DNA of 64,000 nt from Candidatus Bathyarchaeia archaeon (lineage in GTDB: Archaea > Thermoproteota > Bathyarchaeia > 40CM-2-53-6). Made by a program: the position numbers and the translations under genes. The DNA is taken from positions 416,001 through 480,000 of the forward strand of contig JBEKVV010000003.1 of the NCBI GenBank assembly GCA_049513715.1. Direction: 5' to 3'. Under the pieces are notes generated by a model. That model saw nothing but the letters and a program-made list of their open reading frames with translations. It made no database searches and had not been told where the DNA came from. Positions 1 to 64,000 of the stretch are shown here, piece after piece. Every line of letters begins with the position of its first letter. Positions within the stretch are counted from its first letter, which is position 1.

Positions 1-2
1 AC

Positions 3-68
3 GAGGCTTATGCGTTGAATATGGCGGGGTTGATGGCGATATTCGCGCTGTTCACGTACCAATTGACG
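3..68 (+). pseudogene. 3' part of a truncated TMEM175-like paralog (enters from window edge)
   Basis: Frame 3 reads EAYALDMAGLMAIFALFTYQLT, matching YALDMTGLMLILALFTHQLA of the 199..828 protein. Similarity stops just before a tRNA-like fragment at 81. Confidence 0.7.
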
Positions 69-80
69 CACACAAGTAGC

Positions 81-122
81 CCGGTTCAAATTCCAACGGT
101 TGCACCATTAGTCCCACCCGCA
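81..122 (+). repeat. Degenerate tRNA 3'-end remnants (T-arm + acceptor + ACCA, Gly-like; then TCCCACCCGCA)
   Basis: CCGGTTCAAATTCCAACGGTTGCACCA; no D or anticodon arm upstream. Confidence 0.6.
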
Positions 123-198
123 CGCAACTGCCATTTGCAGTGGCTGTCAAGAGCAAAGAGCTTTTCAATATAGTGCAATCAGTAGTGGCGATTCCTCC

Positions 199-828
199 TT
201 GGACGAAATTACGAAGCGAACTCAACCTATCGAATCGCTTTCGGAATTAGTCAAAATTATTTTCGGACTTGCTCTATCGATTGGTGCTATTTCGTTGATC
301 TCGCGACTTCCCACCAAGCCGCTGGGAATATTGGTTGACGTTGCAGAGTTTGGGTTCAGCTTCCTGATCTTGATCTCCGTATGGATGGGGTATACGAACA
401 TAATGTCGGTTCTTCCGATGGAGGATAGCGTTACAGTCATCCTTAACCTTGTGTTGCTTTTTCTTGTCTCGATCGAGCCCTACCTCTTCTACCTGAACAT
501 AACCTTCGACCTCTTATCCCATGAACTGCTTCTGAATTCTGCTTCAATGCTGTACGCCTTAGATATGACTGGACTGATGTTGATTCTCGCATTATTCACA
601 CATCAACTCGCTAGGGAGGAGAGAGGGTTAGTCTCGAAGGAGTCAATGGCTAGGTTCAAGCGGGTTAGGAACACCTTATTCATATCAGCGGGCCTCTTCG
701 CGATCACCATTCTGCCACTATTCTGGACCTTGAAACTCTGGGACCTGCCGATACGATTCTACTTCTGGTTCATTCCACTAGTCCTTTCGTCGGTTAGGCA
801 CATATCGGACCGCGGATTTCAAGAATAA
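199..828 (+). CDS. TMEM175-family (K+ channel-like) membrane protein
   Basis: N-terminal IESLSE..FGLALSIG resembles the RxxxFSD helix; SFLILISVW and LNLVLLFLVS; about 6 TM segments. Confidence 0.7.
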   Translation: MDEITKRTQPIESLSELVKIIFGLALSIGAISLISRLPTKPLGILVDVAEFGFSFLILISVWMGYTNIMSVLPMEDSVTVILNLVLLFLVSIEPYLFYLNITFDLLSHELLLNSASMLYALDMTGLMLILALFTHQLAREERGLVSKESMARFKRVRNTLFISAGLFAITILPLFWTLKLWDLPIRFYFWFIPLVLSSVRHISDRGFQE

Positions 829-950
829 CGTCAACAGCCCAGCATCAACCGGCCTCGTCCGTTTGTGTCTTCTGCTGTTTATTTCACGTATTGGGACGCG
901 GAGGGAGAGTATATTGGATTCTGCCGACGCTGTGATTTTGTGGTAATATC

Positions 951-1397
951 TTGAGTCTTGAAGAGGTAGCGAAATGCAACTTCAATTCTGGTTTCAATTG
1001 CGCGGAATCGGTTCTGTTAGCAGTGAACAGTGAACTTGACGCAACAGGAGCGAGTGATCAGGTGATTCCGAGAATTGCCACAGGTTTTGGGGGCGGGATC
1101 AGCCGGAATGGCGATGTCTGCGGAGCCCTTGTGGGCGGAGCGATGGCAATCAGCCTAGCGTTGGGCCGCGACAAGTCCGATGCCAGCAGGGAACCATGCT
1201 ACTCAGCAGTCGACCAATTCTACAATGATTTCCGAGCAAAATTCGGGTCGTGCAAGTGCCGTGAACTAACGAACCTAAATATGAAAACCCCAGAGGGGGC
1301 CGAGGCGTACAAAGCCGAAATTCACGCGGAAATCTGCAACCCAATCGTCGCGTGGGCCGCTAGGAGAGCTCACGATCTCATCAAAGAGACCTCGTGA
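951..1397 (+). CDS. C_GCAxxG_C_C family putative redox protein
   Basis: FNCAESV, GFGGG, VCGALVGG, CKCREL and a terminal Cys. Confidence 0.85.
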   Translation: MSLEEVAKCNFNSGFNCAESVLLAVNSELDATGASDQVIPRIATGFGGGISRNGDVCGALVGGAMAISLALGRDKSDASREPCYSAVDQFYNDFRAKFGSCKCRELTNLNMKTPEGAEAYKAEIHAEICNPIVAWAARRAHDLIKETS

Positions 1398-1445
1398 ACT
1401 AATTGGAAGCCAGCCTAGGCTTCGTTTCTTGACATGTTTTCGGCG

Positions 1446-1727
1446 CTAAGGCAGCAGCAGACTTGAGAATAGCAGAATCGCAAGACCTAGCGATGCTGCA
1501 AGCATCCAAGCCTTGCTCAGGATTTCTCCCCATCTCTCTGTCATGAATAAGTAAACAATCATTGCGAATGACAAAAGGTCGACAGCCAGGAAGATTGCGA
1601 ATCTAGTTTCACTTACGCTGCTGGTTGCGTCGAGCGTCCATAGAAAAAGCGCGGAGGCTGCTTGAAGCAGGAGCAGCAATGTGACAATCAGCCTATTCCG
1701 ATCCATTTTGGACTCCTCCAAATTCAA
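1446..1727 (-). CDS. Small 3-TM membrane protein, last gene of the Rieske/cytochrome b operon
   Basis: Hydrophobic ORF overlapping the cytochrome b stop. Confidence 0.7.
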   Translation of the reverse strand: MNLEESKMDRNRLIVTLLLLLQAASALFLWTLDATSSVSETRFAIFLAVDLLSFAMIVYLFMTERWGEILSKAWMLAASLGLAILLFSSLLLP

Positions 1728-3171
1728 AGAGAGGAATTCGTCTCTTGACTGAACCGATTCTCAATTCTAGTCTGTATAGAAAGATGAATGTGCCAAGGAA
1801 TACTGCTCCTAACAATGTCGCCGATAAACAGAGAGATGCGAGCGCCTCAAAATTGACTCCGCCAATAACTAATTGAGCTGAATTTCCGAAGAATGCGCTG
1901 ATTGAAACTGAACCTAGAGCAAGTAATCCGACTAGCATGGGCCCCGCCCATACGACAGTTATCGCTTGCGTGGAAGCCTTGTTCGTCGGTAGATGTCCCT
2001 TGATTTGCGAGTTTATGAGTTTGCTCAGGCCTAAAGAGATGAGCGCGATCAGTAATGCAGATCCCCCTAGCACTGTGGCAGCAACTTCTGTAGGGATGAC
2101 TTGGCCTGGTGTGATCAAGCCCCAATATGCAAGCACGAAGACTTCGCCAACAAATATTAGGCCAAGTGCTACAAAGAGAGGGCGGTTTCGGATTTTCCTC
2201 GTTTCGCCTCGGTCAATTACGGGTAGGAGGAATAGCAGTAGGAAGATTATGGTGACAACACTCATCGCGACCGGAAGGCCCGCACCTTCGAACACTGAAA
2301 TCTTCAGCAGCTGATAAATCCACAGAAAGTACCAGTCAGGTTGCGGAATAAACTGGGACGCAAGTTCCGGCGTATATTGTGGGGGTAGATTGAGTGGGAA
2401 GACCACTGAGATGAGAAGCATTATGGCGCCGAAGATCGCTGCCAGCTCTAACAGGTAGAGTGAAACATCAGGGAATATTGGAATTGTTCGACGGGGTTTT
2501 GTTTCGCCGAGGGCTGTTACTGGCTCTGAGATGCCGTGCGTTTCTAGCATGTACATTTTGACGGTCAAGAGAACTAACAGTACTGCAGGTAGGATGACCA
2601 CGTGTAAATCGTAGAAGCGTAGGAGTTGGGTAGCATCACCGCCAGCCCCAATTATTAGAAAACTTAGGAGTGATGAGAGCGGTGCTGGCAAGGCGTCTAT
2701 CATTCCTACGCCTACGTCGGTTGCTGACTTTGAAACCACCGTCCAAGGCAGCAAGTATCCAGTAAAACCAAAGCCCAATGTGACGAAGCCCATCACCATG
2801 CCCACAAACCACATAATCTCTCTAGGTTTCTTGTGGACTGAGACGAAGTACCCGCGCATCATGTGCATGAATGCGAGCATTATCATCGCATATGCTGTGT
2901 ATAGGTGGACGCTTTCCAAGAACCTTCCATAGAAAACGGATTGAAAGATGTATTGAGTTGACGGAAACGCTTCCATTGGGTTGGGAATGTAGTAGAGCAT
3001 CATTATCATCCCCGTGACGCCTTGAATGACGAAAGCGACTACAGTTAGGGCGCCGAGCCAGTAGAGGGGGTTGATGGCGTAACGAGGAACTGGCCTTAGC
3101 AAGGGGTGCGAGAGGCCCAGTCGAGTGTCAATCCATCTGAGCAACCTAGTGGGCTCGCTTTGTTCTTTCAC
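1693..3171 (-). CDS. Cytochrome b of a Rieske/cytb complex (SoxN/QcrB-like)
   Basis: Helix-B His pair (VHLY..MHMMRG), GFTGYLLPW, RFYDLHV, Qo-site PDWY. Confidence 0.92.
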   Translation of the reverse strand: MKEQSEPTRLLRWIDTRLGLSHPLLRPVPRYAINPLYWLGALTVVAFVIQGVTGMIMMLYYIPNPMEAFPSTQYIFQSVFYGRFLESVHLYTAYAMIMLAFMHMMRGYFVSVHKKPREIMWFVGMVMGFVTLGFGFTGYLLPWTVVSKSATDVGVGMIDALPAPLSSLLSFLIIGAGGDATQLLRFYDLHVVILPAVLLVLLTVKMYMLETHGISEPVTALGETKPRRTIPIFPDVSLYLLELAAIFGAIMLLISVVFPLNLPPQYTPELASQFIPQPDWYFLWIYQLLKISVFEGAGLPVAMSVVTIIFLLLFLLPVIDRGETRKIRNRPLFVALGLIFVGEVFVLAYWGLITPGQVIPTEVAATVLGGSALLIALISLGLSKLINSQIKGHLPTNKASTQAITVVWAGPMLVGLLALGSVSISAFFGNSAQLVIGGVNFEALASLCLSATLLGAVFLGTFIFLYRLELRIGSVKRRIPLFEFGGVQNGSE

Positions 3172-3177
3172 AGTTGT

Positions 3178-3819
3178 CTAACTCACAATGTTTCCGCCTT
3201 GAAGGTCCGAGGTGACATCGTTCGACCCGGTGTTGTGCCCGAAAATTGCTGGAGGCGTCATGCCAACCGCAAAGATTTCCCCAGAGTCGCTCAGTTGCAA
3301 TATGACTTGAGGTTGGGGCCGAGGGGAGGGCCCGGAGCGTACGCTAGCGCGGTGCAGAAAATCGAAGACGCTTCCATGGCAACAACAGTAACCCAACGGG
3401 GTGTCGGCTTTGAAGGCTGAATTGCATTGTGGACTGGTTCCGGTGGGTTGGAAGGAGTACACGCAGCCTAGGTGCTGGCACAAGACACTAAAGGCCACGA
3501 TATCTCCATCGGGCCCAACTCCACCTTCCGCCTTCTGCCCTAGCTTCACCAAGATGTTTGGCTCGTTGTCGAGCGGATAGTTGAAGACGACATGTTCATT
3601 CACCTTCAAGTCTCCCATTGACGCGACTTTCACTTTGGGAAATGTCGCTGGTCCGGTTCTGGCTGGGGGGGCCGAATTAGTAATGGCTTTTGTGATGGCC
3701 GCGATTCCACCGATAAGCAGAAGCCCCGATAAAGTGACTGCGAGCTTTAGAAAATTCCGTTTCCTCTCGTTCGGCCGCTTTTCCCTTGGATTGTCACTGG
3801 TGGCTTTCTTCGGGGGCAT
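3178..3819 (-). CDS. Rieske 2Fe-2S protein (SoxL/AioB-like) with Tat-type anchor
   Basis: CQHLGC and CCCHGS boxes; RKRNFLK followed by a TM helix. Confidence 0.92.
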   Translation of the reverse strand: MPPKKATSDNPREKRPNERKRNFLKLAVTLSGLLLIGGIAAITKAITNSAPPARTGPATFPKVKVASMGDLKVNEHVVFNYPLDNEPNILVKLGQKAEGGVGPDGDIVAFSVLCQHLGCVYSFQPTGTSPQCNSAFKADTPLGYCCCHGSVFDFLHRASVRSGPSPRPQPQVILQLSDSGEIFAVGMTPPAIFGHNTGSNDVTSDLQGGNIVS

Positions 3820-3823
3820 TGAA

Positions 3824-4975
3824 TCACCGTTTGGCTTTTGGCCTGGTAATTATCGCTCCAATAACCAATCCTACGATCAGAAGGCCGAAGCCAACCACAC
3901 CCGCTAAGGTAGCGCTAATGCCCGTTGGGGTCGACTGCGCAATTGTGACCGGAGCAGTTGGTGGCATTTGGTCGCTGATCGTTAGATCATACCACTGCGA
4001 CACTGACTTCACGTGCGCTGATTCCCCTAGTTTCCCGTTCCAAACCGCGAAAGCCACATAATAGTTAGAGCCAGTCTTCAGTTGCACTCTGTATTGAGAT
4101 GCGTCGGATACGGTGAAACTTCTAACCATCTCAACGGTCCATGTTTGATTGTTTTCTGAGAAATAGTTGCCTACGTGTATTACGAATGGGTCCGCGTAGG
4201 GGTCCAAGTTTGGGGAATCAGCCCCGAAGCTTCCACCTGTCACAAAGAAGCCGGTCGTGTTCGTGTAATCGCTTTCTGCATATGAGACATTGTTAGGAGG
4301 ATAGAGGGTGGTCCCGGCTGGGTCGGTGTAACCTCCTGGGAAGTCTGGGTCGCGCTGGTCGTTGTCGGTTGGAACTGACTGCCAATGCCAGATGTCGGCT
4401 GCTCCTCCGGTTATGGCGCCGTTCGTTGCTAACTCCATTACAGGTGACTGCTGCCTCTTCGAGGTGTCACCTAGGAACCAGAGCATTGCCACGCGGTCTT
4501 GGTAGTAGTATGTTGAGTTGTAGAACAACTGGTTTGCGGTTGCTGTACTCTCGTCGGTTAGGGGCAGTAGGGTTCCATTGGGTGCAGTGTAAAGCTCACC
4601 TTCCGAGCCGAAGGACGGCCCAACCTTATCATCCCAACGAAACAGCGCGTAAACATTGAACCCGTCATTAGCAGATTTCACAAGAACGTTCTGCGTGCGA
4701 CCTCCTCCTGGCGAAACGGAGGCAGCCAACGGGACGCTTGTCCACTCGATCGCGTTCCAGAATGATTCGTTTCCAGGCGCGTTGTAGTCGGGAGCTCCGT
4801 TCACTCGGTGAGACGTAATCTTCGGGAATGACCCTTGAGCAAACGCTCCCTGCATCGCAACGTTTGGCAGCGCTCCTGCCCAAACAATCATGATAAGAAA
4901 GACGAAGAGAACACGAGGACTTATCCTATTTAGAATCGTTGAAATCTCCTTTGAATTACGCGTTGAAGAATTCAT
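3824..4975 (-). CDS. DOMON/EB_dh-like heme-b protein (CbsA-like), with signal peptide and C-terminal anchor
   Basis: VYALFRWDD, QDRVAMLW, ADIWHW, WTVEMVR, YYVAFAVWNG..ES..KSVS. Confidence 0.8.
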   Translation of the reverse strand: MNSSTRNSKEISTILNRISPRVLFVFLIMIVWAGALPNVAMQGAFAQGSFPKITSHRVNGAPDYNAPGNESFWNAIEWTSVPLAASVSPGGGRTQNVLVKSANDGFNVYALFRWDDKVGPSFGSEGELYTAPNGTLLPLTDESTATANQLFYNSTYYYQDRVAMLWFLGDTSKRQQSPVMELATNGAITGGAADIWHWQSVPTDNDQRDPDFPGGYTDPAGTTLYPPNNVSYAESDYTNTTGFFVTGGSFGADSPNLDPYADPFVIHVGNYFSENNQTWTVEMVRSFTVSDASQYRVQLKTGSNYYVAFAVWNGKLGESAHVKSVSQWYDLTISDQMPPTAPVTIAQSTPTGISATLAGVVGFGLLIVGLVIGAIITRPKAKR

Positions 4976-5233
4976 CGCTCAATGCAAATTTAACGTTTGC
5001 CGGGTCGTTCATGCAAACACACCCGGTCGCGGTTAGGTACGGGTGGGCACGTTGCTAATGGCTATGTAGATGAAATTAATGACCGAGATTTGGTCACCTC
5101 GTAACACGTAAGTTGAGCTACCACTACTGCAGCCCGAGATCGTCTGCAGGAAAAACGTCGAACCTTCCTTTGCATGGGAATCTTGTTAAGCTGCCGTTCC
5201 TATTCAAAGCCGTCGTTGTGAGTTTGGAAGCGT

Positions 5234-5779
5234 ATGCCGCTCTGGAACCTTGTGCTCAGCGGTTACCCGGCCTCAGGCAAGACTGTTCTGGCTCGTAGGC
5301 TTGTTGCTGAGCAACCGAACTTTCTACGCTTAAGTGTCGACGAAATGCGCGACATGTTCTTCGGCTCCAAGGAACCTTCCTCAGAAGAGGAGTTCATTTA
5401 CACTGGTTTTGCGTCTTTGCGGGATTTGGCGTTGAGGATGGGGCACAACGTTGTGCTAGATTGCACTGCCCCAAGAAACAGCACTAGAAATTTTCTGCTG
5501 AACACAAAAGTTCAGGGAGTCATCAGGCTTGTCGTGTTATTTGTTGTTGACAAAACGGAATTGGAGGGACGCAACCGAGAGCGAGGACTAGAGGGCGCAG
5601 TAAGCGCATGGGACAAAACTTGGGAAACCCCAACGCGAGACATTCCAGTCTTCAAATTCAGAAACAACTCCTTAACCGAATTTGAAACCAGCTACTACGT
5701 ACTGACAGACCTGCTCAGAAGCAAAGTTCACCCCTACAGGCGCAGGTTCCTTGGTAACATGTTTCCCCAAATAGGATAG
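5234..5779 (+). CDS. P-loop kinase (AAA_33-like)
   Basis: GYPASGKT, LSVDEMR, VVLDCT. Confidence 0.8.
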   Translation: MPLWNLVLSGYPASGKTVLARRLVAEQPNFLRLSVDEMRDMFFGSKEPSSEEEFIYTGFASLRDLALRMGHNVVLDCTAPRNSTRNFLLNTKVQGVIRLVVLFVVDKTELEGRNRERGLEGAVSAWDKTWETPTRDIPVFKFRNNSLTEFETSYYVLTDLLRSKVHPYRRRFLGNMFPQIG

Positions 5780-5835
5780 AATCGATTTCCTCAAGCTAGG
5801 AACTTAATACATTCTTTAGCCACGGTTAGGTTGGC

Positions 5836-5988
5836 GCCGGGGTAGCCTAGCTAGGTAAGGCGACAGAGCCCCGAGAACCGTAGACGTGTGATCGGGACGT
5901 TGAACCTCGAGATCACCGCGCTAGAAATGGGCCAAGACAGCTGTTGGTCCTCTGGGCCTCGTGGGTTCAAATCCCACCCCCGGCGCCA
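5836..5988 (+). tRNA. tRNA-Ser(CGA) with two introns (5867-5904 at 30/31; 5912-5938 at 37/38), encoded CCA
   Basis: Acceptor GCCGGGG/CCCCGGC, D-arm GCCT..AGGC, spliced anticodon arm ACAGC-CTCGAGA-GCTGT, long variable arm, T-arm GTGGG-TTCAAAT-CCCAC, discriminator G. Confidence 0.88.
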
Positions 5989-6103
5989 ATTTACCGGTCG
6001 TTTTGTGTATGTGGGTCTAATGGTGCGCACCACCACAACTGACACAGAATTTCCCATTGAATGGCTTCACTTTGCGTGGCAATTGCAATTGCCAGGGGGC
6101 TTC

Positions 6104-6532
6104 TCAAGTTGTCGTTTGGGTCTGTTTCGGTTTCCACGTCACCGCTAGTATGCCTCCTACGAGGCCTAAGACTAAGCCCACGCCTAGCCCGCCCATAGCG
6201 CCGCCGAATATGCTAAGCGCTGAGAAGACTATGATCAACATGCCCCATGTTGAATGTTCCTGGGGCTTGCTGTTCAGCATCACTGCACTGATGATTACTA
6301 TGACCCCGAAGACTATTCCCAGGATCCCCAATAGCCCGAAACCCAGCCATCCCATCATTCCATAACTAGGAACGCTGTAGCCCATCATACCGCCCCAGCC
6401 GCGGTAGCCGCCCATCATTCCCCCAAACCAAAATGCGCCCATCATGGATGTCATTCCTCCGCCAAGGAGGATGAATAAGCCACCAATCAGTGAAAGTAGG
6501 TAAGCAGCCGTAGGCTTCTCTGTTAGTGTCAT
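6104..6532 (-). CDS. Membrane protein with Met/Gly-rich loop
   Basis: About 4 TM segments; GGMMGGYRGWGGMMGY..GMMG. Confidence 0.85.
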   Translation of the reverse strand: MTLTEKPTAAYLLSLIGGLFILLGGGMTSMMGAFWFGGMMGGYRGWGGMMGYSVPSYGMMGWLGFGLLGILGIVFGVIVIISAVMLNSKPQEHSTWGMLIIVFSALSIFGGAMGGLGVGLVLGLVGGILAVTWKPKQTQTTT

Positions 6533-6724
6533 CTTCTAGATTTCAACTCCATGTGCTTAGTTTGATTCGACTTCCTGTAGGAACACTGCTCACTGATAGT
6601 CACCCCAATCTCTTTAACATGTAACTAATGATTGTGGCCCATCAATTTCGTTCTGCGGAATCATGTATCCCAACACGCCGTTGCCAACCGACAAACCAAA
6701 CCACTCCCATTAAGCTGTGAGTTC

Positions 6725-6753
6725 ACACTGAAACACAGTGTGTTTCACCGTGT
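6725..6753. promoter_or_regulatory. Palindromic putative operator between divergent island genes
   Basis: TGAAACAC-AGT-GTGTTTCA (6729-6747), extendable with ACAC/GTGT. Confidence 0.5.
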
Positions 6754-6817
6754 ACACCCATCTTAAGTGCGCTTCTTGAGTGGCATCACCAGACTCGAAC
6801 CGTTGATGTGAATATGC

Positions 6818-7567
6818 ATGGTTGACTGCGGGCGTTGCCACCGGAAATTCGACTCGTACTCTGGCCTACTCCAACACTATAAGGTAAAACATCCAAACGC
6901 GACGAACCTTAAGGACCTAGAAAGACAAGTCAGGACCGAGCAAGATACACGAGAACTAGTTTCAGCGAGTCTGCATTCGCATGGGCCCTCAAGAGCGAAG
7001 TTGATCGCATTCTCACTAATCGTGCTTATCGCGGTCAGCGTCACAGCTTACGTTGCGTTCGCACCAAAGGAAGTATTCACAACGACAGTCAGCGCGAAAG
7101 GGGTCGCTCCAGACTTCTCCTTACCGGATGTTAACGGCGGAACATTCACCCTTTCTGACTACAGGGGAAAGTCGAACGTCCTCTTGTTCTTCAACGAGGG
7201 TCTAAGTTGCGCTCCTTGCCTGCAGCAGATGCAGGGGTTGGACCAGCTTAATGCGGAATTTGGCAGAATGAATGTCGTGGTTGTTGATGTAACCGCTGAC
7301 CCTCTGCAGTTGCTGACGGATTGGACTAGGTCAAGTGGGCCCCAGTATGCCAAGGTTCTTTCCGACCAAAACCTCGCCGTTAGCAAAATGTACGGAATGC
7401 TGGGCCCAGACGTGAGCATGATGCCGTACTCCAAGCCTGGACACACGTTCGTTCTGGTAAACACATCGGGTGTCATAGTCTGGAGACAAGACTACGGGCC
7501 TAGCAACATGTTCGTTCCAAACAACCAAATCGTTGCCCTTGTCTCGAAGGCGCTCGGAGCCAGCTGA
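6818..7567 (+). CDS. C2H2 zinc finger + TM + AhpC/TSA-like redoxin domain
   Basis: CGRC..HYKVKH; APDFSLPDVNG, CAPCLQQM. Confidence 0.85.
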   Translation: MVDCGRCHRKFDSYSGLLQHYKVKHPNATNLKDLERQVRTEQDTRELVSASLHSHGPSRAKLIAFSLIVLIAVSVTAYVAFAPKEVFTTTVSAKGVAPDFSLPDVNGGTFTLSDYRGKSNVLLFFNEGLSCAPCLQQMQGLDQLNAEFGRMNVVVVDVTADPLQLLTDWTRSSGPQYAKVLSDQNLAVSKMYGMLGPDVSMMPYSKPGHTFVLVNTSGVIVWRQDYGPSNMFVPNNQIVALVSKALGAS

Positions 7568-7570
7568 GTA

Positions 7571-7837
7571 GTGTCAAAAGTCATTTTGCTGAGTAGCGTG
7601 GGTTGCACGCCCTGCCTGCGTGTTAAGCGGTACCTTAACGAGTTCCACGCGAAGAACCCTCAGATCGAAGTCGAGGAAATTGAATTTTCTTCTCAAGTTG
7701 GATCAAAACTTGCAGTGGAAAATGGAGTCCTTTACCCGCCCGCGGTCTTCCTTGAAGGCAAACTGATTGCCAAAGGAAAGATACACGCAGAGACGTTGAT
7801 CACGACCATCCAAGAGGCCGAAATGGTGAATGTTTGA
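7571..7837 (+). CDS. Thioredoxin/glutaredoxin-like protein
   Basis: CTPC, GVLYPPAVF. Confidence 0.8.
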   Translation: MSKVILLSSVGCTPCLRVKRYLNEFHAKNPQIEVEEIEFSSQVGSKLAVENGVLYPPAVFLEGKLIAKGKIHAETLITTIQEAEMVNV

Positions 7838-8718
7838 TGTCACTGCTTCTTCTCGCATACCTGATAATTGCATTTGTTGCAGGCGTGATTGCGCTTGCAA
7901 TGCCATGCTGCTTTAGCGTACTTCTCCCATCGTACTTCGCCCAGAGCTTTAGGCAGAAAACGCGGCTAATCGGAATGACTGTCATTTTCTCCTTAGGCAT
8001 CGCCACGATAATGCTTCCGCTCACCCTAGGCGTGGTAGCAGTTGCAGGAACGGTTACTTCGAATCACAGCTTGGTCTTCGTGGCCGGAGGGTTCCTGATG
8101 ATTGTGTTCGGGTTTCTCACTCTATGGGGGCAGGGTATGCTGCCGCAATTGAATTTGCCCGTCAGCCTGAAACGCACCGACGCATTTTCAGTTTACACCC
8201 TCGGAATCTTCTCAGGAGCAGCGACCTCGTGCTGCGCCCCTGTTCTAGCTGGAGTCCTCGTATTGTCCGCTTTATCAGCTGGAACCTTTGAGGGATTGCT
8301 AATTGGGTTCACGTACGTACTTGGGATGGTCTTTCCACTCTTCGCAATCGCCCTCGCATGGGACAGATATGTGCCTAACGGAGAAAATCCGTTGAAGGGG
8401 CGACTTCTACACTTCAATACATTCGGCCGCGAAGTTGCGATACACTCATCAAAGCTCATTTCCGGCCTGATGTTCGTCTTGATGGGAATCGTCACCGTTG
8501 CATTGGGCCTACTGGGGAGAATGATTCCGGCACCCGGCGCTGCGCAAATAGGGGCCATGCAGGCCCAGCTCGCGTATGTTCTGACGGCTTACTTCGTGAA
8601 TTCCTCTGGACTAGAGTTAGTTGGAGTTCTTGGTGTGGCGATAGTCATCATTGGCGTCTTCGCTCTGAAAAATCACATCAGAAAACTACTGGAACCCGCT
8701 AGAATCGAGGGGGACTAA
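7834..8718 (+). CDS. ccdA: CcdA/DsbD-family transmembrane thiol-disulfide transporter
   Basis: AFVAG..MPCC..LLPSY and SCCAPVLAGVL. Confidence 0.8.
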   Translation: MMSLLLLAYLIIAFVAGVIALAMPCCFSVLLPSYFAQSFRQKTRLIGMTVIFSLGIATIMLPLTLGVVAVAGTVTSNHSLVFVAGGFLMIVFGFLTLWGQGMLPQLNLPVSLKRTDAFSVYTLGIFSGAATSCCAPVLAGVLVLSALSAGTFEGLLIGFTYVLGMVFPLFAIALAWDRYVPNGENPLKGRLLHFNTFGREVAIHSSKLISGLMFVLMGIVTVALGLLGRMIPAPGAAQIGAMQAQLAYVLTAYFVNSSGLELVGVLGVAIVIIGVFALKNHIRKLLEPARIEGD

Positions 8719-8722
8719 AGCA

Positions 8723-8956
8723 TTGAAATCAACCCCAGTGACAGAACAAAGACCGATTGGGCGGGCAGTCTTATCACTATCCAATTGTGAAGGCGACGCA
8801 CCAGTTCAAATACTTCAGCGTACGCTGAAGAAGACACCTGGCATAAGGCATGTAGATCTCAATTATGCTGCTAACACAATAACTGTCGACTATGATCTAA
8901 CCAAAATCACATTCGAAGAGGTAAGGGCAGTCATCAAACAGCCCCTTCTAGCTTGA
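8723..8956 (+). CDS. HMA-fold small protein lacking the full CxxC
   Basis: LKKTPGIRHVDLNYAANTITVDYD pattern; single Cys. Confidence 0.7.
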   Translation: MKSTPVTEQRPIGRAVLSLSNCEGDAPVQILQRTLKKTPGIRHVDLNYAANTITVDYDLTKITFEEVRAVIKQPLLA

Positions 8957-8983
8957 GTCTTTCGAAACGCGGGAGGAAGTAGA

Positions 8984-11065
8984 ATGGCCAAGGACCCGAT
9001 TTGTGGCATGTTTGTGGATGAGAAGACCGCGACCATAACCCGCACGATTCGGGGAACAAAATGGTACTTCTGCAGCGAAACCTGCGCCATGACATTCGAG
9101 AAACCAGAGGTCGAAATCAGACGTCTCAAGCTCTTGGTGATAATTGGCATCGCGCTCACAGTACCAACAGGTTTGTTCACATACGTTATGCTTCTTCCAT
9201 CCAACATCAACAATTATCTGCTCTTCATTTTGGAAACGCCAATACAGTTCATCGTGGGCTGGCGCTTCTACAGGGGCGCATACGACGCTCTAAGAAACCG
9301 AATGGGTAACATGGATCTTCTAATTGCCATTGGTACTACTGCCGCTTGGGCATACAGTACAGTAGTCACTTTTCTTCCGTCAGTCTTCCCCACGAGCGGA
9401 GCATACTTCGATACAGCTGCAGTGATCATCACCCTGGTCCTACTCGGGAACATGTTGGAGCATATCAGTAAGGGAAGAGCTTCCGAGGCAGTTCGCAAAC
9501 TCCTAGATCTACAGCCCAGGATGGCACACGTGATCCGCAATGGGGCTGAAGAGGAAGTTCCAGTAGAGTCGGTCAAAGTAGGCGATATTCTAGTTATCCG
9601 CCCCGGGGAAAGGATACCGGTTGACGGAGTGGTGACTGAAGGCAACTCTGCTGTTGACCAATCCGCCATCACCGGAGAAAGTATCCCCGTTGAAAAAACT
9701 GCTGGCGATGAAGTAATCGGAGCAACAATCAACACATTCGGTCTTCTCAACGTTCGAGCATCGAAGGTCGGAGCAGATACAGTACTATCAAAGATCGTTC
9801 AACTCGTCGAAGAAGCCCAGATGGCGCATGCGCCGATTCAACGCCTCGCCGACCAGGTTTCAACATACTTCGTGCCTGCAGTTATCGTAATCGCCACAGG
9901 GTCGGCGCTAGGTTGGTATTTCTTCGGTGGATTGGCGCTCAACTTTGCTTTATTGGCGTTTGTCTCAGTAATCGTCATCGCATGCCCGTGTGCACTTGGC
10001 ATCGCTACTCCAGCCGCAATTCTTGTCGGAACAGCCAAAGGCGCTCAGAATGGGATTCTCATCAAAGGCGGTGAGTATCTAGAGACAACCCATAAGATAC
10101 GGACAATTGTCTTTGACAAGACCGGCACTCTGACCAAAGGCAAACCGTCGGTAACAGATGTCATAGTCAGTGGAAAGCACACGGAACAAGAAGTACTTCA
10201 GCTGGCCGCCTCAGCCGAGAAAGGCTCAGAACATCCTCTCGGCCGAGCAGTCGTAGAAGCTGCTAAGAAAAAGGGCATAAGCATACCTGACGCGACCTCA
10301 TTCAAAGCCGTACCAGGCGCGGGCGTAGTAGCAGAGCACAATGGGAGAACCGTATTGCTGGGAAACCGAAAGCTGATGGCAAAATATGACATGAACCTCG
10401 CGCCAGTCGAAGCCGACATATCTGCGCTTGAGGAAGAGGGTAAAACGGTCATGGTTCTATCCGACGGCAAGGAACTCCTCGGTGTCATCGGCCTCGCAGA
10501 CACCCTCAAAGATGACGCTTCAGACACAGTCCGAGAATTGCAGCGAATGAAGATTGAAGTCGTAATGTTGACAGGCGACAACATCCGAACGGCCAAAACC
10601 GTTGCTAGCAAATTGGGCATAGACAGGGTTGTGGCAGACGTTCTGCCAGAGCAGAAGGAGAAGATTATCAGAGACTTGCAAAAGGAAGGTAAGGTTGTGG
10701 GCATGGTTGGAGACGGAATCAACGATGCGCCAGCTCTTGCAGCGTCCGACATTGGAATTGCCATCGGAAGCGGAACAGATGTCGCGGTCGAAACAGGCGG
10801 CATTGTTCTGATCAGGAACAACCTACGAGATGTGGTGATCGCCATCAAACTCAGTAAGGCAACTGTCAGCAAGATCAAGCAGAACCTGTTCTGGGCATTC
10901 TGCTACAACGTTGCACTCATCCCCATCGCTGCAGGTGCACTCGTGCCATTCCTCGGACCTGGTGTGTACAATTTCCTTCCATTCCTAGCTGCCGGAGCGA
11001 TGGCTTCAAGTTCAGTTACTGTCGTAAGCAACTCCCTTCTGCTGAACCGGTTCAAACCACGGTGA
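8984..11065 (+). CDS. copA: Cu+-translocating P1B-ATPase with N-terminal YHS/TRASH domain
   Basis: KDPICGM..YFCS..C, TGES, CPC, DKTGT, SEHP, GDGIND, YN, MASSS. Confidence 0.95.
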
Positions 11066-11086
11066 AGATCTGGAGGTGAGATCGAA

Positions 11087-11230
11087 TTGGTTAAGGATCC
11101 AATTTGCGGAATGAAGGTTGACGAGAAGAAAGCGGCGGGTTCAAGCTCGTATTCAAGCAAAACCTACTACTTCTGCTCGCCATTCTGCAAGAACGAGTTC
11201 GACAAGAACCCAGCGAAATATGCCACCTAA
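11087..11230 (+). CDS. YHS/TRASH metallochaperone (CopM-like), 47 aa, absent from ORF track
   Basis: TTG start after GGAGGTGA; MVKDPICGMKVDEKKAAGSSSYSSKTYYFCSPFCKNEFDKNPAKYAT. Confidence 0.9.
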   Translation: MVKDPICGMKVDEKKAAGSSSYSSKTYYFCSPFCKNEFDKNPAKYAT

Positions 11231-11305
11231 AGTTCATTCAGGCATCCCTCACATTGAGGGGGGAATGATGGATGTCTACGGGCAAGCGTCAACGAGTGAG
11301 ATATT

Positions 11306-11334
11306 GGTGGGTTCAAATCCCACCGTCCCCACGA
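11306..11334 (+). repeat. Foreign tRNA 3'-end remnant
   Basis: GGTGGG-TTCAAAT-CCCAC-CGTCCCC-ACGA; no recognisable D or anticodon arm. Confidence 0.7.
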
Positions 11335-11358
11335 AGTTGGTTATACGTACCGGTAAAT

Positions 11359-11387
11359 TGGGGTCAAATTCCCACCCCCGGCGCCAA
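11359..11387 (+). repeat. Duplicated tRNA-Ser 3' end (attR/TSD-like)
   Basis: TGGGGTCAAATTCCCACCCCCGGCGCCAA. Confidence 0.85.
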
Positions 11388-11473
11388 CTCCCTTAAGTTC
11401 TTCGTTCTCCGGCTTTGACCTTCCGGCCAAATTTATTTTAGTAGCTCCTCACTACGATGTTAAGTGGTTACTG

Positions 11474-11749
11474 ATGCCCAACGAAGTTCATTGCGCACAT
11501 ATCCTCGTTAAAACCCAGACAGAGGCACAAGCTGCCATGGAGAGACTGAACAAGAAAGATAAGTTCGCGAACATTGCCAGAGAGATCTCAATCTGCCCTT
11601 CTGCAAAGCGCGGCGGAGACCTCGGCACTTTTACCAGAGGAAAAATGGTCAAAGAATTCGAACAGGCGGCGTTCGTCCTTCAGAAGGGACAGATCTCACC
11701 CATCGTGAAAACAAAATTCGGATACCACATTATAAAGAGACTAGAATAG
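11474..11749 (+). CDS. ppiC: Parvulin-type peptidyl-prolyl isomerase
   Basis: HILVK, SICPSAKRGGDLG, MVKEFE, KTKFGYHII. Confidence 0.95.
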   Translation: MPNEVHCAHILVKTQTEAQAAMERLNKKDKFANIAREISICPSAKRGGDLGTFTRGKMVKEFEQAAFVLQKGQISPIVKTKFGYHIIKRLE

Positions 11750-11881
11750 ACCAGACGAAAGAGGACACCGGGATACGTGCCTAAGCGGCTCAGGTCAGAA
11801 TAGTTACACACGCATCGTTGAAGACTGACCTCTCAAGGAAAAGGCATTTAAACGGTAGTCGAATATCCGAATTCGATCTAA

Positions 11882-12055
11882 ATGGGCAGTACGAAATCGT
11901 ACCTTGCAATTCTAATGGGAATAATAATTATCGTAGCAGACCTATGGTGGACTTGGACAAGCTATACGTATCTGCCCTGGCTAGCTGCTGGTGTAATAAT
12001 ACTCGTTGCCAGCGTGATCTGGATCTATATTGACTACGACCTGATGAAGAAGTAA
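11882..12055 (+). CDS. 57-aa two-TM membrane protein, absent from ORF track
   Basis: MGSTKSYLAILMGIIIIVADLWWTW..LPWLAAGVIILVASVIWIYIDYDLMKK; TTTAAA about 30 nt upstream. Confidence 0.7.
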   Translation: MGSTKSYLAILMGIIIIVADLWWTWTSYTYLPWLAAGVIILVASVIWIYIDYDLMKK

Positions 12056-12144
12056 CCTGCACCTAACCATGGGATGGGAAACAGCCCTCTCGACTAAGCG
12101 TAGAAGAACACCGTCAGCCCGAAAAAAACGGCACAAGAGCTTCC

Positions 12145-12201
12145 GCGGGTTCAAATCCAGCCCGCGACGCCAAAATCCCCCGCGAATTCCACCCCGGCTC
12201 A
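12145..12201 (+). repeat. Stacked degenerate tRNA 3'-end remnants
   Basis: GCGGG-TTCAAAT-CCAGC-CCGCGAC-GCCA, then AATTCCACCCCGGC (eroded tRNA-Ser end). Confidence 0.6.
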
Positions 12202-12256
12202 TTGCAGTAAGCAGCAATTCAATAATAGACACCAATCACTATCTCACGAGCTATCA

Positions 12257-12583
12257 GTGAACATGAAACCCAAAGACCGGCAAAGCTTCGAGTACACTGT
12301 TCTCGCTATTTTGGAGTATTTTGTTAGACATGAAGCTCTAGGTCCAATAACGAAGTACCATATCATGAATCGAATTCCAGGTCTGGCAACCCAGAGGCAA
12401 GACCGAGTCTCCGAGATCTTGGACCTTCTCGTTCTGCGAGGGTGGATTTCGTTGGAGAAGCAAGCAAGTGCCAATGCGGTTTACAAGATAACTGCAGAGG
12501 GGAAAATAGAGTATGACAAGTGGATCCGACAATTCCTCTCATTTGTGAGAATCCTCAGGACGGGTAACCAAGAGGACGGCTAG
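12257..12583 (+). CDS. Winged helix-turn-helix protein
   Basis: ITKYHIM..LDLLVLRGWI..YKITAEG pattern. Confidence 0.75.
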   Translation: MNMKPKDRQSFEYTVLAILEYFVRHEALGPITKYHIMNRIPGLATQRQDRVSEILDLLVLRGWISLEKQASANAVYKITAEGKIEYDKWIRQFLSFVRILRTGNQEDG

Positions 12584-12591
12584 CGCGAACT

Positions 12592-13353
12592 CTAGCCGCC
12601 TACGGACACGACTGAGAAACCAGACTGCGTTTCCTCTATTAGATCTGTCGAGAAACCCAAGTGTCTTCTCGAGAGAGAACTATTATAGTCAATTGTTTCA
12701 GCGGGAAACTCTTTGTCCGAAACGATTAGAAGTCGCCACAAACGCATGCGAAGACTGCGAATTTTCTGAACCGCCTCCGACAGATCCTTCGCGAGAACCG
12801 GTTTACCATGAACTCTTGTCGCAACGATCGCTCCCTTGTGACCGCTCATGGCCTTTATGACGTGCCCAGGTATGATTACATCGTAAGTCTCCGAATCTTC
12901 CCTCCTGTCCGCGAAATCATGGGGATCAAATTGGTTTTCCGCACGACTACCGGTAAGCGCGTTCAGTGCTTGATTTGCAAGCCTGACGCTCGGTGTCTCC
13001 CCCTCGGGATTCTGTGATTCGAACCTTAACGCGTACGAGAGGTCGTCTAAACGACTTCTCCACTTTTCCATTGTGCCGGTTGCTCTGTAAGTCAAGTAGA
13101 TGGCTACCGGAAGGATTACGAGCACGATTATGACGCCGCCAATGAATTCCTCGTGGATAGGAACAAGCCTTTCAAGCCTCTCTGAGAATCCGCCGAAAAT
13201 CAGAATCGAAATAACCATCAGAACAGTCGAGGTAATCCCCGATGCAAGTATTACCCGGCGGACCTTGTTCAAGAGAAGCGATGTCTCTGTAACATAGAGA
13301 ACGGATAACGCCATCCCGCTGTCCGTCGCGGTAGCGTCGGCTTTATAGCCCAT
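12592..13353 (-). CDS. Two-TM membrane protein with soluble C-terminal alpha/beta domain
   Basis: 253-aa ORF with two hydrophobic helices. Confidence 0.7.
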   Translation of the reverse strand: MGYKADATATDSGMALSVLYVTETSLLLNKVRRVILASGITSTVLMVISILIFGGFSERLERLVPIHEEFIGGVIIVLVILPVAIYLTYRATGTMEKWRSRLDDLSYALRFESQNPEGETPSVRLANQALNALTGSRAENQFDPHDFADRREDSETYDVIIPGHVIKAMSGHKGAIVATRVHGKPVLAKDLSEAVQKIRSLRMRLWRLLIVSDKEFPAETIDYNSSLSRRHLGFSTDLIEETQSGFSVVSVGG

Positions 13354-13392
13354 TTAACTCGTTCATGCATATTGTCCTATGCCTTTTACCGT

Positions 13393-13440
13393 TATGGGAA
13401 CTGAGTTCTGGTAGAACAATCTTACGAGGCCGCTTTTATC
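13393..13440 (+). promoter_or_regulatory. Operator GAACTGAGTTC + TATA-like CTTTTATC upstream of doxD-like gene
   Basis: Same elements and spacing as 15149-15196. Confidence 0.7.
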
Positions 13441-13472
13441 GAAATCTACCCTCACGCCCCCGTGAGATTTGA

Positions 13473-14306
13473 ATGGTAACCACCATCTCAGGCCAGAAAA
13501 CGCAGGCAAATTCCCCGATGGTCTCATTGAGTTTACTCTGGCCATTGCGAATCTTCATGGGTTTGACCTTTCTATATGCGGGAGTGCAGCATCTAACTGA
13601 CCCGTCTTACTTCGACCCGTCGAAATCAGGCTATATTGGGCATTTGATTGCACAATATGCCGTCGGATCCCCAATTCACGACTTCCTTCTAGGAGTAGTT
13701 GGACCGAATGCTGTCCTTTTCGGGTACGGAGTCGCTGTTGGCGAGTCGTTGATTGGCATCGCCACTCTGCTAGGATTCCTTTTCAGGATTGCAGCATCAG
13801 CCGGGTTACTACTCAACTTAACTTTCTTCTTATCCGCAACCTGGACTGCTTTCCCGTTCTATTTCGGTTCGGACATAGTATTTGTCATGTGCTGGTTGAC
13901 CATCCTCTTGACAGGCCCTCAGCTGAAGCAAAGCGTAGACGCAGTCTTGGCGAGACGCTACCGTTTCTTGAGTTGGTTGGTATCCCAGCCCCAGACGAAT
14001 CCAAGAATGAACCTCATAACGCCCGCAATAACGCCAGTTCAAACCCAAACGAGTCAAGTTCAGGTAGCAGTTCCTGATGGAGCCAAGCTATATCCCGGCC
14101 AAGTTCGCGAAGTGAACCGAGCGTTCGAGCGCATTAAACAGCAGTTTGTTCTTCACCGCGAAACTCAAACGATACTCGAGTTTGTGCGGGCTTTTGTGAT
14201 TAGTCTGGGCGTCGACCGAAACGACGCGTCACAAATTCTCAGCGGACTGCAGAACATCATCAACAGGCACTCAACGGAAGGGGCATACACCAAACAGGGG
14301 ACATGA
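13473..14306 (+). CDS. DoxD/DoxX family (TQO small subunit-like) membrane protein with C-terminal extension
   Basis: LRIFMGLTFLYAG, GESLIGIATLLG..RIAA, PFYFGSD, SVD. Confidence 0.85.
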   Translation: MVTTISGQKTQANSPMVSLSLLWPLRIFMGLTFLYAGVQHLTDPSYFDPSKSGYIGHLIAQYAVGSPIHDFLLGVVGPNAVLFGYGVAVGESLIGIATLLGFLFRIAASAGLLLNLTFFLSATWTAFPFYFGSDIVFVMCWLTILLTGPQLKQSVDAVLARRYRFLSWLVSQPQTNPRMNLITPAITPVQTQTSQVQVAVPDGAKLYPGQVREVNRAFERIKQQFVLHRETQTILEFVRAFVISLGVDRNDASQILSGLQNIINRHSTEGAYTKQGT

Positions 14307-14307
14307 C

Positions 14308-15015
14308 ATGGCAAACACTACAGAAACTGAACAAATCACTGACAAGATTGCGACGGCCTATGGATTGCAAGTCTCAAGGGATGTCGTAGCTTCAGTCTTT
14401 GCGGGGCGCCCTAAACTTCCTGTACTGCTCTCCCGTGCTTCTTTCCGACCTGATCTTGATGTCCGAACGAAGCAAAGAACGCGAGTCCAAAAGGAACGTA
14501 GGAATTTCCTCCGTAGCATCTTCGGATTCGTTCTGCTTTCCGCATCAGCACTAGTCCTACTGAAGATAGCAACAGTCTCAAGCACACAACCTGAAACATC
14601 CACTACTGTGCCCAGCAATCCCAGTAATCCAAGTAACCCTAGCACTCAGCCTCAAACGCCCACTACTTTACCCGGCAACCCAAGTAATCCTAGCACTCAG
14701 ACCCGACCAATTATAGCCAACGCGGCGAATATTGCACCAGACCAGTCGATAACCTACAATGACCCGTCTCTAGGTCCGATTATTCTGATCCATTTAGATA
14801 ACGGGCAGTTTGTTGCTTACAGTTCAATCTGCACTCACGCAGGTTGCCAAGTCCAATTCGACCCATCCGGGAAAGAGATGATATGCCCTTGCCATGGCGC
14901 AACATTCGACCCATACAACAATGCGCAAGTCACAGGTGGACCAGCCCCCTACCCACTACAAAAAATCCCTATACAATACAACTCCTCAACAGGCAACATC
15001 TACCTGACCGGATGA
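14308..15015 (+). CDS. Rieske 2Fe-2S protein with internal Tat motif and P/S/N/T linker
   Basis: ERRNFL + TM; CTHAGC and CPCHG. Confidence 0.92.
   Translation: MANTTETEQITDKIATAYGLQVSRDVVASVFAGRPKLPVLLSRASFRPDLDVRTKQRTRVQKERRNFLRSIFGFVLLSASALVLLKIATVSSTQPETSTTVPSNPSNPSNPSTQPQTPTTLPGNPSNPSTQTRPIIANAANIAPDQSITYNDPSLGPIILIHLDNGQFVAYSSICTHAGCQVQFDPSGKEMICPCHGATFDPYNNAQVTGGPAPYPLQKIPIQYNSSTGNIYLTG
14600..14700 (+). repeat. Intragenic (PSN)n tandem repeats within a duplicated linker unit
   Basis: CCACTACT..CCTAGCACTCAG occurs twice, each with 9-bp units. Confidence 0.75.
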
Positions 15016-15148
15016 GCAAAAGTCATTCACTCCGTTACGTTCTTCCCGGCCAATCAGATCCACAACACTCGTGATCTCCTTCTTGCTTTGGGCTTCGTCC
15101 AATCGCGAGTACAACTTACCTTCCAGGTACCACTGGCTGGTTTTGCAC

Positions 15149-15196
15149 TATGAGAACTGAGTTCTAAGACAACAGACTTCCTCGGGTCCTTTTATC
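15149..15196 (+). promoter_or_regulatory. Operator AGAACTGAGTTCT + TATA-like CTTTTATC
   Basis: Perfect 13-bp dyad; same spacing as 13393-13440. Confidence 0.7.
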
Positions 15197-15231
15197 AAAA
15201 CAGAACCAATCGTAATTTCGGTGATAACTGA

Positions 15232-15483
15232 ATGAGAAACACTTTGCCCGTTGTCCTAGCGGTGCTCCTAGCCTTGTCAGGAATCTTGGCAGCCGGGGGA
15301 ATAGCCATAATGAAAACGTACACAACTCCCACTACACCAATCCCCACTAGCACTCCAACAACAATTCCAACGACATCCTTCCATAATTTAGCCTCACAAC
15401 AACCAAGTCCCCTGAAACTCACACAACAACCCCCCACGAACCAAACCTGCTCAGGCGACGACTGCTCGCAGAGCGACAATTAA
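15232..15483 (+). CDS. Small membrane-anchored P/T-rich protein with C-terminal Cys pair
   Basis: N-terminal hydrophobic helix, TPT repeats, CSGDDC; follows the conserved promoter. Confidence 0.65.
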   Translation: MRNTLPVVLAVLLALSGILAAGGIAIMKTYTTPTTPIPTSTPTTIPTTSFHNLASQQPSPLKLTQQPPTNQTCSGDDCSQSDN

Positions 15484-15494
15484 GACTGAACAAA

Positions 15495-16691
15495 GTGGGA
15501 TCATTGCATACGAGGATTTGGCTTGCCCTAGCAGTGCTCGCTGGCGTTGCAAGCCTCTCCACTCTTCTTGTCTTACAAACCACACCAACTAATCCAATAT
15601 GGTCAGACTACGCACGGCTGCTCGGATGGGGAGGTCTGGCATCAGCAGCCGTACTCGTCGTTCAAGGGTTTTGGAAAGCCTCTCGAGACAAACAGTACAT
15701 GACTCAACTCCGAAATCAAACATCGCTACATCAACAAGACATTGTAAACAAGTATACTGAATCCCGTGTGCATGGATGGAGAGTGATGCACATCATCCTC
15801 TCAATCCTAGTGACAACACTAGCAGGACTTCATGGAATCCTCCTCCTTCCCAGACTTGCGTCTCCAACCATTGGCGTGACCTTCGGTTTAATCGGTCTAA
15901 TCGCACTTCTAGCTCTCGGCTTATCTGGAGCCGTCACCGAAGCGAATCGGAAGACGAAAACCTTCGGATCATTGAAGAAAACACATCTTTGGCTCATGGT
16001 CGGGGCACTGACATTAGCTGAACTTCACGCAGTCGCGGCCGGTTCAACGATATTCAGCCTCGGCTCAACCATCGCACTAGGTTTGTTGGTAGGTACAATC
16101 GGAATGATCGGCATAGGAGTTGAATATGCCTCCGTCAAAGCCGCACGACATTACTTCAAGACTGTACCGCAACCCATACCGAGCGATGGATGCAGCGTCA
16201 ATCTGGGACGGAGAGCGGCACTACAGAAGTTTGGCACACTGGCCGTAGGAACGCTCGTAGCCATCAGTTTCGCCGAAGCCGCCGCGCTCATGCCGAATGT
16301 CCTCTCGTCGCCGCAGAATCAACAGGCACAACAAAGCCTTGTTGTCGCTTCAATCACGCCCATTCAAACGAATCAGCAAGCCACAGGGAACAAGTTGGGA
16401 AATCTTTCGAACATACCGGTTAACAGCGCGTTCTACTTCAACTACCCTGCAGGTGTTTCCAATATCTTAATTCGGTCAAGTGACGGCAGTCTAGCTGCAT
16501 ATTCCTCAACATGCACGCATCAACCCTGCACAGTCGGATATGACGCTGGAACTGGGTTGATTAGATGCCCATGCCACGGTGCCTTATTTGATCCAAAACA
16601 AGGGGCAAGGGTTCTGCAGGGTCCCGCGCCTGCGCCACTCTCTTCAATTCAGCTTACCGTTGACAGTAATGGAGACATATGGTTAGCATAG
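15495..16691 (+). CDS. Polytopic di-heme-b-like membrane domain fused to a Rieske domain
   Basis: His pairs MH..LH and TH..LH in TM helices, internal GRRAAL, CTHQPC and CPCHG. Confidence 0.85.
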   Translation: MGSLHTRIWLALAVLAGVASLSTLLVLQTTPTNPIWSDYARLLGWGGLASAAVLVVQGFWKASRDKQYMTQLRNQTSLHQQDIVNKYTESRVHGWRVMHIILSILVTTLAGLHGILLLPRLASPTIGVTFGLIGLIALLALGLSGAVTEANRKTKTFGSLKKTHLWLMVGALTLAELHAVAAGSTIFSLGSTIALGLLVGTIGMIGIGVEYASVKAARHYFKTVPQPIPSDGCSVNLGRRAALQKFGTLAVGTLVAISFAEAAALMPNVLSSPQNQQAQQSLVVASITPIQTNQQATGNKLGNLSNIPVNSAFYFNYPAGVSNILIRSSDGSLAAYSSTCTHQPCTVGYDAGTGLIRCPCHGALFDPKQGARVLQGPAPAPLSSIQLTVDSNGDIWLA

Positions 16692-17055
16692 CCTAATGAT
16701 TGGGCCATGCTCAGGAGAAGAACAATTAGATATTGGAGGCTTCCCCATCATCGCGAACTCACAGCGGTAATCAGTATCGGGCCCACCCTTGCCTTTATCA
16801 ATTGTACACGTGAGTGTCGTGACTTCACGCACCCCAGCACGTCGATAAATGATTTCGGCAGATTCCGCTTAGAACTCTCACAGTCTGAACACCTCCCCTC
16901 AATACTCCTGTGCAACCCTAACATTCAATTTCCGTCTCCGTGCACTCCAAACGAAAAATCCGCCGTTTTGCATAGCGTATTATACAACTTCGGCCGGGGC
17001 GTCTAGAAGTGCAAAGATCGATAACGCCTGGTGAGCTAGCAAGGGGGATCCAAGA

Positions 17056-17625
17056 TTGAGCCACGAACGATTCCCCGAGAAGATGGCCTTCCTACTCAAC
17101 AATCCCGTGAGGCGATTTCTAAGCCCGCCTCAGAGGTTGCTCTCTAAACTCGACCTTCACCCTAGCAACGTGGTCGTAGATTTCGGCTGTGGCCCAGGCT
17201 TCTACACTATTCCGCTAGCGAAAATAACAAGTAGGGTTATCGGAGTTGATGTCTCCACGCACATGCTTGAGAAAGCTGCCAGCTATGCCAAGCGAAGCGG
17301 TGTGACCATTGAAACTATTCAAAGCGATGGGGCACGTATCACCCTACCAGACGGTAGTGTTGATTTGATCCTGTTGAATCATGTTTTTCATGAAGTCGAA
17401 AACAGAAGCAAAGTCCTAGAAGAATTCCTCAGGACTCTGAAGCCATCGGGCAGGTTGGCTGTGCTCGAAAAAACTCGAGGAAAGGGTGTGTTTTCCGGGA
17501 AGTTTGGCCCTCCAATAATGAATGAAGGCGACCTCGTTGAGGAGATGAGAACTGCAGGATTCGCAACGGTTCGAATCATTCCACATGGAAAGGACTCCGT
17601 GATAGTCGCCAAGAAAAAGACTTAG
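17056..17625 (+). CDS. Class I SAM-dependent methyltransferase
   Basis: VVDFGCGPG, SVDLI..VFHE, LKPSG. Confidence 0.9.
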   Translation: MSHERFPEKMAFLLNNPVRRFLSPPQRLLSKLDLHPSNVVVDFGCGPGFYTIPLAKITSRVIGVDVSTHMLEKAASYAKRSGVTIETIQSDGARITLPDGSVDLILLNHVFHEVENRSKVLEEFLRTLKPSGRLAVLEKTRGKGVFSGKFGPPIMNEGDLVEEMRTAGFATVRIIPHGKDSVIVAKKKT

Positions 17626-17712
17626 GGAGACAATTAAATGATAGACGATAATTTTGGCCTGCATACTTGACCGAGAATTCAGCACTCAATACAACCACAG
17701 GGCCAGTTTTCC

Positions 17713-18885
17713 ATGAAGGGCATGGCTAATCGTAGGGCAATTGCTTCTCTTTGCTTAGCAAGGGCCGTTTATGCCGTCAATTGGTATAACGTGGCCGCAA
17801 TCTTCGCACTAATTGCATTGGATTTCAAGGAAAACGTGGGTGGGCTTGGCTTTCTCACCGGCAGCTTCTACATTGGCCTTGGCCTCTTCCAGGTCCCCGG
17901 CGGAATAATCGCTGCCAGATATGGGCCCAAAAGAACCGCGATATACGGAATACTTGTTGATTCCTTCGCTGTTTTACTCACGGGGTTTGCCACCGATTTC
18001 GTTGAAATCATACTCCTCCGTTTCTTCGTCGGGATGGGTATGGCGTTATTCTTCGCGCCTGGGGTTGTTTTGATTGCGAAATATTTCCGGAAAAACTCGG
18101 AAGGATTGGGTGTTGGAACGTTCAACTCGGCGTTCTATGTGGGTGGGGCAATAGGCTTGTTCGGTTGGGCAATCTTGGCTGAAATCGTTGGCTGGCATCT
18201 AAGCCTCATAATGGGCGGTGCGTTGGGCATTCTGACGGGTGTACTCATGATCGTTTCTGTTCCCAAGGATACACTGCGCGGGGATTTTCTCGTCAAATGG
18301 CCCGATTTACGGAAGATCTTAGAGGATAAGTGGTTACTGCTCTTGACCTTGGAACTCTTTGGAATTACTGCCGGCACAACCATCACAACAACCTTCATCG
18401 TGTACTATCTGGAGAATTCCCTTAACGTTGGAGCCGCGATGGCTGGTGTAGTGGGAGGCCTCGCTATGATCTCCTCCATAATCTCAGCACCATTGATCGG
18501 CAGAGCCTACGATCGAACCAAAGACGCTCGAAGGTTGCTCTTCCTGTCAGGTCTCATAATGTCCTTCGGCATCTCCTTCGCCTCTATTGGTAGGTTATGG
18601 AGTGCGGCCGTCTCCACGATAGTAGTAGGCCTCTGCGGAGGCGCCGCGTACACAGTAGGATTCACAGCGGCCCGGGATGTGCATACCGTTGCGAAAGAGT
18701 ACGAAACACTTGCTGTGAGCTGGGTAAATAGCATACAAATGTTTGCTGGTTTCTTCTCGCCGGTCGCATTCTCCCTAATCGTACTACGCTTCGGTTACTC
18801 GGCGGCATGGTTAGTTGCAGGCTTCTACACGCTAGCTCTGATTTCAATTATCCTCGTGTCTAAGGGCCGAAAAGCCAATGCGTAG
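17713..18885 (+). CDS. MFS transporter
   Basis: About 12 TM segments; GIIAARYGPK and GRAYDRTK loops. Confidence 0.9.
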   Translation: MKGMANRRAIASLCLARAVYAVNWYNVAAIFALIALDFKENVGGLGFLTGSFYIGLGLFQVPGGIIAARYGPKRTAIYGILVDSFAVLLTGFATDFVEIILLRFFVGMGMALFFAPGVVLIAKYFRKNSEGLGVGTFNSAFYVGGAIGLFGWAILAEIVGWHLSLIMGGALGILTGVLMIVSVPKDTLRGDFLVKWPDLRKILEDKWLLLLTLELFGITAGTTITTTFIVYYLENSLNVGAAMAGVVGGLAMISSIISAPLIGRAYDRTKDARRLLFLSGLIMSFGISFASIGRLWSAAVSTIVVGLCGGAAYTVGFTAARDVHTVAKEYETLAVSWVNSIQMFAGFFSPVAFSLIVLRFGYSAAWLVAGFYTLALISIILVSKGRKANA

Positions 18886-19025
18886 GGCTCAGTCGCAGGT
18901 GAAGATTCATAAGGCTCCTGTTGGAGATTTGGATCTGCGGCAAGGCCCGTGTGATTCGCATGAAGCACGACCATACAGCCGAACCTGACCTACGGCCAAC
19001 GTTGGCCGCTTAACTCCCCAATTTT

Positions 19026-19451
19026 TTGGTCCGTGATTCTGCGAGCGGAAGATCCGTGATGAATCAGAAACTTGTCGATACGATTGGCTTCGGGTTTCTT
19101 TTGTGGTTAATTGGGTACTTCATGGGTTTCTTCATTATCACAATTCCTGGTTACCCGGAAATAATGACAATCCCAGTCATCTTAACAGCATTCAGCCTTG
19201 CGGTAGCGTTAGTTACTGCCGCGTTTGCTTACGTCCGCTTCAGAAAACGCCGGGAGGTCAGTTGGCTTTACGCGTTCCTCGTCGGAATCGCGTGGACCAC
19301 CCTCGCAATCGTTCTTGATTTCATATTCATCGTCTTGCTGTTCAATGCGCCAAGCTACTATCGACCACACATCTTCATTTACTATGCCATCACTCTGGTC
19401 GTCCCGTCAGCTGTATCAAAATACTCGAGCCGACAGTTCTCACGAGAGTGA
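19026..19451 (+). CDS. Hypothetical 4-TM membrane protein (start perhaps ATG 19059)
   Basis: Hydrophobic ORF. Confidence 0.7.
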   Translation: MVRDSASGRSVMNQKLVDTIGFGFLLWLIGYFMGFFIITIPGYPEIMTIPVILTAFSLAVALVTAAFAYVRFRKRREVSWLYAFLVGIAWTTLAIVLDFIFIVLLFNAPSYYRPHIFIYYAITLVVPSAVSKYSSRQFSRE

Positions 19452-19490
19452 CCGCGTTCCCTTTTCGTGTAGAGTGAACTATTGGACCGT

Positions 19491-20228
19491 TTAGGACTTC
19501 AAAAGCTGCAGTGTGGCCTTCATGTTTTTGTCGAATATGACTTTCCGCACCCTCGAATCAGTATTCTGTCCCTTCATTGAACGGCCTCTGATCGTATTGA
19601 TGAATTCGCCACCATGTTCGACCAGTTTCATTTCGAGGACGGCATCAGATATCAGTTTCATCTCCTGGTAGAATTCCGGCGGATGTAGGCCATTGGCCAA
19701 CCCCGCAATCATAATCGTTCCTTGATTCCTCCAAATTCCCACTGCTTTTCGCGAAAATTTCGCAAAGACATTCTCTTGATTGAACGCTAAATTCGAGAAG
19801 GATTCAGTAATAACCAAAGTACCTGCAGGCCACTGCGGGGCGGACTTCCCCATTATTATGGACAACTCATTGAGATTCATAGCCTCAGACTGATATTTCT
19901 CGGCCGACGATATGCCCATCTGCGCAGAGTACGCGTCGAATACTACTGCCTTGTCACTGGACTCATATTCGGAAACATTGGCTCCCAACATGTCGAACTG
20001 CTGCCTGATTTCGCCGCTTGGTCGCGAAGAGACTGTGTACAGTAGATCTCCCCCAGCCCTCAGAAAATCCGCAGCTATATTCGTGAGCAGTGCGGTATAC
20101 TGAGCGTCAGGATCGTATAACGCCAGAATCGTTCTCCCAAAAGGTATCTCTCCAAAGAGTTCAGATAGAAGCGGAACCCTCACTGTTTTCTGCATGCCAT
20201 CCCCCGTTCCAATACAGGCACATTGCAA
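19491..20228 (-). CDS. KaiC/RAD55-like domain protein with degenerate Walker A
   Basis: PLLSELFGEIPFG, ISDAVLEM, RSMKG; P-loop position reads YDPDAQYT. Confidence 0.75.
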   Translation of the reverse strand: MQCACIGTGDGMQKTVRVPLLSELFGEIPFGRTILALYDPDAQYTALLTNIAADFLRAGGDLLYTVSSRPSGEIRQQFDMLGANVSEYESSDKAVVFDAYSAQMGISSAEKYQSEAMNLNELSIIMGKSAPQWPAGTLVITESFSNLAFNQENVFAKFSRKAVGIWRNQGTIMIAGLANGLHPPEFYQEMKLISDAVLEMKLVEHGGEFINTIRGRSMKGQNTDSRVRKVIFDKNMKATLQLLKS

Positions 20229-20244
20229 GACAAGGTGGGATAGG

Positions 20245-21381
20245 TCAAGTGCGAATCTTTAGAGGTTGTTCGAGTGATTTCTTGACGGTTAGGTTGAGCA
20301 CAACTTCCGCAATGTCGGTGGCGTACTCGCCGATTCTCCGAAGACTCTCTGAAATCAGGGTGATGGCGGACAGCTCGTTGGCGGGCATCTTCTCCTTCAC
20401 CAAACGCTCCACGATTCTCGATTCAAGCCCGGCAATCTTCTGTTTATCGAGAAGCACTTTCTCAGCGAGTTCGTAGTCTCCTGCGAACAAAGAGCGCATC
20501 GAGGCTTCCATCATATCGGCTGAGATTTGGCTCAGTGCCTTTGTGTCTTTCAAAAGCCCAGCTTCTAAGGGATGTTCAATGACTAAGGAATTCTCTGCAA
20601 CTTTTGCAGCATGGTCCGCAGACCTCTCGATGCTCTTCGTTACAATCCTGTAGCCGAGGCATTCCACGGGTTCAGTGAGGCCGATTGTTCCTAGAAGAGG
20701 CGGGTGCTGAACTGCCCACTTCAATTGCCGAATAATGTAAAGACCAAAGCGGTCAATCTCATCGTCAATTTTCAACACTTGTTTGGCCAGCTCATGATCT
20801 GAGTTTGCCAGAGCCTGCATGGCGTCATGAAGCATAGAGCTAGTGATGGAGCTCATCCTTCTGAGCGCATCCGGTACGAGCAGCTGAGGAGAGGTGAGAA
20901 GAACTTGGAGTGTAGCGCTTCGGGCAGATTCCGTGACGAGCTCCGTCCCAACTAGCTTGTTTCTCGCCACGTTTCTAATGCTATCGCGGATCGCCGCTGA
21001 CAGATTACCCGACGCCGAGCTTACTTCGATCGTCGAGAATCCTACGACATAAAGTGAGATGATTTTACGCGTCAATGCCTCCGGGTCCGCTTCGGATCCC
21101 ACTGTGATGGAGCATCTTGAACTCTGATCATCAAACTTGGCGCTGTCAGACGGGACAAGTAGGAGACCACGCTCGTCTTGTCTACTGAACTCTACCCTGC
21201 CACCCTTGCGCAACCCCGCCTCCTCTACCCAGCGCTTCGGGATTGATACGATGTAAGACCCACGCCCGGTCAATTGTATGCGGCGAATGTACCGGTCCTC
21301 TGATTCTTCTTCCGGCGAATCCTTTGGGGTTTTCATGGGTTGTACTATAGATTTCTGGTATTTCATGTTATTGCTTCGCAT
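20245..21381 (-). CDS. AbrB-PhoU phosphate uptake regulator (probable start ATG 21336)
   Basis: RRIQLTGRGSYIVSIPKRW; two PhoU repeats (DDEIDR, IERSADH, LRRIGEY). Confidence 0.92.
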   Translation of the reverse strand: MRSNNMKYQKSIVQPMKTPKDSPEEESEDRYIRRIQLTGRGSYIVSIPKRWVEEAGLRKGGRVEFSRQDERGLLLVPSDSAKFDDQSSRCSITVGSEADPEALTRKIISLYVVGFSTIEVSSASGNLSAAIRDSIRNVARNKLVGTELVTESARSATLQVLLTSPQLLVPDALRRMSSITSSMLHDAMQALANSDHELAKQVLKIDDEIDRFGLYIIRQLKWAVQHPPLLGTIGLTEPVECLGYRIVTKSIERSADHAAKVAENSLVIEHPLEAGLLKDTKALSQISADMMEASMRSLFAGDYELAEKVLLDKQKIAGLESRIVERLVKEKMPANELSAITLISESLRRIGEYATDIAEVVLNLTVKKSLEQPLKIRT

Positions 21382-21384
21382 TTA

Positions 21385-22011
21385 CTATATTTTCTTCCCC
21401 GACGTAATGTAAATCACGGAATCGCCTATGTAGCATGCATGGTCCGCAATTCGCTCTAGGTATCTCAGCACGAGTGTGGAGGCCAAGGCACATTTTAGCT
21501 GGATTGGTTCTTGCTGAGTGACTTCTTTGATGTAATCGAGGTAGATCTTGTCGACGGCGTCGTCCTCGTCCCGAAGAGAACGTGCCATGTCACTGTCCCT
21601 AGTCTTGAATGAGAGTATGCTCGCCTGCATCATCTTGGTGACCTTCCCGCTGAGGTCTTGGACGACCGACTTGTCGCATTGGGAGAGGTCTCCGAATATT
21701 TCGAGGACCTGCGCAATATCGTATGCATACCTTCCGAAGCGCGAGAAACCATAGGCGATCTCAAGACAGGATTTTATAAAACGGAGGTCTGTTGCGACTG
21801 GCTGATATCTTGCAAGAAGCTCCACTGCAAGCTCTTCAACCTCGTTGGAAAGCATCGATAACTGGTGTGCCCTATTCAGGGCCTCCTTTGTGATCCGCTC
21901 TCCCTTACCGTAGGCTTCAATAGCCTTCATCACGGATTCTTGCGCAAGATTCGCCATATCACCGATGGCGTTCGAGAGCCTTTCTAATCCCATGTCCATT
22001 AGGCGTGGCAA
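21385..22011 (-). CDS. phoU: Phosphate transport regulator PhoU
   Basis: LARYQPVATDLR, DDAVD, LERIADHA. Confidence 0.93.
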   Translation of the reverse strand: MPRLMDMGLERLSNAIGDMANLAQESVMKAIEAYGKGERITKEALNRAHQLSMLSNEVEELAVELLARYQPVATDLRFIKSCLEIAYGFSRFGRYAYDIAQVLEIFGDLSQCDKSVVQDLSGKVTKMMQASILSFKTRDSDMARSLRDEDDAVDKIYLDYIKEVTQQEPIQLKCALASTLVLRYLERIADHACYIGDSVIYITSGKKI

Positions 22012-22017
22012 GCGAGA

Positions 22018-22848
22018 TCAACCAAACTTACCGCTGATGTAGCGCTCCGTCAGTTCATTTCTGGGATTCTCGAAAATCTGCTTAGTGGGCCCGTACTCAA
22101 TCAGCTTGCCAAGATACAGAAAACCCGTGAAATCAGATATCCTTGCGGCCTGCTGCATATTGTGCGTGACCACTATCACCGTGTAGGTTTCCTTCAATTT
22201 GATAATAAGCTCCTCAATCTTGGCTGTTGCAACAGGGTCTAGTGCTGAGCACGGCTCGTCCATCAGAACTATCTCGGGCTCTATGGCGAGAGCCCTGGCT
22301 ATGCAGAGCCTCTGTTGTTGGCCGCCGGAAAGGCTGGCCCCTGACTCGTTTATTCGATCTCCTACCTCATCCCACAAGAACGCCTTCCTGAGATTCTCCT
22401 CAACTTTGATCGATACGGTCTTATGATCTCTAACTCCATTTAGCCGAAGCCCGGCAGCAACATTGTCAAACACGGACATCGTCGGGAACGGATTCGGCTT
22501 TTGAAAAACCATGCCGATTCTCCTGCGAACATCAACGGGGTCACTGTCTGGAGAGTAGGTGTTCTGACCGCCAAGGATGACGCTTCCCGTAACCCACGCG
22601 GTTGAAGCTACTTCATGCATCCTGTTCAGGCATCGAATGAGTGTTGATTTTCCGCATCCCGAAGGCCCAATGATCGCCGTCACCATATTCTCTTTGAAAC
22701 TCAACGATATGTCTTCTAGCACTCTCTTCTTGCCGAAACCGGCGTTCAGGTTCTCTACAGTCAATTTCTCTTTCAAATTCTCGAAAGTCCCTCCATTCTT
22801 GCGAGCATCTATCATAGGCATTTGCACGACTACCCGTGAACTTAACAT
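22018..22848 (-). CDS. pstB: Phosphate ABC transporter ATPase (true start probably near 22821)
   Basis: GPSGCGKST, MVFQKPNPFP, LSGGQQQRLCIAR. Confidence 0.96.
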   Translation of the reverse strand: MLSSRVVVQMPMIDARKNGGTFENLKEKLTVENLNAGFGKKRVLEDISLSFKENMVTAIIGPSGCGKSTLIRCLNRMHEVASTAWVTGSVILGGQNTYSPDSDPVDVRRRIGMVFQKPNPFPTMSVFDNVAAGLRLNGVRDHKTVSIKVEENLRKAFLWDEVGDRINESGASLSGGQQQRLCIARALAIEPEIVLMDEPCSALDPVATAKIEELIIKLKETYTVIVVTHNMQQAARISDFTGFLYLGKLIEYGPTKQIFENPRNELTERYISGKFG

Positions 22849-22900
22849 GACTTACTACCAGTTGGGAACGTCGTCGAGGTCGCCAACTAGTTGAAAGCGT

Positions 22901-22962
22901 GTTACATGAATCCTATAGATACACATGCGAACGTGTGACTCTCATGGTATTCCACTAAATAT
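22901..22962 (+). promoter_or_regulatory. Putative Pho box + TATA of pstS
   Basis: GTTACATGAATCCTATAGATACACATG; aligns without gaps to 26300-26361. Confidence 0.65.
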
Positions 22963-24190
22963 GCCATGGCCTGCACATGGCGACATGATGACGCATATGT
23001 CAAATGAAAAACCTAAACGAAATCTGGGCCGAATAACGATTGTCGTGGTCGTTGTCATAGTCGCGATCATTGCAGGTGCATTCGGATACCAATCCATGAA
23101 CAACTCAAGTCCTTCAATGCAGTCAACATCGCAATCAATGTCAGCAACTGGCTCAATGACAGAAAGTCAACCTGTCTCTGTTCTTGGGGCTGGGGCTACT
23201 TTCCCCGCTCCGCTGATCCAGAGATGGACCGTGGAATACCATAACCTGTACTCTTCAGTCACAATAAACTACAACCCAATAGGAAGCGGCGGTGGAATTC
23301 AGCAAATCACAGCGAAGACAGTGGACTTCGGCGCATCTGACGCCCCATTGTCCGACAAGCAAATGGCAAATGCCTCAGGGCTAGTACTGATGCCCGAAAC
23401 ACTCGGAGGCGTAGCAGTAACTTACAACCTCAACTCCTATGGAATATCGAATAGTACAACAATCAACTTCTCAGGCGACGTGCTGGTAGGAATCTACATG
23501 GGTACGATCACAAAATGGAATGATCCAGCAATCCAAGCTTTGAACCCCGGTTTGAACCTCCCGAGCGCAACCATAGCGGCCGTACACCGATCTGATGGAA
23601 GTGGAACCACCTACGCGTTCACAGACTACCTCTCAACAGTTAACCCCGATTGGAAGTCAGCCGTCGGGCGAAGCACATCAGTGACGTGGCCTGCAGACAA
23701 AACCGCAAGTGGAATCGGCGCCAAAGGCAACGCAGGCGTAGCAGGAACCGTCGTCAACACGCAGGGCGCGATCGGTTACGTGGATGTAATCTACGCTGTC
23801 AACAACCATTTGGGCATCGGAGCAGTGAAGAACGCAGCTGGCAACTTCATAGTCCCAACCCTACAAACCATATTGTATGCAGCAGCGAATGCAACTGGCA
23901 CACCAAACCCTAGCGACCTTCGACTGCACATCGTGAATGCTCCAGGCGATCAATCATACCCAATTGCCACCTACACCTACATCCTCATCTACAAGGACAT
24001 GTCCGCTAACCCAAGCACAACTCTAGCAAAGGCACAAGCATTGGCAAAATTCCTCTGGTGGGCAATTCACGACGGCCAGAAATACTCAGAAGGCCTCATC
24101 TACGTACCACTACCACAGAACATTGTATCCGCTGACGAGCAACTGCTCCTATCGCTGAACTACCAAGGACAACAACTGATAACTCAATAA
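22925..24190 (+). CDS. pstS: Phosphate-binding protein (probable start 22985-22997)
   Basis: GAGATFP, GSGGG, VDFGASD, HRSDGSGTT. Confidence 0.96.
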   Translation: MRTCDSHGIPLNMPWPAHGDMMTHMSNEKPKRNLGRITIVVVVVIVAIIAGAFGYQSMNNSSPSMQSTSQSMSATGSMTESQPVSVLGAGATFPAPLIQRWTVEYHNLYSSVTINYNPIGSGGGIQQITAKTVDFGASDAPLSDKQMANASGLVLMPETLGGVAVTYNLNSYGISNSTTINFSGDVLVGIYMGTITKWNDPAIQALNPGLNLPSATIAAVHRSDGSGTTYAFTDYLSTVNPDWKSAVGRSTSVTWPADKTASGIGAKGNAGVAGTVVNTQGAIGYVDVIYAVNNHLGIGAVKNAAGNFIVPTLQTILYAAANATGTPNPSDLRLHIVNAPGDQSYPIATYTYILIYKDMSANPSTTLAKAQALAKFLWWAIHDGQKYSEGLIYVPLPQNIVSADEQLLLSLNYQGQQLITQ

Positions 24191-24203
24191 ACCCAGCAAA
24201 CGT

Positions 24204-25190
24204 TTGAGCACGTCCTTGACAACCTTCGGTAAGACAAGCCGCGTCCACAAGAGAACGCGGCGACCCAACCTTTTTCTTATTTTACTGATTATAGCAGCTA
24301 TCGCTATTCCGTGTATTACGACCATCTATCTTTACGCCTTATTCATCGGGAGCACGGATTCGATTCGTGCTTTTGGACTCAACTTTCTCTTCAATACCGA
24401 TTGGATTCCGAACCCGGCAAACGGCGGCCCGCCGTCACTTGGCGCATTGCCAGCGATTTATGGGTCAATCGTAACCACGGCTATCTCCCTCCTACTGGCC
24501 GTGCCCATTAGCCTGGGAGTAGCATTGTTCCAATCAGAATTAGCTCCAAAGAAATTACGCGTTCCGTCCGTCTTCATGATTGAACTACTAGCTGCCGTAC
24601 CGAGTGTAGTGTATGGGTTGTGGGGTTTACTGTTCCTTGTCCCGTTCATGCGTGACTACATCAACCCACCACTGAAACAATTTCTTGGTTTCCTTCCACT
24701 CTTCCAGGGTCCAATCACCGGACTCGGAATGTTAACTGCAGGCGTAATCCTTGCCATCATGATCATACCTTACGGTTCTTCAGTCATGCGGGAAGTGATA
24801 ACAGCCGTACCACGAAGCCAACGAGAAGCCTGCATTGCCCTCGGTGCTACGAATTGGGAGACGATTCGCACAGCTGTGATACCTTTCGCGCGGACTGGGA
24901 TAATTGCGGCAGTCGTCCTCGCTTTGGGACGCGCAATTGGTGAAACGATGGCTGTGATAATGGTGATCGGAAACGTTGCGAGAATCTCGCCATCCTTGTT
25001 CCTTCCTGCCGAAACGATTCCAAGTGTCATTGCGAATGAGTTCACAGAGGTTGCAGGGAATAATGTTTACCTAGCCGCTCTTTTCGAGCTGGGCCTGATC
25101 CTATTCGCGATTGCATTCCTGATGAACCTCGCAGGAAGGGTACTGGTATCAAGATTGAGTTACAAAGCGGGGCGTGATGTCAGTGCTTAG
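24204..25190 (+). CDS. pstC: Phosphate ABC permease
   Basis: ELLAAVPSVVYGLWG, LGRAIGETMAV. Confidence 0.96.
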   Translation: MSTSLTTFGKTSRVHKRTRRPNLFLILLIIAAIAIPCITTIYLYALFIGSTDSIRAFGLNFLFNTDWIPNPANGGPPSLGALPAIYGSIVTTAISLLLAVPISLGVALFQSELAPKKLRVPSVFMIELLAAVPSVVYGLWGLLFLVPFMRDYINPPLKQFLGFLPLFQGPITGLGMLTAGVILAIMIIPYGSSVMREVITAVPRSQREACIALGATNWETIRTAVIPFARTGIIAAVVLALGRAIGETMAVIMVIGNVARISPSLFLPAETIPSVIANEFTEVAGNNVYLAALFELGLILFAIAFLMNLAGRVLVSRLSYKAGRDVSA

Positions 25191-26028
25191 CCTCCGAATG
25201 AGAAAGAGAGTCACTAACAGCCTATTCATCGGTCTCGCGACTTTCTGTTTTCTCTTAGCTCTTGTGCCTTTGGCGGCAATTCTTTACCAGACGATTATGT
25301 CTGGGTATGGTGCACTGAGTCTCGATTTCTTCACTCAGGTGACGCCGCCCATCGGTGGAGCCGGCGGCGGAATCCTGAACGCTATCGAAGGAAGCCTCGT
25401 CATGGTCGCGATCGCGGCTCTGATTGGCACCCCCCTCGGAGTGTTCACGGGGGCCTACTTAGCTGAATACCCTGGAAAATTCGCATACCAAGTTAGGCTT
25501 CTAGCGGAGGTATTGACTGGCGTACCTTCAATCGTAACCGGCATTGTGGTTTACGTACTGATTGTATCTACCCAACACCGGTTCTCTGCCCTGAGCGGCG
25601 GAATAGCTCTCGGGTTCATGATGATTCCAATCGTTACCATATCGACCCACGAATCATTGAAGCTTGTCTCATCGTCAATAAGGGAAGGCGCCTTGGCGTT
25701 AGGAATTTCCAGGGCAAAAACGACAGTGTATGTGTTACTGAGCACAGCAAGAAGTGGGGTGATTACTGGCATCGCTCTGGCGGTGGCCCGGGTTATGGGC
25801 GAAACAGCACCACTCCTCTTCACAGCTCTGGGAAGTCAGTTCCTGATGACTAGCCTCAACGACCCCGCAGCGTCTATGACTCTTCTGATATTCGATTTCG
25901 GCACATCACCCTACGAAAACTCCCATGTCTTCGCATGGGGCGCCGCTCTAATCCTTCTTGTAATTGTGCTCGGACTAAACATTGTAGTGCGGACAGCATC
26001 ACGGTTGAAATTCGCGGCCACCGAGTAG
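25174..26028 (+). CDS. pstA: Phosphate ABC permease
   Basis: GVPSIVTG, ARVMGETAPLL. Confidence 0.96.
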   Translation: MMSVLSLRMRKRVTNSLFIGLATFCFLLALVPLAAILYQTIMSGYGALSLDFFTQVTPPIGGAGGGILNAIEGSLVMVAIAALIGTPLGVFTGAYLAEYPGKFAYQVRLLAEVLTGVPSIVTGIVVYVLIVSTQHRFSALSGGIALGFMMIPIVTISTHESLKLVSSSIREGALALGISRAKTTVYVLLSTARSGVITGIALAVARVMGETAPLLFTALGSQFLMTSLNDPAASMTLLIFDFGTSPYENSHVFAWGAALILLVIVLGLNIVVRTASRLKFAATE

Positions 26029-26299
26029 GCAGATTGGAGTTCCCGCAATTCGTCCACTGTCCCGAAAGGTCCCTGATTTCTCCTCCGCTGAGGCACTAGT
26101 CAACTTTCATAATCTCAGTCTTTGTTGGTATTCTGCACAATTCTGAATGATTAGATGTGACCTGTTGGATCTGGATAGCAAAACGCGCATCGACAACTCA
26201 AGGTGTTGACGATCTCTCTTGTCGCTTTGTCGCAGACGCCTTTGTAGCCCCTCTAGCCTCGAATCTTCCACGCACAAAGAACTTGGGAATTCAGGCAGG

Positions 26300-26361
26300 G
26301 TTACATGATTACTATAGAATCACGTGATAGCCCATTGTCACAATGGTAATCGAGTATAAAC
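26300..26361 (+). promoter_or_regulatory. Second putative Pho box + TATA
   Basis: GTTACATGATTACTATAGAATCACGTG..ATGGTAATCGAGTATAAA. Confidence 0.65.
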
Positions 26362-26385
26362 GAGAAGAGGTGATCTCTAACCGCG

Positions 26386-26484
26386 ATGAAAATGCAAAAT
26401 AAAGACCAGAACAAGTTAGGATGGAGAGACACAGATGGCGAGCAAGTCGGGCGCGAGGACATTTTCTTCTGGTTCCTTGAGTGA
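26386..26484 (+). CDS. Putative 32-aa small protein under the Pho-like promoter
   Basis: MKMQNKDQNKLGWRDTDGEQVGREDIFFWFLE; ATG sits at the promoter offset equivalent to the pstS ATG. Confidence 0.45.
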   Translation: MKMQNKDQNKLGWRDTDGEQVGREDIFFWFLE

Positions 26485-26530
26485 GCCGACCGCAGTGTCT
26501 CCACCAGCAGTGGTCTTCCAGGCCGTTTGT

Positions 26531-28060
26531 TCAACTATCATTGCGTATTAGGTCGGCCCACACTTTTGCTGGTTTCCAGTTGTAAACGATAGTTTTCAGC
26601 CTAGTCATTTCCTCTATGCTGTATCCGATTCCTTCTCTCCCGATGCCAGAATCTTTGTTGCCGCCAAAGGGATAATACCCGACGCCGTGCCTAGGCGCGG
26701 CGTTAACAGTCACTTCGCCCTCCTCCAGCCGCTTTGCGACTTTTCTGGCAAGGTTGATATTGTTGGTGAACACGCATGAATCAAGCCCAAACCTAGACCT
26801 GTTCGCCAATTCAATCGCTTCATCCACATCCTTCACGTGCACGATGGGTATGACGGGGCCGAAGGTTTCGTCCCACACGACATTGGCGCTGGTCGGGACG
26901 TTGTCGAGCACTGTGGGTTGGTAGAAGTTGCCCTCAAACTGGCCTCCTGTGAGCAGCTTTGCGCCTTTGCTTATCGCATCAGTGACAAGCCCGTGCACAC
27001 GTTCAACGGCATTTCGGTCGATAAGTGGGCCCATGTTCACCGACGCGTCCCGTGGGTCACCGAGCTTGTAGCTCTGAACTTCCTTCAAAACCATATTCAC
27101 GAACTCGTCAGCAATTTTCCGTTCGACTAATACGCGGCTCACGGCGTCGCATCGTTGACCGCTGTAACTCAACGACCCCTTAACGGCCTCACTCACAGCC
27201 AAACCGATGTCAGCGTCCGCAAGTACGATCGCGGAACCTTTCCCACCTAGCTCCATGTGTAAGCGTTTTAGGCCGGCGACGTGCGCCAACTTCTGCCCGA
27301 CTTCGGTGCTGCCGGTGAAAGTTACCATGTTGACCCTCTTGTGCGCTGCCAAGTACTCTCCAATGGGTCCCCTTGCAGTAATCACATTCAAGACGCCCGC
27401 GGGAATTCCTGCAACCTCGAGAATTCTTGTGAACATCAGAAACGAGAGCGGGTCCTTGCTGGAGGTTTTCACCACAACTGCGTTTCCAGCTAGAAGTGCT
27501 GGAATCACTTTCGTTGCAGTAATGTACAATGGGTAGTTGAAAGGGGATATCGCCAAGACAACACCCAAAGGCTCCCTTAGTACGTCAGCTGACGTCCCAA
27601 CGGTTTCGTCAGACCAGTCCCCTGGAATATGTTCGCCTCGAATCTTCCCGTAATCCTCCGGTGTGAGCTTGAGGCGCTCAGCGGTGGCCTTGACTTCGCC
27701 CTCAGCGTTTGAGTGTGGTTTGCCCGCTTCCAAAGTCAGAATTGTGATGAAGGATTCCTTGTTCTGCAGCAGCAATTCGCGGGCTCGCTGGAAGATGTTG
27801 ATCTTCTCTACGGCCGGTATCGTACGAATCTTGTTCCGGTTCGCGTAAGACGCCTCCACAGCTTGTTCTGCTTCTCGGTTAGAAGAGCTGGGAACAGTCG
27901 CAACTAGCGTTCCATCTATTGGGGTGCGAACTTCAATGCGCTCAGCAAGGGAAACCCATTTCCCATCAAGTAGCATCTTGAAATCAAGGACGTTGAAATC
28001 ACTCACCGAGTGGATTGGCGCGAATACCTCGCCAAGTCTAACTTCATTGTTGGTCTTCAT
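26531..28060 (-). CDS. gapN: Non-phosphorylating glyceraldehyde-3-phosphate dehydrogenase (ALDH family)
   Basis: GEHIPGDW, ISPFNYPL, MELGGK, GQRCDA, PRHGVGYYPFGG. Confidence 0.85.
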   Translation of the reverse strand: MKTNNEVRLGEVFAPIHSVSDFNVLDFKMLLDGKWVSLAERIEVRTPIDGTLVATVPSSSNREAEQAVEASYANRNKIRTIPAVEKINIFQRARELLLQNKESFITILTLEAGKPHSNAEGEVKATAERLKLTPEDYGKIRGEHIPGDWSDETVGTSADVLREPLGVVLAISPFNYPLYITATKVIPALLAGNAVVVKTSSKDPLSFLMFTRILEVAGIPAGVLNVITARGPIGEYLAAHKRVNMVTFTGSTEVGQKLAHVAGLKRLHMELGGKGSAIVLADADIGLAVSEAVKGSLSYSGQRCDAVSRVLVERKIADEFVNMVLKEVQSYKLGDPRDASVNMGPLIDRNAVERVHGLVTDAISKGAKLLTGGQFEGNFYQPTVLDNVPTSANVVWDETFGPVIPIVHVKDVDEAIELANRSRFGLDSCVFTNNINLARKVAKRLEEGEVTVNAAPRHGVGYYPFGGNKDSGIGREGIGYSIEEMTRLKTIVYNWKPAKVWADLIRNDS

Positions 28061-28482
28061 AGCAGCTTCGACTCGTTCAGAACTGCTTCGGCCTCAATTT
28101 CGACAAGCATCTCAGAGTTGATGAGCCTCTTGACTTCAATCATCGTAGTTACTGGGCGTACGTTCTTGAAGACTTGCCCGTGGGCTGTGCCAATTTCTTG
28201 CCACTTTTCTATGTCGGTCACATAGATTCTTGTTTTGACGACATCCTCCAGCTTGGCTCCAAGGGATTCCAATGCCCTCTGAATGTTCCGTAAGGTTTGC
28301 TCAGTCTGTGCTTTCGCATCCCCGACCCCAACCAAATCACCATCAGAGCCGGTGGCAGTTGTTCCCGAAACGTAAACAACGTTGCCGACTCTCACAGCCC
28401 TCGAATAACCAACAATGGGCTCCCACTTCGTCCCTGAGGAAAAATTAACTCGCTTACTCAAGCACCGGTTCTCCTCAAACAT
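28057..28482 (-). CDS. RidA/YjgF family protein
   Basis: WEPIVGYSRAVRVG, VSGTT, VEIEA. Confidence 0.92.
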   Translation of the reverse strand: MFEENRCLSKRVNFSSGTKWEPIVGYSRAVRVGNVVYVSGTTATGSDGDLVGVGDAKAQTEQTLRNIQRALESLGAKLEDVVKTRIYVTDIEKWQEIGTAHGQVFKNVRPVTTMIEVKRLINSEMLVEIEAEAVLNESKLL

Positions 28483-28561
28483 GCAGACACCCGCTCTCTT
28501 AAGGAAGATGAAATCCCATCGGCTGCAAGAGAGAGGTCACATGTGAGCTGCCATACGATCC

Positions 28562-29428
28562 TCATGGCTTTTGTGTGCGAATGAATTTGACCTTCCAATC
28601 AAAGAAAAAGCTCGCACCAACCACATAGGGTTTCAGTCGCTCTGTCAATTCTCCAAGAAAGGCCGAGCGCTGGCTGTCTGACAGCTCAGCAAATTCATGC
28701 TTCAGTGCAACCCTCTCAAGCCTCAGGTTCAAGTAGTCCTGAACTCCGCGAAGCTTGATCTTGTAGTTGCGTTCTTTGACTTGAATATCCGTGAACCCAA
28801 TCTGCCGTAACTCTTCCATTTGCTTCGTTACGTCCAAGTTACCTTTTTTCTCCATTGTTGCGACTGCGTTTCTCTCAAATTGCAACCGGTCTGAGGGCGC
28901 ATCCGTTCTGTGTCGCCTCAGGACCTCGCTGAAGACTCTGTGGACCGGGACATCGATCAGATGCCAATCACCGAAGACAAGCCACCCGCCTCTGCGGACC
29001 ACACGGAAAATCTCAGTTATCGTTTGATGGAAGGTGGCGTAAGAGATGCCGCTATTTGAAAACGCCAAGTCAAAGAAACCATCGGGAAAAAGCAACTGCT
29101 CTGCATTCATTTTGAAGAATCGCACATTCTTGCGCTCGCCTTTCGCAACCTGCGCTCGGGTTAGGATTTGTTCTGACCGGTCAACTCCGACCACAAGTCC
29201 TTTGGGGCCTAGATGTCTAGCTGCCTCCAGCGCAGCGACACCTGTCCCCGTCCCAACATCCAGCACTACTTGGCCTGACGCGATTTTGGCGATGAGCACT
29301 AGGTCACGCGCGAATTTTCTGAAGATCGGAACCCACCATTTCTCCCACGCCTCAACGTCTTGATTCCATAGCCCCTGCAGAACCTGATCGGCCTGTTGGA
29401 CATCCATACTCATGCGGGAAGCACTCAC
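28562..29428 (-). CDS. Class I SAM-dependent methyltransferase
   Basis: VLDVGTGTG, FPDGFFD. Confidence 0.88.
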   Translation of the reverse strand: MSASRMSMDVQQADQVLQGLWNQDVEAWEKWWVPIFRKFARDLVLIAKIASGQVVLDVGTGTGVAALEAARHLGPKGLVVGVDRSEQILTRAQVAKGERKNVRFFKMNAEQLLFPDGFFDLAFSNSGISYATFHQTITEIFRVVRRGGWLVFGDWHLIDVPVHRVFSEVLRRHRTDAPSDRLQFERNAVATMEKKGNLDVTKQMEELRQIGFTDIQVKERNYKIKLRGVQDYLNLRLERVALKHEFAELSDSQRSAFLGELTERLKPYVVGASFFFDWKVKFIRTQKP

Positions 29429-29532
29429 GCTGAGACGGCCAGCGGTAGGAGTGTAAGATGCATGGGTTCAAAATGCTTCCGCACAGAAGACAGAGAAAAG
29501 AGTCGGGGCGTTTGCTGGCTTTCGTTCATTGC

Positions 29533-30105
29533 TTAGATGAGCTTAGTTCGGAAGGCGTTTAAGTCCACGTGCCATAGTACGCCATATTGACCGCGGAAGC
29601 CGCTGACAATGTGAATGTAGACACCTGTGTTGGTGCTGTCTGTGTCGGCTCCGAGTAGTACGAAGTAACCTTGGCGGCCATCCGGCGCGGTTGCTGGCCC
29701 TTGGTAGACTGATGTGTGGGCGTCGCGGTTGTAGTCGCCCCGCCAATGGCCCACATCAATAGCGTATGGCTTGCCGCGAATCTGGAAAGTTCCGTCCACA
29801 ACTTTGAAGACGATATTGTGGGGGCCAACAAACGTCACTTGCACTGTGAGTTGTATGTTCGCAGGTCCAGTGACTAGCTTGCCGTCAACCCAAGCCCGTG
29901 CTTGGCCATTCATGGTTGTGATACTGTACTTGCCTCCAACCATCACGTTCCCGCCCGCGACGAGCGGGTCGGCGAGGACTGAGGTTGCCGTGAGGCTCAG
30001 CAGAACAGCCCCGAGTACAATTGGTATCAAATGTTTGGTTTGCAACGTTTTATCACTAGCTAGACCCTTCGTGGGGGTCGTATAATCTGGTTCGGAAGGA
30101 ATCAT
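29533..30105 (-). CDS. Secreted beta-rich hypothetical protein
   Basis: Signal-peptide-like segment ending VLA; true start probably downstream of the ORF start. Confidence 0.7.
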   Translation of the reverse strand: MIPSEPDYTTPTKGLASDKTLQTKHLIPIVLGAVLLSLTATSVLADPLVAGGNVMVGGKYSITTMNGQARAWVDGKLVTGPANIQLTVQVTFVGPHNIVFKVVDGTFQIRGKPYAIDVGHWRGDYNRDAHTSVYQGPATAPDGRQGYFVLLGADTDSTNTGVYIHIVSGFRGQYGVLWHVDLNAFRTKLI

Positions 30106-30120
30106 CTGGATGAATCATCA

Positions 30121-31785
30121 ATGAGCCGCCGGTTTGAAAAGCCGTGGCTGAGTCATTGGCCGAAAGGCGTCCCGCAATCCCTTGAATACCCTGAGATTTC
30201 TATGGGTGAAATGCTTCGAGGCTCTGCCTCGAAAACGCCTAAGAATCCAGCACTCTACTTTCAGGGCACCGAATTATCATATGGGGAAATGGATGCGCTC
30301 GTCGATAGGTTCGCTGAAGCGCTTCAAGACCTCGGAGTCAGAAAGGGAGATCGTGTCGCATTATACCTCCCCAACATCCCCCAGTTCGTCATAGCATACT
30401 ACGGAGCCCTCCGAATTGGCGCCGTGGTGGTTGCCGTAAGCCCGTTGTACAAGGAACGAGAACTTGCCCACATATTGACTGATTCTGGCGCCAAAATCAT
30501 CGTGGCTTGGGATAAGTTAGATCCCTACGTTCAGTCGGTGAAAGCACGAACAGCACTGGAACGAATCATTGTCACCAACGTTGAGGACTATTCCTTGGAA
30601 AAGACATCAATCTCTTCATCAAAGAATCAGGAATCTCACTCAGATACAGATTACATGAGGAGCCTTCTGCTGGAGAAACGCGGAACCCCGCGGGGAACTG
30701 AAATCAAACCGAAGGAAGACCTTGCTCTCCTTCAGTACACCGGGGGAACAACTGGCACTCCCAAAGGCGCAATGCTCACACACTACAACTTAATCGTGAA
30801 CGCCGTGCAATTCGCGACGTGGCTGCAAATGCGCCCGGGCGTGGACGTACACCTTTCTGTTCTTCCGTTCTTTCACATTTACGGGATGACTACATCAATG
30901 AACTCACCCATATACACACGATCACCAATGATACTCGTCCCTGATCCTAGAGACGTTCAAGGCCTCCTGGAAGCCACAGAAAAATACAAACCGACGATTT
31001 TCTGCGGCGTTCCGACTACCTACATCGCTATCATAAACCAGGCAGATATTCAGAAGCACGATTTGCGGTCAATCAAGGTCTGCATTTCCGGGGCCTCCTC
31101 ACTGCCTGGTCAGGTTCAGAAACGTTTCGAAGAGCTGACAGGTGGGCGATTGGTAGAGGGTTATGGATTAACGGAAACCAGCCCAGTTACCCATGTGAAC
31201 CCTCTCGACGACCGAGCCAAGAATCGCATAGGCTCAATTGGTATACCCATCTCGGACACAGAGGCAAAGATCGTAGACCTAGAAACAAGTAAGAGCAGTC
31301 TCGCTGCCGGTGAAGTAGGGGAACTGGTTGTCCGCGGCCCGCAAGTCATGTTGGGCTATTGGAACAACTTAGGTGAAACGAAGATGGTGCTCCGTGATGG
31401 TTGGTTCTACACTGGTGACCTTGCCACTATGGACAAAGATGGGTACTTTCACTTAGTCGACCGAAAGAAGGACATGATCAACGTTTCCGGTTTCAAGGTT
31501 TGGCCGAGAGAGGTCGAAGATATCCTGTTTGAGCATCCCGCTGTAAAAGAAGCCGCTGTTGTCGGCGTGCCAGATTCGGAAAGCGGTGAAGCGGTTAAGG
31601 CGTTTATTGTGTTGAAAGCAGGCAACCAAGGGAAAACCTCGCCTGAGGAAATCATGGATTTCTGCAGGGAGAGAATCGCATCCTACAAGGCTCCCAAAAT
31701 CGTAGACTTCAGGGACGAACTACCCAAAACGCCTGTTGGTAAGATCTTGAAGAGAGAATTGCGACCTCGCAAGTCGCCAACCTAG
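30121..31785 (+). CDS. Long-chain fatty acid-CoA ligase
   Basis: LQYTGGTTGTPKG, EGYGLTE, YTGD, LPKTPVGK. Confidence 0.92.
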   Translation: MSRRFEKPWLSHWPKGVPQSLEYPEISMGEMLRGSASKTPKNPALYFQGTELSYGEMDALVDRFAEALQDLGVRKGDRVALYLPNIPQFVIAYYGALRIGAVVVAVSPLYKERELAHILTDSGAKIIVAWDKLDPYVQSVKARTALERIIVTNVEDYSLEKTSISSSKNQESHSDTDYMRSLLLEKRGTPRGTEIKPKEDLALLQYTGGTTGTPKGAMLTHYNLIVNAVQFATWLQMRPGVDVHLSVLPFFHIYGMTTSMNSPIYTRSPMILVPDPRDVQGLLEATEKYKPTIFCGVPTTYIAIINQADIQKHDLRSIKVCISGASSLPGQVQKRFEELTGGRLVEGYGLTETSPVTHVNPLDDRAKNRIGSIGIPISDTEAKIVDLETSKSSLAAGEVGELVVRGPQVMLGYWNNLGETKMVLRDGWFYTGDLATMDKDGYFHLVDRKKDMINVSGFKVWPREVEDILFEHPAVKEAAVVGVPDSESGEAVKAFIVLKAGNQGKTSPEEIMDFCRERIASYKAPKIVDFRDELPKTPVGKILKRELRPRKSPT

Positions 31786-32051
31786 GATGGCTGCTGTTAG
31801 TATCAGCAATTCCTGGCAAACCTTCTCGGATCTGACGCCACGACGCAAGACATCGAGAGGCATGTAGCACGTTCGATCGAACATGTCCGCAACTGGATTA
31901 AAAGAAACACATTCGAACTCTGGTGTACTCGTAACGAACACCACTGCGCTCTTCCACTTTTTCCCAGATGGGAACTCTCGATGAAACGTGCGAATTTGGT
32001 TTTTGATAGTGTTGAGCATGATACTCGAACTAAACAGTTAAGAACTCGCCG

Positions 32052-34061
32052 TTGAACTCGAATTTTCATTACAGGCGCATCACGATGTCGCTTCGAGATA
32101 TTCTCCCAACAACGACTATGATATTTCCTGAAAACCGCGCAAAGATAAAGGTCCTCAGCGAGGTTCAAATGAAGAGCCTCAAGGACCCTGATTCTTTCTG
32201 GCGAAAAGTCGCGGACGAACTGCACTGGTACGAGAAGAAGGGCCCAGCTTTTGAGACTATGCCGGAGCCCCCCTATGGGCGTTGGTTCCCCAACTGGAAA
32301 ACAAACATCTCGTACAACGCACTAGACCGGCACGTCTCAGGCCCGAGGAAGAACAAGGTCGCATATTACTGGGAAGGCGAGGGCGGCGAAAAACGGAAGA
32401 TCACTTACAACGAGCTTTACGAGGAGGTCAACAAACTCGCCTCTGCACTCAAGAAACTCGGCGTAAAGAAGGGTGACCGAGTCACAATCTATCTCCCGAT
32501 GATACCAGAACTTCCCATCAGCATGCTTGCAACTGTTAGGCTTGGTGCAATTCACTCAGTAATCTTTGCAGGGTTTACGGCGCAATCAGTCGCGGGCAGG
32601 ATAAACGACTCGAATTCCAAAGTCGTAATCACAGCCGACGGTTCCTTCAGGAAGGGAAAGACGATTGAACTCAAATCAATCGTGGACGAGGCCATCAAGC
32701 AGGCGCCCATTGTTGAAAAAGTCGTTGTTGTGAAACGAACCGGTAGCCCAATAACGATGAATAAGGGACGTGACTTCTGGTACAGCGACATAATCGCGTC
32801 TGCAGACAAGTTTGTTCAACCAGAGCCTCTTACGGGCGTTGACCCGAGCTTCATCCTATACACGTCAGGAACCACAGGCAAACCAAAAGGAACGACGCAC
32901 AGCACGGGCGGCTACATGACCTTCGCCTACTACACACAGAAAACAGTCTTCGATGTGAAAGAGGACGATGTTTACTGGTGCACTGCAGACATAGGCTGGA
33001 TAACGGGCCACACGTACATCGTTTACGGCCCCCTAGTCGCCGGAGTTACTTCTCTCCTGTACGAGGGCGCGCCAGACTATCCTCAACCCGACCGGTGGTG
33101 GGACTTGGTCGAGAAGTACAAGGTCACAATCATCTACACAAGTCCAACCGCCATCAGAATGCACATGAAATTCGGGGAGAAATATGCCCAGAAACACAAC
33201 CTAACCAGCCTCAGGCTGCTCGGAACAGTTGGGGAGCCAATTAACCCGGAAGCATGGAAGTGGTACTTCAAGTTCATAGGCCACGAGAAAACGCAGATTG
33301 TCGATACATGGTGGCAGACCGAAACGGGCGGAATTCTAATCAGCCCACAACCAGGAATAGCGCCCATTCCATTGAAGCAAGGCTCAGCCACGTTCCCAGT
33401 TGCGGGCGTCGACGCTGACGTTTACACTGAGAACGGCACGCCAGCGAAAGTTGGCGAGAAGGGTTTCATAGTGATCAAGCGGCCGTGGCCAGGCCAATTC
33501 ATGACCTTATGGAACGACGCAGAGAAATTCAAACAGGTCTACTTCACAAGGTTTCCAGGAATCTACTACCCCGGCGACTACGCTGTTAGAGACGACGACG
33601 GGTACTTCTGGCTCCTAGGCCGCGCGGACGAGGTGTTGAAAGTTGCAGGCCACAGAATAGGAACGATAGAGCTTGAAGACAGCCTCATCCAGCACCCTGC
33701 CGTCGCTGAATCAGCAGTAATCGGAAAGTCGGACCCGGTCAAGATGGAAGTGCCCGTGGCGTTCGTTGTACTCAAGTCCGGTTACCAGCCGACCCCAGAA
33801 CTCAAGAAGGAACTCCAAATGCACGTCAGAAACACGATCGGCCCAATTGCCGTTCCGGAAACGGTCTACTTCGTGAGCAAGCTACCAAAGACTCGCAGTG
33901 CGAAAATCATGAGACGTGTTGTCAGAGCCGTTGTGGAAGGCAAACCCCTCGGCGATGTCACCACCATCGAAGACGAAACAAGCGTCCAAGAGATGAAAAA
34001 CGCCTACGGCGAACTGCAGGCCGAAATCGACGCTTCCAAAGCAGCTACAGAAAAGAAGTAG
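32052..34061 (+). CDS. acs: Acetate-CoA ligase (AMP-forming); probable start ATG 32085
   Basis: YTSGTTGKPKG, DTWWQTETG, LPKTRSAKIMRR. Confidence 0.95.
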   Translation: MNSNFHYRRITMSLRDILPTTTMIFPENRAKIKVLSEVQMKSLKDPDSFWRKVADELHWYEKKGPAFETMPEPPYGRWFPNWKTNISYNALDRHVSGPRKNKVAYYWEGEGGEKRKITYNELYEEVNKLASALKKLGVKKGDRVTIYLPMIPELPISMLATVRLGAIHSVIFAGFTAQSVAGRINDSNSKVVITADGSFRKGKTIELKSIVDEAIKQAPIVEKVVVVKRTGSPITMNKGRDFWYSDIIASADKFVQPEPLTGVDPSFILYTSGTTGKPKGTTHSTGGYMTFAYYTQKTVFDVKEDDVYWCTADIGWITGHTYIVYGPLVAGVTSLLYEGAPDYPQPDRWWDLVEKYKVTIIYTSPTAIRMHMKFGEKYAQKHNLTSLRLLGTVGEPINPEAWKWYFKFIGHEKTQIVDTWWQTETGGILISPQPGIAPIPLKQGSATFPVAGVDADVYTENGTPAKVGEKGFIVIKRPWPGQFMTLWNDAEKFKQVYFTRFPGIYYPGDYAVRDDDGYFWLLGRADEVLKVAGHRIGTIELEDSLIQHPAVAESAVIGKSDPVKMEVPVAFVVLKSGYQPTPELKKELQMHVRNTIGPIAVPETVYFVSKLPKTRSAKIMRRVVRAVVEGKPLGDVTTIEDETSVQEMKNAYGELQAEIDASKAATEKK

Positions 34062-34079
34062 GTTGAAGGGTGAATTGAA

Positions 34080-34649
34080 ATGAGCGTTAAAGCATCGGAA
34101 CTTGCCAACCCCGCGCCATTAGGACTCATGGGCTTCGGAATGACCACAATCCTCCTCAACCTACACAACGCCGGCCTCTTCGGCCTAGGGAGCATGATTC
34201 TGGCCATGGGAATCTTCTATGGTGGAATAGCCCAAGTAATTGCTGGGATAATGGAATTCAGAAAAGGAAACACATTCGGAACCTTAGCATTCACATCCTA
34301 CGGCTTCTTCTGGCTGACGCTGGTCTACTTGATCGTACTTCCAACAGACAAGCCGGCCTTCGCCCCTGACAACGCTTCAATGGCTGCTTACCTGTTCATG
34401 TGGGGGCTTTTCACGTTGATAATGTTCTTCGGCACCCTGAAGACCAACAGGGCACTTCAGTTCGTTTTCCTCTCACTCGCCATACTCTTCTTCCTCCTAG
34501 CTGCAGCCAGGGGAATCCCAGCCCTAGAACCAATTGCTGGCGTCGAAGGCGTCATCTGCGGCTTCAGCGCATTCTACCTCTCACTAGCACAAGTCCTCAA
34601 CGAAGCCCACAAGAAAGTGATCTTGCCAATAGGACCAGTAAACGCCTAA
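34080..34649 (+). CDS. satP: Acetate uptake transporter (GPR1/FUN34/YaaH)
   Basis: [22 protein letters not shown]. Confidence 0.93.
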
Positions 34650-34850
34650 CCTGATACTCAAGCAGAGCAGCTTCTCCAACGTGTTGTTTTCTTGCTCCTC
34701 GTTGAAGATGGTTGTGCTCTGAATTCTGGGTTTATTTCACCCATTTCCAGTATTGCAAGGGTGTATATGTAGAAGTATATGCTAAATTTGCATCATAAAT
34801 AAATCATAAGCAATCTATTTTCGAGCATTAAATAATGGAGATGAAGAGTA

Positions 34851-36200
34851 CTGCAAACCCTTACGAAAGAGCAACTTCTAGAGAAAGCCAAGAAACCAGC
34901 ACTCGATGCGATGAAACTCCATCCATTCTACAGGGGAAAGATGGAGATCGTGCCGAAATGCTGCATCCGAGATTTCAATGACTTCGCTATCTGGTACACA
35001 CCTGGTGTCGCAGACCCCTGCAGAGCAATTAACAAAGACCCGAAACTTGTCTACGATTACACGAACAAGTGGAACATGGTCGCAATTGTTACAGACGGCA
35101 CACGTGTCCTAGGCCTCGGAGATATTGGACCAAAGGCTGGCCTTCCAGTCATGGAGGGAAAGTCAATCCTCTTCAAGTACCTTGGAGGAGTAGACGCAGT
35201 TCCCATTTGCTTGGGAACGAAAGACCCTGACGAAATCATATCGGCAGTAAGATGGCTTCAACCATCCTTCGGCGGCGTTAACCTCGAAGACATCGCCCAG
35301 CCTAAGTGCTTCAGAATCCTCGACACCTTAAGGGAGTCAGCTGAAATCCCTGTCTGGCACGATGACCAGCAAGGAACAGCCACAATAGTTCTCTCCGGAC
35401 TCATCAATGCCCTCGAAGTAGTCGGCAAGAAGGCAAGTAATGTCACCGTAGCCATGGTTGGGGCAGGTGCTTCAAACGTCGCGTGCAGTAGGCTCATGTT
35501 CGCATACGGCATCAAACCCGAAAACACATTCATGGTGGACACGAAAGGCATTCTAAACACCGCCCGCAAAGACCTCGAAGCGCGCAAAGCCGAATACGTT
35601 GACAAATGGCGGCTCTGCCAAACAACGAACAAGGAACAACGCTCCGGCGGCATACCAGAGGCCATGAAGGGCGTCGACGTATGCATTGCACTATCCAAAC
35701 CAGGACCTGACACAATCAAGAAAGAGTGGGTGGCAAAAATGGCTGATGATTCAATCGTCTTTGTTTGCGCAAACCCAATCCCAGAAATCTGGCCATGGGA
35801 GGCAAAGGAAGCAGGCGCACGAGTTGTCGCAACCGGAAGATCCGACTTTCCAAACCAAGTCAACAACTCACTCGGTTTCCCAGGAATCTTCCGTGGAGCC
35901 CTTGACGTTCGCGCCCGCACGATAACAGACCCTATGTGCATAGCAGCCGCTAGCGAACTAGCGAAGTGCGCACGAGAAAAAGGATTAAGCGAAGACTCCA
36001 TTGCCCCCACTATGGGTGACTGGGAAGTCTACCCCAGAGAAGCAATGGCAGTAGGCCTCAAAGCTCAAGAAGTCGGCGTAGCCGGACTGAACCTGACCAG
36101 AACTCAACTGCTGGAACAGGCAACTACTATCATCAAGCGATCCCGCGAGATGACCCAGAACTCAATGAAAATGGGCTACATCCCGAAGGCCCCAGATTAG
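34851..36200 (+). CDS. NAD(P)-dependent malic enzyme (ORF track ATG 34911; probable CTG start 34851)
   Basis: [36 protein letters not shown]. Confidence 0.93.
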
Positions 36201-36207
36201 GAGGGGA

Positions 36208-37146
36208 TTGACAATGGCAATGAAGAAAAACGTTCCCGACAAACAGTACGACCTATTGATAATCGGAGGCGGTCCTGCAGGCCTTACCGCAGCCGCGTAC
36301 GCGATCAGAAAACGCCTAGAGACCATGCTCATCAGCGAAGATCTAGGAGGAAAAACCAACTACCAATTCTCCTTACCCAACACTGAAACGCACAACATCA
36401 TCGACGGTCAAGAGTTAGTGAGCAAGTTCAAGAGTCAACTGGAATACCTCGACTTCGCGCGGCACATAGGCAAAGTCACCAAACTGGAGAAGGCAGCGAA
36501 GAACTTCGTAGCCACAACAGAGGAACAGTCGTTCAAAGCTAAAGCGGCCATAATCGCAACCGGCATTTCTCCCAAACGCCTCAACGTGCCCGGCGAAAAA
36601 GAATTCCTCGGCCACGGAGTCAGTTATTCCACCGTGAGCCACGCACCCATGTTCATTGACAAGGAAGTCGCAGTCATCGGCGACGGACCACATGCTCTTC
36701 AAGCAGCAGCAGAACTAGCACAAATAGCGAAGAAGGTAAATGTAATCGGCGTTCCAAACAAGGACCTCAGCTCCTCATTAGGCAGGAAACTGAAAGAGTC
36801 AGGAAAAACTGAATTCTTCAGCGACTACAAAGTAAAGGAAATTCGAGGCACCGGTGCACCAGAGAAAATTCTTCTAAGATCCAAATCATCGCAAACCGAA
36901 ATATCCGTGAGCGGAGTTTTCGTTGAGCTAGGCTACATTCCCAACACAGCACTCCTCTCGCACATGGTCAAGAAAACCAAGGACGGTAGAATCATCATAA
37001 ACGAAAACAACCAAACAAATATACCAGGTCTGTTCGCTGCTGGCGACGTAACAGACGTGAACGCGCAGCAAGTGGTCATCGCAATCGGCGAGGGCGCCAA
37101 CGCTGCACTAAGCGCGTACAACTATCTACTAACCTTAAGGGCATAA
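36208..37146 (+). CDS. Thioredoxin-reductase-like flavoprotein lacking the catalytic CxxC
   Basis: GGGPAG, IIATG, GVSYSTVSH, TNIPGLFAAGDVT. Confidence 0.85.
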   Translation: MTMAMKKNVPDKQYDLLIIGGGPAGLTAAAYAIRKRLETMLISEDLGGKTNYQFSLPNTETHNIIDGQELVSKFKSQLEYLDFARHIGKVTKLEKAAKNFVATTEEQSFKAKAAIIATGISPKRLNVPGEKEFLGHGVSYSTVSHAPMFIDKEVAVIGDGPHALQAAAELAQIAKKVNVIGVPNKDLSSSLGRKLKESGKTEFFSDYKVKEIRGTGAPEKILLRSKSSQTEISVSGVFVELGYIPNTALLSHMVKKTKDGRIIINENNQTNIPGLFAAGDVTDVNAQQVVIAIGEGANAALSAYNYLLTLRA

Positions 37147-37201
37147 TCTAGCAGGCACTTTTCCGTGTCTGCCACACCCTCTGTTTTGTCTGCTGATGAA
37201 G

Positions 37202-38641
37202 TTACGAAGTTAGCCAATTCGAGTGAAATTCACCCGGCCTGTCTATCCGTTCATATCCGTGGGCTCCGAACAGATCTCGCATCGCTTGAATCAAGTTCGC
37301 TGGCAACCGTTCACTTCGATATCCGTCATAATAATCCAATGAAGCAGCGATCGCGGGAACCGGCACAGAAGCATCTTTAGCAATTTTCACGGTATCGCGC
37401 CACCTTTCCTCCAAGCTCATCAATACACCAGAGATTTTGGAATCCATCATTATGTTTTGCAGTCCGCTCTTTGCTTTCAAAGCCTGGTTAATCGAATCCA
37501 AGAGCTTTGCCCGAATGATGCAGCCCCCCTTCCAGATACGCGCAACCTCAGCAAATGGAACTCGGTATTCGTAGGTTTCAGATGCACCTCGCATCAAATG
37601 AAAGCCTTGAGCGTATGACACAACAATTGATGCGCGAACAGCGCCTTCCAATCTCTCCACGAAATTCGCAGGCGCTGAATTAGCCGCCTTAGCCGCTTTC
37701 AATATCTTCGAAGCAATAACACGCTCCTCCTTCAAGGAGGATAAGTTGCGTGCAGCTACGGCTGCGTCGATCGTTGGGGTCGGGATTCCTAGATCCAAGG
37801 CGTTTTGAGATGTCCACTTTCCCGTTCCTTTTTGCTTCGCACGATCAAGAATCAGTGAAACCAAAGGGCGCTTGGTTTCCTCGTCATATTTCTTCAGAAC
37901 TTCAGCGCCGATCTGCATAAGAAACGAGTTGAGCTCGCTATTGTTCCATTCGCTGAAGACCTGTTGAACCTGTTCAACACTGAGCCCGGCGGCTCGGATC
38001 AGAAGGTCGTAGGCTTCCGCGATTATCTGCATGATTGCGTACTCGATTCCGTTGTGAACCATTTTCACGTAGTGTCCTGCGCCTCGTGGTCCAAGGAGTT
38101 GGCAGCACGGTCCATCGACTTGGGCTGCGATTCGGGCTAGCATCTGACTGACTTGCTCATAGCCTTCCCTTGATCCCCCCGCCATGATACATGGCCCTTT
38201 GAGGGCTCCCTCCTCACCGCCGCTAACGCCAACTCCCAGGTAGTGAACACCTTGCTTTGCGAGCTCGCTGCATCGCCTTTCAGTGTCCTGGAAAAACGAA
38301 TTCCCTCCATCCATAACCACATCTCCCCTTGAAAGGAGGTTCGAGAAGCTAGCTATGGTTGCGTCCACCGCGGACCCCGCAGCAACCATGAGGAAAATCT
38401 TTCGCGGGCGTTCAAGGGATTTGATGAAATCTGGGACGCTGTATGTTCCCGAGAATTCGGGATACTTGCTCACAAAGTCCTTCGTTTTCTGCTCGGTTCT
38501 GTTGTATACGGCGACGGAGTATCCATGGTTGTTGAAATTCAGGGCCAAGTTCTGCCCCATCACTCCCAACCCAACTAGGCCCACGTTTTTGTCGCGCAAT
38601 TCTGTCAACCCGGATGTCATTATGTTGGGCCGGAGCCTCAA
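37202..38641 (-). CDS. gnd: 6-phosphogluconate dehydrogenase, decarboxylating (long form)
   Basis: GLGVMG, VSGGEEGA, KMVHNGIEY, KGTGKWT, QAMRDLFGAH. Confidence 0.95.
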   Translation of the reverse strand: MRLRPNIMTSGLTELRDKNVGLVGLGVMGQNLALNFNNHGYSVAVYNRTEQKTKDFVSKYPEFSGTYSVPDFIKSLERPRKIFLMVAAGSAVDATIASFSNLLSRGDVVMDGGNSFFQDTERRCSELAKQGVHYLGVGVSGGEEGALKGPCIMAGGSREGYEQVSQMLARIAAQVDGPCCQLLGPRGAGHYVKMVHNGIEYAIMQIIAEAYDLLIRAAGLSVEQVQQVFSEWNNSELNSFLMQIGAEVLKKYDEETKRPLVSLILDRAKQKGTGKWTSQNALDLGIPTPTIDAAVAARNLSSLKEERVIASKILKAAKAANSAPANFVERLEGAVRASIVVSYAQGFHLMRGASETYEYRVPFAEVARIWKGGCIIRAKLLDSINQALKAKSGLQNIMMDSKISGVLMSLEERWRDTVKIAKDASVPVPAIAASLDYYDGYRSERLPANLIQAMRDLFGAHGYERIDRPGEFHSNWLTS

Positions 38642-38714
38642 AAAGTCGTATGCTGCGGCGTGCTCTGTAACTTTGGGTATTGAAAACCTAGATCAGGCTG
38701 TGTGGGTGCCCGCC

Positions 38715-39881
38715 TTACTTTGACCGCCTACTGCGTCGGTTCCTCGCGGACGGAGTGCGCTTTCGAGTCTTCTTCTGTTGCGCTTTCTGTGCGGGGGAAG
38801 TCACTTTTTGAGGAATGTCGCCCCGTGGCCGAAGACCCTTGCGCGCCATGACGTATGCTACGGCGGCGAGGATCATGATCCCGACCAGAATTGCTATTGG
38901 AAGAGTGTAGTCTGCCTGCCATTGCGCCGTTAGTGTGTGGGGGTGGTCCATTGTAACTGCGCCAGCAATTGATGAGGTTACGAGTTTTCCGTTCTCATAC
39001 CAACCCTGGAACTGCAGTTTGCCACCAAGTAACCCAAGAAACCCGCCCATGGGCTCAGTCGGTGCAACCGCGAATGCTGCAGCGGAACCAGAATCGTACC
39101 ACCCTTCCCCGGTTGCTTCCGACTGGGGACCAGTAATTGTCAATTGGTACTGTTCAACATAGAATGCTTGAATCATAGTATCTGACTCAATCGTTGCCGT
39201 CATGTTCGGTTTGGTTGTTCCATCACTCCAATGATCGAACTTCAACCTCGTCGCGTTGTCCACATTAACAAACGCTGGCACTGTGATGTTGTGTTCTCCC
39301 CCTGTCGTTACGATTTTTGCGGTTCCAAGAGGTTGTTGTACGCCATCAACCAAAGCAGGTACTTGGGGTGGAACAACTACCGTTAACGTTAATCCAGTGA
39401 TAGTGATTGAGAGATTGACTGTGCTCACCGATTTCTGAATCAGGTTATTCTTAGAATCGAATACTGCCGCGGTCATGTTGAGATTCCATGCCCCCGGGTT
39501 GATTTGGGGCTGGTCAGCCAGTATACCCCCGACTTTGAACTCGAGCTGCTCCTGGCCAGAGCGTGATGAAGGGTTGATGTCGCAACTTGCCATCAGAACT
39601 GGCTGGTTGAAGCATGGGTCAGATTGAGAAGTTGCGATTCCAGCTACAATCGACTGCGGAACTTTGCCCGCATCGAGCACTGCGACCACTAAGGTAGAAT
39701 CGGGAGGTACATCTTGGTAGGATACTGTGGCCTTCACTGATAATGGGGTGAGGCTGCCTGCGACGATGGTCGAATCGTAAGTGAGGTCGGTTATGCTTGT
39801 GGTCTGCGCGTAGGCATGAGGAAGCGCTAGGGTGAGCGGGAGGAATAGGAGGCAAATTAGCAGAACCTTTGCTGATCTCAA
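38715..39881 (-). CDS. Cell-surface protein with B-repeat-like domain and C-terminal TM anchor
   Basis: Signal peptide, FDHWSDG, GEGWYDSG, FQGW, TM + basic tail. Confidence 0.75.
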   Translation of the reverse strand: MRSAKVLLICLLFLPLTLALPHAYAQTTSITDLTYDSTIVAGSLTPLSVKATVSYQDVPPDSTLVVAVLDAGKVPQSIVAGIATSQSDPCFNQPVLMASCDINPSSRSGQEQLEFKVGGILADQPQINPGAWNLNMTAAVFDSKNNLIQKSVSTVNLSITITGLTLTVVVPPQVPALVDGVQQPLGTAKIVTTGGEHNITVPAFVNVDNATRLKFDHWSDGTTKPNMTATIESDTMIQAFYVEQYQLTITGPQSEATGEGWYDSGSAAAFAVAPTEPMGGFLGLLGGKLQFQGWYENGKLVTSSIAGAVTMDHPHTLTAQWQADYTLPIAILVGIMILAAVAYVMARKGLRPRGDIPQKVTSPAQKAQQKKTRKRTPSARNRRSRRSK

Positions 39882-40033
39882 GCCTGGTCCATCGAACCAA
39901 CCAGGTAATGCAACAAAAGAGTTGCGGAAAGACGCTGCACTGCGCTCTCAGGAGCGTTTCCCGCGGGACCAGAGGGTTCTCGGTACCTGTTGCTCCTGTG
40001 TGCTGTTTCGGCTTTTCTGTCGAGATTTGGTTT

Positions 40034-42832
40034 CTAGAGTCGGCCGCAGATTTTCTTGGATACTATTGCTGAGGATATGAAGAGTGTCGATAACACGACT
40101 GTTGTAGTGGAGATTATGAGTGCGGGTTGTGACGAAAACAGCTCACCAAACAGGAGAGTCACCAAGCCGCCAAATAGCATGGCAGCGAGCGCTCTCTCAA
40201 GCATCCTCTGGCCCTTCCAATTGCGGAGGCGCCGAATCTTAATCCTTAGTACACCTATTGGTAGTCCCAGGTAGAAGGCGCCGATTAGAGAACTTGCGAG
40301 CAGGCCGGATAGTAGTACAGCAAGCTCGGGGTAGGAAGAGGTTGCTGAGAACAGGTTCGATGTTAGGTATAGGATTCCAATGAGCGGGTAGAGGACGCCT
40401 TTCATTACGGTTTGTTCAACCCAGTGCGTGTTCAAGTAGGCAGCAAGGTTGGGGCTAAAGGAATAGTACCATGCGTTGAATGCGATCATGAAGTTGGACC
40501 CGGATTTGGTCTTCATGATTGAATTATCACGGAAGTTCCGAAGCAACTGAACTTCAGGTGCTACTTCTGAGCCATATGTTGCTGTGGCGATGATACATTT
40601 TGGCGCAGCAGAAGCCGCGATCGTTAATCCGACATTGACGTTGTGAGATAGCGACCCGCTAGACCCCGTCACTTGGAGAGTGAATGTGCCTGTTGAAGAT
40701 GATGAAGTAGTGGTTACCGTGAGGGTTGAGGTTGCACTGGATCCTGAGGGCGGCGTTACAGGAGAGGGAAGGGTGACTGAGACACCAGATGGTGCGCTCC
40801 CGACCCAAGAATAAGCTAGCGTTACTGCGGAGCTGAAGCCGTTGGCAGACCCAACATCAACCGCTGATGTTCCGCTTAATCCCTGATTTATTGAGATAGA
40901 TGTTGGGTTAGCTGAGATGGTGAAGTCTGGGGTCACCACTGGGGCCGTAATCGTGATTGTGAGAGACTGAGAATGAGTCAGGCTCCCGCTGGTTCCCCCG
41001 ACACTGATAGTTCCAACCGCCGCAGAAGTCCCTGTGTCAACGCTGACCGTAATGGTCGATGGCACGCTTCCCCCAGACGGTGGCGTAACAGTAGTCGACG
41101 AGAATGAAACATGCACACCGCTAGGCAACACTCCCGTCGTGCTGAGGGCAACAGCGGAATTGAAGCCTCCAATTGAGGTTACGGTCGCCGTATCTGTAAC
41201 AGACGCGCCCGCTGCCACACTAACGCCGGGTGCACTTAGCGACAATGAGAAGTCTGCCCCAGGAGTCACAACCAACGTGAAAGCGGCAGTATGAGTTGCC
41301 GAGCCATCTGTTCCACTCACAGTAATTGGGTAAGACGCGGTCGGAACACTTGATGCCACGCTGACCGTTAATGTGGCTGAGTTAGTGCCGCCTCCCGGAA
41401 TATTGATCGGGTTGGAGCTGAAGCTTGAAAAAGTTACGCCAGCAGGAACCGAGCCTGTCACCGACAATGTGATGGATCCCGAATAACTCAGAACAGATGT
41501 TCCAGTAATTGTTACACTCCCAGAAGCACCTTGTGCGACTGAAACACTTGGCGGCGAAGCGCTTAGTCCGAAATCAGGGGTTGTACTAGTTATTCTGGCG
41601 ACTTTGTTCGCGCCAGCCTCCAATACCCATGTGTTGCCTGACGAATCAACAATGACGTCATGGGGCTGGCTCGCAGAGGCTAATGCGTACTCATTGAATT
41701 GGCCATTGGGAACTCCTGTAGTGGGGCTAGTTGCTGGGGCTACGACGTTTGTTGATCCTGCAACAGGAGCAGATGTAACTGGTGGAAGCCCAAGTGGGCC
41801 TCCGCCTGAGAGTGAAGTCGTTGGAGGAGCCGCGACTACGGTCCCGCCACTTGATGGGTCGAGTTCAGCTACCCTAGCGTTATTTGCACCAGTTGAATCT
41901 TCTCCAATCCAAGGATGTTGAGTCAACTGGTTAGTGCTAATCAACCTGGGGTCAGAGCCAATGGTAGGCACCTGCCACTCTTTGATCGTGTTATCGCCCC
42001 TCAGCACTCCAACGTAATTGTCGCTTCCAGTTGCACTCGTCACTCCTTGAGTGTACCATGGCTGGCCAAGAGCATCGAAAGCGAGGAAACGTCCTCCGGC
42101 CGAACCGTGACTTGGAAGAGGCCAGACAGAGTACTGCCCTGAGGCCCTATCCCACCTAACAAGCCCGGAAGTCCCGGCATACCAAACTGAACCGGCTCCA
42201 GCGTAGACGCCGTTTGCACCGTTTACCCCTGCTGGGAACGTGTCTTCATAGAGCGTTACAGCTCCCGTACCCGGATCGTAGATTGCCTCACCGTTGGCAT
42301 TCCGGAGAATCTCAGTAAACCTTACTCTGACGTAAGTCCCAGTGTATGGTTCGATGGAAACGTACTCAGCGCCGGAATTCACATGCGGCAGAGAATATTC
42401 CCTGAAGACTCCAGTCCCGGGGAGGAAAACGAATACCTTGTCCTTGGCGAATTCTGTTCCCCACACTTCCAAAGAACCGGAAACACTCGTCGTGGCAATA
42501 CCGTACGGGTTTGCCCCTGCCGTCGGAATGGTCCATTCTTGGAACGTGCCGGTTGAAGGATCAAAATGCGCCACATTGTTTCCGAAAAATTCAAGAAACC
42601 AGCAACAATTTCCACTTGGATCTAAAGCCAAGCCCCAAGGGCCGCTGTTCGGTGTCGGGACCGTCCATTCGGTCAATGTGGCGGGGCCAGGTGGAGCGTA
42701 TACTGGGCGTATGGATGTCGTCCATATTCCCACTGTCGCTGTTGATATGAGGAAGAGCGAGAGAATGAGTAATGCTTGCCCGAAAGTCTTCGGGTTCTTC
42801 GCTGCATGATGCCACCTAGACACCGAATCCAT
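40034..42832 (-). CDS. Surface protein: Vgb-like beta-propeller, three Ig-like repeats, CFI-box-CTERM domain
   Basis: EWTVPT..P.GL repeats; three DFxLS repeats; CIIATATYGS..LRNFRD..YYSFSP. Confidence 0.8.
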   Translation of the reverse strand: MDSVSRWHHAAKNPKTFGQALLILSLFLISTATVGIWTTSIRPVYAPPGPATLTEWTVPTPNSGPWGLALDPSGNCCWFLEFFGNNVAHFDPSTGTFQEWTIPTAGANPYGIATTSVSGSLEVWGTEFAKDKVFVFLPGTGVFREYSLPHVNSGAEYVSIEPYTGTYVRVRFTEILRNANGEAIYDPGTGAVTLYEDTFPAGVNGANGVYAGAGSVWYAGTSGLVRWDRASGQYSVWPLPSHGSAGGRFLAFDALGQPWYTQGVTSATGSDNYVGVLRGDNTIKEWQVPTIGSDPRLISTNQLTQHPWIGEDSTGANNARVAELDPSSGGTVVAAPPTTSLSGGGPLGLPPVTSAPVAGSTNVVAPATSPTTGVPNGQFNEYALASASQPHDVIVDSSGNTWVLEAGANKVARITSTTPDFGLSASPPSVSVAQGASGSVTITGTSVLSYSGSITLSVTGSVPAGVTFSSFSSNPINIPGGGTNSATLTVSVASSVPTASYPITVSGTDGSATHTAAFTLVVTPGADFSLSLSAPGVSVAAGASVTDTATVTSIGGFNSAVALSTTGVLPSGVHVSFSSTTVTPPSGGSVPSTITVSVDTGTSAAVGTISVGGTSGSLTHSQSLTITITAPVVTPDFTISANPTSISINQGLSGTSAVDVGSANGFSSAVTLAYSWVGSAPSGVSVTLPSPVTPPSGSSATSTLTVTTTSSSSTGTFTLQVTGSSGSLSHNVNVGLTIAASAAPKCIIATATYGSEVAPEVQLLRNFRDNSIMKTKSGSNFMIAFNAWYYSFSPNLAAYLNTHWVEQTVMKGVLYPLIGILYLTSNLFSATSSYPELAVLLSGLLASSLIGAFYLGLPIGVLRIKIRRLRNWKGQRMLERALAAMLFGGLVTLLFGELFSSQPALIISTTTVVLSTLFISSAIVSKKICGRL

Positions 42833-42905
42833 ACTAGAACACGATAGAAAGTATGTAGAGTGATGCCTATTTCATGGTTTCCATCCGTTCACCATACAAT
42901 CCACG

Positions 42906-43901
42906 CTACCAGCTCCCAACATCTACGCGTTTCCCGAACCGAGAAATGAGAGCAGACCGAGACTTTGTAGCGTAACCAACCTCCACCGCCTCCGGCAGCA
43001 ACGCCTTCAGTCGCTTTGCTGCACGCATTGGAGACACTATAAGGAACCCGATTCCCATGTTGAAGGTGCGGTACATCTCTCGGTCAGAGATATGGCCTCT
43101 GTACTGAATCTGCTGGAATATCGACTGGGGGTTGGGTAAACTATCCAGCATAAACCCCACTCGTGACCGTAAGCCGATTCTCTTGAGTTTGGAATATGCT
43201 CCTCCAGTGATGTGGGCCAACGCATGTACCTCGACTCTCGACCTCACAAGCCTCAAAACAGGATCCACGTAGATGCGTGTTGGACGCAATAGTTCTCGCA
43301 AGACCTGCGGGTCGACTCTCTTAGTTAGAAGCACCTTCCGGGCAAGGGTTAAGCCGTTGCTGTGGATGCCACTGCTTCGCAGCCCAAAGATCACATCCCC
43401 CGGCTCTATCTGCTCGCCAGTGATGAGACTATCTTTTCGCACGAGTCCTATGACCATTGCAGCCAAGTCGAAGCCTTTCACAACATCAGGCATTATGGCC
43501 GTTTCTCCGGACACGATTGCGACGCCCGCTTCTCGCGCTCCTCGCTGCAATCCCCTGATTATTTGTGTCACGAGTTCGGGCCGCGTTTTCTCGAGTGCCA
43601 GATAATCCACGAGGGCTAAGGGCTCGGCTCCGAGGCAGATGACGTCATTCACGTTCATCGCGACGCAGTCAATGCCAATTGTATCGTACTTGTGGCAGGC
43701 TTCAGCTACGAGGACCTTTGTTCCGACACCGTCAGCGTGCAAAGCGAGAGCGTAACCCTGCCCAATATCGATCAAGCCAGCATAGTGCTGCCTAACGCCA
43801 AGAACCTGTCCCATTTTTCCTCTCCGAGTCTGAAACGTCTTTGACAGAATTCCGTTGATGGTGTCATGGATTTTCGAAATTTCACCTATGTCAATGCCCA
43901 C
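42906..43901 (-). CDS. purM: AIR synthetase
   Basis: DGVGTK, DCVAMNVND, GETA, SSGIHSNG, HITGG, RTFNMGIG. Confidence 0.95.
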   Translation of the reverse strand: MGIDIGEISKIHDTINGILSKTFQTRRGKMGQVLGVRQHYAGLIDIGQGYALALHADGVGTKVLVAEACHKYDTIGIDCVAMNVNDVICLGAEPLALVDYLALEKTRPELVTQIIRGLQRGAREAGVAIVSGETAIMPDVVKGFDLAAMVIGLVRKDSLITGEQIEPGDVIFGLRSSGIHSNGLTLARKVLLTKRVDPQVLRELLRPTRIYVDPVLRLVRSRVEVHALAHITGGAYSKLKRIGLRSRVGFMLDSLPNPQSIFQQIQYRGHISDREMYRTFNMGIGFLIVSPMRAAKRLKALLPEAVEVGYATKSRSALISRFGKRVDVGSW

Positions 43902-43934
43902 TTGGGCGTAGGTTTTAGGCGACCTGGTTCACTC

Positions 43935-44330
43935 TCACTTTGAAGCATCGAGAATTCTCTTTGCTAGATGTGCCGCGTTCTCAGCGGAGTCGATGCCGAC
44001 CGCGCAGACGGGGACCCCACGCGGCATTTGAACGATTGAAAGAAGTGAATCCAAGCCTCCCAAAGCTTTGTTCACTGGCACACCAATAACGGGTTTTTCT
44101 GTTCTTGAAGCGATGAAGCCCGGCAAATGGGCGGCGAGACCTGCGATCGCGATGAAGACCTTGGCTTTGCTTGAAGCCAAATAGGCCTCTAGCTTTTTCG
44201 GATCCCGGTGGGCTGACAAGATCTGTGTTTCATGAGAGACACCGAGTTCGTCTAATGTCTGCTCCGCTCGTTTAGCTATCTCCAAATCGCTTTTCGAGCC
44301 TATCACGATAGAAACCGCAACATCAACCAT
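43935..44330 (-). CDS. purE: N5-CAIR mutase / AIR carboxylase
   Basis: [28 protein letters not shown]. Confidence 0.95.
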
Positions 44331-44351
44331 ACTTCATCATCTCTCAACTCA

Positions 44352-45089
44352 TCAAGTCGAAGTAATTGCTCCTACCATTTGGTATTCGATGAATCGTTCC
44401 TGCCTCCGATTCCAATCCTCTTCCCAGTTGTCGCTCCAATCAATTACAACCCTGCCTTCGCTCACCTTGAGCCGCTCGTCCGCGTGAAGTTGAATCGCCT
44501 TCGAGTAAGTGCGGTGTTCCTGGATGAGGATGCGTTTGGCGAGGGTTTCCGGAGTATCGGTAGTATTCACGGGTACTGTGGTTTGAATTATGGTTGGGCC
44601 GCCGTCGACACTTTCGTCGACATAATGAATTGTGCACCCGGACTCTTTCTCTCCAGCTCGCAAGACCGCTTCATGAACGTGTTCACCATACATTCCTCGC
44701 CCCCCGAACTTCACTAAATCCTTCGCGGGATGAATGTTCATGATTCGCCACCTGAACGCCTGCACAACCGTAGAACCAAGTACCTGCGTGAAACCCGCGA
44801 GGGCGATAAGATCAATGTGATACCGTTGTAGAACAGCAACCGCCTTCGTGTCGAATTCCGTTCGGGCCTTCTCCCGGTCTTCCTTGCTAGCGAACTTCCT
44901 CCCCACGATGCCTTCCAGGAACTCGATAGGTATTGAGTTTCCTTTAGCGACCTCGACCACTGGAGTCGTCCTATCGTTGATCATGAGCAGAGCGACCTCG
45001 ACATTCCTCAGAACTTCAAGCCGAGCATGGTCGATTATGGCGCGGAAGTTGGAGCCTCTGCCTGAAGCAAAGACCGCGAGCCTCTTCAT
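44352..45089 (-). CDS. purN: GAR formyltransferase (folate-dependent)
   Basis: ASGRGSN, LAGF, NIHP, SGCTIHYVDESVDGGP. Confidence 0.95.
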   Translation of the reverse strand: MKRLAVFASGRGSNFRAIIDHARLEVLRNVEVALLMINDRTTPVVEVAKGNSIPIEFLEGIVGRKFASKEDREKARTEFDTKAVAVLQRYHIDLIALAGFTQVLGSTVVQAFRWRIMNIHPAKDLVKFGGRGMYGEHVHEAVLRAGEKESGCTIHYVDESVDGGPTIIQTTVPVNTTDTPETLAKRILIQEHRTYSKAIQLHADERLKVSEGRVVIDWSDNWEEDWNRRQERFIEYQMVGAITST

Positions 45090-46486
45090 GCAATCCCCGC
45101 TTGAAGAGGTGGATTCACACGACCATTTGTCTCTAATGATTTCACGTGTTCAATCCGCTTTCGGATTAAGCTTGTAGTCCCAATGTCTCGCCTATGCCTC
45201 AGTGGGCCCGTAATATAGGACGTTGCAGCCTCAGCCAACCTTTCGGCCGATTCAATAGTCTCCCCGAAACCAACCACTCCTACGGTCCTTGACTTTGCAG
45301 TCACAATATGACTGTTCTTGATGTCGACGCTGGCGTAGAAGACTGACGCACCTTCTCTTCGGATAGCTATCTCGTCCACTTGGATCTCTTGGTCTGGGGC
45401 AGCATTGTCGGGGTAGCCTTTTGGTACCAAGTACTTGCAGACCGAGGCTTTCGAATCAAATGAAACATGTTTCGTGGAAAGATTTCCACCTGCGATTCTC
45501 TCACAAACATCTGCAAAGTCAGTTCTAAGGAGTGGAAGAACATTCATTGCCTCAGGATCTCCGAACCGGCAGTTGAACTCAATTAGCTTAGGGCTAGGCT
45601 TCTTCTCATTCAAACTACGAGTAAGCATGAATTGCCCATAGAGGATACCGTGATACTCTTCACTTGTCTCTTTCTTCAGTGCTCGAACAACGTTCGCCAT
45701 GATCTGTGAGCTGGCCTCCAAATCCTTCCGGGTCACGAACGGAAGCAAATGATCGCGGTCACTGTAGCTGCCCATTCCGCCCGTGTTTGGCCCCGAATCA
45801 CCGTCGTACGCTCGTTTGTGGTCTTGGACGAGCGGCATCACATGAACATCGTGCCCATCAACGAAGGCTTGAACGGAATACTCTTCGCCGTCAAGCCTCT
45901 CCTCTACAATGAGTTTTGCAACACCGCCCGGTTTGCTCTGAAGAACTTGTCTAGCGTACTCTACCTCGGCTTCCTTGCTCGGAAGATCTATGCCAGAAAC
46001 CTTCACTCCCTTACCGCCCGTCAAACCAGCAGGCTTGATTGCAATGGGCCCCGCGGTTTTGATGAACGCTTCTGCGGAATTGGCGCCTGTGAAGATTCGA
46101 AAGAACGGGTTGCCGGGGATCTCGTATTTATCTAATAGCTCTCTGCAAAATGCCTTGTCGCCTTCTAGGGAAGCGAGTTTCTTCGTTGGCCCCACGCACC
46201 TTACCCCTGCTTTGATCAACTCATCGACGACACCAGTCACGAGCGGCCCTTCAGGCCCAATTACAGCCAACTCTACTTTCGTTCGCGTCGCGTAATCCGC
46301 CACCGCCTGTGGGTCGTTAATTTTCATAGTGGTTGCTGATTTGGCCAGCTTAATGATCCCCGGGTTGCGCGAAGTCATGGCTGCATACAATTCGACACTG
46401 GCCGACCTCGACAGGGAGGCGGCGATTGCGTGCTCTCTTCCGCCTGAGCCTACGAGCAGGACTCGTGTCAATGTTCCATCTCCCAA
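45086..46486 (-). CDS. purD: GAR synthetase
   Basis: GSGGREHA, GPE, QDHKR, GPNTGGMG, EFNCRFGDPE. Confidence 0.96.
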   Translation of the reverse strand: MGDGTLTRVLLVGSGGREHAIAASLSRSASVELYAAMTSRNPGIIKLAKSATTMKINDPQAVADYATRTKVELAVIGPEGPLVTGVVDELIKAGVRCVGPTKKLASLEGDKAFCRELLDKYEIPGNPFFRIFTGANSAEAFIKTAGPIAIKPAGLTGGKGVKVSGIDLPSKEAEVEYARQVLQSKPGGVAKLIVEERLDGEEYSVQAFVDGHDVHVMPLVQDHKRAYDGDSGPNTGGMGSYSDRDHLLPFVTRKDLEASSQIMANVVRALKKETSEEYHGILYGQFMLTRSLNEKKPSPKLIEFNCRFGDPEAMNVLPLLRTDFADVCERIAGGNLSTKHVSFDSKASVCKYLVPKGYPDNAAPDQEIQVDEIAIRREGASVFYASVDIKNSHIVTAKSRTVGVVGFGETIESAERLAEAATSYITGPLRHRRDIGTTSLIRKRIEHVKSLETNGRVNPPLQAGIA

Positions 46487-47934
46487 TATCGTACAGTTGG
46501 ACTTGGAGGATTTGTTCGCATGTCATCTGCGATTCTTTGGGCCAGTGATGTCGGGTACACTCCGGTCAGGCAGGCTAGACACATCTCTTGCTTCGGAAGT
46601 CCGATCGCGTCGAGCAAACCCTCGATTGTCTGATAGCAGAGTTCATCAGCGCCGACTGTTTTCCGGATTTCCTCAACAGATTTGCTTGAAGCAATCAGCT
46701 CTGCGTAAGAGGCCATATCGATGCCATAGAAGCAAGGTGATTTGATGGGGGGGCATGTCACCCATACTTCAATGCGTCTTGCGCCTGCCTCTTTCAGTAG
46801 GTTAACGATCTTTCGCATCGTGGTTCCGCGCACAATACTATCATCCACCAGAAGGATGTTCTTGCCCTCAACAACAGCACGCACGGCGTTCAATTTGAGC
46901 CGCACAGCATTATCCCGGCCTTCCTGACGGGGCATGATGAAGGTCCGCCCGACGTAGCGATTTTTGATGAGCCCTTCCAAGACAGGGATACCTGTTTCAC
47001 ATGAGATTCCCTCGCCAGCAGGGCGGGCAGTGTCTGGGACAGGGACGATTACGTCTGCGTGTGTCTTGTAGGTTCTAGCAAGATTTCGGCCGAGCCTTAT
47101 CCTAACCGAGTAAACACCCTTGTCATCGATTGTTGAGTCCGGCCGACTGAAGTAGACGTATTCGAACATGCAGCGAGAATAACTGCTCCGCTGCACAAGC
47201 TTGGTTCTGGAGAGTGGTTCCCCTTCGCGCACGACAACCAACTCTCCCGGTTTAACGTTCACGTGTTCATGTATTCCATTCACGTCGAGTGCAACACTCT
47301 CAGAAGCGAACATAACTAGTCCATCTGACTGGCCAAAACAGAGAGGGCGAAAACCGTTCGGGTCGCGAAAGGCGATTAGCTCTCCGTTTCCGGTTAGGGC
47401 AACAACTGAGTAAGCACCTTCGAATTTTGAGATGCAATTTCCAACAGCTTTCTCGATGTTGCCTCCATCAGAGAGCGCGTTGGCTAGAGTTTTGAGCATA
47501 ACCTCAGCATCGCAAGTGGCAGAGAGGAAAGTGCCGTTCGAACGCATATCCTTGCAGAGTGCAGGGAAGTTCACAAGGTTGCCGTTATGGCAAAGCGCCA
47601 TGCCACCTTTGGGTCTGTCAGAGAAGTATGGTTGCGCAAATTCCTCGATTCTCTGGGGGTCCGCAAGTGTTCTCTGATCTGCGGGTTGACCCACGGTAGA
47701 ATATCTCACATGTCCGATACCAACACTGCCTCGAATGTCTTGAAACTCCTCAATGTTGTCCACGAGGCCGAGCTGTTTTCTGTGGTGGAATAGGCCCTTG
47801 TCGACGGTGAAGATCCCAAAGGCCTCTTGGCCACGGTGTTGGAGCGCGAGAAGACCAAGCCAAATGTTATGGTTAACATCACCATTCGAGCGCATGGCTC
47901 CAATGACGCCACAACTTTCCCTTACCTCGGCCAA
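46468..47934 (-). CDS. purF: Amidophosphoribosyltransferase
   Basis: ESCGV, QHRGQE, GHVRYST, VDDSIVRGTT. Confidence 0.96.
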   Translation of the reverse strand: MAEVRESCGVIGAMRSNGDVNHNIWLGLLALQHRGQEAFGIFTVDKGLFHHRKQLGLVDNIEEFQDIRGSVGIGHVRYSTVGQPADQRTLADPQRIEEFAQPYFSDRPKGGMALCHNGNLVNFPALCKDMRSNGTFLSATCDAEVMLKTLANALSDGGNIEKAVGNCISKFEGAYSVVALTGNGELIAFRDPNGFRPLCFGQSDGLVMFASESVALDVNGIHEHVNVKPGELVVVREGEPLSRTKLVQRSSYSRCMFEYVYFSRPDSTIDDKGVYSVRIRLGRNLARTYKTHADVIVPVPDTARPAGEGISCETGIPVLEGLIKNRYVGRTFIMPRQEGRDNAVRLKLNAVRAVVEGKNILLVDDSIVRGTTMRKIVNLLKEAGARRIEVWVTCPPIKSPCFYGIDMASYAELIASSKSVEEIRKTVGADELCYQTIEGLLDAIGLPKQEMCLACLTGVYPTSLAQRIADDMRTNPPSPTVRYWEMEH

Positions 47935-50129
47935 GGCTCCAGAATCCTCTCCAGAGCGGTTGAGTAAGCCTCTCGGATTGCAGTCAAACTTAGGTTAAAC
48001 ATCCCCGCACGCGATGTAAATTTCAAGGAATCGCCGCCGACTTTTCCAATCACAGCAAAGGGGATTCTATTGTCCGCGAATTTTTCCTTCACCAGGTTTG
48101 TTTTATTTGAGGTGAGTATGAACCTGGAGTTTGATTCGGAGAATAGGGTTTCATCTTCTCTCATTTTCTCGGCAGGCAGATTTCTCAGGTCAATTGTGGC
48201 ACCTTTCTCGCCTGCGATAACCATCTCAGCGAGTGATACTCCCAGACCACCCTTAGAGCAATCATGGCATGCAGTGACAAGCTGCGATTTGATGCAGTCG
48301 AGCACAGCGGCTTGAGTCCTTTTCTCAAGCTCGAAATTCAATGAAGGTGGACCGTTCCCCGTTCCATCTAGAAGGTGGTAGTACTCGGAACCACCCAATT
48401 CTCGTTTGGTTTTCCCTACCGCGAATATTGCTTCTTCATCTTGCTTGAAACCCAATTTCGTGATATGTTCGGGTTTCTCAACCAATCCGAGAACGCTGAT
48501 GACAGGCGAAGATTTTATCGCCTTTTTGGTCACCTCGTCTTGGTTGTAGAAGCTTACTTTACCACCGACGCAGGGCAAAGAGAGAACATTCGCGAAGTCC
48601 GCTATACCTTTCACCGTCATTGAGAAGGCCCCGAAGATCCTCTCGTCGTTCGGATCGCCGAACTGACAATGGTCGAGAAAGGCGATTGGTTCCGCGCCAA
48701 CGGCAACGATGTTGCGACATGCCTCCGCAAGTACACTCGCACCGCCGACGTAAGGGTCCATATCACAAAACCGTGCGTTACCGTCAACTTTGACCGCGGC
48801 GAACTTCCCGTTAGGCAATCTTAGCACAGCTGCATCAGATTCACCAGGTTTGGCAATTGTTCTAATTCCTACCTCATGGTCGTATTGGCTGTAGACCCAT
48901 TCTTTGCTTGCGATTGTCGGAGAACTCAGGAGGTTCAGAAAGAGCGCTTCGATTCCTTGGGAAGGACAAGGCTCAGACCCCTGATTGAAAAAGTGTGGTG
49001 GCTTGCCAATCCTGTGGATGATGGGCGCATTCGCGAGAAAACGAGTTGGAAGGTCGGCAATCACTGTGCCGTAACGAACAATCGACACTTTCCCAGTTGA
49101 TGTGACCGCTGCGATGCGGGCGAAGGACACACCGTATTTTCTCATAATGCCCAGCAGTGTTGGTTCATGCCCTTCCTTCACCACGAGTAGCATCCTCTCT
49201 TGAGATTCCGAGATCATGATTTCAATCGAGTTCATGTCTGATTCGCGAATCGGAATTTCCTCTAAGTAAACCTCTAGGCCAGTGCCGCCTTTGTCGGCTA
49301 TTTCCGAAAGTCCCGTTGCCAGTCCGCCTCCGCCCAGGTCTTTGCAGCCTCGTAGAATTCCGGCTCTGCTTGCTTCCAGCGTTGCTTCAATGATCAATTT
49401 CTTGGTGAAAGGATCAGGTATCTGTACCGCCGACCTTTCTTCTTCAGAATTCGCGGCGAGTGTTCTTGACGCGAAAGTTGCTCCGTGAATTCCGTCGCGT
49501 CCTGTGGACCCGCCTATTAGGTAGACACTGTCCGCCGGGTGTGTCGCCTCTGCGAGCAGCAGCTCTTCCTTCCTGCCCAAGCCTAGGCACGCAACGTCAA
49601 CGAGGCAGTTCCTCTCGAAGCATTCGTCGAATTCAATCTCCCCCGCTACCGTTGGGACGCCGATGCAGTTGCCGTAGTCAGCGATTCCCCTTACCACGTT
49701 CTTCATTATCCATTTGGAGTGATCGCTCTTTGTAATGTCGCCGAACTTTAGGGAATCGAGTAGAGCGATTGGAATACTTCCCATGCAGAGGATGTCGCGG
49801 ACGACGCCTCCTATTCCTGTTGCAGCTCCGCCGTAAGGTTCGATGGCGCTAGGATGGTTGTGGCTTTCAATATGAAACGTCAGAACATAGCCGTCTCCAA
49901 TGTCGACAACGCCGGAATCATAGCCAGGGCCGACTAGGACGCGCGGCCCGGTTGTCGGAAGCTGTGTTAGCAGGGGTTTGGAGGATTTGTAGCTGCAATG
50001 CTCGCTCCATTCTGCGTCAATCAATGCCCACTCGAGTGCATTGGGTTCTCTTCCAAGTTGTTTGCGAGCGTACTGAATTTCATCGGGGGTGAGTGTGGTT
50101 TCGATTTCTCCAACTAGCATTTGGCCCAC
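47922..50129 (-). CDS. purL: FGAM synthase subunit
   Basis: WSEHCSYK, ESHNHPS, SESQERM, YDHEVG. Confidence 0.96.
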   Translation of the reverse strand: MGQMLVGEIETTLTPDEIQYARKQLGREPNALEWALIDAEWSEHCSYKSSKPLLTQLPTTGPRVLVGPGYDSGVVDIGDGYVLTFHIESHNHPSAIEPYGGAATGIGGVVRDILCMGSIPIALLDSLKFGDITKSDHSKWIMKNVVRGIADYGNCIGVPTVAGEIEFDECFERNCLVDVACLGLGRKEELLLAEATHPADSVYLIGGSTGRDGIHGATFASRTLAANSEEERSAVQIPDPFTKKLIIEATLEASRAGILRGCKDLGGGGLATGLSEIADKGGTGLEVYLEEIPIRESDMNSIEIMISESQERMLLVVKEGHEPTLLGIMRKYGVSFARIAAVTSTGKVSIVRYGTVIADLPTRFLANAPIIHRIGKPPHFFNQGSEPCPSQGIEALFLNLLSSPTIASKEWVYSQYDHEVGIRTIAKPGESDAAVLRLPNGKFAAVKVDGNARFCDMDPYVGGASVLAEACRNIVAVGAEPIAFLDHCQFGDPNDERIFGAFSMTVKGIADFANVLSLPCVGGKVSFYNQDEVTKKAIKSSPVISVLGLVEKPEHITKLGFKQDEEAIFAVGKTKRELGGSEYYHLLDGTGNGPPSLNFELEKRTQAAVLDCIKSQLVTACHDCSKGGLGVSLAEMVIAGEKGATIDLRNLPAEKMREDETLFSESNSRFILTSNKTNLVKEKFADNRIPFAVIGKVGGDSLKFTSRAGMFNLSLTAIREAYSTALERILEPWPR

Positions 50130-50782
50130 TCAACCATCGACTCAAACACCTTTAGTCCATCTGTCCCACCTAGTGCGGAATCGCTGGCCCTCTCCGGGTG
50201 GGGCATCATGCCTACAACATTCCCTTTCTCGTTCGAGACGCCGACGATGCCTCGTGCGGTTCCAGTTGGATTTTCCTCATCATACTTCATTACGATTTGA
50301 CCGGCTGCCGATAGGGCATCGAGAAGTTCGTCATCAGCGAAATATCGGCCTTCGTTGTGGGCAATCGGCATCCTGATTTTCGTATCTTTCTTGAAAGTGC
50401 ACGTGAACGCCGAATTATTGGCTTCCACTTTCAGGGCTGTCCATTTGCATACAAACTTGAGGCCAGCGTTACGCAGCAAGGCTCCGGGTAGAAGGCCGGC
50501 TTCAATCAGAATCTGGAACCCATTACATATTCCTAGAACAGGTTTGCCGTCACTAGCCATTTGAATGACGGCTTTCGTTGCTGGTGAATGTGCTGCGATG
50601 ATTCCGGCCCTGAGGTGGTCGCCGAAACTGAACCCTCCGGGGAGAATCACAGCGTCGTAGGAGCCGTCTTTGAAATCATTGTGCCAGACTAGGTTGGCAT
50701 CAATTCGCAGTGACTCTTTGAGAACGTGTACAGTGTCTCGGTCACAGTTACTGCCAGGGAACTCAATTACAGCGACGCGCAT
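50114..50782 (-). CDS. purQ: FGAM synthase glutaminase subunit
   Basis: FPGSNCD, PGGFS, GICNGFQ, MMPHPER. Confidence 0.96.
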   Translation of the reverse strand: MRVAVIEFPGSNCDRDTVHVLKESLRIDANLVWHNDFKDGSYDAVILPGGFSFGDHLRAGIIAAHSPATKAVIQMASDGKPVLGICNGFQILIEAGLLPGALLRNAGLKFVCKWTALKVEANNSAFTCTFKKDTKIRMPIAHNEGRYFADDELLDALSAAGQIVMKYDEENPTGTARGIVGVSNEKGNVVGMMPHPERASDSALGGTDGLKVFESMVEWAKC

Positions 50783-50784
50783 GT

Positions 50785-51072
50785 TTATGGTCTAACTCTG
50801 ACCGTGATCGAATGCGCGACGGGGTTGTAGATTCTCAGGTCATTGCACATAGAGACTGCCGTGTTTCGAGCGTCGTCTGGGTCCGCAGCCTCAATTTTCA
50901 AAGAGAGCAACTTTCCAGTGCGGACTTCCTTGACGGCCTGCAGCCCACTTTTGTGAATCAAATCTCGGATTATCGTCTCTCCTTCGGGATCGCGGGCCTG
51001 CGGTTTGTTGGATATGACTACTTCAACCGTGAACAACGGGTTCACCGCATATCCTCCTGTAGGGTTCCGCAT
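50785..51072 (-). CDS. purS: FGAM synthase subunit (true start likely near 51045)
   Basis: DPEGETI, VRTGK, IYNPV. Confidence 0.9.
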   Translation of the reverse strand: MRNPTGGYAVNPLFTVEVVISNKPQARDPEGETIIRDLIHKSGLQAVKEVRTGKLLSLKIEAADPDDARNTAVSMCNDLRIYNPVAHSITVRVRP

Positions 51073-51751
51073 AGCCCAACTCGAAGACGTGTGGAAGGTC
51101 TTTGCGAAATCTGTCCTTGTCTAGAATCTCCTTCGTCTCCTTATCCCAGAGCCGCCAAGAATCAGGGCTCAGTTCGTCGCCGACAACAAGCTTGCCCTTC
51201 TCATCGCGGCCGAATTCCAATTTGAAATCAACTAGAATAGCTCCGCGCTCATCGAAGAACTTCTCAAGAATAGCTGCCGCCTTGAGCGTGTTGTGCTTGA
51301 TCACTTCAATTTCGTTATCGTTCGCTAGTTTGAAAAGCTTCAGGTGTTGATCAGTGAGCATTGGGTCGTGAAGAGTATCATCTTTCAGGTAAAATTCGAC
51401 TAGTGGAAAAGTGAGTCTATCGCCGTTCTGGAAGTGTTTCCCAATTCCTATAAAGTGACCTGCGGCTCGAAGTCTGCAAACAACTTCAACTGGAATCATT
51501 TCGAGCTTCTTGACGAGGAGCCGGGTTCCGTCAATTTGTCTAATGAACTGGTTTGGAATTCCTCGCTCGTTCAGAATCCCGTACAGTTTGGCGGTGATTG
51601 TGGCGTTGACTCTTCCCTTCCCGCTGAGAATTTCATGTTTCTTCCCGTCACCCGCTGTAATATCGTCGCGGAAGATCAGGACGACTTGCCCCGGATCATC
51701 AGTAGGAGTTACGGTCTTGGTCTTTCCACTGGACAGCACAGAAATTGACAT
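51023..51751 (-). CDS. purC: SAICAR synthase
   Basis: GKTK, FRDDITAGDG, MIPVEVV, DFKLEFG, DKDRFR. Confidence 0.95.
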   Translation of the reverse strand: MSISVLSSGKTKTVTPTDDPGQVVLIFRDDITAGDGKKHEILSGKGRVNATITAKLYGILNERGIPNQFIRQIDGTRLLVKKLEMIPVEVVCRLRAAGHFIGIGKHFQNGDRLTFPLVEFYLKDDTLHDPMLTDQHLKLFKLANDNEIEVIKHNTLKAAAILEKFFDERGAILVDFKLEFGRDEKGKLVVGDELSPDSWRLWDKETKEILDKDRFRKDLPHVFELGYAEPYRRICGEPVVHG

Positions 51752-51959
51752 GTTTCGCTAATTCGCAGATTACTGTAAAAATCGTTTTTAACACGTTCAT
51801 GCACAATTCTTTGCGTCCGTTCTGCTCTGAGTTTTCGATGCCGATTGACATTGCATCACCCGTGTCAATGACTTCCAGTCGGTTTTGCGTCAGTTTTTGT
51901 CGCCCTCATTTCAAGAGTTGGCAGTGAAAACTGGTCTAGGACAGTGCAGCAACCCTGAA

Positions 51960-53567
51960 TTAGTGTTGGAAGTGTCGAATGCCTGTGAACAGCATCGCCA
52001 TTGAGAAGTCATCTGCTGCTTGAATTACTTCTCCGTCGCGCATGGAGCCGCCTGGTTGAATCACGGCGGTTACGCCAACCTTTCCCATCAGGTCTATTGA
52101 ATCTCTGAAGGGAAAGAAAGCATCGGATGCCAAAACTGACCCCTTGACGTTCAAGCCTGCATCTTGCGCTTTCATCAATGCTATTTTGCATGAATCGACC
52201 CGGCTCATCTGGCCAGCCCCAACGCCGACGAGCTGCTCCTTCGTGCAGAGGACTATTGCATTTGACTTGACGTTTTTCACGATGCGCCAAGCGAACAACA
52301 ACGCGTCGTGCTCGTCATGTGACGGTGCGCGCTTTGTGACGACCTTTAATTTCTCCTCATCAAGCAGCAATTCATCGCTGTCTTGGTAGAGTATGCCTCC
52401 ATGGATTCTTCTGAAATTCTTGGTGCGTGTGGAGCTTTTGTTAGAGGTCAGGAGCCTTGACAAATCCAGAATTCGCCTGTTTTTCTTCGTGGCTAGGAGT
52501 CTCAATGCTTCCGGTTCGTATCCGGGCGCTAGGATCAATTCCACGAATTTGCCTTCAAGTAACCTGGCAGTTTCTATGTCGACTTGCTTTGTGAATGCGT
52601 AGACTCCGCCGAACGCCGAAACCGGGTCAGTTTGAAGGGCTCTTCGGCATGATTCTACGAGTGTTTCGGCCTTGCCCACGCCGCACGGGTTTGTGTGTTT
52701 GATAATGATGGTGGCGCACTCTCCGCTAAATTCCCTTGTTAACCTGTAGCCTGCGTCGGCGTCCAAGATGTTCGTGTAACTCAATTCTTTCTCGCCGGCA
52801 ACTTGTTTCGCTGTTGCGATGCAACTGTTTGTCTGTGCGTCTCTGTAGACTGCCGCCTTTTGGTGCGGGTTCTCGCCGTACCTCAAGTCCTTCAGTTTCT
52901 CAAAGCTCATGAGAAGCTTTGCGGGCCCCGGCCATTCACCGCGAATATTCTCAGTTGAGGCGAGTTTCTGGAAAAACATTGAGATCGCAACGTCGTATGA
53001 GGCCGTACGTTCAAAGGCTTTGAGCATCAGCTCAAGTCGTGTTCTCTCAGAAAGTTGGCTGCTAGAATTTCTCAACTCGTTGAGGACTCGCGTATAGTCT
53101 CCAGGGTCGGTAATCACCGCTACGCTCTGGTAGTTTTTTGCTGCAGCCCGTATCATCGTTGGGCCGCCTATGTCTATGTTCTCTATTGCGTTGGGCAGAT
53201 CTTCAGATTGTGAGATGGCTTTTTCGAAGGGGTAAAGGTTCACGACGACCATGTCGATAGGGTTGATGCCCATTTTCTGAATCGTCTCCCTGTCGCTTTT
53301 GCTGTTTCTTCTGAATAGCAAACCAGCGTGAATTTTGGGATGGAGGCTCTTCACGCGCCCGTCCAAAATCTCTGGAAATCCAGTGTAGTCAGCGATTTCG
53401 CGCGCTTTGATTCCGTTCTCGTTTAGGAGCCTAGCCGTTCCGCCCGTTGAGATCAAATCAACTTTGAGATCCTGAAGGCCTTTCGAGAATTCTACTATGC
53501 CTGTTTTGTCGTGTACGCTTAGGAGAGCCGTCTTTACAGGAGAATCCGACATGCCAGACCTATGCAT
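51960..53567 (-). CDS. purH: Bifunctional AICAR formyltransferase / IMP cyclohydrolase
   Basis: STGGT, GRVKSLHP, NIDIGGP, LRYGENPHQ, KHTNPCG, ASDAFFPF. Confidence 0.97.
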   Translation of the reverse strand: MHRSGMSDSPVKTALLSVHDKTGIVEFSKGLQDLKVDLISTGGTARLLNENGIKAREIADYTGFPEILDGRVKSLHPKIHAGLLFRRNSKSDRETIQKMGINPIDMVVVNLYPFEKAISQSEDLPNAIENIDIGGPTMIRAAAKNYQSVAVITDPGDYTRVLNELRNSSSQLSERTRLELMLKAFERTASYDVAISMFFQKLASTENIRGEWPGPAKLLMSFEKLKDLRYGENPHQKAAVYRDAQTNSCIATAKQVAGEKELSYTNILDADAGYRLTREFSGECATIIIKHTNPCGVGKAETLVESCRRALQTDPVSAFGGVYAFTKQVDIETARLLEGKFVELILAPGYEPEALRLLATKKNRRILDLSRLLTSNKSSTRTKNFRRIHGGILYQDSDELLLDEEKLKVVTKRAPSHDEHDALLFAWRIVKNVKSNAIVLCTKEQLVGVGAGQMSRVDSCKIALMKAQDAGLNVKGSVLASDAFFPFRDSIDLMGKVGVTAVIQPGGSMRDGEVIQAADDFSMAMLFTGIRHFQH

Positions 53568-53684
53568 CGATGGGGCCTTTGAAGCTTAGCATTTGCTTTC
53601 GCGCAAATTGGCGGCTCACACAAAGGAGTGGGCGTCAAAGAAAAAACAAAACAGAGATGGAGACTGTCGCGGAACCTCTCACAC

Positions 53685-53780
53685 TTACTTTCCGTGTGCA
53701 GATTTCGCATGCGCCTGCAATTCTTGCTCTGTCTTGAAGAACATCTTGCAGGCTGGGCAAACGTATGTTCCTGTAGACAA
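53685..53780 (-). CDS. 31-aa C2H2 zinc-finger microprotein, absent from ORF track
   Basis: TTG start; MSTGTYVCPACKMFFKTEQELQAHAKSAHGK; T-tract downstream on the minus strand. Confidence 0.8.
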   Translation of the reverse strand: MSTGTYVCPACKMFFKTEQELQAHAKSAHGK

Positions 53781-53876
53781 ACTATTTCACTACAACAAGA
53801 TTAACCGACGACCTATTTGAGTTGATTCCTGTTAGGTTGCAGTTGCCGTTTCGACTAAGGTTCTTGAGGGCAAAAT

Positions 53877-54128
53877 TCAAACCGGAACTGAGCGACTATG
53901 AGTCATGATATGGAAACCGCCGTTTACGGAGTCCGCTGACGTGTCGGCAGTCATTCCGTAAAGTAGCAACAGGGCACCCAACAGCATCAATGGAACGGCG
54001 AAGAGTAAGTTGGGGTAGATCACAACCTGTCTAGGTGGGTCTTGCAGAGTCTTAACCAGCGGCATGGGTGAGGCGACCAGAGCAATCGCTAAGACAATGA
54101 AACCTAGGACTGCCCCGAGTTTGTTCAA
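53877..54128 (-). CDS. Small two-TM membrane protein
   Basis: Two hydrophobic helices. Confidence 0.55.
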   Translation of the reverse strand: MNKLGAVLGFIVLAIALVASPMPLVKTLQDPPRQVVIYPNLLFAVPLMLLGALLLLYGMTADTSADSVNGGFHIMTHSRSVPV

Positions 54129-54478
54129 TTAGCCTTGTACCTCATGGTGTTGGTATGATTGACCACTTTGGGGTGCTGGATAATCTTTAGGGTTTCTGCA
54201 ATTCGCATCCCCGTTGCCGGTCAAATGAATGGTTCCCGGTTTTCTGAGCCATGCTACCAAGCAGATTGGTATAGAGTGATAAGTTGCAAAACCAAATGCT
54301 CAGAAATAATCGCTTTTGCAACCTTCTGTGCCCCGGTTGACTGGTTTTGCAGCAAGACCCTCGATAATTGGGCGTTAGGGGGCATGAACATCTTCTACGC
54401 TTCGATTATTGATTGGAGCTGTTTCAGTTGACTTTAATTCAAAGCCCCTTAGGAGGGCGCCTTTAGAGGCTTTCCGAG

Positions 54479-54739
54479 ATGGGCGCATACGTGGAAGGTT
54501 TTGCCTTCAACGATTTCTGCCAGCGCTGCCAGAGGGTCATGGAACATAAAATTGAGTTTGAAAGCAAGGCGCTTTCAGGTGTCTGTGGCTCATGTGGAGA
54601 AAAGCGCCCGATGACTGGAGCGAACCAGGTCTATTACCCGAAAACCGACCTATGGGTAACCCGTTTCAAAATCGGCAGCATACAGAACGTCGTCTCAGGG
54701 AAACTCCTCGAAGCCCTCAAGCATTCGAGGAAAAACTAG
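54479..54739 (+). CDS. Small zinc-ribbon protein
   Basis: CQRC..CGSC. Confidence 0.65.
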   Translation: MGAYVEGFAFNDFCQRCQRVMEHKIEFESKALSGVCGSCGEKRPMTGANQVYYPKTDLWVTRFKIGSIQNVVSGKLLEALKHSRKN

Positions 54740-55124
54740 AAGTCCAAGTTGCATGCTGGTGATTGAGTCACTTCATGCATGACTGAACTCATTCACTGTC
54801 CAGAAATCCATACCTGAAATCGAACTTCTGTCGAGAGACACCATACACAATTTCCGTCAAACCGCGCGCCATGAGCCGATTTCTTTCCATCGTCCGATAG
54901 AGAATTTGCCGCGAAAAATCGCGCGACGAAAAACGTGCATTGGGATTCGTTGTAACATTCTGGAGTTGTTTGGGAATGCGAACCGATTTCTGTGAACTCG
55001 CGGAAGATTTTGGTGAAGAAATTTTTCGCGCGAAGCGCGAACGCAATGGGGCAACGCTTATATGCGATTTATTTAAGGTTACACGAAAGTCGGGAATTTT
55101 ACCGGAGGACCTTGAGTACAAAAA

Positions 55125-55538
55125 TTGAACTCTAGACCTTACGCTTACAGGCATGTCGTCGCAACGCTCCATGGATGCCGATCAGATCTCCTTGACGACC
55201 AACTTCTCCTCAACACAACAATCAAAGCGATTCACAACGCGAACATGAATCTAGCTAAAACCAAAACGACGAATCCTCTCGTCTACAAAGTTGGCGACGA
55301 CATCATGGGTGGAGGAGTAAGCGTCAATGCCTTGATTACTACCAGCCACCTGACCGTGCACACATCAAGAATGTACCGCACGGTTGAATTCGACTGCGCC
55401 ACCTGCGGCTGCGACAGTAACCCATGGGCAGCACTAGAAAGTTTCAAGAAAGCTCTGAAGTCGACACACGTCACAATGCAATACCAACACGACGAGGCGC
55501 AGAAATCCGTTCTCTCCGTTCCACCACTTAAAGCCTAA
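55125..55538 (+). CDS. speD: Pyruvoyl-dependent AdoMet decarboxylase family proenzyme (divergent)
   Basis: HVVATLHGC, GGVS..LITTSHLTVHT, D..TCG. Confidence 0.7.
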   Translation: MNSRPYAYRHVVATLHGCRSDLLDDQLLLNTTIKAIHNANMNLAKTKTTNPLVYKVGDDIMGGGVSVNALITTSHLTVHTSRMYRTVEFDCATCGCDSNPWAALESFKKALKSTHVTMQYQHDEAQKSVLSVPPLKA

Positions 55539-55663
55539 CTGACCTTTTCTCGCCGCTCTCATATTGTGCACGGCCATTGTTACCTAGTCAGTGCCAACGC
55601 AGCATGCCTGAAGTGGTGACAGTCAATTAGAAAGATTAACTTTAGCCGTGAGCATGGCTGCGA

Positions 55664-55933
55664 TTGGCGACGGTTGAGAAAATGGCCCTACTGAGCGGCC
55701 TAGAGTTCTTATTCGCAGCTGCGATAGTAGGAATTCTACTCTTGGTGGGACTGAAGTCTCGCCGGGAAAGAAGTGGCTTCAACTTCCTACCCTACGTGAT
55801 AATTGGAGCTTTGTTGCTCGCGATCCTGACTCTATCAGGAACGGTGTTTTCTTTGCTTAAACTCGTACTGGCTCTTGGAGCAATAGTGTTTGCTCTTATG
55901 GCATTTGCCGCCTATAGATCAGTCAAAAGCTAA
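55664..55933 (+). CDS. Small 3-TM membrane protein
   Basis: Hydrophobic ORF. Confidence 0.65.
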   Translation: MATVEKMALLSGLEFLFAAAIVGILLLVGLKSRRERSGFNFLPYVIIGALLLAILTLSGTVFSLLKLVLALGAIVFALMAFAAYRSVKS

Positions 55934-56195
55934 GCGTCTTGGTACTCAAGAGCTATTGTTCTCTGCGTTCTTCTTCCTCTTCCCCTGCGCTGGCGAGCTT
56001 AAGTTTTCTAACTGATTTTGACCTCCTTGATGTTTAGCAACACCCGTCAAGAAATACACCTCGTTTTGCGTTAATACGAACTTCTGAAATTCGACCAGGG
56101 ATTTCGAGGCTAAACCATCAGAGTTGTCTTGAGATCTACCTGGAAAGTTTAATTCAGAGAATTTGCGGTAGCAGCAACTGGGCGGTGTACGAAAA

Positions 56196-56714
56196 ATGCA
56201 CGACTCGACCAAGGTACGACATGAAATCTCAACGCTATATGACAAGGACCCACAGGGCTGGAAAGTCTTGGTCGGGAAGGACAGGGCGGGCTTTTTCGAT
56301 GTGATGATTTCACACAAAGACGAAGGCTGGCAGATTAAAGAATACCAGGTGAACCCTTACAAATTCGTTGGCCTCGGTTCAAGGCTTCCAAACACGCCCG
56401 CTCACTCAATCGCAATGGATAATCCCGGCTTCGGGCTTCGTCCTGTTGGCATTGACCAGATGAAGGAACTCGCAGGCCTCATTGATGACCCGAAATCAAT
56501 GAATGACATTCTCATTAGACTCCTCCAAGAGAAACCAACCACATCCCGCGACATCGCTGAGAGTGCGGCCGTCCTCCAGGGTCCAATCCTGCAGTCCAGC
56601 AGTCCCTTGGAAGATCTTTCCACAGCTCACACAAAACTCGATCAGAGACTACGGAAGGAACTGCAAAGGATCGTTCGCAGAGATTTCAGACACACGGTAA
56701 CCCCATACATCTAG
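56196..56714 (+). CDS. Hypothetical protein
   Basis: 172-aa ORF with protein-like composition. Confidence 0.7.
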   Translation: MHDSTKVRHEISTLYDKDPQGWKVLVGKDRAGFFDVMISHKDEGWQIKEYQVNPYKFVGLGSRLPNTPAHSIAMDNPGFGLRPVGIDQMKELAGLIDDPKSMNDILIRLLQEKPTTSRDIAESAAVLQGPILQSSSPLEDLSTAHTKLDQRLRKELQRIVRRDFRHTVTPYI

Positions 56715-56783
56715 AAGATTCAATAGAGTCCTAGCGCGATTTCATCGCGAACGCAAGAACGTCAGCTAAGTAGTGTCTCGACT

Positions 56784-57965
56784 TTGAAAATCAAAGAAAT
56801 CGAAGTGTACCAGCTTGGGGAGCAAGCAACTGGCAGTGCAACATGGGCCGCCAATTGCATTCTACTGAAACTCACCACATCTGATGGGGTGGTGGGTTAC
56901 GGCGAGGCGGTTCCGACTTTGAGAGTTCAGCCTGTGATTCAATCACTGCGTGAAGTTGCGCGAGTCTACGTGGACAAGGATCCTCTTGAGGTAGAGAGGA
57001 ACTGGCATGAGTGGCACAAACACGATTTTTACCTCCCCGTCTCCTTCGAGTCCACTACGGCAGTCAGCGCCTTCGACATAGCGTGCTGGGACATTATCGG
57101 AAAACACTTCGGGGCACCAGTTCACCAATTGATTGGGGGAGCGTTTCGAAAGCAAGTTAGAGTGTACTCGAACGGGTGGTACAACGATTGCGTAACCCCC
57201 GACCAGTTTGCGGAGCGTGCAAAGCAGTTCGCTAGAATGGGCTACACAGGCCTGAAGTTTGATCCATTCGGTGATTACTACGATTACATCGACGAGAAAG
57301 GATTGAAGTTGGCGCATGAGAGAGTGAAAGCCGTCCGGGACGCGACCGGTGGCAAGGTAGAACTTCTAATTGAACATCACGGTAGGTTCAACCCAAACTC
57401 AGCCATCATGATCGCGAAACGGCTTCGAGAGTTCGACCCCCTTTTCATGGAGGAACCTGTTCACCCTGAAAACCTTGAGGGTCTACGAAAGTACAGAGCT
57501 GCGACAGACGTCCGGGTGGCGCTTGGCGAAAGAATTCTTACTAAGGAACAAGTTGTGAATGTTCTTTCCAACAACCTGACAGATTTTCTGCAACCCGACA
57601 TAACCAACATCGGGGGGGTAACGCAGGCGCGCAAAGTTGCCGCAATCGCAGAGGCGTACGGAGTCGAGATCGCCTTCCACAATGCTTTCGGCCCCATTCA
57701 AAACGCTGTAACTATCCAAGTCGACGCCTCGATTCCAAACTTCCTCATCCAAGAATCATTCTACGACGTATTCCCATCTTGGAAACGCCAGCTCGTGAAG
57801 GACGGCTCGAGAATTGAAAACGGCTACGCCACCGTCCCAACCAAGCCTGGGCTAGGTGTGGAAGTGGATGAGAAACTGTTGGAAGAACACAAGGCTGAGG
57901 GTCAGGAGTACTTCAATCCCGACGAGCCAGTTTGGGTGGTTAAGAATACTTGGAAGACGCCGTAA
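56784..57965 (+). CDS. gad: Archaeal gluconate dehydratase (mandelate racemase/enolase superfamily)
   Basis: GYGEAVPTLR, YSNGWY, KFDPFG, IEHHGRF, FHNAFGP, NPDEPVWVVK. Confidence 0.85.
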   Translation: MKIKEIEVYQLGEQATGSATWAANCILLKLTTSDGVVGYGEAVPTLRVQPVIQSLREVARVYVDKDPLEVERNWHEWHKHDFYLPVSFESTTAVSAFDIACWDIIGKHFGAPVHQLIGGAFRKQVRVYSNGWYNDCVTPDQFAERAKQFARMGYTGLKFDPFGDYYDYIDEKGLKLAHERVKAVRDATGGKVELLIEHHGRFNPNSAIMIAKRLREFDPLFMEEPVHPENLEGLRKYRAATDVRVALGERILTKEQVVNVLSNNLTDFLQPDITNIGGVTQARKVAAIAEAYGVEIAFHNAFGPIQNAVTIQVDASIPNFLIQESFYDVFPSWKRQLVKDGSRIENGYATVPTKPGLGVEVDEKLLEEHKAEGQEYFNPDEPVWVVKNTWKTP

Positions 57966-57983
57966 GAGACATGGCCCCATGTT

Positions 57984-59069
57984 TCACGCGAAGTTGATGA
58001 CGGTCTTAATGTCCTCTGGTTGAGGATCAAATGCCTGTTTGAATTCTTCGGGTTTTAGAACCAGCGTGAACATACGCGAGAGCACGTCGCCGAACCTCTG
58101 CTTGACCTGCCGAAGGTCTATCAGTCCCATCTCGAAGTAGCGCTTGTTTGCGTTTACTGAACCAAACAGCAGTTTATTTCTCAAAACCATCTCCCTGAGC
58201 ATGTCACCGAATTGGAAAGTCGATTGAGATGCGTTATAGACGCCCAATAGGCATAGAACACCGTTAGTTGAGAGGTGATTCATCGCGTCAAGGGCAACGG
58301 ATGCGTTGCCGGTTCCCTCGATTATGATGTCGAAGGTTTTGCCGAGGGTCTCGAGTGAGGTTTGTGTTGCGTCAACGTATTGCGCTCCGACCGCGTCCAC
58401 GAGACGCGCTTTCAAGTCATCCTTTGGCCTTCGGGCCATCGTGAAAACCTCCAAACTCCTCAACCTCAACAGGAAAGTTCCGAGTTGCCCAATCGGGCCT
58501 GCGCCAAGCATGAGGGCTGTCTTTGGCTCCCAAGCCATTCTCTTCTGGATCTGGTCGATTTGGTATGTGGCCTTCTCAACTATGCTCGTTGGCTCCAGCA
58601 AAACCGCCACATCAGCGAGATCCGGTGGAACCTTCACCAGATAATTCGAATCCGAGAGGGCTAGGTCGGAGGCGAACCCATGGAGTTTGTAGATTCCATG
58701 CTCGAAGTAGTGTCCGGTTAGGCACATGTCGGATTCTCCCCGACTGCAATTCAAGCAATTCTCGCGGCAAGAACGCCTAACAGTTGGAACAACTAGATCG
58801 CCTTTGGAAAATCCTTGGACGTTTGTCCCCGTGGCTTCAATGATGCCAAGAACTTCGTGCCCGGTCACCAAGAACTTTTCACCGTCAGGAGGGGCGCCGT
58901 AGAACCCGTCGTTAATGTCACGGTCAGTCCCGTCGATGCCTAATTTAGCGATCTTGAGAAGAACCTCGTTCTGTTTCGGTTGCGGCTGCTCAATCTCGGC
59001 CAGCTGAACTGAGCCCTTGGAACCTGGGGTGACCGTAATGGCTTTCATGGGTTCTGAACGGCACAACAC
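57984..59069 (-). CDS. gdh: Glucose 1-dehydrogenase (Zn-MDR family)
   Basis: GIDGTD, GHE, VPTVRR, LLEP, GSVNAN. Confidence 0.9.
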   Translation of the reverse strand: MLCRSEPMKAITVTPGSKGSVQLAEIEQPQPKQNEVLLKIAKLGIDGTDRDINDGFYGAPPDGEKFLVTGHEVLGIIEATGTNVQGFSKGDLVVPTVRRSCRENCLNCSRGESDMCLTGHYFEHGIYKLHGFASDLALSDSNYLVKVPPDLADVAVLLEPTSIVEKATYQIDQIQKRMAWEPKTALMLGAGPIGQLGTFLLRLRSLEVFTMARRPKDDLKARLVDAVGAQYVDATQTSLETLGKTFDIIIEGTGNASVALDAMNHLSTNGVLCLLGVYNASQSTFQFGDMLREMVLRNKLLFGSVNANKRYFEMGLIDLRQVKQRFGDVLSRMFTLVLKPEEFKQAFDPQPEDIKTVINFA

Positions 59070-59146
59070 ATCAAATTAAACAATAATATCCTAGCCAACA
59101 TACCCCAACTGATCCGGAAACGAGTAGCTAAGGATTGGCGTAATCC

Positions 59147-59977
59147 ATGATTGACATGATTACCGTTCTGTTGATTTCGATTCTTGCGGGCTTCATGGGA
59201 GCTTTGACTGGGTTAGGTGGTGGAAGCATCATGATACCTATCCTCGTCGCCTTCGGTGTCCCAGTGAAGTATGCCATCGCTGCGAGTATGGTAACCATAA
59301 TCGCTACCTCTAGCGGCTCAGCCGCATCATACGTGAAAGAACGCATAACAAACGTAAAGGCTGCATTCTACCTTGAAATGTTCACTATAACGGGAGCAAT
59401 AATCGGTGCCACTATCACATCGTTCATAGCACCTAAGCTGTTGTACTTCTTCTTCGCCGCTTTCCTTCTCACCTCTTTCTATGGCCTATCGGGGCACCTC
59501 AAGGAGGATTTCCCGAAGCAATTCAAACAAGACAAGTTCTCAAGATGGTTGGAATTACGCGGCAGCTACTACGATCAGGCTGCTGGAAAGCAGGTCGACT
59601 ACGAGATGACAAACGCGCGCCTGGGTGGCCCTGGAATGATTGTTGCCGGGCTGGCAGCAGGTATGCTTGGCATAGGGGCAGGGGCGTTCAAAGTATCAAT
59701 TCATGAGCTGATACTCAAGATGCCATCCAAAGTCTCCAGTACAACGAGTAATTTCATCATTGGCATAACGGCGCTGGCTGGGGCAAGCGTCTATTTCTCT
59801 ACGGGCCTACTTTTCATTGGTTTAGCTGCGCCGATGGCCGTGGGAACGACTGTTGGAGCTGTGGCGGGGGGGAGAGTTCTCAACCGCCTCCCGAGTCGAT
59901 TCGTTCGATACCTATTCTTGGTGATTGTGTGCGGGCTGATTATTCAGATGCTTTACAAGGGGGTTACTTCCCCGTGA
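59147..59977 (+). CDS. TauE/SafE (TSUP) family transporter
   Basis: GALTGLGGG, IATSSGS, GMLGIGAG, TTSNF. Confidence 0.9.
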   Translation: MIDMITVLLISILAGFMGALTGLGGGSIMIPILVAFGVPVKYAIAASMVTIIATSSGSAASYVKERITNVKAAFYLEMFTITGAIIGATITSFIAPKLLYFFFAAFLLTSFYGLSGHLKEDFPKQFKQDKFSRWLELRGSYYDQAAGKQVDYEMTNARLGGPGMIVAGLAAGMLGIGAGAFKVSIHELILKMPSKVSSTTSNFIIGITALAGASVYFSTGLLFIGLAAPMAVGTTVGAVAGGRVLNRLPSRFVRYLFLVIVCGLIIQMLYKGVTSP

Positions 59978-60360
59978 CCCAAGCATCAGGCGAAGAGAAA
60001 CTGGACCGGGCAATCAGCTACATTCTAATTGTGGGCGTGATTGCGAGCGTTCTGACTGAAACAGCTGGAATCATCAGCTATTACTTCACACAGGGAAACC
60101 TCAGCATCACCTTTCAACCTGGCGATTCCTTGAAAGGAGTTGACTTTTTTAATTATAGAGGTCAAACGATTCAGAGCCTTCTCTTGGGGGGATGGACTCC
60201 CCTTCACATTATGGGATTAGGTATCGTACTGCTTATGATTACCCCGTACCTGAGAGTCGTCGCCTCAGTTTTCTACTTCAGTGTAGCCAAGAACCTGAAG
60301 TACCTAGCCATTACGGTCTTTGTCCTCGTTGTTTTGACAGCCAGCCTCATCATTCATTGA
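59929..60360 (+). CDS. DUF1634-like membrane protein (start probably GTG 59974)
   Basis: GIVLLMITPYLRV; typical partner of TSUP genes. Confidence 0.8.
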   Translation: MRADYSDALQGGYFPVTQASGEEKLDRAISYILIVGVIASVLTETAGIISYYFTQGNLSITFQPGDSLKGVDFFNYRGQTIQSLLLGGWTPLHIMGLGIVLLMITPYLRVVASVFYFSVAKNLKYLAITVFVLVVLTASLIIH

Positions 60361-60456
60361 TCTAACACCAAAGCTCCAATTCATGAATAGAGCGTCCTCA
60401 CCAAACTAATTAGTGACCGTCCGGGTGATTCCGTCCCCCAAACCTGCTGATGTGCT

Positions 60457-61452
60457 ATGAACCCGGTTGAAGTCAGAGCACTTTCAAAGACCTTCGTTAC
60501 CAAAGAGGGCCCCCTGTTTCGGAAAAGCCCGAAGACGCTTGTCGCAGTGGACGACATAAGTTTCAATGTTCCAAAAGGGGAAATATTCGGCCTCCTCGGG
60601 CCGAACGGTGCAGGTAAGACAACCACAATCAAAATGCTTTGCACATTGATCACCCCGACCTCTGGAGACGCTCTGGTCGGTGGGTTCAGCGTTGCAAAGG
60701 ACCAGCAAAAAGTACGCGAGAATCTTGGCGTAATGTTAACTGGGGAACGCACTCTTTACTGGAAATTGACTGGCCGAGAGAACCTTGAATATTTCGCAGC
60801 TCTATACCACCTTGACCCATCCTTCGCCAAGAAACGAATCGAGGAACTCCTAGCCCTAATGGGTTTGAAGGACCGCGAGAACACCCTCGTTGAGAATTAT
60901 TCCACCGGCATGCGGATACGGCTCTCCTTCACGAAAGCATTGCTCAACGACGCGCCAGTGTTGTTGTTTGATGAACCAACCGCAAGCCTCGATCCCCAAT
61001 CATCGCGGTTGATTCGGGACACAATTCACAGTCTAAAGCAGGAAGGACATGCGATTCTTCTCACGACTCATAACATGGAAGAGGCTGACCTTCTGAGCGA
61101 CAGGGTCGCCATAATTGACCATGGAAAAATCGTTGCCTTGGATTCCCCCACACAGCTGAAGGAGAAAGTGAAGAGTAGCGACGTTATTGAAATCGAAGCC
61201 CGCAACATATCCGACCAGACCGCCAAAACACTAGAATCCTTCAGTGAAGTCTCCAAGGTAGCTATCTCATCAATTGACGGCTCCGACGATAAGGGTCTGC
61301 TGCGAGTACATGTTCAGAAGGGCAAGGAAGTTTTGCCTAAGATTTTGGAATTCTTGGTTCGCAAAGAAGTCACCATAACCAAAGTGGCATTCATCGAGCC
61401 CACTCTCGAAGACGTCTTCATTTCTCAAACTGGCAGGAGCCTAAGAGATTAG
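60457..61452 (+). CDS. ABC exporter ATP-binding protein (DrrA-like)
   Basis: GPNGAGKTT, YSTGM, DEPT, EPTLEDVF. Confidence 0.93.
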   Translation: MNPVEVRALSKTFVTKEGPLFRKSPKTLVAVDDISFNVPKGEIFGLLGPNGAGKTTTIKMLCTLITPTSGDALVGGFSVAKDQQKVRENLGVMLTGERTLYWKLTGRENLEYFAALYHLDPSFAKKRIEELLALMGLKDRENTLVENYSTGMRIRLSFTKALLNDAPVLLFDEPTASLDPQSSRLIRDTIHSLKQEGHAILLTTHNMEEADLLSDRVAIIDHGKIVALDSPTQLKEKVKSSDVIEIEARNISDQTAKTLESFSEVSKVAISSIDGSDDKGLLRVHVQKGKEVLPKILEFLVRKEVTITKVAFIEPTLEDVFISQTGRSLRD

Positions 61453-61453
61453 A

Positions 61454-62293
61454 ATGAATACTATTTCCGGCCCTCGAGCGGTAGCGGGCGCATTAGCCGC
61501 GATTTTCTGGAAAGGAATCAAACATTACACCCGGTACCCAGGCAACTTCCTACTGTACCTCGTGATACCATTCCTGTTCACATCCCTCATCTTTGGGATG
61601 GGGCAGTTCGTGGGAGGCGGAAATGCCGCGTTGAATTTTGCCGCTCGTACTGGGACACAAAATGTTTTGGTCTATGAGGTTCTGGGGAGTGCTGTCTGGA
61701 TGGTAAGTTGGGTTGTAGTGGAGGATGTTGGCGTGGCGCTGCGTGATGAGCAAATGAAAGGGACGCTTGAGCAAAACTTTCTAGCGCCCGTAAGCCGTGT
61801 CACACTTCTAATTGGCCTCAGCCTGACGGATATTGTGATTACAGCGGGGATCTTCTTCATTGTTGTTGGAGTTACGGTTGCAGTTACACTCCCCGCGGCC
61901 TTCGCCAGCTTACTCGAAGCCTATCTGGCCCTGTTGGTGGGCCTGATCCCACTGTTCGGGATCGGGTTTCTCTTCGCGGGGTTCGTTGTTAGGTTCAAAG
62001 AGCCTTACGTCTTCACCCAAATCGTCAACCTTCTCTTCGCAACGCTGACCGGGACATACTATCCCGTAACACTCCTTCCTTACTGGGTTCAATTACTCTC
62101 CAGGACATTACCACAGACTTACGTCATTGATGACATGCGCAAGATTGTTCTCGCAAATCAAACCCTTGTCAGCCTATACGGAAGCGTCTTCATTTTACTT
62201 GCATTGGCTGTAGCTTACCCAACTCTCGGCTACGCCATTTTCAAGCACATTGAGAAACGTGCGGGTGTTACAGGTGAATTCTCAAAGTACTAG
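61454..62293 (+). CDS. ABC-2 permease
   Basis: EQMKGTLEQ..AP, YPVTLLP. Confidence 0.88.
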   Translation: MNTISGPRAVAGALAAIFWKGIKHYTRYPGNFLLYLVIPFLFTSLIFGMGQFVGGGNAALNFAARTGTQNVLVYEVLGSAVWMVSWVVVEDVGVALRDEQMKGTLEQNFLAPVSRVTLLIGLSLTDIVITAGIFFIVVGVTVAVTLPAAFASLLEAYLALLVGLIPLFGIGFLFAGFVVRFKEPYVFTQIVNLLFATLTGTYYPVTLLPYWVQLLSRTLPQTYVIDDMRKIVLANQTLVSLYGSVFILLALAVAYPTLGYAIFKHIEKRAGVTGEFSKY

Positions 62294-63110
62294 CTCAACA
62301 CTCAAAGGCCTTAGGGAATTCAAGGCCGCCTTCCTGAAGGATCTGCGTTCCTACTTGCGCTACCCAGCATGGATGATAGGCGAATTCATCAGCACACCAA
62401 TGTGGTTTTTCTTCTTCGCCCTCGGCGTAACACTCTTCACCCCAACAACGCCCACCACCAAAGCGACTTCGGGAGGCGGTTTCAGCTTCTTTTTCCTAGG
62501 TTTCATTTTCATAACTCTCTTCGGCACTGCTGTTTGGGGCATAGGGCAGAGTGTGAGAACCGAGCAGACTGCCGGAACATTAGAGCAGTTCTTCTTGGCA
62601 CCGGCTAATAGGGTAACGCTCATAATTGGTAGATGGGCGCGGGTTTTCCTAACCAGCACGCTCATCATAGGTTACACTACCGTTGTACTCTACCTTCTCG
62701 GCGGGGGCGCGATTCAACTATTGAACCCACTGCTCTTCTTCTTCTCCCTCGGCCTTTACGAGGTGGGCCTAATCGGATTCGGAATTCTTATGGCCGGCTT
62801 AACAATGCGACTGAAATCCTACAATACAATTTCGAACTTGATATTCTTCGGCTACATCATAGTAACAGGAGCACTATTTCCAATCACGCTTATTCCGACA
62901 CCCTTCCGGTACATCTCTTTGGCTATTCCCTTCACCTACTTCATCGACCTTATGCGACACGCAGCACTGGACTCCCCTACGATCCTACCAGAGATCACTG
63001 AATACATCGTTGCCTTCCTGCTCTCAATTTCAATGCTCATAGTGGGATTTGTGGCGTTCAACAAGATTGAGGAAGAAGCACGCGTTCGCGGCAGCATCGC
63101 AACGAGTTAA
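62250..63110 (+). CDS. ABC-2 permease
   Basis: EQTAGTLEQ..AP, FPITLIP. Confidence 0.88.
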   Translation: MRNVRVLQVNSQSTSSTLKGLREFKAAFLKDLRSYLRYPAWMIGEFISTPMWFFFFALGVTLFTPTTPTTKATSGGGFSFFFLGFIFITLFGTAVWGIGQSVRTEQTAGTLEQFFLAPANRVTLIIGRWARVFLTSTLIIGYTTVVLYLLGGGAIQLLNPLLFFFSLGLYEVGLIGFGILMAGLTMRLKSYNTISNLIFFGYIIVTGALFPITLIPTPFRYISLAIPFTYFIDLMRHAALDSPTILPEITEYIVAFLLSISMLIVGFVAFNKIEEEARVRGSIATS

Positions 63111-63142
63111 GCAGCACTCAGATCGTTTCTGGTGTTAGTAGT

Positions 63143-64000
63143 TTGGAATTCAAAGAACTGGGAAAATCCGGAATCAAAGTTTCCGCAATAGGTTTGGGAA
63201 CTTGGCAGTGGGGAAGCCGAGAATGGGGATGGAGTCGGTCGTACGGCAAGAAGGACGTCCTTGACGCCTTCCAGAAAGCGCTAGGAGTTGGCATCAACTT
63301 CATTGACACCGCTGAAATCTACGGCGGTGGTAAATCAGAGGAGCTAATCGGCGAAGCAATTCGCGACCACCGTGACGAAGTTGTGATTGCTTCGAAAGTC
63401 TGGCCTTTGAACTTCAGTTATGGCCGCCTGTTAAGAGCGGTTGACCACTCGTTGCGCCGGTTGGGTGTTGACGTCATCGACCTTTGCCAACTGCACTGGC
63501 CGAACCCAATCGTCCCGATTGCGACCACAATGAGAGCGATGAAGAAACTCCTCCAACATGGAAAAATCCGTTGTTTGGGCGTAAGCAACTTTGGCCTGAA
63601 GAAGATGAAAGCCGCTCAAGAAGCGTCCGCCCCACTAGAACTCGCGTCGAATCAAGTGAAGTACAACCTACTCGAAAGAAGCGTGGAGACGGAGCTTCTC
63701 CCGTATGCAGAAAGCGAGAGAATTTCAATCATAGCCTACAGCCCTCTTGGAAAAGGCCTGCTTACTGGTAAATACAATGCAGGTAGTTACCCAAGCAGCT
63801 TCGTTCAAAGAACGAATGCTAAATTCTCAACGCGCAACCTGACCCGGCTTGAGGGAGTAAACCACGTGCTGTCTGAATTGGGAACCGCTCACGGGAAAAC
63901 GCCATCGCAAGTTGCCCTGAACTGGCTAATTGACAAAGAGCAAGTAATCGCCATTCCTGGCGTGAAACGAGCAGAAAATGTATTGGATGATGCTGGGGCA
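63143..64000 (+). CDS. Aldo/keto reductase (runs off window end)
   Basis: TTG start; LGKSGIKVSAIGLGTWQ, IDTAEIYG, LHWP, GVSNF, AYSPL. Confidence 0.92.
   Translation, partial: MEFKELGKSGIKVSAIGLGTWQWGSREWGWSRSYGKKDVLDAFQKALGVGINFIDTAEIYGGGKSEELIGEAIRDHRDEVVIASKVWPLNFSYGRLLRAVDHSLRRLGVDVIDLCQLHWPNPIVPIATTMRAMKKLLQHGKIRCLGVSNFGLKKMKAAQEASAPLELASNQVKYNLLERSVETELLPYAESERISIIAYSPLGKGLLTGKYNAGSYPSSFVQRTNAKFSTRNLTRLEGVNHVLSELGTAHGKTPSQVALNWLIDKEQVIAIPGVKRAENVLDDAGA

Follow-up and report, generated by a model that had tools for sequence, protein, structure and literature searches.

tRNA 3′-end fragments around a copper-export module in a bathyarchaeal genome as probable att-site joints of integrative elements

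What leaves pieces of tRNA 3′ ends between the genes of an archaeon? In a window of 64,000 nucleotides from a Candidatus Bathyarchaeia archaeon, tRNA-like letters occur at 81–107, 11306–11334, 11359–11387 and 12145–12172, every one on the + strand, as a first-pass annotation had reported. These fragments are real and their frequency is far above chance. The window contains seven GGTTCRAAT motifs where 1.37 would be expected, a count reached in 0 of 100 shuffles, and the pattern GGTTC[AG]AA[TC]-N10-16-CCA has 91 matches genome-wide (27 within tRNA calls and 64 orphans), compared with totals of 5, 7, 9, 14 and 8 in five shuffled genomes. The first-pass annotation took them for one system of integrase-free cassettes stamped by their earlier tRNA hosts, which our analysis does not support. 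The explanation that we favour as a whole, with a probability of roughly 0.6, is that the fragments are att-site joints of tyrosine-recombinase integrative elements targeting the T-arm-to-CCA ends of tRNA genes (Table 1).

Table 1 Features of the window, in window coordinates; C3 positions are those of the contig
Feature	Position	Strand	Evidence or remark
F1, K-family copy	77–128	+	nhmmer K profile, E 3.5e-5, C3:416077-416128
Intron-bearing class-II tRNA, Ser type, encoded CCA	5836–5988	+	probable integration target, attL side
Direct repeat of tRNA tail, left copy, 18 nt	5972–5989	+	blastn 18/18 vs 11370–11387
Putative inner-arm remnant ATTTACCGGTCG	5989–6000	+	inverted copy of R arm
K repeat copy, left end of insertion	5998–6051	-	nhmmer K profile, E 3.2e-8, C3:422051-421998
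Insertion cargo, seven ORFs	6104–11230	.	Pfam
DUF6114 membrane protein	6104–6532	-	Pfam
AhpC/TSA	6818–7567		cargo ORF, Pfam
Thioredoxin/glutaredoxin-like	7571–7837		cargo ORF, Pfam
DsbD_TM-like	7834–8718		cargo ORF, Pfam
HMA chaperone	8723–8956		cargo ORF, Pfam
P-type ATPase with YHS domain	8984–11065		cargo ORF, Pfam
47-aa YHS protein	11087–11230		cargo ORF, Pfam
F2, 3′-end remnant of a third tRNA ('tRNA-Z'), tail ending in CCCACCGGCCCCACCA	11306–11334	+	25/26 nt
R-site copy fused to Ser tail	11340–11381	+	nhmmer R profile, E 1.4e-10
F3, probable attR core	11359–11387	+	3′ 18 nt = tRNA-Ser tail
Block 2: parvulin (11474–11749) and 57-aa membrane protein (11882–12055)	11474–12055	+	Pfam Rotamase 1.2e-24 (parvulin)
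F4, eroded Ser-type att remnant, different att family	12130–12172	+	24/29 vs Ser tail
Possible second, badly eroded Ser tail	12185–12198	+	3 edits from Ser tail; unproven

The tRNA-Ser of the first-pass annotation is present. Missed by both the ARAGORN default run and the Rfam gathering run, it was found with RF00005 in E-value mode (40.4 bits, E 1.1e-5), the match containing a 74-nt insertion in the anticodon region. Its final 32 nt equal those of an intron-less gene at C2:77367-77448, which ARAGORN calls tRNA-Ser(GCT). The copper-gene block behind it is a genuine insertion: exact 18-nt direct repeats of the tRNA tail, spaced 5,398 bp apart, bound a 5.4-kb integrase-less module with copper-export and thiol-redox genes at the 3′ end of this gene, and Pfam detected no integrase among the seven cargo ORFs. 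Positions 7136–11255 are 85% identical to G014 and 84% to G018, and 8463–11055 are 93% identical to G013, whereas the core genes adjoining the block share 68–70% identity with congeners, against 84–93% for the cargo. The copper/thiol cluster does not adjoin tRNA-Ser in any of these three genomes; in G014 and G013 the tRNA-Ser is uninterrupted and the insertion absent. At the right end, F3 joins the tRNA tail to an element-type 5′ part, GGGGTCAAAT, and 8 of 10 letters of its flank (11387–11396, ACTCCCTTAA) match the sequence behind the uninterrupted G014 tRNA-Ser.

The right end overlaps a copy of a repeated site, R, whose arm TTATACGTACCGGTAAATT is followed by a GGGG-N7-CCC inverted repeat; the first-pass annotation had overlooked that 11340–11381 belongs to a 49-copy family. 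In full, R measures 51 bp: its arm of 19 bp leads into a GGGG-N7-CCCC inverted repeat that resembles a T-arm, and a tail completes it. It has 49 copies at E<0.01 among the 67 matches listed (nhmmer, R profile). Copies lie 0.5–24 kb apart and separate cargo-only gene blocks. Of 22 congeners, 17 contain an 18-nt pattern of the arm, against 0 control matches. Among 44 copies the tail fused to the arm is x-type in 31, which have one 15-nt tail in common, Leu-type in 8, Ser-type in 2 and other in 3. The direction of R is independent of that of neighbouring ORFs and no special single-strand fold was found, which fits a double-stranded DNA site. R might instead act in RNA, as a promoter with leader or as a tRNA-like processing site punctuating transcripts: the arm contains a TATA-like TTATATG, and the inverted repeat mimics a T-arm. 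However, R points the same way as the downstream ORF in only 18 of 27 cases and as the upstream ORF in 6 of 14 on C5, covariation is absent in five extended copies, the hairpin has a variable loop on a stem of just 4 bp, and R has no match in Rfam, so that we consider an RNA-level role extremely improbable.

A second repeat, K, has 95 matches at E<0.01 among the 115 listed (nhmmer, K profile). F1 is one of its copies, running from a T-loop-like GGTTCAAATT through GCACCA into an arm beginning TTAGTCCCAC; we rejected F1 as the unique stamp of an earlier site because it belongs to this dispersed family, and 112–122, previously read as an eroded tRNA end, is the arm of the same repeat. The reverse-strand K copy at 5998–6051 had gone unnoticed. 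R and K could be self-spreading short repeats of tRNA origin (MITE-, REP- or SINE-like) that land intergenically and promote homologous recombination. K is present on all contigs in both orientations, often in inverted or tandem pairs, 27 of the 64 orphan fragments adjoin a K copy, and R is without an obvious second end. Yet R is clustered rather than dispersed, and its direction is uniform on 8 of its 10 contigs, the exceptions being one reversed copy on C3 and another on C6. At island ends it is joined to authentic tRNA tails, and its arm is common to the attL of an integrase element; moreover, the genome has no Y1/RAYT transposase and its TnpB genes are located elsewhere. We judge self-spreading to be improbable.

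That integrase speaks against the recombinase-free system proposed at first. One XerA-like tyrosine recombinase is encoded in the genome; its gene comes straight after a tRNA-Leu-type gene and an inverted R arm and heads the largest array, a 60-kb island of 14 sites on C5. The island, for which we found no empty site, reads tRNA-Leu-type tail, inverted R arm, integrase operon and 14 R copies, the last bearing an authentic Leu tail with ordinary metabolic genes beyond. Co-oriented arrays of this kind bear out the tandem stacking suggested by the first-pass annotation. The integrase has Asp in place of the conserved His of the XerA LGH motif and scores far below the IntI cut-offs; its partner protein is 182 aa long. 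Homologues in four congeners are likewise placed behind tRNA-Leu or tRNA-Ser, and a class-II tRNA tail with a WTTTACYRGTA arm lies directly 5′ of the integrase operon at all five full-length homologue loci examined (G002, G003 twice, G008 and G000); in G003 and G002, tRNA-Ser is followed by ATTTACTAGTAAC or ATTTACTGGTATA and then by the operon. Within the genome such tRNA-plus-arm junctions occur only at C5:220114 and at 5989–6000 of the window, although the left arm in the window spans only ~11 nt and could instead belong to a K unit.

The remaining fragments have separate origins. F2 matches C3:166055, C3:181344 and C2:373502 at 25/26 nt, and the composite of Z remnant and R recurs at C5:206.5k (88% over 68 nt) and C1:892.3k (84% over 74 nt), and a reduced version precedes the R copy at C5:160.1k. 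F2 thereby belongs to a composite right end found together with R at three other places. F4, previously credited with a foreign acceptor, agrees with the Ser tail to a degree reached in 0 of 500 shuffles. Its arm, beginning GCACAAGAG, resembles att sites at C2:50.9-56.7 kb, and its left flank matches the Ser-type att arm at C2:56.7 kb at 26 of 32 positions (score reached in 0 of 500 shuffles). The extra fragment at 12185–12198 is plausible as a Ser tail but unproven, shuffled sequence yielding some two equally loose matches per 528 kb. The outermost sites, said to share flanks, show no significant overall likeness (61–150 against 12121–12215), their score being reached by 27 of 500 shuffles. 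For block 2 we saw no evidence of the mobility ascribed to it: the parvulin retains its DoxD/Rieske neighbourhood at 12–13 kb in G002:C25 and G003:C22, and an 81% paralogue of the 57-aa gene lies at C3:94872-95047, starting 436 nt beyond another tRNA.

Cassettes without a recombinase, hopping between tRNA genes through the T-arm and keeping the previous acceptor stem, would account for the varied tails on one R arm, for the integrase-less module in the window and for remnants of other tRNAs just inside module ends. The different acceptor stems nevertheless do not form a travel log, F1 being a dispersed K copy, F2 with F3 a recurring composite end duplicated as a unit, and F4 a decayed Ser tail; there is a dedicated integrase whose arm matches, and the only real targets of R seen are Leu- and Ser-type tails. 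We regard such hopping as very improbable, and propose that F1, F2 and F4 represent three other att-like families, assembled by the same kind of stacking.

The first-pass annotation was right that the fragments are scars of recombination where gene content changes. In three comparisons between genomes, homology stops exactly at R. The pair G012 and G019 shares 97.6% identity as far as R and is unrelated beyond; metagenome contig L154 is 98% identical to G000 C7 through arm and hairpin, then unrelated; and L095 is unrelated to G000 C3 before R but 97% identical from its start onward. One-sided matches to G000 were obtained for 17 metagenome R sites, of which only 7, on 5 distinct contigs, have a break within 60 nt of R; all relatives compared are different species, between which rearrangement unrelated to R is also expected. 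Some cargo is common to species at 87–95% identity without an R boundary in the other species.

These scars could be fossils of complete elements that long ago integrated one after another at tRNA-Leu and tRNA-Ser, the integrases since lost, R unused and the modules immobile. Consistent with immobility, in four metagenome runs the locus is fixed, block depth equals flank depth and contigs bridge both junctions; no excised circle, empty site or rearranged joint appeared in these runs, as judged on contigs, which hide rare variants. The locus is also present in all 24 of the metagenome runs listed, each with at least 0.99 of its words. Only 5 of the 22 congeners yielded a member of the integrase family, and several genomes where none was found have R arrays, among them G013 and G014, whose listed completeness is 100%. 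G004 and G019 have an entire 3.6-kb module with R boundaries in common at only ~66% identity, as vertical inheritance predicts, and the same kind of debris is described for tycheposon islands. On the other hand, neither integrase nor partner-gene fragments were found elsewhere in the genome, including ~45 modules, and yet 31 of 44 R copies share one tail, which argues against independent decay of autonomous elements. The 51-bp site is still recognizable across species whose core genes are 68–70% identical, and the three breakpoints lie between sequences 97–98% identical; the exchanges are therefore recent. We consider fossil scars unlikely, though worth keeping in view.

Under the att-site explanation, the element would supply a replacement tRNA-Ser tail on the left, and the displaced tail would stay on the right as F3. 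We infer that the XerA-like integrase acts on R by binding the inverted repeat, used simply as a double-stranded core site, with strand exchange probably within or beside the shared AAATCCC. It could therefore join R to class-II tRNA tails or to another R. Repeated joining would stack integrase-less modules (tail, cargo, arm) into co-oriented arrays, an accretion like that of CIMEs and tycheposon islands, and modules may still be moving. In the single island seen whole, the integrase-bearing element adjoins the tRNA.

The closest known systems appear to be CIME accretion and tycheposon islands. Streptococcal CIMEs keep att sites but lack recombination genes, form tandems with an integrase-bearing element, integrate at tRNA 3′ ends and, as in the C5 island, have decayed elements furthest from the target gene (PMC7563491). 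Here, by contrast, the host is an archaeon without conjugation genes, very small modules (0.5–8 kb) number dozens rather than the one or two of CIMEs, most sites bear a non-target tRNA tail and integrase debris is absent; because of these last two features, the modules appear to have been built integrase-free, not to have decayed. The Prochlorococcus tycheposon islands likewise sit beside tRNA genes, with partial tRNA copies between elements and scattered across the islands, newcomers displacing older elements inward, and niche-gene cargo such as metal and nutrient functions; most of their elements bring an integrase and replication genes of their own, and broken integrases persist (bioRxiv 10.1101/2020.12.28.424599). 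The system described here has a single integrase per genome, and what repeats in it is a defined 51-bp site whose arm derives from the element.

The likeness to integrons noted earlier applies to layout and not to membership. In integrons, including archaeal ones, a single Xer-related recombinase gene also heads a co-oriented site array, and sites separate accessory-gene modules common to several species (bioRxiv 10.1101/2022.02.06.479319). In contrast to these, our integrase, judged by score, has no IntI signature, R is short and of the double-strand type, with no attC-like single-strand fold, modules hold 1–20 genes in both orientations, and entry is at a tRNA tail instead of attI. Integrated elements of Thaumarchaeota (CIE, tandem arrays) are defined by carrying an integrase; they too are archaeal, use intron-less and intron-bearing tRNA targets and short att sites (median 17 bp), and reuse one site to form arrays, but a multi-copy arm-plus-core site like R is not described in the accessible part of that study (PMC6563490). 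The copper-resistance module behind a serine tRNA of this peat archaeon would represent a familiar kind of island-building, on an unusually modular, integron-like scale.

Four fragments resembling the T-arm and acceptor end of a tRNA (F1–F4) lie where the first-pass annotation had placed them, all on the + strand. The 64 kb contain 7 instances of the motif GGTTCRAAT where 1.37 would be expected, a count (at least 7) reached in 0 of 100 shuffles. In the genome-wide search proposed there, the pattern GGTTC[AG]AA[TC]-N10-16-CCA gave 91 matches, 27 in tRNA calls and 64 orphans, compared with 5–14 in five shuffled genomes; the excess of orphan tRNA-tail motifs over shuffled genomes is real.

The tRNA-Ser reported in the same annotation is also present, as a gene whose anticodon region holds a 74-nt insertion and whose variable arm is long. 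Because of this insertion it was missed by ARAGORN in a default run and by Rfam at the gathering threshold, both of which returned zero calls in the window; in E-value mode Rfam scored it at 40.4 bits. Such intron-rich target genes are overlooked by default tRNA finders. TFIIB and eIF-1A genes in the source genome, together with its intron-bearing tRNAs, mark it as archaeal. The discriminator base is G and the terminal 32 nt are identical to those of an intron-less gene called tRNA-Ser(GCT) by ARAGORN; we accept the gene as Ser type on these grounds rather than by its anticodon. With introns allowed, the ARAGORN call was tRNA-Pro(TGG), probably an error. In the orthologue in G003 (G-numbers denote other species of the genus, here congeners), an intron helix carries compensatory changes (CCCGA/TCGGG versus CCCTCA/TGAGGG). 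A further tRNA-Ser orthologue (L024, G018:C2:1887001-1895000) carries about 50 nt inserted after the T-loop, ahead of the acceptor strand, and has a second Ser tail 2.2 kb downstream; this is either an intron of the T-arm or a small integrated element. A weak match to the C/D-box sRNA sR44 in the AAA_33 kinase gene (5254-5300, − strand; 18.5 bits against a gathering score of 45, E = 1) is probably due to chance.

The tail of this tRNA gene, which is intact through CCA, is repeated directly at F3 (5972-5989 versus 11370-11387, 18/18 nt, 5,398 bp apart). In G014 and G013, both of them species other than the source, the orthologous tRNA-Ser lies directly 5' of ACTCGCTTCA or ACTCTCTCGG (ACTC...) without any insertion, and the window letters 3' of F3, ACTCCCTTAA, share 8/10 positions with G014. 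Block 1, the copper/thiol-redox insertion between these repeats, has two marks of a tRNA-targeting integrative element, namely a 3'-end direct repeat with a restored tRNA gene and an empty target site in related genomes. The third mark, an integrase of its own, was not found: no ORF of 5989-11386 matched PF00589, and the only member of the relevant family lies at C5:218585-219544 (C1–C11 are contigs of the source genome). Nucleotide identity over 7136-11255 was 85% to G014 and 84% to G018, and over 8463-11055 93% to G013, compared with 68–70% to the same congeners for the flanking core genes (cytochrome b cluster, AAA_33 kinase). The copper/redox cluster of these three congeners lies at another location, with neither a tRNA fragment nor a copy of the R site (described below) beside it. 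Given the tail repeat, the higher identity of cargo than core and the different location in congeners, block 1 is an integrated module that lacks an integrase and was acquired recently. Insertion into a palindrome with duplication of ACCGGT was considered and dropped, as an integrase-side attL with a full inverted arm was seen.

A 33-nt stretch that reaches into F3 from its left side matches dozens of places in the genome. These define R, a 51-bp site made up of an arm, a GGGG-N7-CCCC inverted repeat and a tail. A profile built from 37 copies gave 67 matches, 49 of them at E<0.01, with a mean pairwise core identity of 0.79. Orientation was uniform on 8 of the 10 R-bearing contigs, copies were spaced 0.5–24 kb apart and many lay at contig ends. 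The 18-nt arm pattern (at most 2 mismatches) occurred 39 times in the source genome, in 17 of 22 congeners and in two genomes only outside the genus; a reversed control pattern had 0 matches. Between R copies lie ORFs for arginase, peptidases, permeases, ferritin, ABC transporters, oxidoreductases, a lipase and an aldehyde:ferredoxin oxidoreductase, and a scan of 181 such ORFs found no integrase, transposase or replication gene save a single integrase on C5. The tails of 44 R copies were of CATCTCTGA type in 31, Leu type in 8, Ser type in 2 and other types in 3. The literature searches, which cannot be made by sequence, turned up no description of this site.

Coordinates of features in the window and on contigs of the source genome (R counts at E<0.01)
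Feature	Location	Strand or orientation	Description
F1	81-107	+	within K copy 77-128
F2	11306-11334	+	
F3	11359-11387	+	
F4	12145-12172	+	
Second K copy in window	5998-6051	−	
Ser-type tRNA gene	5836-5988		
Block 1	5989-11386		DUF6114 membrane protein, AhpC/TSA, thioredoxin/glutaredoxin-like, DsbD_TM-like, HMA chaperone, YHS-bearing P-type ATPase, 47-aa YHS protein
Representative R copy	C7:9593-9643		arm containing TATGTACCGGTAAATT, GGGG, 7-nt variable loop, CCCC, tail
R copies	C5	all −	14
R copies	C7	all +	7
R copies	C4	all +	6
R copies	C1	all +	5
R copies	C10	all +	4
R copies	C9	all −	2
R copies	C6	one reversed	5
R copies	C3	one reversed	4
R copies	C2 and C11	not applicable	1 each
C5 island, first	C5	−	multi-intron class-II tRNA gene, discriminator A (Leu type), ends ...CCCCTCCCCCGCACCA
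C5 island, second	C5	−	directly after tRNA: TTTTACCGGTACACATAA, inverted R arm copy, 16/18
C5 island, third	C5	−	182-aa ORF and integrase
C5 island, fourth	C5	−	14 R copies across 60 kb

Other origins of R were weighed against these data. Halves of split tRNAs or a structured RNA were rejected: no covariation was seen in 5 extended copies, no Rfam family reached its gathering score, and the single strand has no special fold. In 8 copies folded as ssDNA, z-scores against shuffles ranged from −2.0 to +1.0, and the sole recurring pairing was that of the GGGG stem with one or another downstream CCCC run (4–6 bp). An origin of the REP/RAYT or IS200 type was rejected, since the genome lacks a Y1 transposase (PF01797) and its 8 TnpB-type matches are not beside the arrays. 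R is a single conserved 51-bp block that lacks a second end, unlike a MITE or REP bounded by terminal inverted repeats.

Some further sequences were seen near R. The TMEM175/LtrA-like membrane protein at window 199-828 has homologues that share a contig with an R copy in G012, G013, G016 and G019, at distances from <1 kb (G012) to ~11 kb (G013), and the left end of the window may be island cargo as well. A 170–440 nt segment is repeated at 74–96% identity in five places (C5:159634-160077, C1:823636-823932, C7:40974-41144, C6:8850-9179 and C5:210941-211371), with an R copy beside three of them and none near those on C1 or C7. In two species (C1:124746-124933 and L058, G012:C14), an R copy lies 140–250 nt downstream of a tRNA-Leu-type gene that is otherwise uninterrupted, an arrangement that may be a minimal or emptied island.

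PF00589 matched five places in the genome, the strongest (98 bits) being a 319-aa ORF on the minus strand of C5 (218585-219544). Its best model was archaeal XerA (NF040815, 181.6 bits, below the cut-off of 220) and its nearest solved relative is XerA 5hxy; in the alignment to 5hxy, the catalytic tyrosine context and HxxR box are kept, with Asp at the His of the LGH motif. Integron-integrase models scored far below their cut-offs (TIGR02249, 42.5 bits against 265; NF011946, 24.2 against 435). The integrase lies next to a Leu-type tRNA at the head of an R array (see table), the last copy of which (160080-160033) carries an authentic Leu tail followed by ordinary metabolic genes. Only two junctions of a tRNA tail with an inverted arm occur in the genome, this one and that of the window tRNA-Ser with ATTTACCGGTCG. 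Homologues of the operon of the 182-aa ORF and integrase are present in 5 of 22 congeners (integrase amino-acid identity 62–66%), and in all five full-length loci examined, the source genome included, the operon lies directly 3' of a class-II tRNA tail and WTTTACYRGTA arm; the tail is of Leu type in the source genome, G008 and G003:C1, and of Ser type in G002 and G003:C2. In contrast to an SSV-type integrase, whose gene contains the att site and is split upon integration, this ORF is intact, and full-length homologues beside tRNA genes are open at 317–342 aa. tblastn detected no fragments of the integrase or its partner elsewhere in the genome. No second tRNA tail or R copy that might be attR was found within the DNA fetched for the integrase elements of G002, G003 and G008, and at seven congener loci with orthologues of the Pyr_redox_2 gene flanking the 60-kb C5 island, no tRNA match or Leu tail was nearby to mark an empty site.

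R coincides with some breaks in synteny. From the source genome and 25 congener loci we took 58 R-to-R blocks, and eight pairs shared at least 300 nt. G012 (L057) and G019 (L060) were 97.6% identical over 988 nt through the R arm and hairpin and unrelated beyond; the left border of the shared piece in G019 is another degenerate R. A GDSL-lipase module has R on both sides in C7 and in G013 (88% identity), with different neighbours. We compared 86 R sites, from 80 metagenome loci, with the source genome: 55 had no 90% match, 14 were collinear, 11 matched only left of R and 6 only right of it. Of the 17 one-sided sites, just 7, located on 5 different contigs, had their break within 60 nt of R. 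One locus (L154) matched C7 at 98% through arm and hairpin, diverged inside the tail and was unrelated after it, and another (L095) had no relation to C3 left of R and was 97% identical to it from the first R base on. The blocks of C10 shared pieces of 1–3 kb with congeners at 87–95%, many of them shorter than the R-to-R block, and a 3.1-kb piece had no R beside it in the three congeners inspected. Whole R-to-R blocks are therefore often not the transferred unit.

At the population level, all 24 of the peat/wetland runs listed contained at least 0.99 of the locus words. In the 4 runs examined as contigs, block depth equalled flank depth and contigs bridged both junctions; no excised or empty form was present in these contigs, which drop rare variants. 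The sole candidate excision joint (X10, 6027 to 11348, one contig, side 24, 28 letters between) was a K-plus-R composite from elsewhere in the genome.

K is a second, dispersed family, with the structure GGTTCAAATT, ~10 nt, GCACCA and a CTAGACCCACACACAC-type arm. Among 115 matches listed, 95 were at E<0.01; they occur on every contig, in either orientation. A genuine tRNA at C3:86163-86290 has the same ending. In K copies the T-stem does not pair, and the conserved letters therefore look more like protein-binding sites than RNA structure. The copies, which have a GACCCACACACAC-type arm, frequently stand in inverted or tandem pairs that make GTGTGTG…CACACAC palindromes.

The acceptor stems of F1–F4 had been read as stamps of earlier sites, and for two of the four this did not hold. 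F1 is a copy of K. F2 comes from the tail of a third tRNA, sharing 25/26 nt with C3:166055 and C2:373502. A distinct att family with arm TTAGTCCCAC belongs to this tRNA, and C3:166055-181369 holds a 15-kb element. That element is a candidate integrated one, flanked by 26-nt tRNA-tail repeats and with a 480-aa ORF by the tRNA weakly matching PF00589 (19.8 bits). The composite of the F2-type remnant with R is seen again at C5:206.5k and C1:892.3k, with a reduced form upstream of R at C5:160.1k; F2 was therefore inherited with the right end of one lineage, not freshly stamped. F4 matches the Ser tail at 24/29 positions, and the sequence on its left can be aligned with the arm of the Ser-tail remnants at C2:50.9-56.7 kb, each score being reached by 0 of 500 shuffles; F4 is an eroded Ser-type att of yet another family. 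At C2:50.9-77.4 kb, three co-oriented Ser-tail remnants with another arm (TTCATCCAGCC…GCACA…) lie downstream of tRNA-Ser(GCT). By their sequence, these C2 remnants represent a separate att family on the same tRNA tail. The supposed direct-repeat kinship of 71-141 with 12132-12208 was not significant.

Block 2, between F3 and F4, encodes a parvulin and a 57-aa membrane protein and had been proposed as a mobile cassette. We saw no sign of its mobility, and the parvulin keeps its DoxD/Rieske neighbours in G002 and G003. The 57-aa gene (11882-12055) has an 81% paralogue at C3:94872-95047, 436 nt behind another tRNA gene and flanked by K-like motifs, and may be a small hitch-hiking gene.

Several known systems resemble these arrays. 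Block 1 keeps both att sites without recombination or transfer genes, as a CIME does. A CIME also derives by deletion from an integrase-bearing element and is mobilised after accretion with one; here there is an arm remnant after the window tRNA, homologous integrase elements lie at tRNA-Ser in G002 and G003, and accretion with the integrase element is seen on C5, with no mobilisation in the 4 contig runs. R arrays behave like CIME accretion with an integrase-bearing element (PMC7563491), and like tycheposon islands, in which partial tRNAs separate elements and older ones are pushed inward (bioRxiv 10.1101/2020.12.28.424599). Thaumarchaeota have elements integrated in tRNA genes, with short att sites that are reused in tandem (PMC6563490); there they are defined by integrase carriage, unlike the integrase-less modules here. 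The likeness to an integron is in layout. Set against the integron criteria of bioRxiv 10.1101/2022.02.06.479319, the R system differs in integrase score and attC fold: no model score indicated an IntI with its specific additional domain, and the 8 folded R copies gave no attC-like single-stranded imperfect hairpin. Beside integron arrays of short, mostly co-oriented ORFs with sites <4 kb apart, the picture is mixed: many spacings are 0.5–4 kb, others are 5–24 kb, and ORFs run in both orientations.

R can be read as the arm of the element, an element-type left core half (GGGGTC) and a context-dependent tail. We infer that strand exchange takes place at AAATCCC, at the loop/stem border, because this is common to the tRNA-Leu tail, the tRNA-Ser tail and R. 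An incoming arm-core-tail circle would build a co-oriented array, as observed, in which the outermost site has the tRNA's own tail. C5 is the one island seen whole, with the integrase element adjoining the tRNA. Most modules were probably integrase-less from the start rather than by loss, given the lack of tblastn fragments, the 31 copies with one 15-nt tail, and an R that is recognisable across species despite core DNA at 68–70% identity. The earlier picture of tRNA-addressed, integrase-less modules that stack is right in part as a general idea, but a recombinase exists and there are at least four att-like families.

We tentatively propose, at a probability of about one in three (0.35), that R and the single XerA-like integrase form a working archaeal cassette exchange, independent of integrons. 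Integrase-less modules, each with one 51-bp double-stranded site copied from a class-II tRNA T-arm/tail, would be inserted, excised and reshuffled in trans at R and at tRNA-Leu/Ser tails and traded between species of the genus, with one enzyme serving the whole flexible gene pool. If R copies are only scars, they still give exact module boundaries for annotating islands. If R is active, the 51-bp site and integrase could be tried as a genetic tool, and the system would offer a testable mechanism for how genomic islands grow in an uncultured lineage of archaea. It would do what an integron does with other parts, an Xer-like enzyme instead of IntI and a mimic of a tRNA tail instead of attC, and these peat archaea would assemble and trade accessory genes, the cargo seen being metal export, transporters, peptidases and redox enzymes, through a one-enzyme, one-site system.

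Follow-up and report, generated by a model that had tools for sequence, protein, structure and literature searches.

The 5.4-kb block behind the tRNA-Ser(CGA) gene in the window (the whole 64,000-nucleotide stretch of a Bathyarchaeia contig analyzed here) is very probably an integrase-less island, lying between the left and right docking sites of an archaeal tRNA-end family and likely inserted by the tyrosine integrase of that family. About 48 instances of the docking sites were found in the genome of this peat archaeon, and such sites also flank an integrase gene elsewhere; therefore, the block is likely a cargo-only island and not a casposon, the signature of which had been raised in the initial annotation. 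The two sites, their family, the linkage of that family to an integrase, and a series of filled and empty tRNA-Ser loci were observed, and the steps of a mechanism were inferred from them. The features are listed in Table 1.

Table 1. Features of the tRNA-Ser(CGA) locus and of the island, in window coordinates
Feature	Position	Strand	Remarks
tRNA-Ser(CGA) gene, integration target	5836..5988	+	Introns 5867-5904 and 5912-5938; Rfam tRNA match, alignment with 14 orthologues, ARAGORN on spliced form
attL, 22-bp att core, T-loop to discriminator base	5964..5985	+	Likely crossover region about 5971-5978, from tRNA/right-site comparison
Left arm, made up of tRNA CCA and the inner portion of a palindromic operator	5986..5998	+	
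Motif C copy (separate dispersed repeat)	6005..6027	+	65 genome copies; motif also follows tRNA-Val gene
DUF6114/DUF4064 membrane protein	6104..6532	-	
AhpC/TSA redoxin, N-terminal extension	6818..7567	+	
Thioredoxin/glutaredoxin-like protein	7571..7837	+	
CcdA/DsbD-like membrane thiol-redox protein	7837..8718	+	Mosaic, 3' part recently exchanged
HMA/CopZ-like metallochaperone	8723..8956	+	
CopA, copper-translocating P-type ATPase, N-terminal YHS domain	8984..11065	+	Above TIGR01511 cut-off
YHS-domain protein	11087..11230	+	
Motif B, second tRNA 3'-end fragment	11306..11331	+	9 bp before right arm
Right arm, 21 bp	11341..11361	+	Contains 13-bp inverted copy 11349-11361; 20/21 identical to genome consensus
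attR core	11362..11387	+	First 8 bases element-type, then displaced tRNA-Ser 3' end and CCAA

The tRNA gene was missed by ARAGORN at default settings in the window and miscalled as Pro in intron mode, and was called as Ser(cga) after in silico removal of the introns. The duplication of its 3' end, initially annotated as bracketing 5.4 kb, was confirmed as a perfect 18-bp direct repeat (5972-5989 and 11370-11387); among 300 random sequences of 7.5 kb, only one contained a perfect direct repeat of this length. The intact tRNA and the displaced 3' fragment have the same orientation, as in islands formed by tyrosine integrases. The 13-bp inverted arms were likewise real and perfect (5986-5998 and 11349-11361). 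A 13-bp inverted repeat was common anywhere in random 7.5-kb sequence (161/300), while both arms fell within fixed 73-bp windows in 1 of 20,000 random sequences. That the arms abut the duplication did not hold on the right, where the arm is set off from the perfect repeat by 8 element-type bases and overlaps nothing but the imperfect 28-bp copy. The inverted symmetry of the ends is largely that of a palindromic operator.

Comparison of the tRNA with the right site in 10 left/right pairs gave identical spacer positions 9 to 17 in every pair, with positions 1 to 7 differing from the tRNA in most. The onset of tRNA identity at position 8 or 9 suggests that crossover likely occurs between the arms. 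The island itself is atypical at both ends. At position 8 its right core carries a T, where the other 9 of the 10 pairs match their tRNA, and its left arm is one base shorter than usual, the next base being C, which was unique among 47 distinct left sites (40 have A and 6 have T). Upstream of CCA, the two copies strictly share a block of 14 bp. Just inside the island ends are two additional tRNA-end-like scars, motifs C and B; the pairing of motif B with a right arm recurs at C5:206520 and C1:892312.

The copper-export cargo consists of seven open reading frames, and its CopA is the sole close CopA in the genome. The CcdA/DsbD-like protein had no Pfam match; its tentative name reflects a weak TsoB match and the presence of paired Cys-Cys motifs. 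As initially annotated, no recombinase or polymerase is present: profile searches gave no match to a tyrosine recombinase, resolvase, Cas1, or PolB within the island, which is filled by the listed reading frames, and a search for remnants of an integrase or partner gene found none there. No anomaly of G+C content or skew was detected, with about 50% G+C inside and outside.

The arm is not specific to the island, as 42 copies with at most one mismatch were found in this genome (G000). The longer docking site gave 48 genome matches, mostly co-oriented in arrays with a median site spacing of 1.7 kb, and most carry a non-tRNA tail. Fourteen co-oriented sites extend over 56 kb behind an integrase gene on contig C5, an array separate from the window island; some arrays are distant from the enzyme. 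Within this array, which is anchored on tRNA-Leu, a Ser-tailed site (C5:210869) lies at a distance of about 8 kb from the integrase; hence, both tail types co-occur in one array. Left sites without an integrase were common, accounting for 22 of 28 informative loci against 6 autonomous ones, a ratio of about 4 to 1. The proposal that excision would yield a circle with the tRNA end flanked by both arms was borne out by two-armed junctions of this form in relatives G366 and G351, indicating that such a circle junction is what the family forms. A left-right fusion with zero cargo was found in G230.

The suggested search for the arm next to tRNA ends and integrases elsewhere was productive. At C5:220117 the same left arm follows tRNA-Leu and precedes two intact genes, one for a partner protein and one for a tyrosine recombinase of 319 aa. 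This integrase is the only copy in the genome and is on a different contig from the window island. Homologues were found at 21 loci in 19 of 401 genomes of the class, of which 18 lie about 580 to 620 bp behind a tRNA end plus arm (15 Leu-type and 3 Ser-type), two were unreadable, and one had no such site. In autonomous members, the integrase module begins 30 to 90 bp behind the left arm. A scan of named genomes with the integrase as query returned one locus only, in a Hadesarchaea MAG, with the same order of tRNA-Leu, arm, partner, and integrase. Residues R160, H263-x-x-R266, and Y298 were conserved in 119 to 120 of 120 homologues. The best family was the archaeal XerA-like NF040815 (181.6 against a cut-off of 220), and an IntI-type integrase was ruled out by a score of 42.5 bits against the TIGR02249 cut-off of 265. 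Counting against insertion by this family are an RGD in place of the second catalytic His of XerA-type enzymes and the location of the resident integrase at a Leu-type end, the window island being at a Ser-type end. No description of this integrase family was found in the literature searched.

The 174-aa partner protein had no sequence match above cut-off in Pfam, NCBIfam, PHROG, or PDB and no Foldseek match at E≤0.001. Weak hints of an N-terminal ribbon-helix-helix were obtained (17 of 89 members matched the CcdA antitoxin family; no Atlas match). On the basis of a predicted winged helix, the protein probably binds the palindromic arms.

Of 19 orthologous tRNA-Ser(CGA) loci, 17 had no arm, contrary to the refuting case named in the initial annotation, and the flank after attR agreed at 12 of 14 bases with the empty site of G014. 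G003 carries at this locus a 28.7-kb element that includes the integrase and its partner gene and ends in a closing site, its two arms being altered together in the palindromic center; G008 carries a different, 3.1-kb integrase-less element. Beyond the closing sites of both lies the sequence found immediately after the empty tRNA in G002 and G009. A single tRNA locus across one genus thus presents the full series of autonomous, cargo-only, and empty states. The expectation of an empty tRNA-Ser followed by the parvulin gene failed: parvulin was matched in 17 of 40 relatives and lay directly behind tRNA-Ser in none, being 3.6 kb upstream in G017. Copper genes are not constant at the locus, as none was found behind the orthologous tRNA-Ser in the 17 relatives from the genus that were followed further.

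The copper genes of relatives sit at other loci, and none was found between family arms (9 loci in 8 genomes). Four-fold-site identity between the cargo and G014 was 0.85 to 0.94 in the right half and 0.23 to 0.42 in the left, a pattern that points to a mosaic in which the right half of the operon was exchanged recently. Gene order across the mosaic border is that of the resident copper operon of G014, G018, and G021. Recent movement of the copA allele has involved at least three lineages, whose core divergence is saturated; copper export is therefore a traded trait in these peat archaea.

Present mobility was examined in the contigs of 8 of 24 listed metagenome runs, which drop rare forms and may all represent the source population; in these, no empty-site joint, circle joint, or empty site in the same species was found, and depth inside the island equaled that outside. 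A single joint that spans the island, from 6027 to 11348 with 27 other bases between, looks like a junction of motif C and an arm from another copy. Together with the atypical bases at both ends, the missing empty site and circle suggest that the window copy is fixed. Of the initial proposal of a non-autonomous cargo element mobilized in trans, the cargo without a mobility gene stands, and mobility in trans at present is rather unlikely.

In the preferred mechanism, a circle would carry a single site composed of the right arm, a 22-bp core containing the tRNA-Ser 3' end, and the left arm. The integrase, probably with its partner on the arms, would exchange strands in the last T-loop base and the 3' T-stem strand, midway between the arms, which would restore the tRNA and leave its former 3' end beyond the insertion. 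The integrase module would then have been lost, or may never have been carried. Part of the copper operon would recently have been acquired or replaced from another lineage, and the copy, now seemingly fixed, would be the host's sole source of a close CopA. An origin by decay of an autonomous element is consistent with the shortened left arm and the autonomous relative at the same locus, but no gene remnant was found.

A sub-case of this reading, which comes nearest to the initial annotation and in which the resident integrase still excises and reinserts the island in trans, is rather unlikely. The intact integrase and partner genes, the near-consensus right arm, and the Ser-tailed site near the integrase would fit it; the metagenome contigs, the unusual left arm, and the T at position 8 do not. 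It is also improbable that the 5.4 kb was never one mobile unit and that the copper genes entered an old, nearly empty left-right shell stepwise, through other recombination systems and homologous exchange. Such a shell is known in G230, the scars of motifs C and B lie just inside the arms, and the cargo is mosaic; however, the two motifs do not form a matched pair around the cargo, and the conserved gene order across the mosaic border fits one block with a later patch.

A non-autonomous casposon, or another transposon with terminal inverted repeats and a duplicated tRNA target, is very improbable. In the passages on family 2 casposons in PMC4779613, insertion occurs at tRNA 3' ends (tRNA-Leu/Pro) with inverted repeats near 14-bp target duplications, to which the 14-bp shared block of the island is comparable, and Cas1 matches were present in 3 of 5 relatives tested. 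However, these lie on other contigs or more than 150 kb from the elements, and Cas1 (PF01867) had no match in G000, which is 99.4% complete (control positive in 7 of 14 genomes). The repeats of a casposon would abut the target duplication at both ends, but the geometry here is asymmetric, with non-target bases at the right arm, a symmetry ascribed largely to the operator, and arms linked to a tyrosine integrase at 18 of 21 loci. PolB gave four genome matches, none in the island, and the control for protein-primed PolB was silent. A serine resolvase was ruled out as the mover, there being no PF00239 match in the genome.

The island is therefore likely a cargo-only, CIME-like tRNA island. As described for CIMEs and tandem accretion of the ICESt1/ICESt3 type in the relevant passages of PMC5704250, it has no integration or transfer genes, retains attL and attR at the 3' end of a tRNA gene, and shares its target with related autonomous elements. 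Unlike CIMEs, it is archaeal and alone at its tRNA, with no tandem partner element there in G000 and no conjugation genes known for the helper, and its docking site has 48 genome copies, most of them with a non-tRNA tail. The intact tRNA, displaced 3' fragment, and T-arm crossover resemble the Islander 'J' subsite class at the T-loop/T-acceptor junction, as far as outlined in PMC4383910, but here short symmetric arms hug the core and one integrase family serves both Leu- and Ser-type ends. The Islander integrase filter would reject the island because it contains no integrase. Dehalococcoides ssrA islands, as presented in parts of PMC3146451, similarly have the module next to attL in some cases, module-less islands at the same target, and cargo younger than the module; they use a serine recombinase in a six-gene module at tmRNA, whereas a two-gene tyrosine module at tRNAs is found here. 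Integrons and CALINs, including archaeal ones (sections of PMC9668308), share a tyrosine recombinase heading an array of small cassettes in one orientation, along with other arrays distant from it. Such an array is present behind the integrase on C5 and not at the window island, and in contrast to integrons, the enzyme scores far below the integron-integrase cut-off, the sites are tRNA-derived and probably not attC-like, and the array is anchored on a tRNA.

The CIME/accretion principle is already known. The apparent hybrid of casposon and integrase features resolves into one system, in which the inverted repeats are the arms of a tyrosine-integrase attachment site. Integrase-dependent island finders reject such islands, although they were commoner than autonomous elements in this sample (22 versus 6). 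As a tentative extension, Bathyarchaeia may possess an integron analogue built from tRNA ends, in which a two-gene module of partner and RGD-type integrase behind a tRNA actively reshuffles cassettes that lack an enzyme, dozens in number, and brings cargo such as the copper operon to tRNA genes of the Leu, Ser, and other types, the target being set by the 14-bp tRNA tail of the cargo and not by the enzyme. If so, the archaeal integrase would be retargetable, and the system would be a main channel of accessory gene flow in peat archaea.

The island, a 5.4-kb copper-gene block behind tRNA-Ser(CGA), is bracketed by direct and inverted repeats as described in the initial annotation, and both were confirmed at the positions tabulated below. 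The window is G000:C3:416001-480000; homologue names, and the habitats of the runs in which the genome occurs, are consistent with a peat Bathyarchaeia. A direct repeat of this kind arose by chance in 1 of 300 random sequences. An inverted repeat of 13 bp was common when allowed anywhere in 7.5 kb (161/300 random sequences) and rare at the actual arm positions (1/20,000). The cargo consists of a DUF6114 membrane protein, a redoxin, a thioredoxin-like protein, a CcdA-like membrane protein, an HMA chaperone, CopA, and a YHS protein. The reported absence of a recombinase or polymerase was also borne out, with no recombinase, Cas1, or PolB found inside the island, and its base composition was unremarkable relative to the surroundings. 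Rieske, cytochrome b, DoxD, and heme-binding (EB_dh) genes lie on both sides, and the source genome (G000) carries at least four cytochrome b-like loci. A T-arm-like sequence in the window is single copy in the genome, with raised read depth in its bin; the 57-aa gene ahead of it has an 84% paralogue at C3:94874.

Positions of the island features and their surroundings in the window
Feature	Positions	Basis
tRNA-Ser(CGA), two introns	5836-5988	Alignment with 14 orthologues; ARAGORN on the spliced form
Perfect 18-bp direct repeat	5972-5989 and 11370-11387	
13-bp inverted arms	5986-5998 and 11349-11361	
Motif C	6005-6027	
Motif B (tRNA 3' fragment)	11306-11331	
T-arm-like sequence	12144-12173	
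Rieske, cytochrome b, DoxD, and heme-binding (EB_dh) genes	1693-4975 and 13473-16691	

The arm is a docking site and not a private terminal repeat of the island. The 13-mer occurs 42 times at ≤1 mismatch in the 2.79-Mb source genome, and a profile search found 48 docking sites at ≥17 bits. Each combines a 21-bp arm with a T-loop-like 7-mer and a tail, which in 29 of the 48 is a conserved non-tRNA sequence and otherwise the end of a tRNA-Leu or tRNA-Ser. Much of the inverted symmetry of the arms arises because the arm center is palindromic. The sites form arrays in which they share one orientation, and the median distance between neighbors is 1,724 bp (33 pairs <25 kb apart), and the pattern was present in 23 of 41 related genomes, with zero matches for a reversed control. 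One array of 14 co-oriented sites (G000:C5:160030-220141; L001-L003, L019) is headed by tRNA-Leu, a partner gene, and an integrase. Further pieces at the ends of contigs C1, C2, C3, C4, C6, and C7 and on C9-C11 could be parts of a single large array or of a few.

Besides that of the window, one left-type arm in the source genome lies behind this tRNA-Leu, at C5:220117, and is followed directly by the 174-aa partner gene and then the 319-aa tyrosine recombinase. Among 1,232 homologues of the integrase, the top 120 were compared: residues R160, H263, R266, and Y298 were conserved in 119 to 120 of them, and an invariant RGD occupies the position of the second His of XerA-type enzymes. The integrase scored under the XerA cut-offs and far under the integron-integrase cut-off. 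Structure prediction (pLDDT 80) gives the partner a helical N-terminal part, a long helix, and a winged helix at the C terminus, with a middling best structural match (Z 8.7, rmsd 2.5, 63 aligned); from this model we infer that it may bind the arms. Among 401 genomes of the class, 21 integrase loci were found in 19 genomes. In 18 of these the integrase lies ∼580 to 620 bp behind a tRNA end and arm, with the partner in between; typed on 3' sequence, 15 of the ends are Leu type and 3 Ser type. The other three comprise one at a contig break, one masked, and one without such a site. A Hadesarchaea metagenome-assembled genome has the same layout. The left-site pattern was found at 60 places in 48 of the 401 genomes (control, zero), and of 30 read as loci, 22 lacked partner and integrase, 6 had either, and 2 were incomplete.

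The orthologous tRNA-Ser was obtained from 19 of 22 relatives in the genus, and the arm was absent at 17 of the 19 loci; the initial annotation had asked whether island-less relatives retain it. Nor are copper genes constant at this locus, as none were found behind the tRNA in 17 relatives (∼2 to 18 kb read). The predicted empty site followed by the parvulin gene was not found, with parvulin directly behind the tRNA in none of the 17. In G003, the tRNA is followed by arm, partner, and integrase, with the closing site 28.7 kb away and both arms changed together, and G008 has a 3.1-kb element that lacks an integrase and carries unrelated cargo. In G002 and G009, the empty tRNA is followed directly by the sequence present after both closing sites. 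The flank after the right site of the window matches 12 of 14 bases of the G014 empty site, a match weak on its own because this flank also resembles that of the source genome's tRNA-Ser(GCT). Six orthologous alleles (L032, L034, L035, L037, L039, and L040) have a third intron, which interrupts the T-arm at the inferred crossover region; a full left arm was present in 0 of these 6 and in 3 of 14 without it (G000 included), too few to test intron protection.

Ten tRNA/right-site pairs from nine genomes were used to map the crossover (G351 gave no pair). In the 22-bp spacer, identity was complete at positions 9 to 17, 9/10 at position 8, and 2 to 10 of 10 at positions 1 to 7; therefore, exchange starts at about the last T-loop base. 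This would be the left edge, the only edge visible in the pairs, of a 6- to 8-bp overlap centered between the arms, and it fits the Islander J class (PMC4383910). Two-armed junctions resembling the excised circle that had been proposed, with the tRNA end between the arms, were seen in G366 and G351, and in G230 the left and right sites are fused with zero cargo.

The island is most probably a cargo-only member of a two-gene tyrosine-integrase family targeting Leu- and Ser-type tRNA ends. The original view of a cargo element without a mobility gene thus stood, and its casposon signature did not: the island fails the casposon tests (PMC4779613), and Cas1 in three relatives lies away from the elements. 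The island works like other tyrosine-integrase tRNA islands and fits the definition of a CIME, which retains att sites and lacks mobility genes (PMC5704250). Module-less islands also stand beside module-bearing ones at Dehalococcoides ssrA (PMC3146451). That the island is still excisable appears unlikely, and it is probably now fixed. In metagenome contigs from 8 of 24 listed runs, depth inside equaled that outside, and neither an empty-site joint nor a circle joint was found, although rare forms drop out of contigs and every run may represent the source population. The left arm is one base short (of 47 left sites, 1 has a C there) and leads into a copy of motif C, and the right core differs from the tRNA at position 8. 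These features are read as signs of decay; no integrase remnant that would prove deletion was found in the island.

For the copper cargo, the CcdA-like gene had matches in 11 of 40 relatives. Nine copper-gene loci from eight genomes were read (G024, G034, and G040 left out), and none had family sites around the genes. The gene order of the island is conserved in G014, G018, and G021 at a different locus. The genes flanking the G014/G018 cluster are neighbors in the source genome (C1:750467-750611), so that the orthologous site is empty there. At four-fold-degenerate positions, copA is 0.83 to 0.86 identical to G013, G014, and G018, against 0.25 to 0.36 for five core genes, and the left half of the cargo is near saturation. 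The right 2.8 kb was thus recently exchanged, in either direction. The sister genomes G021 (L120) and G018 (L122) have a core four-fold identity of 0.93 and a copA identity of 0.28 at the same locus, a sign of allele replacement that counts against a simple story.

Two dispersed tRNA-end-like repeats lie just inside the island ends. Motif C (65 copies in the source genome) matches tRNA-Val(CAC) at C3:86147 over its 3' end and trailer. It has a tRNA-like and a palindromic form, often stands in inverted pairs 60 to 90 bp apart, and could represent either another att family or a repeat of the MITE/REP kind. Motif B looks Pro-like; it recurs at C3:166053, C2:373500, and ∼10 more places in the genome, precedes the right arm by ∼10 bp at three or more sites, and in one copy is upstream of a 480-aa integrase-like frame (C3:166805).

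No description of the two-gene family was found in the literature covered, which included few subscription papers. For archaea, tandem reuse of sites (PMC6563490) and both T-arm targets and helper proteins (PMC8371274) are already known. On the passage of circles between cells, a preprint deals with oriT-only islands (10.64898/2026.01.13.699239). The same left arm was also observed behind Val-like and a further type of tRNA end in G105, G092, G131, G371, and G144, and therefore the target range of the family may be wider. Compared with integrons (PMC9668308), the array in the source genome is alike in layout but unlike in enzyme and site; it is possible, if doubtful, that the family represents an active analogue of integrons, built on tRNA ends, whose specificity can be retargeted.
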